Virus genome (UHGV): UHGV-0310098
Length of the DNA: 37,829 nucleotides
Direction: 5' to 3' (one strand)
Origin: a virus
Shown here: positions 1-37,829 of the stretch, one piece after another
Layout of the letters: the number at the start of each line of letters is the position of its first letter
Numbering within the stretch: position 1 is the stretch's first letter
Program-made: the position numbers and the translations under genes
Notes under the pieces: generated by a model
Database searches by the model: none
What the model saw: only the letters and a program-made list of their open reading frames with translations
What the model was told of the DNA's origin: nothing

Positions 1-135
1 ATGGCAGATGAGGGTGTTTGCAAATCCAGAAGAGACAAATTGAATTATCTTGATGTGATTGCTGATGATAAGAAACTGATTGAGGGATATACGGCTATTG
101 TAAAAGAACTGGCTATTAAATACGGAGTTGCATAG
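1..135 (+). CDS. hypothetical 44-aa ORF at window edge; could be a complete small gene or the tail of an upstream gene
   Basis: ATG at position 1, open to TAG at 133-135. If the molecule were circular, the Bro-N antirepressor frame from the window end would read through and stop at position 11 of this region. Confidence 0.25.
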   Translation: MADEGVCKSRRDKLNYLDVIADDKKLIEGYTAIVKELAIKYGVA

Positions 136-156
136 AAGAAAAGGAGGAAAAAGACA

Positions 157-552
157 ATGTTTAGCAACGTAAAAATCGACAATGGATTATTTTTAGACGG
201 CAAGAAACTTAACTGCGTGAAATCATACAAATTAGAACAGAAAGAGAGAGATGATATCGCAGAACTTACAGTAAATATGGATGTTCGGGTTTTTTGTAAG
301 GACGATAAGCCGTCCGATATCAAAGTTGGAACTATTAAGGCGGACAAGCTATCTGGATTGAGGTTGGCGGACTTGGCAAATGTAATTGGAGAAGAAGTAC
401 TCGTGAAAGTTGTATATCACAAAGGCGCGGTGCCAGCAACAAATATATATGTTCCGGGAAGTATTTCTGGAGAAGATCCAAAATTTTTGGAAAAACACGT
501 GAAAACAATAAGAACCAATATTAACGCGCTGGTTATAGAACTGGAGGATTGA
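157..552 (+). CDS. hypothetical early protein (131 aa)
   Basis: ORF track; strong RBS AAGGAGG 9 nt upstream of the ATG; no family recognised. Confidence 0.55.
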   Translation: MFSNVKIDNGLFLDGKKLNCVKSYKLEQKERDDIAELTVNMDVRVFCKDDKPSDIKVGTIKADKLSGLRLADLANVIGEEVLVKVVYHKGAVPATNIYVPGSISGEDPKFLEKHVKTIRTNINALVIELED

Positions 553-553
553 C

Positions 554-784
554 ATGAATTATCCAAAGGAAATCATGAGTAGAAAGGAACTCATCCAGCA
601 GGGATACCCGCCGGAGTTTTTAAGAAGAGTCTGGAATACACCCGGTCAGCAGGTGGCGTTTTTGCTTAATCCTGCGAACCCACACAGTACTTTGATGTAT
701 CGCACTTCAGAATTAGAAAAATTCATCCAGAAAGAAATGAGGGCAGCAGAACGGGCAATGAAATTGCGAACAGGTGTGATTTGA
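554..784 (+). CDS. small putative DNA-binding protein (excisionase/HTH_17-like layout?)
   Basis: 76 aa; GGAGG RBS. Helix-turn-helix-like segment followed by a basic/aromatic C-terminus. Assigned from layout only. Confidence 0.4.
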   Translation: MNYPKEIMSRKELIQQGYPPEFLRRVWNTPGQQVAFLLNPANPHSTLMYRTSELEKFIQKEMRAAERAMKLRTGVI

Positions 785-969
785 TGAAAAGGCTGACAGT
801 AAAACAGATTGAGAAATTCATCCAAGCCCTGGAATCCACAGAAAGGGTTGGTTGGTATTCTGAGGAGCAAAAGTTGCACGCAATCGCCTGTTTAAACAAT
901 TACTGCAGGGAACTGGAGTATCAAGGAAGAAAATCCGTGAAATTAAAGGAGGAAGAACATGGAAATTAA
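781..969 (+). CDS. hypothetical protein (62 aa)
   Basis: ATGA start/stop overlap with the previous gene, consistent with translational coupling. Confidence 0.4.
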   Translation: MMKRLTVKQIEKFIQALESTERVGWYSEEQKLHAIACLNNYCRELEYQGRKSVKLKEEEHGN

Positions 970-1147
970 AGGAACCTACCACTGCCAGACCACTCAGCAA
1001 CCCAACACTTTAAATAGCTGGGATATCCGGTCAGTCTCTGTAGATCTGCCAGAAGAAGAGGATAAGCCTTACTGGATCAGAGCTGGTGCGATGGTGATCG
1101 GGTTTATCTTGGTGATGCTGGGATGGTATCTGGTGTTTGGGTATTAA
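959..1147 (+). CDS. small protein with C-terminal hydrophobic segment
   Basis: AAGGAGG RBS. C-terminus GAMVIGFILVMLGWYLVFGY predicted transmembrane. Confidence 0.4.
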   Translation: MEIKGTYHCQTTQQPNTLNSWDIRSVSVDLPEEEDKPYWIRAGAMVIGFILVMLGWYLVFGY

Positions 1148-1233
1148 AAAAGAGTGCTGTCACAGGGCGGCAACCCTCGAGCACTCAAGAAATTAAATCA
1201 GTTAAATTGTAGACGAAAAGGAGAGAAATGTAA

Positions 1234-1728
1234 ATGAAAAAATTTGAATTAACCAGCGAATTTGTAACTTTTTTAGGAAAGAAGCTCTTTAGAATCAAGG
1301 CTCTTGTGTCGTTTGGTGACGTAAAAGAAGGAGAATTGGGTGGCCTTGTAGAGAAAGAAGAGAACCTTGATCAGTCCGGTAACGCTTGGGTATACGGTAA
1401 CGCTCGGATATCCGGTGACGCTCGGGTATCCGGTGACGCTCAGGTATCCGGTAACGCTTGGGTATCCGGTGACGCTTGGGTATCCGGTGACGCTTGGGTT
1501 CAAAACTGCCGTGATTATTCTGCTACAAGCTGCTTCGGATCGGAAAATAGGACGACAACATTTTTCCGCACGAAAGACGGCGGAATCAGCGTGAGATGTG
1601 GATGTTTTTATGGAACACTTAATGAATTTAGAGAAAAGGTGAAAGAACGACACGGAGACAGCCGACTGGCAAAGGAATATTTGATGCTGGCAGATTTGAT
1701 GGAGTTTAGATTGTCCAAGGATGAGTAG
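1234..1728 (+). CDS. hexapeptide-repeat protein (seven [SY]G[ND]A[RWQ][VI] units), phage early protein of unknown function
   Basis: ORF track. Repeats SGNAWV/YGNARI/SGDARV/SGDAQV/SGNAWV/SGDAWV/SGDAWV. Left-handed beta-helix-like periodicity. AAGGAG RBS. Confidence 0.6.
   Translation: MKKFELTSEFVTFLGKKLFRIKALVSFGDVKEGELGGLVEKEENLDQSGNAWVYGNARISGDARVSGDAQVSGNAWVSGDAWVSGDAWVQNCRDYSATSCFGSENRTTTFFRTKDGGISVRCGCFYGTLNEFREKVKERHGDSRLAKEYLMLADLMEFRLSKDE
1373..1498 (+). repeat. 18-bp coding tandem repeat, about 7 copies (TCCGGTGACGCTTGGGTA-like)
   Basis: Direct inspection of the sequence. It generates spurious ORFs on the other strand and in other frames (1273..1872 -, 1367..1594 +). Confidence 0.85.
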
Positions 1729-1739
1729 GAGGATAAGCA

Positions 1740-2003
1740 ATGGATAGAAAGAAAATGCATGAACTTTTAGACTTAATTCTTGAGATTCAAGAGCGTGGAG
1801 AAGGTAAGGATGGGTACCCTTTTGTAAACATTGAATTTTCAAACTACGGGAGCAGAATACTTTTGTGCGCACAAGAAAACGGATTTGTCGCGAATGGAGA
1901 TTACGATTTGTTTGACGGGATTACAACAGATAAGCAACTAGATGATGCAATCGTTTTGGCAAAAGTATTACTGGAAAAAGCAGCAGATATGGCGGGCAAA
2001 TAA
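1740..2003 (+). CDS. hypothetical protein (87 aa)
   Basis: AGGAGG RBS; acidic protein. Confidence 0.5.
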   Translation: MDRKKMHELLDLILEIQERGEGKDGYPFVNIEFSNYGSRILLCAQENGFVANGDYDLFDGITTDKQLDDAIVLAKVLLEKAADMAGK

Positions 2004-2004
2004 T

Positions 2005-2151
2005 ATGTACAAACATACAGAAGAACTGGAAGAAATAACAGATCAAGAAGCGGCTGAAAAAGACAGATATTTTAGGGTACGCAAAAGGCACTATCAGAAT
2101 TATTGTGATTTTATGGAGGAAATAACAAATGGCAACATTATACGAGATTGA
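2005..2151 (+). CDS. hypothetical small protein (48 aa; internal ATG of track ORF 1942..2151)
   Basis: An ATG at 2005 directly follows the stop of the previous gene. The longer track ORF would overlap the upstream gene by 62 nt. Confidence 0.3.
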   Translation: MYKHTEELEEITDQEAAEKDRYFRVRKRHYQNYCDFMEEITNGNIIRD

Positions 2152-2593
2152 CGAAGAGATTTTGGATTGTGTAGATCAGGAAACGGGAGAGATTATCGAC
2201 CCAGAAAAGCTGGCACAGTTGCAGATGGATTTTGACAAAAAGGTAGAGGGAATTGCTCTCTGGATCAAAAACCTCTTATCTGATGCAGAAGCAATCAAGG
2301 CAGAGAAAAATAAACTGGCTGACCGCCAGAAAACATGTGAAAACAAGGCGAGAAATCTAAAAGAATACCTGTCTGGTTACCTGTGTGGAGAGAAATTTAA
2401 AACAGCAAGAGTTAGTATCTCTTATCGAAAATCAGAGAGTGTAGAGGTGCAAGACATTTCAAAACTGGACAAGGAATACTTAAAATTTGCTGATCCTGAG
2501 GTTGATAAAACAAAGGTGAAAAAAACACTGAAAGACGGTGTTGAGTTATCCGGAGTTGTATTGATACAGAATAATAATATTCAGATTCGGTAG
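2129..2593 (+). CDS. Siphovirus Gp157-like protein
   Basis: N-terminus MATLYEIDEEI is typical of the Gp157 family. About 155 aa, coiled-coil. Sits directly upstream of a Rad52-like recombinase, as in Sfi21-like phages. GGAGG RBS. Confidence 0.55.
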   Translation: MATLYEIDEEILDCVDQETGEIIDPEKLAQLQMDFDKKVEGIALWIKNLLSDAEAIKAEKNKLADRQKTCENKARNLKEYLSGYLCGEKFKTARVSISYRKSESVEVQDISKLDKEYLKFADPEVDKTKVKKTLKDGVELSGVVLIQNNNIQIR

Positions 2594-2601
2594 GTGCAAG
2601 C

Positions 2602-3204
2602 ATGGGAAATTTGGATTTGTATAACAGGGTAAGAGTTGTTCCGGAAGAAGCGAAGAAGACAATCAAAGGCGGTCGCTTGAATGGAATGACGGATATTAAC
2701 CCTATGTGGAGGATCAAAGTGCTTACAAGCGAATATGGTCCGTGTGGTATTGGCTGGTTTTACAAGCCTGTTAAGAAATGGACGGAACAGGCAGGAGGAG
2801 AAACAGTTGCATTTGTAGATATCGAACTGTTTGTAAAGGTAGATGGTGAGTGGTCGCAACCAATCTGCGGAACCGGGGGGAGTAAGCTATCGCAAAACGA
2901 AAGAAATGGTCTTTTTGTTTCCGATGAATGTTACAAAATGGCAACAACAGACGCTATTTCTGTAGCTTGCAAGCAACTTGGAATTGGAGCAGACGTGTAC
3001 TTTGAGGCAGATAGAACTAAGTACGATTCTCCATTTGAAAGAGTGGAGCGAGTGCGAAACGAACTGAAAAAGCGCAGATGTTCAGAATCAAATTTTATGC
3101 AGGTATATAGGTTGGATAATATTGAACAGGTGACAGATAGCCAAATCAAAGATTTTATAGCGAGAATGGAGGCGGCAAAGCATGACAGTGTGGATCAGAA
3201 GTAG
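2602..3204 (+). CDS. Rad52/Sak-family single-strand annealing recombinase (putative)
   Basis: Segment GRLNGMTDINPMWRIKVLTSEYGPCGIGWFY resembles Rad52/22 (Sak) phage proteins. Position follows Gp157. Not verified by search. Confidence 0.45.
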   Translation: MGNLDLYNRVRVVPEEAKKTIKGGRLNGMTDINPMWRIKVLTSEYGPCGIGWFYKPVKKWTEQAGGETVAFVDIELFVKVDGEWSQPICGTGGSKLSQNERNGLFVSDECYKMATTDAISVACKQLGIGADVYFEADRTKYDSPFERVERVRNELKKRRCSESNFMQVYRLDNIEQVTDSQIKDFIARMEAAKHDSVDQK

Positions 3205-3697
3205 AGTGCAGATGCCGAACTACGTGAAAGAAAGTATTAGATCATTGGTAAAGTCGATTTGCGATAAAGATGTCGATGTGAGTATTGCTCTGCACAAAGA
3301 ATCAAAAACAGATCAACAAAGAAAATACTTTTGGACGCTGGTAAAAGAACTCCGCAGCGTTATGAAAAACGGACAGACTGAAAACGATGTGTATTTGCAT
3401 CTTTTAAGGATATACGGGACGTCAGATTTTATAAGCCTTCCGTCCGATCAGGTGCATCTTGCAAGAGCTTGTTACCGGATTGTAGAAGTACAGAACAAGA
3501 AAGAGTTCGTGAACAAGGAAAATGAGCGCATTACTGTTTGTACTTTGCGCTGTTGGAAAGGATTGAGCGAATACGATACCAACGAAGCTTGCATGTTGAT
3601 AGATGGAGCGGTGGAAGAGTGCAAAAGTCTTGGTATTCCGACAGATACGCCGGATGAAATTCGCAAAATGAAAGAGTTGTGGGGGATTAAATTATAA
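3182..3697 (+). CDS. NinB/Orf-like recombination mediator (putative)
   Basis: Motif TDQQRKYFWTLVKELRSV resembles the lambda Orf segment DQNRKLWACLGDVSRQV. GGAGG RBS. Weak call. Confidence 0.35.
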   Translation: MTVWIRSRVQMPNYVKESIRSLVKSICDKDVDVSIALHKESKTDQQRKYFWTLVKELRSVMKNGQTENDVYLHLLRIYGTSDFISLPSDQVHLARACYRIVEVQNKKEFVNKENERITVCTLRCWKGLSEYDTNEACMLIDGAVEECKSLGIPTDTPDEIRKMKELWGIKL

Positions 3698-3700
3698 GTA

Positions 3701-4075
3701 TTGATTACAGCGATATGGCGTTCCCAAAGCCGAAGCGAAAGAAAAAGAAAAAAAGGTCATCAGAGGACGATTGGAAAACCAAAGGAGCTATGGAGCGTAT
3801 TCACGGAGGACATGGATCACTGCATGTACACTAGAGCTTACGGAGTGGAGAGGCATCACATTTTCAGCCACACATCGAAAGAAATTGAGCTTTCGGAGGA
3901 TTATGGTTTTATCGCTCCATTGAGACCAGACCTGCATCCAAACGGAACAAGGGCAGGGGAGAATGCATCAAAAGTTGACCGATACTTAAGAAAACGCTGC
4001 AAAGAGTATTATTTGCAGCACTACGGAACAGAAGAGCAGTTCCGGCAAGAATTTCACTATGTTAGTAAGGGTTAA
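3701..4075 (+). CDS. HNH-like nuclease domain protein (ERHH motif; Rap/NinG-like position)
   Basis: Motif CMYTRAYGVERHHIFSHT with DLHPNGT downstream. Track start is TTG. An ATG at 3715 in the +1-shifted frame encodes MAFPKPKRKKKKK up to an A7 run (see findings). Confidence 0.4.
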   Translation: MITAIWRSQSRSERKRKKGHQRTIGKPKELWSVFTEDMDHCMYTRAYGVERHHIFSHTSKEIELSEDYGFIAPLRPDLHPNGTRAGENASKVDRYLRKRCKEYYLQHYGTEEQFRQEFHYVSKG

Positions 4076-4188
4076 ACCTTTGCTATAAATTGTAACCCGT
4101 TCATGGCTGCTGTGTAGTACGTCACAAATACCTTAAGTAAGCCAGATTCATTGTCTCCCGGTAATTCCGGGAGCAGAAAGGAGAATAA

Positions 4189-4599
4189 ATGGTAATTACA
4201 ATTCCGGGCAAACCGGTTGGAAAAGCAAGACCGAGATTCCGCAGAGCCGGATTTAAAGTCATTACATATACGCCAGACGAAAGCAAAAAATACGAAAAGG
4301 AAGTTGCAAGGATTTACAAGCAGAGCATAGGCGTGCTTTACACGGACATCACTCTGAGAGTTCGAATTTTAGCGAAATTTCCGATTCCAGAGAGCTGGTC
4401 TAAGAAGAATAAGGATAGGGCTTTAAAAGGAGAAATAAAGCCGAATAAGAAGCCTGACTTAGACAACATTGCAAAAATCATTTTGGATGGACTGAATGGA
4501 GTTGCATATACGGATGATAAGCAGGTGACCAGTCTGGAGATTGAAAAGGTATATTCGGACACACCTTGCGTGGTGGTCTATATTGCGGAGGATGAGTGA
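4189..4599 (+). CDS. rusA: RusA Holliday-junction resolvase
   Basis: GKPVGKARPRF N-terminal motif, catalytic-region motif KPDLDNIAKIILDGLNGVAYTDD, about 136 aa. AAAGGAG RBS. Confidence 0.85.
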   Translation: MVITIPGKPVGKARPRFRRAGFKVITYTPDESKKYEKEVARIYKQSIGVLYTDITLRVRILAKFPIPESWSKKNKDRALKGEIKPNKKPDLDNIAKIILDGLNGVAYTDDKQVTSLEIEKVYSDTPCVVVYIAEDE

Positions 4600-5468
4600 T
4601 GGCAGAAGTAAAGTGGATAAAGATAGCAACGGATATCTTTGATGATGAAAAGATATTGCTGATAGAGGCTTTGCCAGATGCTTATGCAATTATAACAGTC
4701 TGGTTCAAGCTACTATGCCTTGCCGGGAAAAAGAATAACGGTGGTGTATTCCTGATGAATGACAAGATTCACTACACAGACAAGATGCTGGCTACAATCT
4801 TTAGAATGAATGAATCCACTGTAAAGTTGGCTCTGAACGCGTTTGAGCAATTTAAAATGATTGAGATAGTGGAGGGAATAATCACGATCCCGAACTGGAA
4901 TAAGCACCAGACATTGGATGCTTATGAACGGAAAAAAGAGCGTGACAGGCTGTACCAAGAGGAAAGAAGAGCCAAACAAAGAGCTTTGATCGAAAAATCG
5001 TCTGACAAGTCGTCTGAAAGAACGTCTGACGTCGCTGTTTCAGATATAGATAAAGAAGAAGATAAAGAAAAAGATAATAATATATATGTCCCGTACAAAG
5101 AGATCATAACTTACCTGAATGAAAAGACAGGCAAGAAACTAAGGTGGGATGTTAAGAGTAACCAGAAGGAAATAAAAGCCAGATTCAATGAAGGATACAC
5201 TCTGGATGACTTTAAGACGGTGATTGATAAAAAATACCATGAGTGGGGCAGAAAGCCTACAAAAGAGGAATTACAGCGCGGAGTTAATGATATGAGGATA
5301 TATCTAAGACCAAAAACCCTGTTCGGCAGTAATTTCGATGTTTATCTTAACCAAGAGCAGACGGAAAAAATGCCAGCAAAACCGCCAGTAAGCAGAAACT
5401 TAAATAACTTCGAACGCAGAGGATACGACATGGACTCTCTGGAAGAGCAGCTGTTGAATTCAAATTAA
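4596..5468 (+). CDS. phage replisome organizer (N-terminal Phage_rep_org_N-like plus conserved phage C-terminal domain)
   Basis: N-terminus VKWIKIATDIFDDEKI...VWFKLLCLAGK. C-terminal motif YVPYKEIITYLNEKTGKKLRW typical of the DnaD/replisome-organizer C-terminal phage domain. Confidence 0.7.
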   Translation: MMAEVKWIKIATDIFDDEKILLIEALPDAYAIITVWFKLLCLAGKKNNGGVFLMNDKIHYTDKMLATIFRMNESTVKLALNAFEQFKMIEIVEGIITIPNWNKHQTLDAYERKKERDRLYQEERRAKQRALIEKSSDKSSERTSDVAVSDIDKEEDKEKDNNIYVPYKEIITYLNEKTGKKLRWDVKSNQKEIKARFNEGYTLDDFKTVIDKKYHEWGRKPTKEELQRGVNDMRIYLRPKTLFGSNFDVYLNQEQTEKMPAKPPVSRNLNNFERRGYDMDSLEEQLLNSN

Positions 5469-5477
5469 GGAGGAATT

Positions 5478-6056
5478 ATGGAACCAAAGAAAGTAACGAT
5501 AAATTACGCTCTGCTCTGTAAGGAACTAGAAAAGCAGGGCAAGACGAAAGAGAAATTCTCGGCAGAACTCGGGAGAAGCAAGTCTTTTGTCTGCAATATG
5601 GCAAAGAACCCGGAACAGACAGAAGATTTTGAAAGAACCATGTGCTTGCTTCTCGGACTTGAACCGGGAAGTCTGGTGAAAGAGCCAGAAAAGAAAGGGA
5701 TGACCGCAGCACAGGCTCTTACAGTAATCAGAGATGAGATTTTAGAGAATCGCAGAATCATGCAGGAGAATTTTGAGAAAATCTGGAACAAGCTGAACAC
5801 CAACACTGTCCAACTGGAAAAGATTAAGGACAAGGTCAACGAGGTATCTAAGACCGATTATGACAAGGCGGTGGAATGGTTAAAAGATAAAATGGCAGGT
5901 GGGCGATATGACGGAGCGAAGCTGCTCATGGAGTCGGATGCCGCGGGAATCAAACGGTCAGATGTCATGAAAGCGAGAAACGAGTTGAAAATAAAGATAC
6001 AGACAACCGGATATGGAAAGAACGCGAAAGCATGGTGGAGCTTAGAAAGGGAGTAA
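5478..6056 (+). CDS. HTH-domain protein (XRE-like N-terminus, coiled-coil C-terminus), function unknown
   Basis: Strong RBS AAGGAGG. N-terminal INYALLCKELEKQGKTKEKFSAELGRSKSFVCNMAKN resembles an HTH_3 fold. Confidence 0.5.
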   Translation: MEPKKVTINYALLCKELEKQGKTKEKFSAELGRSKSFVCNMAKNPEQTEDFERTMCLLLGLEPGSLVKEPEKKGMTAAQALTVIRDEILENRRIMQENFEKIWNKLNTNTVQLEKIKDKVNEVSKTDYDKAVEWLKDKMAGGRYDGAKLLMESDAAGIKRSDVMKARNELKIKIQTTGYGKNAKAWWSLERE

Positions 6057-6058
6057 AC

Positions 6059-6187
6059 ATGAACAGAAAAAGATACGGCTTTAGAGTCTACAGGAAACAG
6101 CCTATCGGATTGAGACACGGAAATATGGATTTGTTTACGCGCGGCATCACAAAGCGGAAGAGAAAGAATAGGGTGAGAGGGAAATGA
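6059..6187 (+). CDS. small basic protein (42 aa)
   Basis: GGGAG RBS. R/K-rich. Below the 60-aa track cutoff. Confidence 0.3.
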   Translation: MNRKRYGFRVYRKQPIGLRHGNMDLFTRGITKRKRKNRVRGK

Positions 6188-6375
6188 CGAACAATGATCA
6201 TTTGAACAACATAACAGGAGAAATTGATACACCAGAAATCTCCGCAGTCAAGATGATACTTACAAGAATAGATGAGGATTTAGAAAACGATCTGTACGAA
6301 GAAAACCGTGATAAATACCTGAATTTGTACAAGAGCCAAAAAGAGTGGCTGGAAAGAGAGGTTGAAAATGAGTAG
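6184..6375 (+). CDS. hypothetical acidic protein (63 aa)
   Basis: ATGA overlap with the previous ORF; GAGAGGG RBS. Confidence 0.4.
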   Translation: MTNNDHLNNITGEIDTPEISAVKMILTRIDEDLENDLYEENRDKYLNLYKSQKEWLEREVENE

Positions 6376-6634
6376 ACCAGCACACTTTCTGGATCCGTAC
6401 AAATTCCAGATCGAAGAGATGGTAAAACTCGGATGCACGGATGAGCATATTCATAAAGTTTTGCATGACATTCAGAAAGTGGAATTTACGAGAGATGATC
6501 TTATCCGGTACATGGATGAAAACGGGATACGAAAGAGGAAATCAGCCAAAAGATGGACGCGGAGCAAAGCAATTGAGTGGGTAGAGCTTTGCAAGCAGTT
6601 GCGAGGGAATAAGAAGAAAATAAGCGAAAAATAG
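6362..6634 (+). CDS. hypothetical protein (90 aa)
   Basis: ORF track; overlaps the previous gene by 14 nt. Confidence 0.45.
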   Translation: MKMSRPAHFLDPYKFQIEEMVKLGCTDEHIHKVLHDIQKVEFTRDDLIRYMDENGIRKRKSAKRWTRSKAIEWVELCKQLRGNKKKISEK

Positions 6635-6686
6635 AAAGGAGCCAGCCTCCGGCCGGGGCAAGGGTATACCGGGCTTCTGAGGAAAA

Positions 6687-8069
6687 ATGAAATTTATAGA
6701 TTTTTTTGCCGGAATAGGCGGATTTAGAAGAGGGCTTGAGCTTGCTGGACATGAGTGTGTTGGATTTTGTGAGTGGGATAAGTACGCAACTGCAAGCTAT
6801 ACATCCATGCATTTAATCACAGATAAACAAAGAGCATATTTAAACACTCTAACACTCAAGCAAAGACAAAAGGAGATTTTGAAAGATGAATACAGAAACG
6901 GAGAATGGTACTCAAGTGACATTAGAACAGTGGATGCCAGGAGCTTGCCCGAAGCAGACTGTTGGACATTCGGCGCACCCTGCCAAGATTTCAGTGTTGC
7001 CGGAAAGAGAGCAGGACTTGACGGAGACAGATCGAGCCTTGTACGAGAAATTTTTAGACTGTTGGAAGAACAAGAAGAAAAAAACAGACCTGAATGGATT
7101 ATCTATGAGAATGTTAAGGGAATGCTTTCTAGCAACCGAGGACTCGACTATCTGTCAATCCTCTCTGAAATGGACAGACTCGGGTACGATATCGAATGGC
7201 AGAATATTAACAGTAAATGGTTCGTGCCACAAAACCGGGAGCGCATTTACACTATCGGACATCTTAGAAGATATGGTTACAAAAAAATACTTCCTGTCAC
7301 GGGAACAGATGGAGAAAATAGTGTTTCAATAATCGCTCATAGAGATGGATACAGAAGAAATACACAGACTTTTTCTCCAGGCGGAATAACAGAAACCCTC
7401 GATACGGGACAAGGCGGAGGAAGAGGACACCATGTTGGAATTCCTTGTTTTTGCGACATGAACTATAAGGCAGGTTTAAAAACAACAGATAGCGCCAGAG
7501 CAATGCAAGCAAGATACAATAAAGGTGTATGTAATAGATCGGGAGAAGTTTCTGGTGTCGTAATTCCTGTTCTCACGCCAGTTAGAGCAGAGAAGCGACA
7601 GAACGGACGAAGATTCAAAGAAAATGGAGATCCGATGTTTACATTAACTTCTCAAGATAGACACGGAATAGCAATCAATGTAAAAGAAGCTACAAAGCAA
7701 GGATACGATGTAGCACATGAAGGTGACAGCATTAATCTTTCTATTCCTGATAGCAAGACAAGAAGAGGAAGAGTCTGGAAACAATTAGCAAATACGCTAG
7801 ATACAAGCTGTAACCAAGGTATTTTTGTTCAGGTGGAAAATGAATTAACAGTGTATGCTATTTGGTATGAAAAATACAAATGTTACATAGCAATCAGAAA
7901 ATTGACTCCAAAAGAGTGCTTTAGACTACAAGGGTGGACGGATGATTATTTTGAGAAGGCTAAGTTTGTAAATTCGGACAGTCAACTTTACAAACAGGCT
8001 GGAAATGGAGTTACGGTAAATGTTGTAAGAGCAATTGGAGATAAAATGACGATTATGAGGAATGACTAA
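6687..8069 (+). CDS. DNA (cytosine-5)-methyltransferase, orphan
   Basis: Motif I FFAGIGGF, motif IV PCQDFS, ENVKGM, C-terminal QAGNGV. No cognate restriction enzyme is visible nearby. Confidence 0.9.
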   Translation: MKFIDFFAGIGGFRRGLELAGHECVGFCEWDKYATASYTSMHLITDKQRAYLNTLTLKQRQKEILKDEYRNGEWYSSDIRTVDARSLPEADCWTFGAPCQDFSVAGKRAGLDGDRSSLVREIFRLLEEQEEKNRPEWIIYENVKGMLSSNRGLDYLSILSEMDRLGYDIEWQNINSKWFVPQNRERIYTIGHLRRYGYKKILPVTGTDGENSVSIIAHRDGYRRNTQTFSPGGITETLDTGQGGGRGHHVGIPCFCDMNYKAGLKTTDSARAMQARYNKGVCNRSGEVSGVVIPVLTPVRAEKRQNGRRFKENGDPMFTLTSQDRHGIAINVKEATKQGYDVAHEGDSINLSIPDSKTRRGRVWKQLANTLDTSCNQGIFVQVENELTVYAIWYEKYKCYIAIRKLTPKECFRLQGWTDDYFEKAKFVNSDSQLYKQAGNGVTVNVVRAIGDKMTIMRND

Positions 8070-8716
8070 TGACGAAAACAGAAGAAACATGGAGTGAAGG
8101 GAAGAGAGTTAGAGAAGCGATAAAATTAATAAATCATTGTATTGATATCCAGGGAAAATGCAAAAGAATGAGAGAAAAAGAAATTAAGTGGGTAGATATA
8201 AAGGGCTTTGAAGGAAGATACAAAATTAATCAATATGGAGAAGTGCTTAGCACTGGAAAAAGCGAAAATAAAACAGGAACTGGAAACTATGATAGAAAAG
8301 AAAAAATTTTAACTCAATCAACGAATAATAAAGGATACAAGATTGTTCATCTCTATAAAGATAGAAAGGATCATCAGTTGCTTGTGCATAGATTGGTCGC
8401 TGAAATGTTTTTGGATAATCCATATAATTATGAAGTCGTAAATCACAAAGACGAAAACCCAGAAAATAATTGCTTGGAAAACCTAGAATGGTGCACGCAA
8501 AAATACAATATGAATTATGGAACGTCAAAATACAGAATTGGCAAGAAGAATAGTAAAAAGGTACTTCAATTTAGCAAAGATGGTATTTTAATAAAAGAGC
8601 ATTCTTCAATAATAGGAGCTGCTAGAGAATTAAATATATCTGACGGGAATATTGGAGATTGTTTAAAAGGGAGAACTAAAACAGCTGGAGGATATGTATG
8701 GAAATACGCAATATAG
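8069..8716 (+). CDS. HNH homing-type endonuclease (NUMOD4 plus HNH_3)
   Basis: NUMOD4-like WVDIKGFEGRYKINQYGEV. HNH_3-like HRLVAEMFLDNP...NHKDENPENNCLENLEW. C-terminal IENE-like DNA-binding segment. Much more AT-rich than the neighbouring genes. Confidence 0.8.
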   Translation: MTKTEETWSEGKRVREAIKLINHCIDIQGKCKRMREKEIKWVDIKGFEGRYKINQYGEVLSTGKSENKTGTGNYDRKEKILTQSTNNKGYKIVHLYKDRKDHQLLVHRLVAEMFLDNPYNYEVVNHKDENPENNCLENLEWCTQKYNMNYGTSKYRIGKKNSKKVLQFSKDGILIKEHSSIIGAARELNISDGNIGDCLKGRTKTAGGYVWKYAI

Positions 8717-9111
8717 TTTTTAAAGCAAAGAGAATAGATAATGGAGAATGGGTGGAAGGAGATTTAGAGCATACGAAATATGATGATGTAATCTGGATTG
8801 TAGATGTGCGTGGAGAAAAGTGTTATAGATGCGATTCAGACACCATATGCCAATACACAGGACTTACCGACAAGAACGGCGAGAAGATTTGGGAGAATGA
8901 TATTGTTGAATGTAATAAAAGAAAAGAAGAATGTGGATTATATAAAGTCATTTGGAGAAAAGAGTATGCTGATTTTGGGGTTGTGCCTATAAGCAATACA
9001 TGCATAGGACAATATCCAATAGGGTTTAGCTACGGAAAGACATTACATGGGAGAGATTATAAATCGGTCGGAAACATTTTTGATAATCCAGAGTTGTTGG
9101 AGGTGGAATAA
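8698..9111 (+). CDS. YopX-family protein (putative)
   Basis: N-terminus IVFKAKRIDNGEWVEGDL and motif QYTGLTDKNGEKIWENDIV are typical of YopX. Confidence 0.45.
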   Translation: MEIRNIVFKAKRIDNGEWVEGDLEHTKYDDVIWIVDVRGEKCYRCDSDTICQYTGLTDKNGEKIWENDIVECNKRKEECGLYKVIWRKEYADFGVVPISNTCIGQYPIGFSYGKTLHGRDYKSVGNIFDNPELLEVE

Positions 9112-9227
9112 TGAAAAAAGAGTGCATAAAATGCAAATATTATAAAAACTACTATAAATCAACAGAATGTTATTGTGAAAAAGGTTATTGCGTTATGGAT
9201 AAGAAATATAGGAGACGGAGTAAATGA
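9111..9227 (+). CDS. 38-aa cysteine-rich small protein (C-x2-C ... C-x-C ... C)
   Basis: ATG overlaps the previous stop (TAATG) and its own stop overlaps the next ATG. MKKECIKCKYYKNYYKSTECYCEKGYCVMDKKYRRRSK. Confidence 0.35.
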   Translation: MKKECIKCKYYKNYYKSTECYCEKGYCVMDKKYRRRSK

Positions 9228-9595
9228 ACGTACTAGAGAAGATTTTAGAAGAGATTGAAGAACGTGTGAACATGGTTAAAAACATTCCAGTCAATGAAGA
9301 TGATGATTTTCTGGATGGTGAGGAATGTTATGAAGCCGGAAGAATACAAGGTCGATATGAAGAGCTAGTATGGTGCAGAAATATAATTCGTTCCCACATG
9401 GACGAAGTTCTGGATAATAATGACGGTTGGATCCCGGTGGGAGAGAGGCTGCCGGAGGATGGAAAAGAAGTTTTATGCACAGATGGGAAATACATCTATT
9501 TAGTAGAGTATGATGCGGACTTAGACGCAGCGTTCGGAGAAGTGGATGGAATTATAGAATGGCAGCCACTTCCAAAACCATACAAGGAGGAATAA
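9224..9595 (+). CDS. DUF551-domain phage protein
   Basis: GWIPVGERLPEDGKEVLC...EWQPLP is the characteristic DUF551 motif. Confidence 0.55.
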   Translation: MNVLEKILEEIEERVNMVKNIPVNEDDDFLDGEECYEAGRIQGRYEELVWCRNIIRSHMDEVLDNNDGWIPVGERLPEDGKEVLCTDGKYIYLVEYDADLDAAFGEVDGIIEWQPLPKPYKEE

Positions 9596-9596
9596 C

Positions 9597-9788
9597 ATGG
9601 ACATTTTAATCACAATCGCATTCCTAGCCCTGTATTACATCCTGGGGCTTGGAACAGTGATTGCCCTAAAGACAGGATTGGAAGAGGATGTAAAACTAGA
9701 AGGTGCGGATTACCTGATGGCTGCGGGATTTCCGATACTGCTATTTGTGGTGTTTTTGGATTGGATTGTGCGAAAGATAGTGAGGTAG
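9597..9788 (+). CDS. small two-TM membrane protein
   Basis: AAGGAGG RBS; two hydrophobic helices. Confidence 0.45.
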   Translation: MDILITIAFLALYYILGLGTVIALKTGLEEDVKLEGADYLMAAGFPILLFVVFLDWIVRKIVR

Positions 9789-9792
9789 GAAG

Positions 9793-10386
9793 ATGAAAAA
9801 GTTTAAATGGAAAGAATTTAAAAATAAATACAATAAGATTGCGGTGTACTGTAAGACTGAGGAGGAAGCGAAAGACTTCTGCAAGCAGATGCACAAACAT
9901 AGGATGAAGTGGTGTAACGGAAAAAGTTATTTGAAAAATACAAATTATATGCGCAACGAAGGAACGTGTTATTACGGAAACGGAGAATATTCGACTCGTG
10001 ATTTTGCGGAAAAGTACAATTATAAAATCTTAGAATGGAGTGATTACATGGACAAAGAATTTACCAAGGCAGATTTGAGAGATGGGATGGTAGTTGAGCA
10101 AAGAAATGGTGAAATGTATCTTGTATTGGCCGGGATGGTAGTGAGAAGAGGCGGACGCAATCATATAGGCGGTTATGATGATGACTTGAAATGGGAAGGT
10201 TATACAGGAAGAGACATCGTTAAAGTCTATAGAATTACTCCGGAATCACTCGGATGCATAGAAGATGTGTTTATTAAAAGCGACCTTGAACTCATTTGGG
10301 AGCGCAAAGAACCAAAGAAAATGACAGTGGAAGAAATGCGGAAGAAGTTGGAAGAGCTGACCGGAGAGGAAATTGAGGTGGTGTAG
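9793..10386 (+). CDS. hypothetical protein (197 aa)
   Basis: ORF track; GAGGTAGG RBS; no recognised family. Confidence 0.5.
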   Translation: MKKFKWKEFKNKYNKIAVYCKTEEEAKDFCKQMHKHRMKWCNGKSYLKNTNYMRNEGTCYYGNGEYSTRDFAEKYNYKILEWSDYMDKEFTKADLRDGMVVEQRNGEMYLVLAGMVVRRGGRNHIGGYDDDLKWEGYTGRDIVKVYRITPESLGCIEDVFIKSDLELIWERKEPKKMTVEEMRKKLEELTGEEIEVV

Positions 10387-10388
10387 GA

Positions 10389-10613
10389 ATGACAAGAGAG
10401 ACTATGAAGCGCAGAAAGGAGACAGCAGACCCCGTGAGAAAGATAGAAGCATACAAGATGGCAACGAGAAAGCCCTGTGAGACAGCTTTAAAGCAACAGG
10501 AGCATAAAGCCTTTGCCTGTGACTTTAAAGGCGGCGAGAGGGCAAATAAGGACGCTGTGGAGTACATAGCAGAGAAATACAACATAAAAGAGCGGATCCC
10601 GGGAGGTGATTGA
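10389..10613 (+). CDS. hypothetical basic protein (74 aa)
   Basis: GAGGTGG RBS. Confidence 0.4.
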   Translation: MTRETMKRRKETADPVRKIEAYKMATRKPCETALKQQEHKAFACDFKGGERANKDAVEYIAEKYNIKERIPGGD

Positions 10614-11028
10614 ATTGGACAAGAAAACACTGAAAAAGTATAAGCCAAACAAAGATAGACTTATCCGGATTGAGAACCAGATACAAGAACTTTGCGAACG
10701 GGAACCAACTGTTGTTATGGGGAAAGTAACAGGATCCAGCGCAGATTTTCCGTACACCGAAGTGAGAACGTCTGTACAAATGTATGACCCTTACGAAGAA
10801 GAGAATGTAAGACGGCAGATCAGAAGAAAAGAAGCGGATAGGCTACTGATTCTGAAGGAGCAGAAAGAAGTTGAAGACTACATAAATGGGATTGATGATC
10901 CGGAGATTAAAGAGATATTTGAGTTGGCATTTGTGGAAGGTAAGAAGCAGCAAGAGGTTGCAGACATCATTGGATATACCCAGGCGCGAGTATCGCAGAT
11001 TATAAGCGCACAGCTTAAAGATTTATAG
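10606..11028 (+). CDS. sigma-70 region-4-like late transcriptional activator (ArpU/RinA/DUF1492-type)
   Basis: C-terminal EIFELAFVEGKKQQEVADIIGYTQARVSQIISAQL is a region-4-like HTH. Last gene before the packaging module. Start uncertain: GTG at 10606 per track, or TTG at 10615 eight nt after GGGAGG. Confidence 0.55.
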   Translation: MIELDKKTLKKYKPNKDRLIRIENQIQELCEREPTVVMGKVTGSSADFPYTEVRTSVQMYDPYEEENVRRQIRRKEADRLLILKEQKEVEDYINGIDDPEIKEIFELAFVEGKKQQEVADIIGYTQARVSQIISAQLKDL

Positions 11029-11107
11029 CATTTATATTTTACTTATGCTATAATTATCCTAGAACGATTGTATATTGTTCTAAAACAATCTTTCCAAACA
11101 TTCAGAA

Positions 11108-11148
11108 CACCGCCGGACTTTTACCCTTTCTTGTCTGGCGGTGTTTTT
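11108..11148 (+). terminator. rho-independent terminator after the early/activator operon
   Basis: 11-bp stem CACCGCCGGAC/GTCTGGCGGTG (one G-T pair), 14-nt loop, followed by TTTTT. Confidence 0.6.
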
Positions 11149-11151
11149 ACG

Positions 11152-11193
11152 CCGTGGTCAGTTGGGACAAGCGGGTTCGATCCCTGCACACGG
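11152..11193 (+). other. tRNA-like remnant (acceptor-like stem plus D-arm-like plus canonical T-arm, no anticodon arm)
   Basis: CCGTG GTCAGTTGGGAC AA GCGGG-TTCGATC-CCTGC A CACGG. GGTTCGATCC is a canonical T-loop. Confidence 0.25.
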
Positions 11194-11385
11194 TTTAGTA
11201 GCATATCACGGTAAATATTAAAAATCCGGAATGCCGTGGAAGTGCTACGGAGTGATATCACAAAACGCAGATATCCGCAGATCTGCCAGAACAACAAACA
11301 AAAATAGATTCAGCAATCTATATTTAGTGTAATCAGCGTACCCGAGTGCGGATAGGGTAAAGGATGTCAATAAAGGGCATCCTAT

Positions 11386-11458
11386 GGGTGTATAGCTCAG
11401 TAGGTAGAGCAATCGGCTGTTAACCGATGTGTCGTAGGTTCGAGTCCTGCTATACCCG
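11386..11458 (+). tRNA. tRNA-Asn (anticodon GUU), phage-encoded
   Basis: Hand-folded cloverleaf. Acceptor GGGTGTA/TATACCC, D stem GCTC/GAGC, anticodon stem ATCGG/CCGAT with loop CTGTTAA, T stem GTAGG/CCTGC with loop TTCGAGT, discriminator G, no encoded CCA. Confidence 0.85.
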
Positions 11459-11617
11459 CTGTGGACTACTTCAAGTTCCCTCCTTTTTTATAAATTTTGA
11501 TTGTGTACTTGGTTATTTTGGTTTTTGTTGGCATTTGTAATTCTTTCGAGCAGTAGTCCTGAATTCTTGGCATCCAGAGATGGGTGCTTTTATTATGTTT
11601 TAAAGGTGGTGGGTCGG

Positions 11618-12085
11618 ATGGCAAAAGGTAAATATCAGGAATGGCTAGAGCCGGAAGGCTTGCTAAAGATAGAGGGATGGGCGAGAGACGGTCTGACGGA
11701 TGAACAGATTGCAGATAATATCGGGATTTCCAGAAGCACATTAAATAGCTGGAAAGACAAGTATTCGGACATTTCGGACACCCTAAAAAGAGGGAAAGAG
11801 GTCGTTGATCGTCAAGTCGAGAATGCTCTGTTAAAACGTGCGCTCGGATATGAGTACACGGAAACAACCAGAGAATACATACCGGAACTTGATGAGATGA
11901 AAACTACGAAAAAGGTCACAAAGCAAGTAGTACCAGACACAACAGCCCAGATCTTTTGGCTGAAGAACCGGAAACCAGACAAGTGGAGAGATAAGCAGGA
12001 ATACGAGGACAGAACAGCAATTGAAAAGCTTGATGAAATCTTGAAAGGATTGCATGACAATGCAGCTAAGCAAAAAACAGAATGA
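11618..12085 (+). CDS. terminase small subunit
   Basis: HTH segment GLTDEQIADNIGISRSTLNSWK. Immediately upstream of TerL. ATG at 11618 preceded by AAAGGTGGTGGG; the track ORF starts earlier at 11501 without an RBS. Confidence 0.65.
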   Translation: MAKGKYQEWLEPEGLLKIEGWARDGLTDEQIADNIGISRSTLNSWKDKYSDISDTLKRGKEVVDRQVENALLKRALGYEYTETTREYIPELDEMKTTKKVTKQVVPDTTAQIFWLKNRKPDKWRDKQEYEDRTAIEKLDEILKGLHDNAAKQKTE

Positions 12086-13301
12086 ATACATCATAAACGC
12101 AACTCATAGATGGAATATCAAGTCCGGAGCGGTTCGTTCTGGAAAGTCTTTTGTAGACACTGCTTATATCGTGCCTAAAAGAATCCGAGAGAGAGCTGGA
12201 CTTCCCGGCTTAAATGTAATCATGGGTGTCTCCAAAGAATCCATAGAGCGAAACGTACTCCAACCGATGAGAGAGATCTATACCAGTGATCTAATCGGGA
12301 ACATTAACAACCGGAATGTGGCAAGAGTATGCGGAGAGGATGTTTATTGTCTCGGTGCAGAAAAGGTCAGTCAGGTCGCGAAGATACAGGGAGCGTCCAT
12401 TAAGTACTGTTACGGCGATGAGATAGCAAAATGGAACAAAGAGGTGTTCCAGATGCTTAAATCCCGTCTCGATAAGACGTATTCCTGTTTTGATGGAGCT
12501 TGCAACCCGGAGAATCCGACACATTGGCTAAAAGAATTTCTCGACAATAAAAAATTAGATATCTATTTGCAGAGATACACGATTTTCGACAATCCGTTTC
12601 TGGATCCAGATTTCGTGGAGAAGCTCTGCATCGAATATGACGGTACCGTTTATTATGACCGGTTGATTCTTGGTCTATGGAAACGAGCAGAGGGAGCGAT
12701 TTACCGCAAATTTGCAGATCATCCGAAAGATTTTGTCAAAGAGCCGACTGCATCCGATCTGACAGAGATTGTCATTGGCGTGGACTTTGGTGGTAATAAG
12801 TCTGGTCATTCTTTCGTGGCAAGAGGGTATGACCGAGACAATAATGTATACGGATTGAAGAGTATCCGATACATGAATACGGACACGAAAAGGTTTAAAG
12901 AGGGAATTGATTCAAACATTCTGAATGATCTTCTTATTCAATTTGTTGATGAGGTGCAAGAAAAGTATGGAAAGGTTGATTTTATTTACTGGGATAACGC
13001 GGAGACTACGCTCGGCCAGAGTATACGGAATGCCATGATGAAAGCGCATCCGAATGTAATTGTGAGACCGGCTAAGAAAATTAGGATAAAAGACCGGATT
13101 GAGTGCGTCTTAAAGCTCATGGGAGCTGGGCGCTTTTTTATTACAGAGGATTGCGAAACATTATCGATAGCATTACAAGAAGCGGTGTGGGATGAAAAAG
13201 CATTAAAAGACGATCGTCTGGATGACGGAAGTAGTGATATTGATACACTGGATGCATTTGAGTACACGATAGAACGCGACATTAAAATGCTGACAGAGTG
13301 A
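12054..13301 (+). CDS. terminase large subunit (PBSX/XtmB-like)
   Basis: Walker A-like KSGAVRSGKSF; 415 aa; nuclease-like C-terminal half; position. Confidence 0.85.
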   Translation: MTMQLSKKQNEYIINATHRWNIKSGAVRSGKSFVDTAYIVPKRIRERAGLPGLNVIMGVSKESIERNVLQPMREIYTSDLIGNINNRNVARVCGEDVYCLGAEKVSQVAKIQGASIKYCYGDEIAKWNKEVFQMLKSRLDKTYSCFDGACNPENPTHWLKEFLDNKKLDIYLQRYTIFDNPFLDPDFVEKLCIEYDGTVYYDRLILGLWKRAEGAIYRKFADHPKDFVKEPTASDLTEIVIGVDFGGNKSGHSFVARGYDRDNNVYGLKSIRYMNTDTKRFKEGIDSNILNDLLIQFVDEVQEKYGKVDFIYWDNAETTLGQSIRNAMMKAHPNVIVRPAKKIRIKDRIECVLKLMGAGRFFITEDCETLSIALQEAVWDEKALKDDRLDDGSSDIDTLDAFEYTIERDIKMLTE

Positions 13302-13309
13302 GGTGCAAG

Positions 13310-14644
13310 ATGTTTAAGTTTATTAACAAGGTTATTACAGGAGTGTTTAACATGATAAGCAGAACCACGATGAAGCAGGTGTTGAGAGAATCTCCTGCAA
13401 TTACAAGCACAATGGTGCAGAAAATAAATGAATGGAACAGCATGCTCTCTGGGAATGCAGACTGGTGCAAGGATTATGTGAAGTCCCTGAGGATTGAACA
13501 GGGGATATGTAGAGAGTTTGCAGATGTTGTGCTGTCGGAAATGGAAATAAAAATATCGAACGATAAGCTCTTAAAACTGTTTGAGAAAACCACAGAGAGC
13601 CTGAATGAGAATCTACAGGACGGTCTTGGACTTGGTTCGTTCTGCCTAAAACCCCTTGGAAATGAACAGGCAGAGTTCGTGACAGCAGATAAGTTCATCC
13701 CGGTGAGCTTTGGAAATGATGAGAAGCCGAACGATATAGTCTTTCTGGACTTCCGAGACATAGACGATGCAAAGTATTATGTTCGCCTGGAGCGGCACAG
13801 TATCAAAAACGGATTCCTCGAGATCACAAACGAAGCCTATTGCTCATCCACAAGATATGGATTTGACCGGAAAATCTCTCTGGAAAGCTTAGAAGCATGG
13901 GCTGGACTGCCGGAGCATGTAGCGTATCCGGGAGTAAGGGAGATGGATTTTGGGTACTACAGAAATCCGATAAAAAACAGGGTTGACGACACGCCATGCG
14001 GTGTGTCTATTTTTGATTCCGCGATCAACCTTATTGAGAGAGCTGATGTGCAGGGAGCAAGGATAGACTGGGAATTTGAATCCGGAGAGAGGGCAATCCA
14101 CGTGGACGCTGCAGCCATTAAGAGAGAGCCAGATGGACGGAATGGAGTATCTAAGCTAAGCAAGCGCTTATATGTTGGAATCGACAGCGAGGAAGGGTTT
14201 TACAAAGAGTTCTCGCCGGAATTCCGGGAAGAGAATCTAATAAACGGTCTAGATAACTACCTCAGACAGATCGAGCTTGTAGTCGGACTTGCATTCGGAG
14301 ATTTAAGCAATCCGCAGAGCATCGACAAGACAGCCACAGAAGTAAAAGTATCCAAAAACCGGAAGTACAACCGAGTAAAGGCGATTCAAGATAATTTAAG
14401 GGACTGCTTAGAGGATTTTGTAAGAGGTATGGCGTTCCACGAGGGGATGCTTCATTCCGGATATGAGTTTATCTGCAGTTTTAAAGATTCGATCCTGACA
14501 GACGAGGAAACGGACAGACAACTGATGCTAAATGAGATAGCAGCCGGAATCAGATCACACTGGGAGTACAGGGTTCGATTCCTCGGGGAGGATGAAGAAA
14601 CTGCAAAAGCGAATGTGCCGGATCAAGGTGGAGTAATGGAGTGA
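13310..14644 (+). CDS. portal protein
   Basis: About 445 aa gene after TerL. ATG at 13310 with GAGGTG RBS; the track GTG at 13298 overlaps the TerL stop. Confidence 0.7.
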   Translation: MFKFINKVITGVFNMISRTTMKQVLRESPAITSTMVQKINEWNSMLSGNADWCKDYVKSLRIEQGICREFADVVLSEMEIKISNDKLLKLFEKTTESLNENLQDGLGLGSFCLKPLGNEQAEFVTADKFIPVSFGNDEKPNDIVFLDFRDIDDAKYYVRLERHSIKNGFLEITNEAYCSSTRYGFDRKISLESLEAWAGLPEHVAYPGVREMDFGYYRNPIKNRVDDTPCGVSIFDSAINLIERADVQGARIDWEFESGERAIHVDAAAIKREPDGRNGVSKLSKRLYVGIDSEEGFYKEFSPEFREENLINGLDNYLRQIELVVGLAFGDLSNPQSIDKTATEVKVSKNRKYNRVKAIQDNLRDCLEDFVRGMAFHEGMLHSGYEFICSFKDSILTDEETDRQLMLNEIAAGIRSHWEYRVRFLGEDEETAKANVPDQGGVME

Positions 14645-14650
14645 TAGGTA

Positions 14651-15808
14651 ATGGATAAGCCAGATGTCGTAAAAACGTCTCTCAGAATGGAATCTATCTG
14701 GATGGATGCTGAGAACCGGATCATACAGGATATCGTTCGCAGGATACGCAAGACCGGAAAGATCACATCCACTGCAGATTACCAGATTAACAGACTGGTA
14801 GAGATGGGGAAGAGCACCGAAGAGGTGGAAAAAATCCTAAAAGATGCTCTGAAAGCTACGTACCCGGAGATGTTTAAACTTTATGACGATATAGCAGAGT
14901 GGCAGTACGTGCGAGATAAAAGCATATATGAGCAGGTTAATAGAGAATTTATACCAGCAGAGGAAAATGAACAGCTCAAGCAGGTGTCACAGGCTGTCAG
15001 AAAGCAGACACAGGACGAGTTGCATAACCTTGCAAGGTCTTATGGATTCTCGGTCTTAATGGGTAATCGTCGCGTATTTATGCCGTTTTCGGAGTATTAC
15101 CAGCGATATGTCGATATGGCAATCACAGACGTGATAAGCGGTGCCTTTGATTACAACACGGTCATCCGTAGAGTTGTCACACAGATGACGAACAGTGGGT
15201 TAAGAACCGTGGACTACGCTACAGGATACAGCAACAGAGTACATGTGGCAGTGCGAAGAAGCGTATTGACTGGAGTATCGCAGATCACAGGAGAAATGAA
15301 CAGGATCAATGCTGACAAGCTTGGCACGAATTATTACGAGGTAGACTGGCATCCAGGAGCCAGACCGGAACACCGCAAGTGGCAAGGAAAAGTGTACAGC
15401 AAAGAAGAACTGGTGTCTGTATGCGGTCTTGGAACTGCTACTGGTCTACAAGGAGCTAACTGCTACCATGACTATTACCCATTTGTAAAAGGCGTGTCTG
15501 AGCGGCAGTGGTCGGACGAATGGCTAAGAAAGCAGAATGCCATAGAAAGCAAGATAAAGCGGTGGCAAGGAAAAGAGCTGGATGTCTATGGAATCACACA
15601 GCAACAGCGAAGAATGGAAACCGCAATGAGAGCGCAGCGGTCTAAAATCGTGGCACTAAAGACTGCCAGAGCGGATGCGGATCAGATCTTAAACATGCGA
15701 GTGAAATACAGAGCACAGCTGTACGAGTACACCAAATTCTGCCGGCAAATGGGCGTAGAGCAACAAAGAGAACGGATATACATGGATATGTTAGGGAGAG
15801 TCGCATAG
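14651..15808 (+). CDS. head morphogenesis protein (SPP1 gp7 / Mu F-like)
   Basis: 385 aa following the portal. Motif YYEVDWHPGARPEHRKWQGKV is typical of the Phage_Mu_F family. Confidence 0.6.
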   Translation: MDKPDVVKTSLRMESIWMDAENRIIQDIVRRIRKTGKITSTADYQINRLVEMGKSTEEVEKILKDALKATYPEMFKLYDDIAEWQYVRDKSIYEQVNREFIPAEENEQLKQVSQAVRKQTQDELHNLARSYGFSVLMGNRRVFMPFSEYYQRYVDMAITDVISGAFDYNTVIRRVVTQMTNSGLRTVDYATGYSNRVHVAVRRSVLTGVSQITGEMNRINADKLGTNYYEVDWHPGARPEHRKWQGKVYSKEELVSVCGLGTATGLQGANCYHDYYPFVKGVSERQWSDEWLRKQNAIESKIKRWQGKELDVYGITQQQRRMETAMRAQRSKIVALKTARADADQILNMRVKYRAQLYEYTKFCRQMGVEQQRERIYMDMLGRVA

Positions 15809-15910
15809 GCGGCTCTTTTATTTTGTCCTGCCAAATGACGAGAAACTGGGTACTTACTTGAGACATGTGGTGCGACCACGAGAAAAAGCGAAGCGAAAGG
15901 AAGATGAAGC

Positions 15911-16459
15911 ATGAAAAGAGAGTTTTTAGAAGAAATGGGATTGGAAAAAGAACAGATTGACAAGATTCTGGATGCCAATTCCGCAGATGTCGGAAAAGCA
16001 AGAAGAGATTACGACAACATCAAATCTGAGCTTGATACGACAAAACAGCAGCTTGCAGACGCAAACACGGCTATCGAGGGGTTCGGAGATTACGAAGAAA
16101 TTAAAGGACAGGTGGCTGATTACAAGCAGAAGTATGAAGCATCAGAGGCGGAGAAAGTGCAGATCAAACAGGATTATGAGTTTAATGGAAAACTTGAATC
16201 CGCAGCGAAAAAGCATGGTGCGAGAGCGTTAAAAGCAGTGCTCCCGTTTCTGAAAACAGATGATCTAAAAGCGTCTAAAAATCAAGATACAGACATCGAG
16301 AACGCTTTTAAAGAGCTGAAAGAGAACGAAGAAAGCAAGTTTCTATTTGCAGACGATGAACCAATTAAGAATCCGGTTCTTGGCGGCGGAGCAGAGAAAC
16401 CGGGTGCTTTTGATGCGGTAGCAGCTGCTATGGGACTCACAGAAAAAGATTTTAAATGA
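15911..16459 (+). CDS. scaffolding protein (putative)
   Basis: 182 aa, highly charged coiled-coil, sits between head morphogenesis and capsid genes. Confidence 0.5.
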   Translation: MKREFLEEMGLEKEQIDKILDANSADVGKARRDYDNIKSELDTTKQQLADANTAIEGFGDYEEIKGQVADYKQKYEASEAEKVQIKQDYEFNGKLESAAKKHGARALKAVLPFLKTDDLKASKNQDTDIENAFKELKENEESKFLFADDEPIKNPVLGGGAEKPGAFDAVAAAMGLTEKDFK

Positions 16460-16473
16460 TAAGGAGATAAGAT

Positions 16474-17331
16474 ATGGCAAATTCAATTACGCTTAGAAAA
16501 CAGTATTCCACAATGCTCGACCTCGTGTACAAGAAAAGCTCACTCACATCCGTTTTGGATGGTCCGAGTGATCTGATCCGCGAGGGAGCAAACGCGAATG
16601 AGATTTTAATTCCAAAAATGTCCATGCAGGGACTTGCAAATTATGACAAGTCTGCTGGATATGTAAATGGTGATGTAACTCTCGATTACGAGACTGTTAA
16701 ATGTACCTATGACAGAGGACGTAAATTTAACGTTGATGCTATGGATAACATCGAGAGTGCTGGTGTTGCATTCGGACGTCTGGCTGGAGAATTTATCCGT
16801 ACACAGGTAGTTCCAGAGCTGGACGCATGGAGATTTTCACAGTACGCACAGATTTCCGGTATTACATCTGCAAACGGCGCACTTGCAGATGGCAAAGCCA
16901 CTCTCGCAGCATTAAGAGCAGCGAGAAACGCGATCGAAGATGCAGAGGGAGATGTATCTACATGCTATCTGTTTATTAACCCGGCTCTTGTAGGCATGGT
17001 TGAAGATCTGGATACGACAGCATCTAAGAGAGCACTGGATGGATGGGCTGGCATTATTAGAGTTCCATCCGCAAGATTCTACACAAAAATCGATCTGACC
17101 GCAAACGGTGCCGGTGGTTTTGTGAGGAACACACAGGGTAAAGCGATTAACTTTATGGCGATTGACAGAAACGCTGCTATCCAGTACCAGAAACACACTG
17201 TTCCGAAGATTATTTCTCCGGATCAGAACCAGTCTGCTGATGCTTATATGTACGCATACAGAACGGTTGGAATGTGCGATGCATACAAAAACAAGCTGAA
17301 AGGAATCTACTGCCACCACGTGGGGGAATAA
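16474..17331 (+). CDS. major capsid protein (putative)
   Basis: 285 aa. AAGGAG RBS. Position after the scaffold. Followed by hairpin 17334-17366. Confidence 0.6.
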   Translation: MANSITLRKQYSTMLDLVYKKSSLTSVLDGPSDLIREGANANEILIPKMSMQGLANYDKSAGYVNGDVTLDYETVKCTYDRGRKFNVDAMDNIESAGVAFGRLAGEFIRTQVVPELDAWRFSQYAQISGITSANGALADGKATLAALRAARNAIEDAEGDVSTCYLFINPALVGMVEDLDTTASKRALDGWAGIIRVPSARFYTKIDLTANGAGGFVRNTQGKAINFMAIDRNAAIQYQKHTVPKIISPDQNQSADAYMYAYRTVGMCDAYKNKLKGIYCHHVGE

Positions 17332-17421
17332 TTCCCTCTGACGATGTAGCCTTAGTTGGCAGAGGGAAAGTCGGAAAGGCAAAAGTAGGAAAAGCAAAAT
17401 AGTATAATGGAGGTATTCAAA

Positions 17422-17727
17422 ATGGCATACGAACCAACTACATGGAATAATGATGACGTTATTACAGCAGAGAAACTGAATAAGTTAGAGCAGGGCGTGA
17501 AGAACGAGCAGGTTGGGCCAGCAGGGCCAGCAGGGCCAGCAGGGCCAAAAGGCGATCAGGGTGCGCAGGGACCAAGTTACATTCTTCCAGCGGCAAGCAA
17601 AACAACACTGGGCGGTGTGAAACAGGCTGCGCTTGTAGCAGAAGCGGCAGGAGAGAATGTAACAAAGGCGGAATTCAAAGCTCTTCTTGATGCATTAAAG
17701 GCAGCCGGACAGATGGCAAGAGAGTAA
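17422..17727 (+). CDS. small collagen-like (GPAGPAGPAGPKGDQGAQGP) protein, candidate head decoration or fibre protein
   Basis: Seven Gly-X-Y triplets. ATG at 17422 eight nt after GGAGG; the track start at 17407 lies inside the RBS. Confidence 0.5.
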   Translation: MAYEPTTWNNDDVITAEKLNKLEQGVKNEQVGPAGPAGPAGPKGDQGAQGPSYILPAASKTTLGGVKQAALVAEAAGENVTKAEFKALLDALKAAGQMARE

Positions 17728-17738
17728 AAGGAGCACCT

Positions 17739-18113
17739 ATGTTAGTAGACTACAGTTACTACATTGAGGATTTCGGGGGAGAGAAAATCTCCTCTGAGTC
17801 CGATTTTAAAAGAATCAGAAATTTGGCAGAAACGCATCTTTGCAACTTTACGTTTAACAGAATTAAAAATGATGTAGAGAATGAGCATTTGATTAAATCG
17901 TGTATTTGTGAAATGTGCGATACAATCTATGACATGACCTTAAAAGACGGCGGAAAAGTTAAAAAGTCCGAAAATACAGACGGGTACTCTGTGTCTTATG
18001 TAACAGAGCGTATTGACGGACAGGACACAGAAAAAGCGCTTGAGAATAAGCTGTACCGGATTGCGAAAGTCTATCTCGGTAATACTGGCTTACTGTATCG
18101 CGGAGTATGCTAA
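17739..18113 (+). CDS. head-tail connector (gp6/gp15-like)
   Basis: AAAGGAG RBS; 124 aa; first of four small head-tail joining genes. Confidence 0.45.
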   Translation: MLVDYSYYIEDFGGEKISSESDFKRIRNLAETHLCNFTFNRIKNDVENEHLIKSCICEMCDTIYDMTLKDGGKVKKSENTDGYSVSYVTERIDGQDTEKALENKLYRIAKVYLGNTGLLYRGVC

Positions 18114-18442
18114 TAAATTCAGACGCCACCCTGTACAGCCGGAAGTATAACCCGTCTACTCGGCTGGATGAGTGGGAACGAACCTACATCCCGGAAGTGT
18201 GGTGGTACAAAAACGAAAAGTCGCAGATCACGACAGATGGATTAAAGCAAGCAGACACCTACACCGTCAGAATCCCGGACACGAGCGTGGCTGTCAAAAA
18301 AGATGATTATCTTGTAAAAGGAGATTGTAAGGTTGACATGCAGACCATCAAGGATTTGGATGGGCTGGATAAGACCAGAGTCACATCTGCAAACTACAAT
18401 ACTTTTGGCGGCAATCCGCATATTAAGGTGGTGGGAATATAA
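18107..18442 (+). CDS. head closure / head-tail adaptor protein
   Basis: 111 aa; overlaps both neighbours by a few nt; position. Confidence 0.4.
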   Translation: MLINSDATLYSRKYNPSTRLDEWERTYIPEVWWYKNEKSQITTDGLKQADTYTVRIPDTSVAVKKDDYLVKGDCKVDMQTIKDLDGLDKTRVTSANYNTFGGNPHIKVVGI

Positions 18443-18843
18443 TGGCAAAAGGAAAGAAAAAATTCCAGATTGAGACGCCGAGAGGTAAGATATCAACTTA
18501 CACGATTTCCAAGGGAAATTTGAAAGGAAGGACAATAGCGAGACTCGACTGGAATCCGAACTTTAGACCGAATATGGAATCCGGTTTCGCAAACGCACAG
18601 GAGTTTGTTGATTCTGAGTGCATCCGGCGTATGAACCCGGAGACTCCAAGACGGACAGGAGCACTGGCTAAGTCACCGACTCTTGGCAGCGTGATCGGCA
18701 GTGGTGAAATCGACCAGATTGCGCCTTATGCACGTAGACAGTATTACGAGCATAAGGAAAAATCACGATGGTTCGAACGCATGAAGAACCGGCACAAGGA
18801 CTCTATCTTGAAAGGAGCTGCGAACTATGTCAAATCTCACTGA
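18442..18843 (+). CDS. HK97 gp10-like tail component (putative)
   Basis: 133 aa; position within the head-tail joining block. Confidence 0.4.
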   Translation: MAKGKKKFQIETPRGKISTYTISKGNLKGRTIARLDWNPNFRPNMESGFANAQEFVDSECIRRMNPETPRRTGALAKSPTLGSVIGSGEIDQIAPYARRQYYEHKEKSRWFERMKNRHKDSILKGAANYVKSH

Positions 18844-19246
18844 CAGTGTCAGATCGTACATCCTCATGTGCCCGTTTTTAAGTGATGGGCGTGTAAATGT
18901 GGACTATATCGGAACAGATATGGGATATTCAATCGACCCTCTTCCGTGTGATCCAATTATCCAGAGATATATGGATGGTGGAGCAAAAAAGCAGTTCCAG
19001 TTTGCATTTACAAGCCAAGAGGAATACGATCAGGACGCAAGGATAAATATTGAGAACAGCGGATTCTTCCAAAGTTTTGAGGAATGGCTGGAACAGCAGA
19101 GTTTTAATGGCAATCTGCCGGAACTCGGAGAAAAGAAGAATCCAATATCGATCGAAACTTTAAACAGCGGCTATCTGTACGATATGAATGGTGAAAATGC
19201 CAAGTATCGCATAGAGTGCCGCTTAATTTATGCACAGGAGGTATAA
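18827..19246 (+). CDS. tail completion protein (putative)
   Basis: 139 aa immediately upstream of the major tail gene. Confidence 0.4.
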   Translation: MSNLTDSVRSYILMCPFLSDGRVNVDYIGTDMGYSIDPLPCDPIIQRYMDGGAKKQFQFAFTSQEEYDQDARINIENSGFFQSFEEWLEQQSFNGNLPELGEKKNPISIETLNSGYLYDMNGENAKYRIECRLIYAQEV

Positions 19247-19248
19247 AT

Positions 19249-19776
19249 ATGGCAGAGAAAAAGTCTGAATTAGTTGGACGCCACAAACGGGTGGCATACA
19301 TGAACACGGACGCTACCGGAAGTTCGCCAAAATTCGAACGCATGATGAATTTTACAACCATGACAAATGGGAAAAACCCAAAAGAGTATTCCAGGCAGTA
19401 CGTGGATGAAATCGCGGAGCGTGCGGACGTTGTAGGGTACGCGCCGGCAATCGAATATTCGTTTGACCGGTACACAAATAACCCGGTACACGAAAAAATC
19501 GCAACAATCCACGATGGTGAAAAACTTGGAGATGACGCACATGTAGAGGTTGTAGTTGTCGATTTCTTCAAGAAAAGTGACAAGGGCGATAAGTGTTACG
19601 CTACAAAAAGAACCTATGCGGTTATCCCGGATTCTGACGGAGATGGAACGGATGCGCTTGTGTATAGCGGATCTCTTAAATCTGTGTCCGACATCGAGGA
19701 AGGATACGTTACAGAAACCGATTTTACAAGCAAGACGGTTACTTACACAAAAGGTGATTACGCAGCAACTGACTGA
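19249..19776 (+). CDS. major tail protein (putative)
   Basis: ATG at 19249 nine nt after AGGAGG. 175 aa. Followed by the chaperone pair and tape measure. The track start at 19216 lacks an RBS. Confidence 0.5.
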   Translation: MAEKKSELVGRHKRVAYMNTDATGSSPKFERMMNFTTMTNGKNPKEYSRQYVDEIAERADVVGYAPAIEYSFDRYTNNPVHEKIATIHDGEKLGDDAHVEVVVVDFFKKSDKGDKCYATKRTYAVIPDSDGDGTDALVYSGSLKSVSDIEEGYVTETDFTSKTVTYTKGDYAATD

Positions 19777-19796
19777 AAGAAAAGGAGAGCGAGCCA

Positions 19797-20162
19797 ATGA
19801 GCCAGTGGAAATGGAATGACGTAGAGCTTGAAATCGATATGGACGATGTAGAGTTTTTGGAAAGGTATGAAAAGGTATTTGAAAACATCGAGCCGAGGGA
19901 GAAGAATCTTGAAAAGGTTGGAAAAATATCTGAAATAACCAGAGAATATTGTTTGCTGTTTTATGATATTTTTGACGGAATTTTCGGAGAAGGTACTTCT
20001 GAAAAACTTTTTGATGGGAAAATGAATTTGAGAGTTTGCGAAGAGTGCTATGATTCGTTCATTGCTGTATGTGAAAAAGAAATCAATGCCGTAAACAAAA
20101 GAAGAAATTCTGTTGTTAGCAAATATGCTCCGAATAGAGCTCAGAGACGTGCAAAGAAATAA
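19797..20162 (+). CDS. tail assembly chaperone (gpG-like)
   Basis: 121 aa acidic protein, two genes upstream of the tape measure. Confidence 0.45.
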   Translation: MSQWKWNDVELEIDMDDVEFLERYEKVFENIEPREKNLEKVGKISEITREYCLLFYDIFDGIFGEGTSEKLFDGKMNLRVCEECYDSFIAVCEKEINAVNKRRNSVVSKYAPNRAQRRAKK

Positions 20163-20163
20163 C

Positions 20164-20736
20164 ATGAATTTTTTCTATGAAGAGTTACCAAACACGGTAA
20201 ATGTGAAAGGTGAAAACATCAAGATCATTACGGATTTCCGTGAATACATCAGACTTTTGGATATGTTAAAAGACCAAGAGCTTGATGCTCTTCAAAAATT
20301 TGCAATCATACAGCAGTATTTTCTTGATGACATAGTCGCAGACGAAGAAGCTATAAGTGCATTGTCCTGCTTTATAACGATGGATGCAAATTGCGTAGAG
20401 GCTGCGGAGACAGGTGATTGTGGGAGACCACAAGAAAAGCCGAAGAAAAATTTGTTCTCGTACTCCATTGATTATCCATATATATTATCCGGCTTTCTCA
20501 GAGATTATGGGATTGATTTAATCGACATTAAATATATGCACTGGTGGAAATTCCGGATGCTTTTCGATGGTCTGTCTGACGATACGGAAATCAAGCAGCG
20601 AATAATGTACCGCAGCGTTGATTTATCGGAAATCAAAGACAAAGAAGAGAGAAAACGAATTAAAAAGATCCAGAAATCAATTCAATTGCCATCTGAGAGT
20701 CTGACGGATTATGATATCGGAAACGCTTTCATGTGA
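20164..20736 (+). CDS. second tail-assembly-chaperone-like protein
   Basis: ATG at 20164, two nt after the previous stop; the track ORF starting at 20113 is the same frame. No slippery heptamer is needed. Confidence 0.4.
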   Translation: MNFFYEELPNTVNVKGENIKIITDFREYIRLLDMLKDQELDALQKFAIIQQYFLDDIVADEEAISALSCFITMDANCVEAAETGDCGRPQEKPKKNLFSYSIDYPYILSGFLRDYGIDLIDIKYMHWWKFRMLFDGLSDDTEIKQRIMYRSVDLSEIKDKEERKRIKKIQKSIQLPSESLTDYDIGNAFM

Positions 20737-20743
20737 GGTGATG

Positions 20744-20899
20744 AAGATGGACAAAATAAAGAAACCGCCACTGATAAGAAAGTGGTATAGATGTCCGGTG
20801 TGCGGGTGCAAACTCTTGATTTATGATAATACAACTGTCTGTACCAATGTATTTATTAAGTGCCGGACATGTAAAAAAGAAGTAGAGATTAAGATTTAA
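20744..20899 (+). CDS. Com-like zinc-ribbon protein (C-x2-C ... C-x2-C)
   Basis: MKMDKIKKPPLIRKWYRCPVCGCKLLIYDNTTVCTNVFIKCRTCKKEVEIKI. GAGGTGATGA RBS. Layout resembles the Mu Com translational regulator. Confidence 0.45.
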   Translation, partial: KMDKIKKPPLIRKWYRCPVCGCKLLIYDNTTVCTNVFIKCRTCKKEVEIKI

Positions 20900-20950
20900 G
20901 CACTTTAAATTGAGCCATTGAGCCTGTGCTATCCATAAAGGAGGGATAGT

Positions 20951-23281
20951 ATGGGTTATGATGGCTCATTAAAATTTAATACAGAAATAAGCGAATCTGG
21001 ATTTAATTCAGGAATTTCCAAACTTGGCAGTGTCGCAAGTGGTGGATTGAAAGTGATTGCCGGATCAGTAGCTGGCGTTGCTGCAGCATTTGGGGCAGTG
21101 TCTAAAATGTCTCTTGATTCTGTTGCAAGCTTGGAGCAAAACATAGGCGGCGTTGAGACGCTATTTAAAGATAGCGCACAGACAGTGATTGATAACGCGA
21201 ACAATGCGTATAAGACAGCTGGTGTATCCGCAAATAAGTACATGGAGACTGTGACAAGCTTTTCTGCATCACTTTTACAGGGGCTTGGGAATAACACCGC
21301 AGAAGCTGCTAAAATAGCAGATATGGCAATGGTAGACATGTCTGACAATGCGAATAAATTTGGATCCAACATGACAGATATCCAAAACGCTTATCAGGGA
21401 TTTGCGAAGCAGAACTACACAATGTTGGATAACCTGAAACTTGGATATGGTGGAACGCAGGCTGAAATGATCCGCTTGATTAACGACAGCGGCATTCTCA
21501 ACGAAAAAATAGAGAATCTTGACAATGTGTCGTTCGACCAGATCATTCAGGCAATCCACAAGATTCAAGAAAATATGGGTATTGCCGGAACGACAAGCGC
21601 AGAAGCATTGACTACTATAGAGGGTTCTGTGCAATCCGCAAAAGCAGCGTTTGATAACTTTTTGAATGGTTCAAGTTCACCTCAGGAGTTGGCAGATGCT
21701 GTAAAGGCGGCGGCTGAAAATATAACGAACAATTTAATGCAGATTGTTCCAAGACTTGCAAAAGAACTTCCAGAGGTTGGAAACCTGTTGATGGAAAGTC
21801 TTTCACAGTCGCTTAATTCCGGAAAACTCGGAGAAATGATGCAGATAGGCGGGCAAGTCATTTCGAATATCACAACCGGAATCATTCAGTCGTTGCCTGG
21901 AATCGTAACTGCGTCAGCGCAAATCATAAGTTCGTTTGCAGAAAATATCAGCACAAGTATACCGCAACTGTTGTCGTCTGGGATCCAGATCATACAGGCA
22001 ATAATAGACGGGATGATGCAGGTATTACCATCTGTTGGATTGCTTATAACTCAACTTATTACAACCCTATACGAGCAGATAACATCTCAGGGGCCAGGTT
22101 TGTTGCAGCAAGGCTATGAATTGTTGAACAATCTGATTGACGGATTTGTAAAGGCAATCCCAGAAGCGCTGCCGAAAGTGCTTGATTTTATACAAGGAAT
22201 CGGAGAAAAGCTTGCAGAAGCTGCACCTGTAATGATTCAAAAAGGTTTTGAGTTGCTACAGAAATTGGTCGAGGGAATCGTGACCGCAATACCGATATTG
22301 ATTGAGCGAGTCCCAGAGATTATCTCTACATTCGCAAACATTATTAACGACAATTTCCCAACGATTTTAATGAAGGGCGCGGAATTGCTTGGGCAGTTGG
22401 CACTCGGGCTTATTCAGGCAATACCAACTCTGATTGCAAATATTCCCCAGATCATAGCAGCTATTGTCGACGTGCTGATGGCGTTCCAGTGGTTAAGCCT
22501 TGGCAAGAGCATAATTAAGTTCTTGGGTGATGGCATTACGTCTATGGTCGGATTTGTAAAAACAGCCGGGACTAATATATTAAACGGAATTAAAGGTTCT
22601 ATTCAGAATCTGCCTTCAACGCTTGCTAATATAGGAAAGTCTGCAATTCACAATCTCGGGAGCACAATAAGCGGCATGGTGTCTTATGTGAAAACCGCCG
22701 CTCTAAAAATCGCGTCCGGAATTGAAACGGCAATACTGACGCTGCCTGGTAAGATGGCATCAATTGGCAGCAATATTGTACAGGGACTGTGGAACGGAAT
22801 ATCCAACATGACTGGTTGGATTATTGACAAGATTGGAGGATTCGCAAGCAGTGTTGTTTCGTCCATCAAAGATTTCTTTGGTATACATTCCCCATCCAGA
22901 GTTATGCGAGACCAAGTCGGGAAATACCTTGCAATGGGTGTAGGCACTGGATACGAAAAGTATATGCCGTACAAAGAGATGAAAAAAGTATCCGGTAAGG
23001 TGGTGTCTCAGTTGTCCGCATCTGTGAGCGGTATAACATTATCAGTGCCGGAAAGCGCTGGAAGTCAAACTTATCAGAAAAGCGTTGGAATCCGGAAGTC
23101 TGAAAATAATAACGAGATACTCTATGCAGTAGACCGTCTATCCAGACTTGCAAACAGGCCACTCGAGATCATCAACAAGATTGACTCTGTAGAGACATCC
23201 AGAGTACTTGCCACTCCGATGCAAAACCAGATTAAAAAGAATCAAGATTTTAAAAAGATGTTAGGAGGTGACAGAAATTGA
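20951..23281 (+). CDS. tail tape measure protein
   Basis: 776 aa. AAGGAGGG RBS. Long repetitive alpha-helical centre (IIQAI/LxxG repeats). Lies between the chaperones and Dit. Confidence 0.85.
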   Translation: MGYDGSLKFNTEISESGFNSGISKLGSVASGGLKVIAGSVAGVAAAFGAVSKMSLDSVASLEQNIGGVETLFKDSAQTVIDNANNAYKTAGVSANKYMETVTSFSASLLQGLGNNTAEAAKIADMAMVDMSDNANKFGSNMTDIQNAYQGFAKQNYTMLDNLKLGYGGTQAEMIRLINDSGILNEKIENLDNVSFDQIIQAIHKIQENMGIAGTTSAEALTTIEGSVQSAKAAFDNFLNGSSSPQELADAVKAAAENITNNLMQIVPRLAKELPEVGNLLMESLSQSLNSGKLGEMMQIGGQVISNITTGIIQSLPGIVTASAQIISSFAENISTSIPQLLSSGIQIIQAIIDGMMQVLPSVGLLITQLITTLYEQITSQGPGLLQQGYELLNNLIDGFVKAIPEALPKVLDFIQGIGEKLAEAAPVMIQKGFELLQKLVEGIVTAIPILIERVPEIISTFANIINDNFPTILMKGAELLGQLALGLIQAIPTLIANIPQIIAAIVDVLMAFQWLSLGKSIIKFLGDGITSMVGFVKTAGTNILNGIKGSIQNLPSTLANIGKSAIHNLGSTISGMVSYVKTAALKIASGIETAILTLPGKMASIGSNIVQGLWNGISNMTGWIIDKIGGFASSVVSSIKDFFGIHSPSRVMRDQVGKYLAMGVGTGYEKYMPYKEMKKVSGKVVSQLSASVSGITLSVPESAGSQTYQKSVGIRKSENNNEILYAVDRLSRLANRPLEIINKIDSVETSRVLATPMQNQIKKNQDFKKMLGGDRN

Positions 23282-24747
23282 GTCTATCAGTTAAGTTTAA
23301 CGACCAAGAACTCGGAAAGTATTTAAACGTGCTTTCTGGGTTCTCCCCATTTAGCGGGGTAGACCGCGAAACAGAACTTTTGGGCGGAGCAGAATCGTGC
23401 AAAGGGGAAGATTACGGGTATACAACTTATAAGTCCAGAACAATAGAAATGCCCTTTGAATTTGTTGGTGATATCGCAGAGAGCTATAATGCGATTCAGA
23501 AAATTTTGAATGTCGCAGAGCCGAAAAAACTTGTTTTTGGGAATTATCCAGACCGCTACTTTTATGCGATACCGGACGGAAGCCTTGATGTGACACAGGT
23601 TGCGATTTTTGGAAAAGGCACAATCACATGGCTAATCCCTGACGGGGTAGCGTACTCCACTGCAGAATTCGACTTTTATGGAGTCCAACAGAGTGGCTAC
23701 CAGACAATTGCCATCCAAAACAACGGTACCGAATGGGCAGATGTGGACTACGAGATTACCCACAAGCACGAGAACGGCTTTATTGGATTGGTCAGCCAGT
23801 ATGGAGTAATTCAGCTTGGGAAACAAGAAGAAGCGGACGGAGAGAACTACGAAGCGTCCGAAGAACTGTTTAACGGTTACGGCTTGTTTCAAGATGATCA
23901 CGGCACCTCTCATCAAAATCCGGAGAATACCACACAAGGAACGCTGGAAGTGCGGGACGTTGCCGGATATAACGTCATGGCATTAAAAGGTGGACAGGCA
24001 ACATCCGGATACTGGAATGGCGGAATGAGAACACTTACTATCCCGGTTGACAGCGAGGGCAGACGTGGGGCAAAGAACTTTTACTGTTACACGCAGCACT
24101 GGTTCGAGACTGGATTGATGGGACAGACGGGAGCACAGACTATTGCGTTTCTTACAGGGAAAAATGAAGTGATCTGCTCCATGTCTATTAACAAGAGTGA
24201 TGCCACAGGTAATACGGCGCGTATCGAGTGGTTTGCCCCAGGGAACACCTTAATCAGACGAGAGGAATTCCAGCCGACAGCCTACGAGGGCAATCCGTTT
24301 AACCTAAAAATGGGATGCCATAATGACTTTTTAAAAGAGGGAGAAAAGCTGCGGATTTTCTGGTATGGAAGTTATATGGAGCGAAACATACCAGAGATTA
24401 AGGATATGGAATGCGAAAAAATCCAAATCTGGATCGGACAGTGGGGAGACAGAAACCTCACAAACCAGTACGTCACGCACAATTATTTAAAAAGCATCCG
24501 ATTCAGAAAGGACAATGTCGATAAGTATAAGGATGTGCCAAACCGGTATCGTGCTGGAGATGTGGTGTCTATAGATGGAGAGAGTACAAAGGTCTATGTA
24601 AACGGGATGCCGGCAAAAGGAGATGAGATTAATGGATCCAATTATCCAAAAGTTCCACCGGGGACAACGGAAGTCCAGTTCTGCTATTCTTCCTTTTCAT
24701 CTCCACCGCCGCATATTAAAGCAAAAATACGGGAGGTATATTTGTAA
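23278..24747 (+). CDS. distal tail protein (Dit) / phage tail family protein
   Basis: 489 aa immediately after the tape measure, overlapping its stop. Confidence 0.6.
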   Translation: MSLSVKFNDQELGKYLNVLSGFSPFSGVDRETELLGGAESCKGEDYGYTTYKSRTIEMPFEFVGDIAESYNAIQKILNVAEPKKLVFGNYPDRYFYAIPDGSLDVTQVAIFGKGTITWLIPDGVAYSTAEFDFYGVQQSGYQTIAIQNNGTEWADVDYEITHKHENGFIGLVSQYGVIQLGKQEEADGENYEASEELFNGYGLFQDDHGTSHQNPENTTQGTLEVRDVAGYNVMALKGGQATSGYWNGGMRTLTIPVDSEGRRGAKNFYCYTQHWFETGLMGQTGAQTIAFLTGKNEVICSMSINKSDATGNTARIEWFAPGNTLIRREEFQPTAYEGNPFNLKMGCHNDFLKEGEKLRIFWYGSYMERNIPEIKDMECEKIQIWIGQWGDRNLTNQYVTHNYLKSIRFRKDNVDKYKDVPNRYRAGDVVSIDGESTKVYVNGMPAKGDEINGSNYPKVPPGTTEVQFCYSSFSSPPPHIKAKIREVYL

Positions 24748-27700
24748 TGGATAACATCAGAATTGCGATTATAAGCACAAATAACACGCCAGTAGCGTAC
24801 ATGGACAACGGGCATAAAAAGTCCATGCACTACTGGAATGATAAGCTACACGAATACTTACAGGGTACGGCGAATGCTTACACTTTTACGGTAAATGCAA
24901 AGCATCCAGACGCACAGCATATCAAAGCTGGGAATAAGGTGGCATTTACTTACAAGGGGAAATCACACTACTTAAACATTGTAAATACAGACAAAACAGA
25001 GCAGACGATTACTGCTACGGCATGGTCACTGTCGTTTGAGTTAATCAACGAGGATGCTGGAGAATACAAAGCTGGAAAAGCCATGAGTTTTGAAGAGTAC
25101 CTCGCCGTCTTTGATGCTGAGAGAACGCTTAAATTGGGACTCAATGAGGTGTCGGACAAACGGATCACCAACGAATGGACAGGTACAACGTCCGTATTAA
25201 AGAGATTATTCTCCCTGGCTAATGTCTTTTCTGCGGAGATCGAATTTGAGACAGTACTGAACAGAGACTACTCTTTAAAAGAGATTGTCCTAAATGTATA
25301 TCGGAAACACTCCGATACAGACAGCGGAGTCGGAGAATACCGGAATGACATTGTACTGCGGTACGGGAAAGGAATTACCGGAATTCGAAAAACCACAGAT
25401 GCCGAGAAGCTTTACACCTGCATCCAGCCGACCGGAAAGGACGGTCTGACAATCAATGGTCTTGACAAGAAAGAATACGATGAAAACGGCAATATCGAGT
25501 ACTTTACAGACGGTGCGATCATCCGCGCACCGCAGGCAAGGGACCGGTTCCCATCCAACATCGTAAATAAGGCTGATGCTTATATCCTGATGCGTAAAGA
25601 GTACGATACAGACAGCAAGGACAAGCTCTATAGCATGGCTCTGTCTGATCTTAAAACAGCATCCGAACCAGTAGTGACCTACGAGGTGGATGGATATTTT
25701 GACACCAACATCGGGGACACCGTGAGGATGCAGGATCAGGAGTGGACACCAGTGCTTTATCTACAGGCAAGAGTATCAGAACAGATCAGGAGTCTTACCA
25801 ATCCAAAAGCTGCAAAGACGGTATTTACAAACTACAAAGAGCTGACATCGGAAATTTCGGACAGCTTATTACAGAGGATGCAAGACCTTATTAATAAAAA
25901 TAAGGTTTATACTTGCTCTATCTCAACAAACAACGGCGTTATCTTTAAAAATGGCATCGGTAGCACTACTCTGACCGCTTACGCTTACGATAACGGCGTG
26001 GATGTGGCAGACAAGCTACAATTCCGATGGAGCAAGGATGGGCATGAGTTTTATGTTGGTAAGAGCGTTACGGTAAATGCTACGGACGTGGATACAAAGG
26101 CGGTGTACTCGTTTGAGGCTATTGAAAATGGGATAAAACGTGGGTATTACGAGGTTACGATTACAGATGTAATGGATGGAGAGGATGGAAAAGACGGAGA
26201 ACAGGGTCCGCAAGGTGAGAAAGGAGAACAGGGACCTCCGGGTCCACAAGGCGCTCCGGGATTGGATGGTATACAGGGTCCAAAAGGGGATCAGGGAATC
26301 CCGGGAAAAGATGGGAAGGACGGAAAAACACAGTACACCCACATTGCTTATGCAAACAGCGCAGATGGGTCTAAAGATTTTTCTGTATCCGACAGTAATC
26401 GGGAATATATCGGAATGTATGTTGATTTTACGCAAAATGACAGCGCAGACCCGACAAAATATGCATGGAGTAAGATCAAAGGCGCAGATGGGGCGATCGG
26501 AACACCAGGAAAGCCGGGAGCCGATGGAAAGACCCCATATCTACATATCGCCTATGCAAACAGTGCAGATGGCAAGACGGGATTTTCCACCACGGATGGT
26601 ACAAATAAGCTCTATATCGGGCAGTATACAGATTATACACAGGCAGATAGTACAGATGCTGCGAAGTATACATGGACAAAGATCAAAGGCGAACAGGGGG
26701 AACGTGGTCCACAGGGAGTTCCCGGTCTGCAAGGGGTACAAGGTCCCCAGGGTGAACAGGGGATACAGGGTCCCAAAGGAGATACTGGAGCTGCAGGTGT
26801 AAACTACTGGAGATCATCAGCAACGATAGACTTATCTGATACCAAAACTTACGATGTAAATAAATGGTATCCCGTTGTGGGGAGTCAGCTTCCAACGAGT
26901 GTTTATAATCGTATTTTGGTTAATGTGTCTTTAAATAGTGGAACAAAACCATCCTGGAGTACACATGATAGCGGATTCTCGGTGAATTTAGATCTGGCTT
27001 CCATTGGATCTGGGTGGGGAACTACTTCTGGCGAATGTATTATTTATGCAGACACGTATTCATTCTGTTCAGTGTCGCCTGCCAGCTATACACAACTGAC
27101 TTATGGATCAATCCCTGTATTATATTTAAGAGGTGGCGGTAAATATTTTGTAAAGACTGATTTTGTGGTCAACTGGACACCTAAGCCAACAGGATATACA
27201 TGGCAGGAAGGAAATTATAAGCAGACAGCACCTGTCTTAGATAGCAGACCTGTACCAAGCGGAACCAATATTAAAGGGAAGAGCACCTATTTTCACATCA
27301 AGTATTCCGCAGTATCGAATCCAACCACCTCTAACCAGATGACAGAGATACCTAACACATATATTGGTACTTACGTAGACTTCACACAGGAAGATAGCAC
27401 GGATCCAAAGAAATATACCTGGTCACGTTTCCAAGGACTTCAAGGACCGCAGGGAACACAGGGGATTCCGGGGACGAACGGTACAAACGGCAAGACAAGC
27501 TATCTGCACATTAAATATTCCAACGATGGAGGGAAAACATTTACCGGAAACAGCGGAGAAGATGTAGGAACGTATATTGGTACTTGCGTGGATTACAATC
27601 AGTCCGATCCTGCAAGTGTTGGATCTTATAAGTGGGCGAAGATTAAAGGAGAACAAGGTGCGACAGGACCACAAGGAGCAACGGGACCAAGTGGCATAAT

Positions 27701-28553
27701 TGTATCTTCTACGGCTCCGTCAAATCCTAAAGTTGGCCAGTTATGGCAGACAGCATCCGGTCAGCCGATCAAGCGGTGGGATGGAAGTAGGTGGGTGATC
27801 CATTATATCGCAGTCGAGAATCTGGACGTGCAAACGCTCAGTGCGATCGTTGCCAACCTTGGAACTGTAACAGCCGGACTTATTAAGAGTAAGGGTGGAC
27901 ACTTTTACATAAATGTAGACACCGGAGAGATCGTGTCTAAAAGCAGTGACGGTACAATTTCCGTTTTTGTAAAAAAAGAGAATATTGACATGGTAAGATC
28001 GTTTACAGCGTCTAGGTACTGGGGGAGTCGATTAAACTACTCTGGATTAGAATTTTATTCCGGCGGCAGTAGCATGGCAGATGATATCGCGAATGGATCT
28101 GTGGTATGCTCTATTCGCGGAGATGAGGAGATGCGTGACTTTTCGGTGACAAACATAAATGGAGATAGCATATGGCTTATTAGGACAATTAAGCAGCTTA
28201 CAAAATCTATCTCTTACGATTCCGGTACCGTGAAAGGTCCATATACAAGTACAAACTCCGCTAATAACATTCGCGTGGAGCTGAAAAGAAGAGGATGTAT
28301 GGTAACATGCAAGATCACAATGATTGCACAATTTCCGGGAAGTGGCGAATACGGGCCATTCAACGAAGTGAAAATTCCAGTAGGATATCGACCGGTTATG
28401 GATTTCTTTGCTCCCTATAGTGAAGTTTCAGGACCTAACATATTTGGAACGGGAAGATACGGCATAAGAAAAGATGGGGGGATCAAGATTTATGTGGAGA
28501 ATGCCGCATTTACAGAACGTCACGCAACGTTCACGTGGATTACAGATGATTGA
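24747..28553 (+). CDS. tail-associated protein / receptor-binding tail fibre with collagen-like segments and a four-fold 55-aa module
   Basis: 1268 aa. The N-terminal third resembles prophage tail (Tal) proteins. Gly-X-Y runs lie at about aa 470-525, 582-593, 651-683, 906-922 and 971-985. Module Y.HI.Y....G...F......YIG.Y.D.TQ.DS.D..KY.W.KIKG repeats four times. Confidence 0.75.
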   Translation: MDNIRIAIISTNNTPVAYMDNGHKKSMHYWNDKLHEYLQGTANAYTFTVNAKHPDAQHIKAGNKVAFTYKGKSHYLNIVNTDKTEQTITATAWSLSFELINEDAGEYKAGKAMSFEEYLAVFDAERTLKLGLNEVSDKRITNEWTGTTSVLKRLFSLANVFSAEIEFETVLNRDYSLKEIVLNVYRKHSDTDSGVGEYRNDIVLRYGKGITGIRKTTDAEKLYTCIQPTGKDGLTINGLDKKEYDENGNIEYFTDGAIIRAPQARDRFPSNIVNKADAYILMRKEYDTDSKDKLYSMALSDLKTASEPVVTYEVDGYFDTNIGDTVRMQDQEWTPVLYLQARVSEQIRSLTNPKAAKTVFTNYKELTSEISDSLLQRMQDLINKNKVYTCSISTNNGVIFKNGIGSTTLTAYAYDNGVDVADKLQFRWSKDGHEFYVGKSVTVNATDVDTKAVYSFEAIENGIKRGYYEVTITDVMDGEDGKDGEQGPQGEKGEQGPPGPQGAPGLDGIQGPKGDQGIPGKDGKDGKTQYTHIAYANSADGSKDFSVSDSNREYIGMYVDFTQNDSADPTKYAWSKIKGADGAIGTPGKPGADGKTPYLHIAYANSADGKTGFSTTDGTNKLYIGQYTDYTQADSTDAAKYTWTKIKGEQGERGPQGVPGLQGVQGPQGEQGIQGPKGDTGAAGVNYWRSSATIDLSDTKTYDVNKWYPVVGSQLPTSVYNRILVNVSLNSGTKPSWSTHDSGFSVNLDLASIGSGWGTTSGECIIYADTYSFCSVSPASYTQLTYGSIPVLYLRGGGKYFVKTDFVVNWTPKPTGYTWQEGNYKQTAPVLDSRPVPSGTNIKGKSTYFHIKYSAVSNPTTSNQMTEIPNTYIGTYVDFTQEDSTDPKKYTWSRFQGLQGPQGTQGIPGTNGTNGKTSYLHIKYSNDGGKTFTGNSGEDVGTYIGTCVDYNQSDPASVGSYKWAKIKGEQGATGPQGATGPSGIIVSSTAPSNPKVGQLWQTASGQPIKRWDGSRWVIHYIAVENLDVQTLSAIVANLGTVTAGLIKSKGGHFYINVDTGEIVSKSSDGTISVFVKKENIDMVRSFTASRYWGSRLNYSGLEFYSGGSSMADDIANGSVVCSIRGDEEMRDFSVTNINGDSIWLIRTIKQLTKSISYDSGTVKGPYTSTNSANNIRVELKRRGCMVTCKITMIAQFPGSGEYGPFNEVKIPVGYRPVMDFFAPYSEVSGPNIFGTGRYGIRKDGGIKIYVENAAFTERHATFTWITDD

Positions 28554-28629
28554 TTAAAGGAGCGAATATGGAGATTAGAGCAAGACCGTGATGATCTTAT
28601 TTTTATACTTTAAAAACCGGAGGGAAAAC

Positions 28630-28911
28630 ATGACAGAAAATGAAGTAGAAGTGAAACTTGCAGAGCACGGAAAAGAAATCGGCTCATTAAAGCATCGAAT
28701 GAAAGAAGCAGAGGACGTTGTGAGCGTGGTACATCAATTAGCACAGGAAATGGTGGGGTTGACCAAAGAGGTCGGCTTTATGAACCAGACGCTGGTGCAG
28801 TTAACCGCAAAAGTGACGCATCTGGAGCAGACACCAGCCAAACGGTGGGATGGGGTCGTGACAGCACTGATCGGAGCCGTGATCGGGGCTGTAGTAGCAA
28901 TGTATTTGTAA
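28630..28911 (+). CDS. XhlA-like hemolysin/lysis accessory protein
   Basis: 93 aa. Coiled-coil with a single C-terminal TM (ALIGAVIGAVVAMYL). Directly upstream of the holin, as in the PBSX xhlA-xhlB-xlyA cassette. GGAGGG RBS. Confidence 0.55.
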   Translation: MTENEVEVKLAEHGKEIGSLKHRMKEAEDVVSVVHQLAQEMVGLTKEVGFMNQTLVQLTAKVTHLEQTPAKRWDGVVTALIGAVIGAVVAMYL

Positions 28912-28926
28912 AAAGGAGAATGAAAA

Positions 28927-29175
28927 ATGAAGAAGATTAACTGGATTGTAAGAATTAAAAACAAGGCTTTCTGGGTAGCGCTGATCCCGGCAATCTTACT
29001 GTTGATACAGGCAATTGCGGCAGTGTTTGGTCTTACCATCGACCTTGGAGACCTTGGAGATAAGTTATTGACTGTAATCAATGCACTCTTTGCGATTCTG
29101 GCGATCCTTGGTGTAGTGGTAGACCCAACAACACCTGGAACAAGAGATTCAGAGAGGGCACTTACATATAAGTAG
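28927..29175 (+). CDS. holin (Phage_holin_4-type)
   Basis: 82 aa, two TM segments. C-terminal DPTTPGTRDSERALTYK matches the holin_4 family signature. AAAGGAG RBS. Confidence 0.75.
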   Translation: MKKINWIVRIKNKAFWVALIPAILLLIQAIAAVFGLTIDLGDLGDKLLTVINALFAILAILGVVVDPTTPGTRDSERALTYK

Positions 29176-29233
29176 GTAATTTCAGAGAGCTTGGAAACAG
29201 GCTCTCTTTCATTGTATGACAGGAGGTGAGAAC

Positions 29234-29323
29234 ATGAGTGAACAGAACGAATTTGGCAGAGTATCCGCAGAGGAACTGGAAAAAGTATTTGAGACAGACG
29301 AGCAGGAGGAAGAGAAAGAATGA
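29234..29323 (+). CDS. 29-aa acidic micro-ORF (MSEQNEFGRVSAEELEKVFETDEQEEEKE)
   Basis: AGGAGGTG RBS. ATGA overlap with the endolysin start. Confidence 0.25.
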   Translation: MSEQNEFGRVSAEELEKVFETDEQEEEKE

Positions 29324-30060
29324 GTATCTGTAGAGGAATTGCCGGCAGGAGAGGGAAAAATCCTGTCGGTATTTTTATTCACAATGGTGCAGATAGCCAG
29401 AATGCAACGGCAGCGTATTATCGGAATTATTTACAAAATGCAAACTTGGAAAATGGATTTGCTCATTATTATGTGTGCAGCGATGGAATCTTACAGGCGG
29501 AAGATGACGAAAATTGTGCTTGGCACTGCGGAGACATAAGCGGAAACTTGAATTATCTTGGAATCGAAACATGCCAGAGTATGGGCGATCTGGATGTATT
29601 TAAAGCAAACGAAGAAAAAGCTTTGCAGTTGGCCGCTGAGAAGTGTAAGCAATACGGAATCGTACCAAACGAAAGCACGATCATGCTGCATCAGGAGGTG
29701 TTTGCAACCGCTTGTCCGCACAGATCAGTAGAGATTCACGGCGGTGCAGCGCAGACAAAAGCCTATTTTATTAACCGTATCAAGGAACTTGTGGGCGGAA
29801 GCCAAAGCGCATCAGCGGATCAGGAAGGAGAAAATGAAGAGATGAGATGTTTGTTTACAGTTGAGGGAAAAGGTGCAGTGTATTATTTTGACGGTCAAAA
29901 AGTAATAACATTGGGTCATCCAGACGAATTAAAAATCATCCAGAAGATTTACAAGGACAACAATGGTAAGGACATTCCGTGTTACAAGTGGAGTCCTAAA
30001 GCGCCATGGTATGCAAGGCTCATGTCGGTAATTTACAGTAAAGAGACCACATCTATTTAA
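29320..30060 (+). CDS. endolysin, probable N-acetylmuramoyl-L-alanine amidase plus C-terminal binding domain
   Basis: Follows the holin. N-terminal half has an amidase/PGRP-like layout (GIFIHNGAD...AWHCGD). C-terminal 70 aa is a separate small domain. Confidence 0.6.
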   Translation: MSICRGIAGRRGKNPVGIFIHNGADSQNATAAYYRNYLQNANLENGFAHYYVCSDGILQAEDDENCAWHCGDISGNLNYLGIETCQSMGDLDVFKANEEKALQLAAEKCKQYGIVPNESTIMLHQEVFATACPHRSVEIHGGAAQTKAYFINRIKELVGGSQSASADQEGENEEMRCLFTVEGKGAVYYFDGQKVITLGHPDELKIIQKIYKDNNGKDIPCYKWSPKAPWYARLMSVIYSKETTSI

Positions 30061-30113
30061 TAAAAATCCCCTCTGTGCTATAATATATGTAGTCAATGCG
30101 AGGGGGAATAAGT

Positions 30114-30293
30114 ATGGAATATCAAATCTACGAATCTTACGATACGTTTTTACTATATCAAGAATTTATGGAGATACCGGGAAATTCTTTCAAATTCCGG
30201 TTGCCAGAAGGTATGACGCTGACAACCGAAATGATGCACACCTTTTTACGGGCGGCGTATATGAGTGTTGGACGGATGGAGTTGCCGTCCTGA
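30114..30293 (+). CDS. hypothetical small protein (59 aa)
   Basis: ATG at 30114 after GAGGGGGA. Last + strand gene before the att region. Confidence 0.3.
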   Translation: MEYQIYESYDTFLLYQEFMEIPGNSFKFRLPEGMTLTTEMMHTFLRAAYMSVGRMELPS

Positions 30294-30311
30294 GAATATT
30301 GTATCATCGTA

Positions 30312-30340
30312 TTGACATAAGTCTAAAAATATTATAAAAT
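30312..30340 (+). promoter_or_regulatory. sigma-A-type promoter (TTGACA, 17 nt, TAAAAT) pointing into the att core and integrase 3' end
   Basis: Consensus -35 at 30312-30317 and -10 at 30335-30340. Confidence 0.4.
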
Positions 30341-30415
30341 TTAAAATGTCTAAAAAATGACTAAGAGAAAGAACAAGAAATCCCTTGTTTACAGGCGTTG
30401 GTGGCATTTCGAATC

Positions 30416-30462
30416 TTTGACTTTTAATCAAGTTGTCCGGGGTTCGAATCCCCGCACGCTCA
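30416..30462 (+). other. 3' portion of a tRNA-Lys(UUU): putative attP/att core
   Basis: Anticodon stem TTTGA/TCAAG with loop CTTTTAA (U33, anticodon UUU, A37). Variable loop TTGTC. T-arm CGGGG-TTCGAAT-CCCCG. 3' acceptor strand CACGCTC plus discriminator A. No matching 5' acceptor strand or D-arm lies upstream. Confidence 0.5.
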
Positions 30463-30605
30463 TTGCTTTAAAGTGGCGGAAATCCAGTATTTACAAGGGT
30501 TTCCGCTCTTTTTATGTCTTAATTCTATAATCGATTTCAAACGATTTTAAACGATTCTAAATGTCTCATTTCTGTCTAATGTCTCATTTTTGTCCCATGT
30601 TTGTC

Positions 30606-31724
30606 CTAAAAATTCATGGCATCATTGACTGCCCCATCAGCATCCTCTTTTTCCATGATTATGTGATTGTAAACCTCTATTACCATCTTTTCAGAATCCC
30701 CCAGTAGCTGCGCAATCCTCTTGATCGAGATCTTCGGAATCTGGTAACACAGGTTGGTGCAGTAGTTGTGCCGGAATACGTGTGATGTAAGACCGGTGAT
30801 CTGTTCTTCCGATTGCTCTTGCAACGCCTTGCGGATTCTCACCCACATTTTATCGTAGCTGCTCTTAGACATCGGTTCTCCGCCTTGCATGGTAAAAATA
30901 TAAGTTTTTCCACGCGCTCTTGCGGATTCTACAAAGTTTTTCACAATGTGCAATATCTTTGTTGGTATCGGGAGAGTACGGTCTCCATTATCGCTCTTAG
31001 TACCTTTTAGAGTAGGCTGCCCGTTACCGGTTGCAAATTCAAAAGCCTTGTTGACTGTAATGGTGTTGTTTTTAAAGTTAAAGTCAAACACCGTAAGAGC
31101 CAGTGTCTCTTCTCTGCGCATTCCGCAGCCATAGATCAGATATGTGTAGACCTGATCCCTGTCGTATTTGTACTCTGCGGCAAAGACAGCTTTCTTCTCA
31201 GATTCCGTCAGAGGGCGTTTATCCGGCGCCTTATATTTAGGTTTTTGGATGCTTGCAAAGATTTCCTCGTATAGTACCGGCGGATAGATTTTGTCCGCCA
31301 TAGCACTTCCCAAAACCTGTTTAAATGCCATGTAGATCTGCTCTTGTGTCCTTGGCTTTCCGTTTGCATTGTTTAGTAAGAGCTGCAGGTGGATTCTGCC
31401 AATATCGGATACTTTAACTCCATCAAGTAGGATAAAGTGCTTGTCTATTATATTGCTGTACATTGCCTTTGTATTACCCTCTTTGGAGTGCTTGTATACT
31501 TCCTTCCATTTCTTTGCGTATTCCCGGAATGTAATGTCCGTCTTCCGGATGTTCTGCCGGCTCTCGACCTTTGCTTTAAATTCCTGTACAATCCGCTCCA
31601 GCTCTTTACTGGACTTTGTTGTCTGTAGATTTTGGCGGTGTTTCGTTCCATCTGTATTATAAGTTCCATCCCATGCTTTTGTGCGGAAATATCCGTCTTT
31701 TCCGCGCTTGTATTTAGTTCCCAT
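30606..31724 (-). CDS. int: tyrosine site-specific integrase
   Basis: C-terminal catalytic region with R (GMRREE), HVFRHNY (H-x-x-R) and EVYNHI (Tyr). ATG at 31724 nine nt after AAGGAG; the track start at 31733 abuts the RBS. Convergent with the tRNA fragment. Confidence 0.9.
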   Translation of the reverse strand: MGTKYKRGKDGYFRTKAWDGTYNTDGTKHRQNLQTTKSSKELERIVQEFKAKVESRQNIRKTDITFREYAKKWKEVYKHSKEGNTKAMYSNIIDKHFILLDGVKVSDIGRIHLQLLLNNANGKPRTQEQIYMAFKQVLGSAMADKIYPPVLYEEIFASIQKPKYKAPDKRPLTESEKKAVFAAEYKYDRDQVYTYLIYGCGMRREETLALTVFDFNFKNNTITVNKAFEFATGNGQPTLKGTKSDNGDRTLPIPTKILHIVKNFVESARARGKTYIFTMQGGEPMSKSSYDKMWVRIRKALQEQSEEQITGLTSHVFRHNYCTNLCYQIPKISIKRIAQLLGDSEKMVIEVYNHIIMEKEDADGAVNDAMNF

Positions 31725-31952
31725 TTTTATCATCTCCTTAAATTTTAGTATAAAAATAACAGCCAGCGCAAAACAAACGTTCCGCTTGCATGACTGCTCC
31801 GAAGATGATACAATATTCTTGAGCTTACTATTGCATTCTTCGGAGCGGTAGTCTTATGGTGAGATACCCGTATTGATTACGGGTGCAAGGCTCGTTGGTA
31901 GCGTGTCTTGCGACATTTTCGTCTCAGTGTTGGTAGCACTGGGGCGGTTTTA

Positions 31953-32846
31953 TTATTTTTCGGATAATTTTTTCTGTTCTCGTTCTATTTGTTTAATACT
32001 TTTTGCCGGAGTAGGTAAATCTTCAGGCATAGTACCTCCTAAGCGAGAAATGGTATCACGTATTTCCTTTCCAACATTATAGTGAGTTTGATTCGCAGCG
32101 GATTTTCCTTGAATCTTTTCACGACGTAATTTTGCTTCAGTCTGAGTAGCGCGGAAAAGGTTAGCGGCTAATTCCTCGTATCCCATATGATCTAAGATTT
32201 TTTCGCTATTTTTGAGTCCTTTATGTTGATGAATATCTTTGGCAGTCATACCACCATATAGACCTTGATATCCATGATTCTGAAAGATAGCATAATCCAG
32301 AGAACTTTCGACACCGGCATTCTTGGCAGCGTCCACTAACATTTTATTATGTTCAGCCATTTCGTACCGGATTGCAAGACGCTTCTGATCGTCACTAAGA
32401 GTATCAAAGTTATCAATAAGCTCTTGTTGTCTGGTTTTCACTGCAAAGTAGGTTTGACCAAGTGCAATTACTTTTTTTCTAGAATCACCATTCTGTACAA
32501 TCAAATAGCATGCGTAGCGGGAAAGTTTATAATCATCAATAATGCGTTCGCCGCCATTAGGCATAGGTGATGATTTGCCAACATTGGCAAAATGTTCAGA
32601 TACAGCATTTCCACTGTTTTCACAGGCTGTTTTCGCACGAACGATTACTTCCTCAAACCTGCGCCATTGGCTATATTCAAGTGCATTTTGCATTTCTCTG
32701 GCATACCAAAACTCTTGACCATATTTATTGATGTGTTTAATAGACTCAAACAAAGATTCTGTATAACTATTTTGCTCTTCTTCTGTCAAGGCTTTATTGA
32801 GAACTCGGTCATGTATTTCATTTAATTTATCGTCAAAATCATTCAT
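31953..32846 (-). CDS. dinD: DNA-damage-inducible protein D (DinD)-like protein
   Basis: Recalled near-identity of blocks to E. coli DinD: LSRYACYLIVQNGD, GQTYFA.KTRQQEL, DYAIFQNHGYQGLYGG, ILDHMG.EELAANLFRATQTE, LGGTMPEDLPTP. Confidence 0.6.
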   Translation of the reverse strand: MNDFDDKLNEIHDRVLNKALTEEEQNSYTESLFESIKHINKYGQEFWYAREMQNALEYSQWRRFEEVIVRAKTACENSGNAVSEHFANVGKSSPMPNGGERIIDDYKLSRYACYLIVQNGDSRKKVIALGQTYFAVKTRQQELIDNFDTLSDDQKRLAIRYEMAEHNKMLVDAAKNAGVESSLDYAIFQNHGYQGLYGGMTAKDIHQHKGLKNSEKILDHMGYEELAANLFRATQTEAKLRREKIQGKSAANQTHYNVGKEIRDTISRLGGTMPEDLPTPAKSIKQIEREQKKLSEK

Positions 32847-32879
32847 ATGTTCACCTTCTTTTTTAACATATCTCGTAGA

Positions 32880-32915
32880 CCGTCCCTGTTGGCGCAGGGG
32901 CGGTATTTTATTTTT
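32880..32915 (+). terminator. intrinsic terminator oriented for + strand transcription between two - strand genes
   Basis: 9-bp stem CCGTCCCTG/CAGGGGCGG (one G-U pair), loop TTGGCG, followed by TATTTTATTTTT on the + strand only. Confidence 0.4.
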
Positions 32916-33366
32916 AAATTACAATCATTCCATTATCATCGGCCTTTTTGGTTAACGCTATAATAAATTCAATGAATGCTATGAATGAAGGAATGAAAGT
33001 CCAACAGAATAGAAAATAAACAATGCCTGTACCTATTTTTCTGGCATAAAATTTATGAACACCAATTCCGCCAAGAAAGAATGCTAATATGCAGTAAACG
33101 ACTTTGTTAACAGCTTTTCCATGAATATAAGTCACTTGCTGTGGTAGTGAGTTTGTATTTTGTACATTAATGTTAATTCCGCTATTTGTAGATTCTGTTG
33201 CCGGGATAACTTTAGTTACCAGAGTTCGATTCTCCGTTTTGAATATCTCCACTTCATCTCCTATTTGAGGGGAGAATTGTAAATCGCAAAGTCTTACTTC
33301 GTCAATACCTCCATCATTAGTGCCAATTAATACAATTCCATCTTCAATTTTAATAATCTTAGACAT
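32914..33366 (-). CDS. TM2-domain membrane protein
   Basis: C-terminal GGIGVHKFYARKIGTGIVYFLFCWTFIP is the TM2-domain signature. ATG at 33366 after GAGGAAGAGAGGA. Confidence 0.55.
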   Translation of the reverse strand: MSKIIKIEDGIVLIGTNDGGIDEVRLCDLQFSPQIGDEVEIFKTENRTLVTKVIPATESTNSGININVQNTNSLPQQVTYIHGKAVNKVVYCILAFFLGGIGVHKFYARKIGTGIVYFLFCWTFIPSFIAFIEFIIALTKKADDNGMIVI

Positions 33367-33421
33367 GACTTTCCTCTCTTCCTCTGTACTTTTCCACAAC
33401 TCTATATAAACGCCGAAGCGG

Positions 33422-33883
33422 TTATATCATTTCCATAACTGCTAAATTTGGAATAAAATAAATAACATAGTTATCTACAGTGATATACTCGCCATATTTT
33501 CCTTTGTAGCAGTCAATAGCTTCCTGCAGATATTCTTCTGTGACATGTAGATGTTCTGCAACTTCATATCGATTCTGGCATCCAGCATGAAAAGCGGATA
33601 TGATACCACGTAACCCGATCATTCGGTTATATCCGCGTAATCGACCTTTTTGTTCTTGCTTTAGATTTTCAATATTCATTTGGTCAATGATATTTCCAAC
33701 AGCAGTGAAATGATGTCCCATTTCTTCTGCGAGTACACACGCTTTTTCTGTTGATGTTCTTAACCTATCAGATATTGCAATTCTATTTCTGAATATTCGT
33801 CCATCACTCCCAGACAGAGGCTTCTCACGGACTACGAGTCCGCTATTTTTCGCCTCTTCTAAAAGTTCCTCATAAATTGTCAT
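33422..33883 (-). CDS. ImmA/IrrE-family zinc metallopeptidase
   Basis: HEXXH (AEEMGHHFT). ATG at 33883 four nt after the repressor stop, GGGAG RBS. Classic ImmR-ImmA pairing. Confidence 0.8.
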   Translation of the reverse strand: MTIYEELLEEAKNSGLVVREKPLSGSDGRIFRNRIAISDRLRTSTEKACVLAEEMGHHFTAVGNIIDQMNIENLKQEQKGRLRGYNRMIGLRGIISAFHAGCQNRYEVAEHLHVTEEYLQEAIDCYKGKYGEYITVDNYVIYFIPNLAVMEMI

Positions 33884-33887
33884 CGTA

Positions 33888-34379
33888 TCACTCCCATTCA
33901 GAGTCATCCATCATGATGTCATCATCATGTTTTCTCATTTCATTTGTTACTTTAATATCTGTACGCTCATGAGCTGCCATTACTGACAAATCATCATCCA
34001 TTTGCTGAATGGATAACAGCTGTTCGATATAATTGTCTGCCTTTTTTCTGTTTACTTCAACTAATTTTAGATATTTTTTGAAATGATTCTTTTCCGTTGA
34101 AGAAAATGCACTGATGTTATCAATTATATTTTCAATACTATCGTTTACAAATACGTTTTCGATGCCTTTATCGCTAGAACCATCCCATCCCATCAAATCA
34201 GCAGGAGTGGTTTCTAGTACGTTGGCTAACGGCTCGAGTACTGTAATTGGCAAATCTTTGATATCATCTTTTTCATATCTATATATCGTTGCGCGATTTT
34301 TTCCAAGTTTTAAAGCAACTTCATCAACGCTTAAACCTAAGTAGAGTCTTCTGTTTTTAATTCTTTGTCCTATCGTCAT
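33888..34379 (-). CDS. XRE-family repressor (CI/ImmR-like)
   Basis: N-terminal HTH IGQRIKNRRLYLGLSVDEVALKLGKNRATIYRYE plus C-terminal domain. ATG at 34379 after GGTGGTG. Divergent from cro. Confidence 0.8.
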   Translation of the reverse strand: MTIGQRIKNRRLYLGLSVDEVALKLGKNRATIYRYEKDDIKDLPITVLEPLANVLETTPADLMGWDGSSDKGIENVFVNDSIENIIDNISAFSSTEKNHFKKYLKLVEVNRKKADNYIEQLLSIQQMDDDLSVMAAHERTDIKVTNEMRKHDDDIMMDDSEWE

Positions 34380-34402
34380 TTTGTTCACCACCTTATATAC
34401 GT

Positions 34403-34431
34403 ATTATAATATATTATTCGCAAATACGCAA
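34403..34431 (-). promoter_or_regulatory. repressor promoter (TTGCGT, 17 nt, TATAAT on - strand)
   Basis: -10 at 34403-34408 and -35 at 34426-34431. Operator copy TCGCAAATACGCA lies in the spacer. Confidence 0.5.
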
Positions 34432-34532
34432 CTGCTTTTGTTCGAAAAACAAAAAAATCGCATAAAATGCAAAAACAGTATTGACTTTTAAGACAAGGCA
34501 TTGTAATATACAATTAGTCGCATGAAATGCGA
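34418..34532. promoter_or_regulatory. three operator-like sites: O-a 34418-34430 (TCGCAAATACGCA), O-b 34458-34471 (TCGCATAAAATGCA), O-c 34518-34532 (TCGCATGAAATGCGA, perfect palindrome)
   Basis: Consensus TCGCAT-N3-ATGCGA inverted repeat. Positioned over the - strand promoter, between the promoters, and over the +1 of the cro promoter. Confidence 0.6.
34481..34509 (+). promoter_or_regulatory. cro (lytic) promoter TTGACT, 17 nt, TG-n-TAATAT
   Basis: -35 at 34481-34486, extended -10 at 34502-34509. AAAGGAG RBS at 34538-34544. Confidence 0.6.
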
Positions 34533-34552
34533 AAAAGAAAGGAGATGATGGA

Positions 34553-34771
34553 GTGGTAAATGTAAACAAACTCAGAGCGAAAATGGTCGAGATCGGCATA
34601 AATGCTGAAAGTATGTCGAAAAAGATCGGAATCGACAGGTCTACATTCTACAGAAAGTTATCGGCGGATGGTCAAACATTTACGATAGGTGAAGCTGATG
34701 TTATTTCTAAAGAGTTAAATCTGAACAGGAACGAAGTGAATAGCATTTTTTTTAGTCAATACGTCGCATGA
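34553..34771 (+). CDS. cro: Cro-like HTH regulator (GTG start)
   Basis: 72 aa. HTH MSKKIGIDRSTFYRKL. Divergent from the repressor. GTG eight nt after AAAGGAG. Confidence 0.65.
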   Translation: MVNVNKLRAKMVEIGINAESMSKKIGIDRSTFYRKLSADGQTFTIGEADVISKELNLNRNEVNSIFFSQYVA

Positions 34772-34778
34772 AATGCGA
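34764..34778. promoter_or_regulatory. fourth operator copy (perfect TCGCATGAAATGCGA) over the cro stop codon, upstream of the antirepressor gene
   Basis: Identical 15-mer to O-c. Confidence 0.55.
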
Positions 34779-34810
34779 AAATGAAATGTTAAAAACAGAA
34801 AGGAGATTAA

Positions 34811-35587
34811 ATGAATAATTTAACAGTATTCGAACAAAACGGTCAGTTACTCACCGACAGTAGAGAAGTAGCAATGATGGTAGGAAAAGACCATGCAAAA
34901 CTCTTAAGAGATATCAAAGGATATGTCAAACATCTTACTGAAGCCAATTTTGGATTGAGTGAATATTTCATTGAATCAGAGTACAAAGACAGTACCGGAA
35001 GAACACTTCCATGTTACCTCTGCACAAAGAAAGGATGCGACATGATCGCCAACAAAATGACCGGAAAGAAAGGTGTCATTTTCACAGCTACATATATTGA
35101 AGCATTCGAGAAGATGAAAGATTTCATCGAAAAGGGAACACAGTACGTTGGCATTCCATTAAAAGAACAGGTGGAATCACTGGAAGTGGTAGCAAGCATG
35201 TTAAGAATGAACGATGCAAGCAAGTTGCTGATGCTGAAAGGGTTCTATGATTCTTACCATATTCCGACAGGATTCTTACCGAATTATGAGTTCAACGGCA
35301 ATAGGGAAATGAAGTCACTCACAGCACTACTGAAAGAAAATAATCTCGGAATCAGTGCAGTGCAGTTCAATAAGAAGCTTCTATCTGCCGGAATCTTGGA
35401 AGAAAAGGAACGCAAGTCCAGTAAGGGAATGGTGAAGAAGTTCAAATCACTGACGGAGAAAGGTTTGAGATACGGTGAAAATGCAGTCAGTCCTCATAAT
35501 CAGAAAGAAGTGCAGCCGTTGTATTACAGTGACACGTTTAATGAACTGTTTGATATGGTGATGACTGCTGACTTATCGGAATGGTAG
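34811..35587 (+). CDS. Rha-family phage regulatory protein / antirepressor
   Basis: N-terminus MNNLTVFEQNGQLLTDSREVAMMVGKDHAKLLRDIKGYV is the Phage_pRha signature. AAAGGAG RBS. Confidence 0.7.
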   Translation: MNNLTVFEQNGQLLTDSREVAMMVGKDHAKLLRDIKGYVKHLTEANFGLSEYFIESEYKDSTGRTLPCYLCTKKGCDMIANKMTGKKGVIFTATYIEAFEKMKDFIEKGTQYVGIPLKEQVESLEVVASMLRMNDASKLLMLKGFYDSYHIPTGFLPNYEFNGNREMKSLTALLKENNLGISAVQFNKKLLSAGILEEKERKSSKGMVKKFKSLTEKGLRYGENAVSPHNQKEVQPLYYSDTFNELFDMVMTADLSEW

Positions 35588-35619
35588 AGGGCAGAGTAGT
35601 AGGAAATGTGGTGATAAAA

Positions 35620-35826
35620 ATGGGAGCTACAAAGAGTTTAGCAAGGTATGTGCAAGAGAACTCAGTCAATCTTTCGGCAATGTCAAGAGAAACTGGTATT
35701 CCGTACATGGCGTTGTATGACAGCCTTGCAAATAAAAAAAGAGCTCGTCTGCTATCGTTTGATGAAGCACTTGTTATATGCAGATTTCTTGGAGTAAACC
35801 CGATGGATTTTGCGGAGGAAAAGTGA
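35620..35826 (+). CDS. small HTH (XRE-like) protein
   Basis: ATG at 35620 after GGTGA. The track ORF from 35581 overlaps the Rha gene. Motif LSAMSRETGIPYMALYDSL. Confidence 0.45.
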   Translation: MGATKSLARYVQENSVNLSAMSRETGIPYMALYDSLANKKRARLLSFDEALVICRFLGVNPMDFAEEK

Positions 35827-35829
35827 AAA

Positions 35830-36008
35830 ATGAAGATAGGCGTAGATACAGAAAACAGAGAAGAATATTTATTAAAAATTCTAAAAGAAGATATTCCGGT
35901 TAAGGAGATGGAAGAGCGTATTTTTAAAGAAATTGGAGAAAGACCTATTATAGATATGAACTGTGGGATGGAACCAGGAGTTTCAGGAAAGCCAGAATCT
36001 ACTTTATA
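35830..36008 (+). CDS. hypothetical 59-aa protein
   Basis: ATG four nt after the previous stop. Its 3' end overlaps the stop of the convergent - strand gene by 10 nt. Confidence 0.3.
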
Positions 36009-36754
36009 GATTCTGACAAACCGAAAATATTTGAAATTTCGATTAATGCGCTACGACATTCTGCAGCGGAAATGGATATCCATTCCAGTAAAGCATCCGA
36101 CAAAGAACTTGTATCACTTATATTGCAGAGAAGTGGAACAGCACTCCAAGTATTCGGATGCGATTGAAAAATAGGAAGCAATCGGTTAGCTATATACGAA
36201 TTCATATCTCGCAGATATGGATCAGAATCTAATTTTTTTGCAAGCTGTGTTTTTGGTGTTTTACAAAGCTGCGATATTTCAAATGGAATTGCTTTTTGCA
36301 CATCATTTTCAACATAAGTTTTAAAACAAGGATAGTACAATTGTCCGTCTGCAGTCATTAGGTTAATGGCGGTATTTTGCCAATATTCGGAAAGTTTTGG
36401 TAAAAAATAGTATGACGAAAGTTCACAAATGGACTCTTCAAGCCATCGTAAATTCTGTTGTACTTTTCCATGAATGACTGTGTGACACATTTCATGAGCA
36501 AGCTGATATGCAAGTCGTGACCACGAGGATGGATTTGAGTTCAAGATAATCAAATCTGACTCTTTAAAACAAGCGGGGCATTCCCGTTCCTTCTGAATAG
36601 TTATTGTGGTTGAAACGCTTTGTATAGGGAGAACTTCGTTCATTACTCGAAGAAGCGTATCTATTACAAGCAACATATTTTCATCTGCTGTATCCGATTT
36701 ACCGCAATTGAAATGAATTTGAGGAAAAGAATTAATAGAAATAAGCTTTCCCAT
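35999..36754 (-). CDS. HExxH-motif protein (putative zinc-dependent peptidase fold) encoded antisense to the early operon
   Basis: 251 aa with YQLAHEMCHTVIHG. ATG at 36754 eight nt after GGAGG. Own promoter at 36789-36817. AT-rich. Confidence 0.55.
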   Translation of the reverse strand: MGKLISINSFPQIHFNCGKSDTADENMLLVIDTLLRVMNEVLPIQSVSTTITIQKERECPACFKESDLIILNSNPSSWSRLAYQLAHEMCHTVIHGKVQQNLRWLEESICELSSYYFLPKLSEYWQNTAINLMTADGQLYYPCFKTYVENDVQKAIPFEISQLCKTPKTQLAKKLDSDPYLRDMNSYIANRLLPIFQSHPNTWSAVPLLCNISDTSSLSDALLEWISISAAECRSALIEISNIFGLSESIK

Positions 36755-36782
36755 TTTAAAAACCTCCACATTAAATGATTAT

Positions 36783-36817
36783 GAAAATATTTTAACATGA
36801 AGTTAAAATATTTTCAA
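36783..36817 (-). promoter_or_regulatory. promoter for the HExxH gene (TTGAAA, 17 nt, TAAAAT on - strand) overlapped by a 14-bp inverted repeat GAAAATATTTTAAC/GTTAAAATATTTTC
   Basis: -10 at 36789-36794 and -35 at 36812-36817. Palindrome arms at 36783-36796 and 36802-36815. Confidence 0.4.
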
Positions 36818-37083
36818 GTTTCAAAGGGAAACAAACCGATTTTAGAAAGGAGAAAAAATGAAAACAAGAAAAGATTTTTTAACAGATGAACAGGTAGAAC
36901 AGGAAATTGAAAGATTGAATCAATCTGATGCCGCACAGCTTTTTATATAGGAACAGCGCATTAAATATAAGAGGAGACAGTACCTGTATCAACTCAGATG
37001 CCATGAGAAGAGAGGAAAGCAGTTAATCCGTGACGGAGTGAAGATGGAACAGCTTGAGTTGATGGAAAAGGAGATGGAAGAGT

Positions 37084-37209
37084 GATGTTGGAAGTACTTG
37101 GAAGTATCGCTACTATTGCAGCAACAATAGTACAAGCTGTAAGCGTAGTGCGTCTTATGAAGATTGAAAAGGAACTGAATAAAATGTACAAAAGGAGATC
37201 AAATGAACG
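37084..37209 (+). CDS. 41-aa small hydrophobic protein
   Basis: MLEVLGSIATIAATIVQAVSVVRLMKIEKELNKMYKRRSNE; weak RBS. Confidence 0.25.
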
Positions 37210-37829
37210 AATTAAAAGTAATTGAAAATGAACTTGTCCCAGTATACGAGACAAGTACAGGAGAAAAAGTAGTATACGGTTCAGAACTGCATGAGGTTCT
37301 TGGAGTTAAAAGCAGATTTAACGATTGGGTTAAAAATAGACTTGGAGACGTAGATGCTTGCGAGAAAGAAGATTTTGATACGCTTACTAAAAATTTAGTA
37401 AACGGCGGAACGCAGAAGGAATACATAATCAAACTGGATACTGCCAAAGAAATGGCAATGCTTGAGCGGAACGAAAAAGGAAAGCAAGTACGCAGATATT
37501 TCATTCGGGTAGAAAAGAAATACAAAGCGGCATCTCTTGCCACACAAGAACTCTCACCGCAGTTACAGGTCATGATCAACTTGGAAATCGAGCAGAAGCG
37601 TCAGGCAGAGAAGCTTGAGCACGTGGAAGAACGGATTGAAAGCATCCGTGAGGTTGTTGCAATCGATACAACATCATGGAGAGAAGATACCGGAAGAATC
37701 TTGAGAAAAATTGGTATGGAGTGCGGAGACAGCAAGTCTTATCAAGATGTAAGAAGGGAATCCTATCAGTTGTTAGAAAAACGCATGGGAGTGAATGTGA
37801 AGCAGAGACTCACAAACAAGCGCAGAAGA
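37202..37829 (+). CDS. Bro-N/AntA-type antirepressor, 3'-truncated by the window end
   Basis: N-terminus ELVPVYETSTGEKVVYGSELHEVLGVKSRFNDWVKNRL is the Bro-N/ORF6N signature. AAAAGGAG RBS. No stop before position 37829. Confidence 0.6.

Follow-up and report, generated by a model that had tools for sequence, protein, structure and literature searches.

The region spanning approximately positions 30312-30612 of the analyzed window (the whole stretch of 37,829 nt of the virus genome UHGV-0310098) is almost certainly the attachment site (attP) of a temperate phage that inserts into a tRNA-Lys(UUU) gene. In its general plan this is a standard anticodon-centered tRNA site, i.e. an ordinary and well-known arrangement. 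It is also highly probable that the complete interpretation is correct, in which this attP is combined with the mode of action of the adjacent integrase described below and with a terminator and promoter module. The only unusual points are a conserved predicted promoter reading through the site and the presence, in sister lineages, of pseudo-tRNAs devoid of a D arm. A summary of the features of this region and of the promoters predicted at related sites, including their position, strand and the basis of their identification, is presented in Table 1.

Table 1. Features of the attachment-site region of the window and promoters predicted at sister sites (spacer lengths in nt; scores are matches to the 12 consensus positions).
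Feature	Position in window	Strand	Sequence, basis or remark
65-aa ORF	30096-30293	+	Last phage gene before attP; attR marker
Predicted sigma-70/sigma-A type promoter, P_att	30312-30340	+	TTGACA (30312-30317), 17-nt spacer, TAAAAT (30335-30340)
P-arm repeats, 11 bp apart	30343-30364	+	AAAATGTCTAA and AAAATGACTAA; direct repeat D5
P-arm hairpin	30371-30390	+	GAACAAG-AAATCC-CTTGTTT; RNA fold
Possible eroded 5′ acceptor strand	30394-30400	+	AGGCGTT; resembles GGGCGTG of the host
tRNA-Lys(UUU) 3′ fragment	30416-30462	+	Anticodon arm, variable loop, T arm, 3′ acceptor strand, discriminator
Common core of attP, attL, attR and attB	30417-30465	+	49 bp: 30417-30462 plus TTG
Anticodon loop	30421-30427	+	CTTTTAA; inferred 7-bp overlap, flanked by the inverted halves of the anticodon stem
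Intrinsic terminator	30475-30515	+	Stem GGCGGAAATCC / GGGTTTCCGCT, 11-nt loop, then CTCTTTTTAT
P′-arm repeats	30514-30612	+	ATGTCTTAA, AATGTCTCATTTCTGTCT, AATGTCTCATTTTTGTCC, TTTGTCCTAAA; repeats D2 and D4, pattern matches
Tyrosine integrase gene (int), 375 aa	30606-31733	-	Pfam PF00589 (6.5e-19) and PF14659
Class B promoter		+	TTGACA-17-TATAAT; 12/12
Class E promoter		+	TTGACA-18-TATAAT; 12/12
Class D promoter		+	TTGACA-18-TGnTAAGAT; 10/12
Class I promoter		+	TTGACA-17-TATACT; 11/12
Class G promoter		+	TTGGCA-18-TAAAAT; 10/12
Class C promoter		+	TTGCAA-17-TGnTATTAT; 9/12
L003 promoter		+	TTGAAG-17-TAAAAT with TG extension; 9/12; read by eye as TGTGATAAAAT

The strongest evidence comes from the integration junctions, which were found in public assemblies via the exact integrase protein (attL) and the exact 65-aa protein (attR). 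In lysogen contigs this integrase adjoins tRNA-Lys: at attL, int is followed by the right arm of the window and then by a complete tRNA-Lys(UUU) gene, which either ends a Pro-Gly-Arg-His-Gln-Lys tRNA cluster (GCA_013302885.1 and metagenome contigs) or comes after tRNA-Phe. At attR, the gene of the 65-aa protein, the promoter and the tRNA fragment are succeeded by a host terminator and an OKR_DC_1 decarboxylase gene. Using a query composed of the 5′ part of the tRNA, the core and the host terminator, we also identified the unoccupied site (attB), i.e. the full tRNA followed by the host terminator, in 56 human-gut metagenome contigs. Contigs carrying both phage arms arranged as in the window (L011, L013, L018, L020 and L021) exist as well, and the window thus represents the attP form of the free phage. 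The attL, attR and attB sites share with it exactly the segment 30417-30465. As a result of integration, an intact tRNA-Lys gene, built from the host 5′ part and the phage core, is located at attL, and the displaced fragment at attR. These three types of site bear out the proposal of an earlier note, made from the sequence of the window, that the phage integrates into a tRNA 3′ end and carries the replacement sequence, and the fragment is indeed convergent with int.

In this part of the window, the lysis genes, i.e. a gene encoding an amidase endolysin (29320-30060; PF01510) and the 65-aa ORF, are followed by attP and int. The 65-aa ORF is preceded by a separate promoter-like site at 30057-30084. 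An order of lysis genes, attP and int is familiar in temperate siphoviruses of Firmicutes. Judging only from the endolysin region, whose DNA is 95-96% identical to that of Ruminococcus gnavus phages and which is the sole basis of the host assignment, the window represents a temperate phage of Lachnospiraceae whose closest cultured relatives infect Ruminococcus (Mediterraneibacter) gnavus. The paper describing R. gnavus phages mapped the attB of phiRgPS6 elsewhere, at a non-tRNA site, and stated that related prophages use tRNA sites.

A direct reading of the fragment gives an anticodon stem (TTTGA/TCAAG) closing the loop with the anticodon TTT at 30423-30425, a variable loop (TTGTC), a T arm (CGGGG-TTCGAAT-CCCCG), a 3′ acceptor strand (CACGCTC) and the discriminator A. 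Positions 28-73 of the tRNA-Lys(UUU) of the host, in lysogen as well as non-lysogen contigs, are identical to 30417-30462. This reading and the identity with the host gene together confirm that the segment is the 3′ part of a tRNA-Lys, as had been claimed, with a single correction of its left edge: at 30416, the first base of the stem, the phage has T and the host has C, and host identity therefore begins one position later. When attP and attL were aligned with three attR junctions, the core was defined as TTGAC...GCTCATTG, which covers the host gene from its anticodon stem through the 3′ end and 3 nt further. The 47-mer 30416-30462 occurs once in the window and was absent from shuffled sequences.

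The possibility that the window contains a complete tRNA here, with its 5′ half placed elsewhere, was also considered and received no support from ARAGORN, from Rfam scans at permissive and gathering thresholds, from shuffle tests of pairing or from folding. For the whole window ARAGORN made no call at the fragment, and the only tRNA that it identified was a tRNA-Asn (11386-11459), which was likewise the only hit of the Rfam scan at the gathering threshold. The Rfam tRNA model (RF00005) scored the fragment at 25.3 bits, which is under the gathering score of 29 and within the 21-25 bits of sister fragments without any 5′ strand. Instead of the 7-bp acceptor stem and the D arm of a tRNA gene, five acceptor pairs are possible and the D arm is absent. 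We also rejected a 57-aa ORF (30357-30530) that overlaps the core as a gene: it has no Pfam match, no ribosome-binding site was seen by eye, and its C-terminus differs between attP and attR (a 71-aa call in contig L014).

The core is flanked on both sides by repeats of an ATGTCTMA-like motif, which, judging from their sequence and placement, are putative arm-type binding sites of the integrase (Int). Besides the two P-arm repeats, a third related copy (TAAGTCTAAAAA) is located at 30318-30329, within the spacer of the predicted promoter. The run of repeats in the right arm, which overlaps the stop codon of int, may also be read as ATGTCTTAA, two copies of AATGTCTCATTT and two of TTTGTCC. A layout with repeats in two arms is the expected pattern for the arm-type sites of a lambda-type integrase. 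Another repeat (D1) is a 23-nt element (30377-30399) that includes part of the P-arm hairpin and is 78% identical to the terminator region at 30479-30501.

Since host identity starts at the anticodon stem, we infer that the crossover takes place in the anticodon loop. Phage and host are the same throughout the core, so the junctions themselves do not place the exchange within it. According to the proposed mechanism, the adjacent tyrosine integrase would bind the two halves of the anticodon stem as core-type sites and exchange strands in the loop between them, anchored through its arm-binding domain to the ATGTCTMA-like repeats of both arms.

To place this site among its relatives, the 46-nt core was used as a query against viral contigs. 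This analysis retrieved more than 119 loci, which fall into approximately 12 classes with unrelated left arms; in a scan of genome contigs, the 47-mer had yielded three genomes only, because it includes position 30416, at which the phage differs from the host. Every sister class contains two repeats 11 bp apart, situated at -70/-59 or -57/-46 relative to the core, and the class-specific motif of these repeats (among others TGTTCCA, TGTCTCA, TATCGCA, TTTCTCAC, TGTCACAG, TGGTTCAG and AATGTCC) recurs 3-8 times in the right arm before int. In 10 of the approximately 12 attP classes, host identity begins, to within 1 nt, at the 5′ edge of the anticodon stem. In several target sites and attR junctions (L003, L044, L045, L088, L092, L112, L118 and L128), a tRNA-Leu gene follows tRNA-Lys directly, at a distance of 4-23 nt.

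Between the core and int, approximately 90 nt before the stop codon of the latter, lies an intrinsic terminator whose 11-bp stem (30475-30507; inverted repeat I8) has a fold energy of -18.4 kcal/mol. It was missed by the consensus scan because its 11-nt loop exceeds the limit of 8 set in that scan. A hairpin followed by a T-run occupies the same position in every phage-side (attP or attL) junction examined. In the lysogen, this terminator follows the rebuilt tRNA-Lys at attL, where it would end the tRNA operon of the host and so shield int from the strong antisense transcription originating there. Any plus-strand transcript of the free phage would be stopped by it as well.

Such a transcript may arise from the predicted promoter P_att, which matches the consensus at 11 of 12 positions, with spacing within the range of 16-18 nt, and whose -10 box ends 75 nt before 30416, as described in the earlier note. 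The predicted start of transcription (approximately 30346-30348) is placed inside the first arm-type repeat. From there, the promoter would fire over the first arm repeats and the core, producing an RNA of approximately 165 nt in the free phage and one of approximately 150 nt at attR, where it would end at the host terminator. No other site in the window, on the plus or the minus strand, scores 11/12 or better; shuffling of the window likewise yields about one such site, and in a local shuffle test (140 nt) the P value of P_att was 0.004. The sequence match alone is only suggestive, and conservation in relatives provides the stronger support.

Plus-strand sites resembling P_att, located 104-129 nt upstream of the core, were found in 8 of the approximately 12 classes (A, B, C, D, E, G, I and L003). 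They match the consensus at 9 (C and L003, both with a TG-extended -10 box), 10 (D and G), 11 (A and I) or all 12 positions (B and E), and their shuffle P values range from 0.035 down to <0.001. Both hexamers of class B are unchanged, although the 17-nt spacer between them differs at 5 or more positions. In this class and in class C, the similarity of sublineages whose upstream genes are unrelated sets in at the -35 box, and the promoter thus behaves as the left edge of the integration module. Moreover, in five classes (A, B, D, G and L003) a gap of 3-8 nt separates the -10 box from the first arm repeat. A P_att-like promoter is absent from classes F, H, J and K and from the phage phiCs5676-1, and it is therefore not required for recombination. 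On the basis of this pattern of conservation, P_att is probably a genuine promoter. The part of the earlier claim that has it reading into the core is supported by conservation; the other part, that it would also act antisense to the 3′ end of int, is unlikely to hold, given the terminator between them.

Several explanations of the retention of this promoter may be considered. The most likely reason for its maintenance in the family, which we put forward tentatively and hold at clearly below an even chance, is relief of polarity, i.e. the promoter would be kept to supply transcription to genes located downstream of the split tRNA gene. At the Lys-Leu sites the prophage would cut tRNA-Leu off from the promoter of its operon, and an outward-directed phage promoter would restore its transcription. 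This explanation was rejected for the phage's own attR, where the core is directly succeeded by the host terminator and the decarboxylase gene beyond it has a promoter-like site of its own (TTTACA-18-TATAAT). A terminator also concludes the majority of the target sites used by sister classes, which counts against this explanation. It is unlikely that the promoter is instead coupled to the control of recombination by its overlap with the P arm, either because Int bound to this arm shuts the promoter or because RNA polymerase blocks the assembly of Int there, which would stabilize the prophage or bias direction. The short distance from the -10 box to the first arm repeat, seen in five classes whose arm motifs are unrelated, is in agreement with such coupling, and there is a precedent in the intS promoter of KplE1, which is overlapped by an att arm and repressed by Int and a directionality factor (PMC2951348). 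Against it, the KplE1 promoter drives int and no gene is driven here; the promoters of classes C, E and I are situated 15-30 nt further from the repeats, and phiCs5676-1 and four other classes do without one. That the match is a functionless chance product of AT-rich intergenic DNA would agree with the number of matches expected per shuffled window, with the lack of a gene after the promoter and with its dispensability at this attR. We regard this as quite improbable, considering that the element holds the same position in eight attP classes whose surroundings are otherwise unrelated, that the hexamers are kept across diverged spacers and that the homology of the modules begins at the -35 box.

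The slimmest chance is given to an antisense role, in which RNA directed against the 3′ end of int would lower the level of Int in the circular phage, and integration would separate the promoter from int. The two are convergent, 266 nt apart and linked only in the attP form, and an outward promoter acting across the joint of a circular element is known from ICEclc (Pcirc). The plus-strand terminator with its 11-bp stem and U-run intervenes, however, which makes an effect on int unlikely unless termination is leaky, and a hairpin with a T-run is placed likewise at every phage-side junction examined.

A further explanation, very unlikely in our view, is that the promoter, core and terminator together constitute an expressed small gene for a tRNA-Lys-like RNA without a D arm. 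Its product, with the anticodon and T arms intact, might serve as a decoy or regulator (e.g. against enzymes that cut tRNA-Lys) or be processed to a stable RNA. The question is connected with the heptamer AGGCGTT, upstream of the fragment. The earlier statement that the fragment has no 5′ half is right in practice, except for this weak remnant: five of its bases can pair with ACGCT (30456-30460) in the Rfam alignment, which is not significant in shuffles (P = 0.22). Sister classes D, E, I and F have GGGCGT or GAGCGT at this position, and a Fisher combination of the shuffle P values of 13 classes gave approximately 0.02; in classes C, G and K the 5′ strand is wholly absent. A relic and a stem under selection would be expected to show one and the same covariation pattern here. 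The motif may derive from a captured tRNA, serve as a binding site for a protein or form part of a tRNA-like RNA.

The last of these is favored by the predicted transcript, which at attP as well as at attR would be a short RNA ending at a terminator, and by the fold of the 166-nt RNA, which is more stable than that of shuffled sequences (z = -4.3). Four sister loci, representing classes D, E, I and F, even exceed the Rfam gathering score for tRNA (L029, 37.4; L027, 36.1; L069, 31.4; L036, 29.2 bits), with full-model matches of 57-70 nt that include a 6-bp pseudo acceptor stem and no D arm; strong promoters precede three of the four, and GAGCGT of class E pairs with the 3′ strand better than the host GGGCGT does. 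On the other hand, the window itself offers only the nonsignificant 5′ strand and a bit score at the baseline of fragments lacking one. The minimum-energy fold of its region is not a cloverleaf but a rod that uses the duplicated TTCGAATC, and the pseudo-stem of L096 is broken in the middle (GGGCAT). Furthermore, the GGCG motif belongs to a DNA element with copies to the left and right of the core, which points to a site for a protein, and the three classes with no 5′ strand at all also speak against an RNA of this type. A family-wide tRNA-Lys-like RNA of Lachnospiraceae phages, present in the free phage as well as the lysogen and acting as a decoy for defense nucleases or a regulator of integration and excision, is given hardly any credence. 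Relief of polarity at the family level remains the explanation that we prefer.

These results fix the integration site, the core and the junctions for a common family of human-gut prophages, which should aid prophage delimitation in Lachnospiraceae genomes; ORFs placed over the core by gene callers are almost certainly spurious. About 12 integrase lineages with differing arm specificities use one tRNA-Lys core and one layout, comprised of (i) the promoter, (ii) two arm repeats, (iii) the core, (iv) the terminator, (v) further arm repeats and (vi) int. The classes therefore form a natural set for studying the co-evolution of arm specificity with Int, and we consider this comparative result the more useful part of the analysis. 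It also raises a concrete and testable question, namely why a strong promoter directed through the attachment site has been retained in such a large share of the modules.

Among cultured phages that have the same core, the nearest is the temperate Clostridium phage phiCs5676-1 of [Clostridium] scindens (accession no. OR574845.1). Its Int shares 65% identity with that of the window. The 46-nt tRNA-Lys core is likewise present and convergent with int, and both the arm repeats (TGTCTCA, TGTCC) and the terminator are similar. The phage differs in leaving no room for the promoter, as a coding sequence extends to within 6 nt of its first arm repeat. The deposited annotation of this phage places a "hypothetical protein" over the core.

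The site in the window resembles the attP of lambda in its size of approximately 250-300 bp and in its plan of inverted core-type sites around a 7-bp overlap and arm-type sites in both arms; the putative arm sites of the window were recognized as sequence repeats. The lambda core does not lie in a tRNA gene, and the sites for IHF and Xis present in lambda are not identifiable in the window. Lambda is not known to possess a promoter in the P arm that fires through attP, and a survey of the literature on promoters inside or beside a tRNA attP yielded no direct precedent. HK022 offers an example of transcription that leaves a prophage through an att junction: a promoter of the prophage drives the host gene torS across attL (PMC6814406). 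The host gene is demonstrably driven there, whereas at the attR observed here the core is succeeded by a host terminator, so that a host gene would be driven only in relatives integrated at Lys-Leu sites. The intS promoter of KplE1 is overlapped by the recombination sites of attL and autoregulated (PMC2951348). It resembles P_att in overlapping arm-type sites within a tRNA-associated integration module and differs in driving int, whereas P_att is placed in the opposite arm and points at the 3′ end of int. In the tRNA-dependent lysogeny of mycobacteriophages, a tyrosine integrase also targets a tRNA-Lys-TTT gene, with a core of approximately 10 bp, and the destroyed tRNA is compensated by a phage tRNA of the same isotype (PMC10865867). 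The phage described here does not follow this scheme: its 49-bp core rebuilds tRNA-Lys, and its lone tRNA is tRNA-Asn.

The closest counterpart is the group of anticodon-centered att sites used by tyrosine integrases in tRNA genes, which form site type "A" of Islander and were reportedly described by Williams in 2002. The site in the window shares with them the adjacent tyrosine integrase, the onset of host identity at the anticodon stem, the regeneration of the tRNA at one junction and the 3′ fragment at the other, and there is no essential difference, the only particulars being a core that extends 3 nt past the tRNA and the T in place of C at 30416. Anticodon-centered sites are the commonest type of tRNA att site in Islander (PMC4383910).

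The region between the endolysin gene and attP of the phage contains an ORF encoding a 65-aa protein, preceded by a promoter-like site (TTAATA-16-TGnTATAAT) and, as judged by eye, a ribosome-binding site. No Pfam family was found for this protein; it is widespread, as the index listing of the collection places an identical protein in 64 blocks. It looks like a small add-on gene that would be expressed in lysogeny.

A 23-nt sequence located to the left of the core (window 30377-30399) is 78% identical to the region of the terminator hairpin (30479-30501) to its right. The loop of this hairpin (AGTATTTACAA), flanked by AAATCC and GGGTTT, is alike in several attP classes, and its sequence is apparently inverted in L043 relative to L068 (L-numbers denote related contigs or loci sharing the core, the integrase or the 65-aa protein). 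This duplication and the similar or inverted loops hint that the hairpin region may double as a protein-binding site.

The predicted features are summarized in the table below. The "hypothetical protein" ORFs annotated across the tRNA-derived core are almost certainly annotation artefacts.

Features predicted in the phage window and in related loci
Feature	Location	Strand	Remarks
tRNA-Asn(GTT) gene	window 11386-11459		69.9 bits
65-aa ORF with promoter-like site	window 30057-30293		between endolysin and attP
att fragments above the Rfam tRNA gathering threshold	L029 1627-1685; L027 1029-1089; L069 726-795; L036 2219-2275		29-37 bits
Skipping-rope RNA (RF02924)	L002 2661-2740	-	60.4 bits
"Hypothetical protein" ORFs spanning the core	window 30357-30530; L199 1817-2011; L014 339-554		gene callers and one GenBank record
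Complete tRNA-Lys and displaced fragment, 4.1 kb apart	L003 3040-7263		Lachnospiraceae bacterium 3-2

The four att fragments, which belong to sister phage classes, match the tRNA model over 57-70 nt, contain a pseudo acceptor stem of 6 bp and lack a D arm; three of them have a strong upstream promoter. The skipping-rope RNA is located directly upstream of the att-site promoter, at a prophage end in Candidatus Anaerostipes excrementavium. The isotype of the phage-borne tRNA (Asn) differs from that of the integration target (Lys).

The short L003 interval contains an int-sized ORF, a few further ORFs and an apparent endolysin C-terminus, and is thus a decayed prophage or mini-island; a tRNA-Leu lies 23 nt after the displaced fragment.

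In five metagenome contigs (L161, L173, L174, L185 and L197) and in L116, the same 3′ half of tRNA-Lys is fused to a 5′ half that comes from another tRNA gene (GGAGCAT..., GGGATAT...), giving acceptor stems that are unable to pair. These chimeras are followed by a host terminator, or by tRNA-Leu in L116, and one downstream region was found in two contexts (Phe-Lys or Gln-Lys). Such junctions and alternative contexts suggest that tRNA-Lys loci have rearranged with each other, via the integrase or a prophage.

Follow-up and report, generated by a model that had tools for sequence, protein, structure and literature searches.

How does a temperate phage keep its lytic genes silent when matching palindromes lie both around its divergent promoters and at the far end of the first lytic gene, shortly before a gene for a Rha-family protein? 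This question is raised by a locus of the virus genome UHGV-0310098, analysed here within one stretch of 37,829 nucleotides (the window). A first-pass annotation had read the locus as a genetic switch with four copies of one 15-bp palindrome for an XRE repressor, the most distal copy gating an antirepressor gene. Taken as a whole, the window is related in mosaic fashion to temperate siphophages of Ruminococcus (Mediterraneibacter) gnavus, and the region is the lysis-lysogeny switch and immunity cassette of a temperate gut-bacterium siphophage related to these R. gnavus phages. The best explanation, which we consider probable, is an immunity cassette on the plan of the phages TP901-1 and phi13, in which repression would run over three operators (OR, OL and OD), a MOR-like protein would turn the switch and an ImmA-like protein would bring about induction.

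Gene order, promoters and the exchangeable cassette

The divergent lysis-lysogeny switch with an XRE repressor that had been proposed for this locus was borne out by the open reading frames, the domain matches and the promoters. On the minus strand lies the repressor gene (33888..34391 as the longest ORF, with GTG at 34391), encoding an XRE helix-turn-helix (HTH) N-terminal domain (Pfam HTH_3, E 3e-8), together with an ImmA/IrrE-family (COG2856) gene of 161 aa (33422..33907, minus strand) that overlaps it by 20 nt. On the plus strand the first lytic gene encodes a MOR-like HTH protein of 72 aa (34553..34771; Pfam HTH_26), followed by the Rha-family gene (34811..35587, plus strand; Pfam Phage_pRha, E 2.1e-25). 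The divergent back-to-back promoters, with the repressor gene and the small HTH gene first on their respective sides, are kept in 12 aligned loci.

The rightward lytic promoter PL (34481..34509, plus strand) consists of TTGACT, a 17-nt spacer and TAATAT, matches 9/12 positions in the promoter scan, and has its TTGAC and -10 blocks conserved in 12 loci. The leftward repressor promoter PR (34403..34431, minus strand), with the -35 TTGCGT (34431-34426), a 17-nt spacer and the -10 TATAAT (34408-34403), was read from the sequence by eye; it is absent from the automatic scan because its -35 hexamer matches 3/6 positions only, and its -10 and -35 blocks are conserved in 12 diverged loci.

Homology to the R. 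gnavus phages ends at about 33431 on the left and restarts at about 34799 on the right. Because of these two breaks, we delimit an exchangeable immunity cassette that spans the ImmA-like gene to the distal site (33431..34798) and holds the ImmA-like gene, the repressor gene, the promoters, the operators, the MOR-like gene and OD, the right breakpoint lying beyond OD.

Relatives of the cassette were gathered in two ways, via the repressor and via the 72-aa protein. The latter search returned 80 viral contigs and 49 loci, which span Lachnospiraceae, Dorea, Megasphaera, Peptoniphilus, Sedimentibacter, the Streptococcus mitis group, Gemella and Paenibacillus; for the genome scan an alignment of all seven cro-like sequences was too diverse, and a five-sequence alignment worked. 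A scan of viral contigs for the exact 15-mer palindrome gave 36 contigs, four of them with two copies, belonging to close relatives or to other loci that share the operator. The main conservation counts given below refer to 76 distinct related loci.

Three palindromes that change together with the repressor

The exact palindrome TCGCATGAAATGCGA (TCGCAT-GAA-ATGCGA) occurs at two places only. The OL-like operator (34518..34532) begins at about +2, downstream of the PL -10 TAATAT (34504-34509), and covers about +2 to +16 of PL. The OD-like distal operator (34764..34778), at a distance of 246 bp from OL, includes the stop codon TGA (34769-34771) that ends the 72-aa gene, with the last base of this codon at its centre, and lies 33 nt upstream of the Rha ATG (34811). 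The OR-like operator (34458..34472; TCGCATAAAATGCAA) carries two mismatches, one of them in an arm, and sits between both -35 boxes, 8 nt upstream of the PL -35 TTGACT (34481-34486). Two exact copies and one copy with two mismatches are found within 320 bp, and the chance expectation for perfect-arm sites is 0.045 per whole window (Markov simulations). The count of four copies in the first-pass annotation has to be revised accordingly: two copies are identical (34518 and 34764), the one at 34458 has two mismatches, and the fourth site (34418-34431) is a different, 14-bp element, treated further below. The placement of the sites relative to PR, PL, the stop codon of the 72-aa gene and the Rha gene was correct.

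The three sites are conserved well beyond the window. In the window, the 15-mer of OL is found again where the 72-aa gene ends, with 15/15 matches, a value reached in 0/1057 control windows, and in most related loci it matches there at 13-15 of 15 positions, far above control windows. OL and OD both score at least 9/10 in 73/76 loci; among these 73, the spacer class is the same for OL and OD without exception (38 N5, 35 N4), and in 71 of them OD starts at a distance of 208-212 nt from where the first lytic gene begins. The position of OR and its repressor-matched half-sites are kept in the relatives as well. Conservation in related phages, which had been named beforehand as one point on which the reading of the sites hangs, was found, with positions kept in these 73/76 loci.

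Furthermore, the sites vary in step with the repressor. Repressors with the recognition helix KNRAT go with TGCGA half-sites, and the ten loci with KSRAT and the one with KGRAT carry TGAGA at OL (11/11), OR (11/11) and OD (9/11). The loci L011 and L013 have a repressor C-terminal domain that is >90% identical, the same ImmA-like partner and a different N-terminal domain, and they carry GTGTCT-N5-AGACAC at the same three operator positions. Because the sequence of OR, OL and OD changes together with the DNA-binding domain of the repressor, and their positions are kept, we infer that the three palindromes are the operators to which the XRE repressor binds. For the palindromes as a set, the assignment to the repressor accordingly holds for OR, OL and OD, which co-vary with the N-terminal domain across the 76 loci, and not for the element at 34418-34431, which does not. 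The OL-OD distance ranges from 240 to 258 bp among the loci; a preferred helical phase was looked for and none was found, which speaks neither for nor against a rigid loop.

Palindromes within a transcript need not be sites for a protein: they might also be RNA hairpins that terminate or stabilise the transcript, or they might simply follow from conserved codons at the C-terminal end of the 72-aa protein. OL and OD are both transcribed from PL and each forms a 6-bp stem, and the left half of OD doubles as coding sequence for the conserved C-terminal Val-Ala-stop, only the right half being free of coding constraint. Yet the hairpin has little stability (-5.8 kcal/mol; z-score -1.4 and -0.55), the stem is followed by an A-run (AAAATGAAA) and not by a T-run, and the scan predicted no intrinsic terminator at OD; these properties exclude the RNA explanation. 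Moreover, OR shares the motif though it lies upstream of the PL -35 and outside the PL transcript. A pure coding artefact is excluded for OD because its right arm is non-coding and nevertheless co-varies with the recognition helix of the repressor. The palindrome is centred on the stop codon in most of one subset of loci examined, and OD is still present in loci whose stop codon is displaced from it by 12-27 nt: in L011 (+12), L013 (-27) and L100 (-24.5) its spacing from the gene start is kept. We regard an origin of the palindromes in RNA structure or codon conservation as extremely improbable.

The distal operator and the downstream Rha gene

Given its location, OD could be a dedicated control element of the Rha antirepressor gene, either as the operator of a separate ant promoter or as an ant-specific roadblock, and the first-pass annotation had described it as gating this gene. 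The 33 nt between OD and the Rha ATG would fit such a role, repressor bound there would impede read-through into ant anyway, and an antirepressor-like gene (Bro-N, Rha or AntA) lies downstream of OD in about 16/52 related loci (~31%). The genes that follow OD in these 52 loci comprise 6 Bro-N, 5 pRha, 5 AntA and 5 HTH_17 genes, the remaining ones encoding replication proteins or small unknown proteins. Against a dedicated role, however, OD stands at the same offset before an excisionase-like HTH gene, a replication gene or a gene for a small unknown protein.

The history of the Rha gene argues in the same direction. It is 88-94% identical to genes of R. gnavus phages, with homology beginning at 34799, and by this sequence comparison it belongs to the neighbouring mosaic module and not to the immunity cassette, in which OD is located. 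In the R. gnavus phages the same Rha gene directly follows a different cro without an operator there, and the three operators of these phages (TTCGA-N5-TCGAA) all lie in the divergent region. The promoter scan lists no promoter between 34533 and 34811. A candidate promoter at OD that was picked out by hand (-35 ATGAAA, extended -10 TGTTAAAAA) was rejected, as its start would fall inside the Shine-Dalgarno sequence and the scan lists nothing there.

A dedicated Rha control at OD is in our view very unlikely, and the proposed gating of the antirepressor is not upheld: OD is present whatever gene follows, inside the cassette and with no predicted promoter. The comparison of loci instead marks the distal site as an intrinsic part of the switch rather than a specific Rha gate. 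The Rha gene is probably co-transcribed from PL, and the distal site would affect it because Rha is merely the next gene in the lytic operon.

A MOR-like first lytic protein and a conserved element over PR

The 72-aa product of the first lytic gene had been called Cro. A profile of seven cro-like sequences reached MOR of TP901-1 (PDB 6to6/6tri) with an E-value of 9e-18 when an intermediate sequence was included; without it MOR was still the top match of this diverse profile (E 2e-4), and hhalign of the 72-aa protein against MOR gave a probability of 94.9%. Its AF2 model (pLDDT 87.8) comes closest to 6tri_B, with a TM-score of 0.77 over 67 columns, and the Foldseek E-values of the model are weak (1.4e-2), since this fold is common to XRE proteins in general. 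Among solved structures, MOR was reached neither by the single 72-aa sequence, which found generic HTH proteins only, nor by a narrow profile of 45 close homologues. Profile and model together point to a remote homologue of TP901-1 MOR, and the name Cro has to be corrected accordingly. The MOR-like family comprises 852 clusters at E <= 1e-10. A second small HTH protein (35620-35826), also tested as MOR-like, reached only 61% in hhalign.

The fourth site lies at PR. This PR-proximal element (34418..34431; TCGCAAATACGCAA = TCGCA-AATA-CGCAA, 14 bp) spans the -35 hexamer of PR plus 8 nt of the promoter spacer, and compared with the 15-bp operator its own spacer is one base shorter and its arms have two mismatches; the consensus in the family is TCGCA-N4-TGCAA. 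In the window alone it is indistinguishable from chance, with 29 sites of its quality found vs 27.6 expected in simulations, and we count it as real because it is conserved in relatives. It is the best conserved intergenic block among 12 diverged loci and scores at least 9/10 against TCGCA-N4-TGCAA in 74/76 loci. Its spacer is always 4 nt, including all 38 loci with N5 repressor operators, and it is unchanged in 11/11 loci with TCTCA/TGAGA operators. The right arm doubles as the PR -35, and the left arm falls into the promoter spacer, where no promoter constraint is expected. By these sequence criteria it is a distinct element and not a copy of the 15-bp operator. Its invariance and the conservation of a left arm free of promoter constraint suggest that it is probably bound by something that is itself conserved, and the MOR-like protein offers one such constant in its recognition helix, [ST]T[FL]YRK.

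These data also bear on a switch of the lambda type, in which a true Cro, the 72-aa protein, would compete with the repressor for OR, OL and OD, and the PR-proximal element would be the weakest repressor site, used for autoregulation like OR3. The 72-aa protein is an HTH protein with a conserved recognition helix, its homology to MOR is remote, the element resembles operator half-sites (TCGCA / TGCAA), and in streptococcal loci with N4 operators it is one base from the operators. However, the helix remains [ST]T[FL]YRK in loci where the repressor operators have become TCTCA/TGAGA, from which we conclude that the 72-aa protein does not track the repressor operators; the element keeps its N4 spacer in all 38 loci with N5 operators, and in 11/11 TGAGA loci it remains TCGCA/TGCAA and should therefore be a poor site for the repressors of those loci. 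A lambda-type switch with a competing Cro is accordingly unlikely. As to the element alone, a weak autoregulatory repressor site is possible there, especially in the N4 lineages.

The repressor and its ImmA/IrrE-family partner

The likely start of the repressor is the ATG at 34379 behind AAGGTGGTG, which gives a protein of 163 aa. Pfam returned no Peptidase_S24 match for the window repressor, in agreement with the earlier view that it is not an autocleaving LexA-like protein, and an S24 domain is present in 16/33 related repressors. The N-terminal domain is conserved across 22 loci, and a profile of these 22 domains reaches generic XRE proteins (9iaq, SinR, P22 C2 and ImmR) and does not reach TP901-1 CI at E <= 0.01; the single-sequence search against solved structures likewise gave generic HTH matches only. 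For the C-terminal domain there was no match among solved structures, including the search with a full-length repressor profile.

The partner protein is barely inside the Pfam family Peptidase_M78 (23.8 bits vs a cut-off of 22). Its AF2 model (pLDDT 88.9) has its best PDB folds in IrrE/PprI (3dte, 3dti and 8slm), the top Foldseek matches reaching a probability of 1.0 and an E-value of 1.8e-3, and its homologues are named 'ImmA/IrrE family metallo-endopeptidase' at NCBI. In place of HExxH it has the motif EEMGHH, with EEMGH as residues 61-65; EExxH is found in 116/120 of the closest homologues, E61, H65 and E85 are invariant, and streptococcal partners keep HELGH. Of the ImmA-type protease named in the first-pass annotation, the ImmA/IrrE fold and the overlapping gene stand, and proteolysis is not assured because EEMGH replaces HEXXH. 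An M78 gene is the neighbour of the repressor gene in 10/30 related loci, so that the same N-terminal domain, MOR-like gene and operators are found coupled to either an M78 neighbour (10/30) or an S24 domain (16/33).

Discussion

Among the closest known parallels to the locus is the Lactococcus phage TP901-1, for which we compared the CI/MOR literature (PMC7250872, PMC4941734, PMC11149083). Both phages have back-to-back divergent promoters, three related palindromes, one between the promoters, one at the PL start and a third some 250 bp further on, where the first lytic gene ends (PMC7250872), a MOR-type HTH product of that gene with roughly 72 aa and ending in ...FF..., and a repressor without an autocleavage domain. 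The operator layout of the TP901-1 type (PMC7250872) is present at 34458, 34518 and 34764 in the window and kept in 73/76 loci. The components differ in several respects. Operators are TCGCA-N5-TGCGA here vs AGTTCAYR half-sites in TP901-1; the window repressor's N-terminal domain has no specific relationship to that of TP901-1, and its C-terminal domain, which is unrelated, has an ImmA/IrrE-family protein as partner and offers no sequence match to the helical CTD1 hook or the CTD2 hexamerisation domain. Furthermore, the window phage has the extra conserved 14-bp element over the PR -35, and beside its OR no TP901-1-type TCAACAAAA-like OM sites are recognisable, the flanks being A-rich only. 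In switches of the TP901-1 type, MOR is an antirepressor that attaches to the repressor's N-terminal domain and works together with it at OM sites on either flank of OR.

In the Staphylococcus phage phi13, OL and OD match the consensus and have high affinity, OR being a deviating, weaker site (PMC8516035). The window shares with phi13 the OR/OL/OD layout and the MOR homologue, and has a perfect OL and OD next to an OR with two mismatches, but the CI of phi13 has a lambda-like autocleaving S24 domain, which the window repressor lacks. By analogy with these two phages, the layout matches the OR/OL/OD topology of TP901-1 and phi13, and the distal site is the counterpart of their OD (PMC7250872, PMC8516035).

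Among cultured phages, the closest relative of the cassette is phi3626 of Clostridium perfringens (AY082070; 65.5% DNA identity). Its ORF23 encodes an M78 protein, the same pairing as here, ORF24 a CI-like repressor, which at 240 aa is longer, and ORF25 a 72-aa 'Cro-like' protein ending in IFFSNYVA. It carries the same four elements as the window, TCGCT-tata-TGCAA, TTGCG-aaaaa-TGCGA, TCGCA-tttta-TGCGA and TCGCA-taaaa-TGCGA, the last one over the stop codon. In the phi3626 record CI and Cro are annotated as 'putative' only and operators are unmarked, and no operator study of this phage was found in the literature searched.

Known pairs of an XRE repressor with a COG2856 protein work through cleavage (ImmA/ImmR, IrrE/DdrO), which in the ImmA/ImmR type is site-specific and follows DNA damage, or, as reported for Rir/Crh of TP-J34, without it (PMC6868357), Rir of this S. 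thermophilus phage being reported to block oligomerisation only (PMC6868357). As in ImmA/ImmR of ICEBs1, IrrE/DdrO of Deinococcus and Rir/Crh, the XRE repressor gene of the window is followed by a co-oriented gene with the COG2856 fold; the C-terminal domain is conserved with the partner, the N-terminal domain is exchangeable, and the fold matches IrrE. In contrast to these pairs, the subfamily of the window has Glu where HEXXH has its first zinc-binding His (EEMGH). With phage lambda the locus would have in common the divergent switch, operators graded in affinity, cooperativity between operators far apart and, over the promoter of the repressor, a site by which that promoter is shut off. Unlike lambda, it has no tripartite operators, its distal site is a single operator inside the lytic operon, its small lytic protein is MOR-like and does not track the repressor operators, and the repressor has no RecA-stimulated autocleavage domain.

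From the sites with their positions and conservation, the co-variation with the N-terminal domain, the module boundaries and the protein family assignments, all of which the analysis shows, we infer how binding, looping, the MOR-like protein and the ImmA-like protein would act together. In the lysogen, XRE repressor dimers made from PR would bind OR, OL and OD, with OR as the weaker site between the back-to-back promoters and OL and OD as the perfect sites. Repressor on OL would block PL, and OR and OD would add cooperativity, most likely by DNA looping via repressor oligomers, which would have to be larger than a dimer; a model put forward for TP901-1 has the DNA looping around a wheel formed by hexameric CI (PMC4941734). 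Repressor bound at OD could also obstruct escaped transcripts, and the outcome would be that the MOR-like gene, the Rha gene and everything downstream are kept off. The MOR-like protein would commit the switch to lysis by shutting off repressor synthesis, either through binding to the repressor, through the conserved element that covers the PR -35 and spacer, or by both routes. Induction would proceed through the adjacent ImmA/IrrE-family protein, which may inactivate the repressor via its conserved C-terminal domain, by cleavage or, given EExxH, possibly by non-proteolytic binding.

A more specific proposal joins two of these options, namely that the PR-proximal element is a family-wide dedicated site of the MOR-like protein and that the EExxH partner may inactivate the repressor without proteolysis. 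We put this joint proposal forward tentatively and consider it rather doubtful as a whole. If true, the MOR homologue would be a DNA-binding shut-off factor of PR with its own invariant site in a very large family of switches in phages of Bacillota, in which repressor specificity would diversify freely at OR, OL and OD while the MOR-like site stays fixed.

Overall, the arrangement follows a plan that has already been described, of which the locus is an ordinary though well-formed example, and the current understanding of phage switches is unchanged by this result. It provides a reading frame for annotating the immunity cassettes of gut Lachnospiraceae, clostridial and streptococcal prophages. 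The natural variants among the relatives amount to testable specificity rules, including KNRAT/TGCGA vs KSRAT or KGRAT/TGAGA, N4 vs N5 spacers, and N-terminal domain swaps on a constant C-terminal domain, and they are at the same time candidate orthogonal repressor-operator pairs for use in anaerobes.

Borders and content of the immunity cassette

Comparison with the Ruminococcus gnavus phages (loci L001 and L003) placed recombination breakpoints at 33431 and 34799 in the window, and the span between them comprises exactly the ImmA-like gene through the distal operator OD. At the same position, the R. gnavus phages instead carry another cassette, with a 114-aa repressor and three TTCGA-N5-TCGAA operators, and lacking a distal site.

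The ImmA/IrrE-family partner protein (33422-33907) has EEMGH at residues 61-65, where the family signature is HEXXH, and nevertheless retains its IrrE fold match. EExxH was found in 116 of 120 close homologues; residues E61, H65 and E85 are invariant. Between the integrase and ImmA-like genes, the lysogeny strand (-) also encodes a Bro-N domain protein (31953-32846) and a TM2-domain membrane protein (32914-33399), which may be either cargo expressed in the lysogen or exclusion functions.

A second XRE/metallopeptidase pair may be present in the early region, formed by a second small HTH_26 protein (35581-35826, +), directly past the Rha gene, and a convergently encoded 256-aa protein (35999-36769, -), whose weak Peptidase_M78 match (17.3 bits) is below the cut-off and which contains a canonical HEMCH motif.

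Repressor domains and operator specificity

The operators OL and OD resemble each other beyond the palindrome, with 27 of 30 positions identical between 34511-34540 and 34757-34786 and the common pattern CAAT.A.GTCGCATGAAATGCGAAAA.GAAA; the sequence outside the palindrome may play a part in binding, or the likeness may be the trace of a past duplication.

The top solved-structure match of the repressor N-terminal domain profile was PDB 9iaq (E 1.6e-9), an entry on arbitrium-controlled small antirepressors in which the matching chain is a repressor-like HTH protein; this may offer further precedent for small proteins neutralising repressors of this type.

Two related loci, L011 (2501-2989) and L013 (2501-2998), encode repressors whose C-terminal domains are nearly identical to that of the window repressor (33888-34379), with the same ImmA-like partner, whereas their N-terminal domains differ from that of the window repressor and GTGTCT-N5-AGACAC stands in place of all three window operators. 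The repressors differ by a natural domain swap. On a finer scale, across 76 related loci (L062-L188), one operator base tracks repressor residue 28 (window numbering), which precedes R-A-T in the recognition helix: TGCGA operators occur with Asn at this position and TGAGA operators with Ser or Gly (after Lys). This pairing of residue 28 with an operator base is a candidate specificity rule for these repressors.
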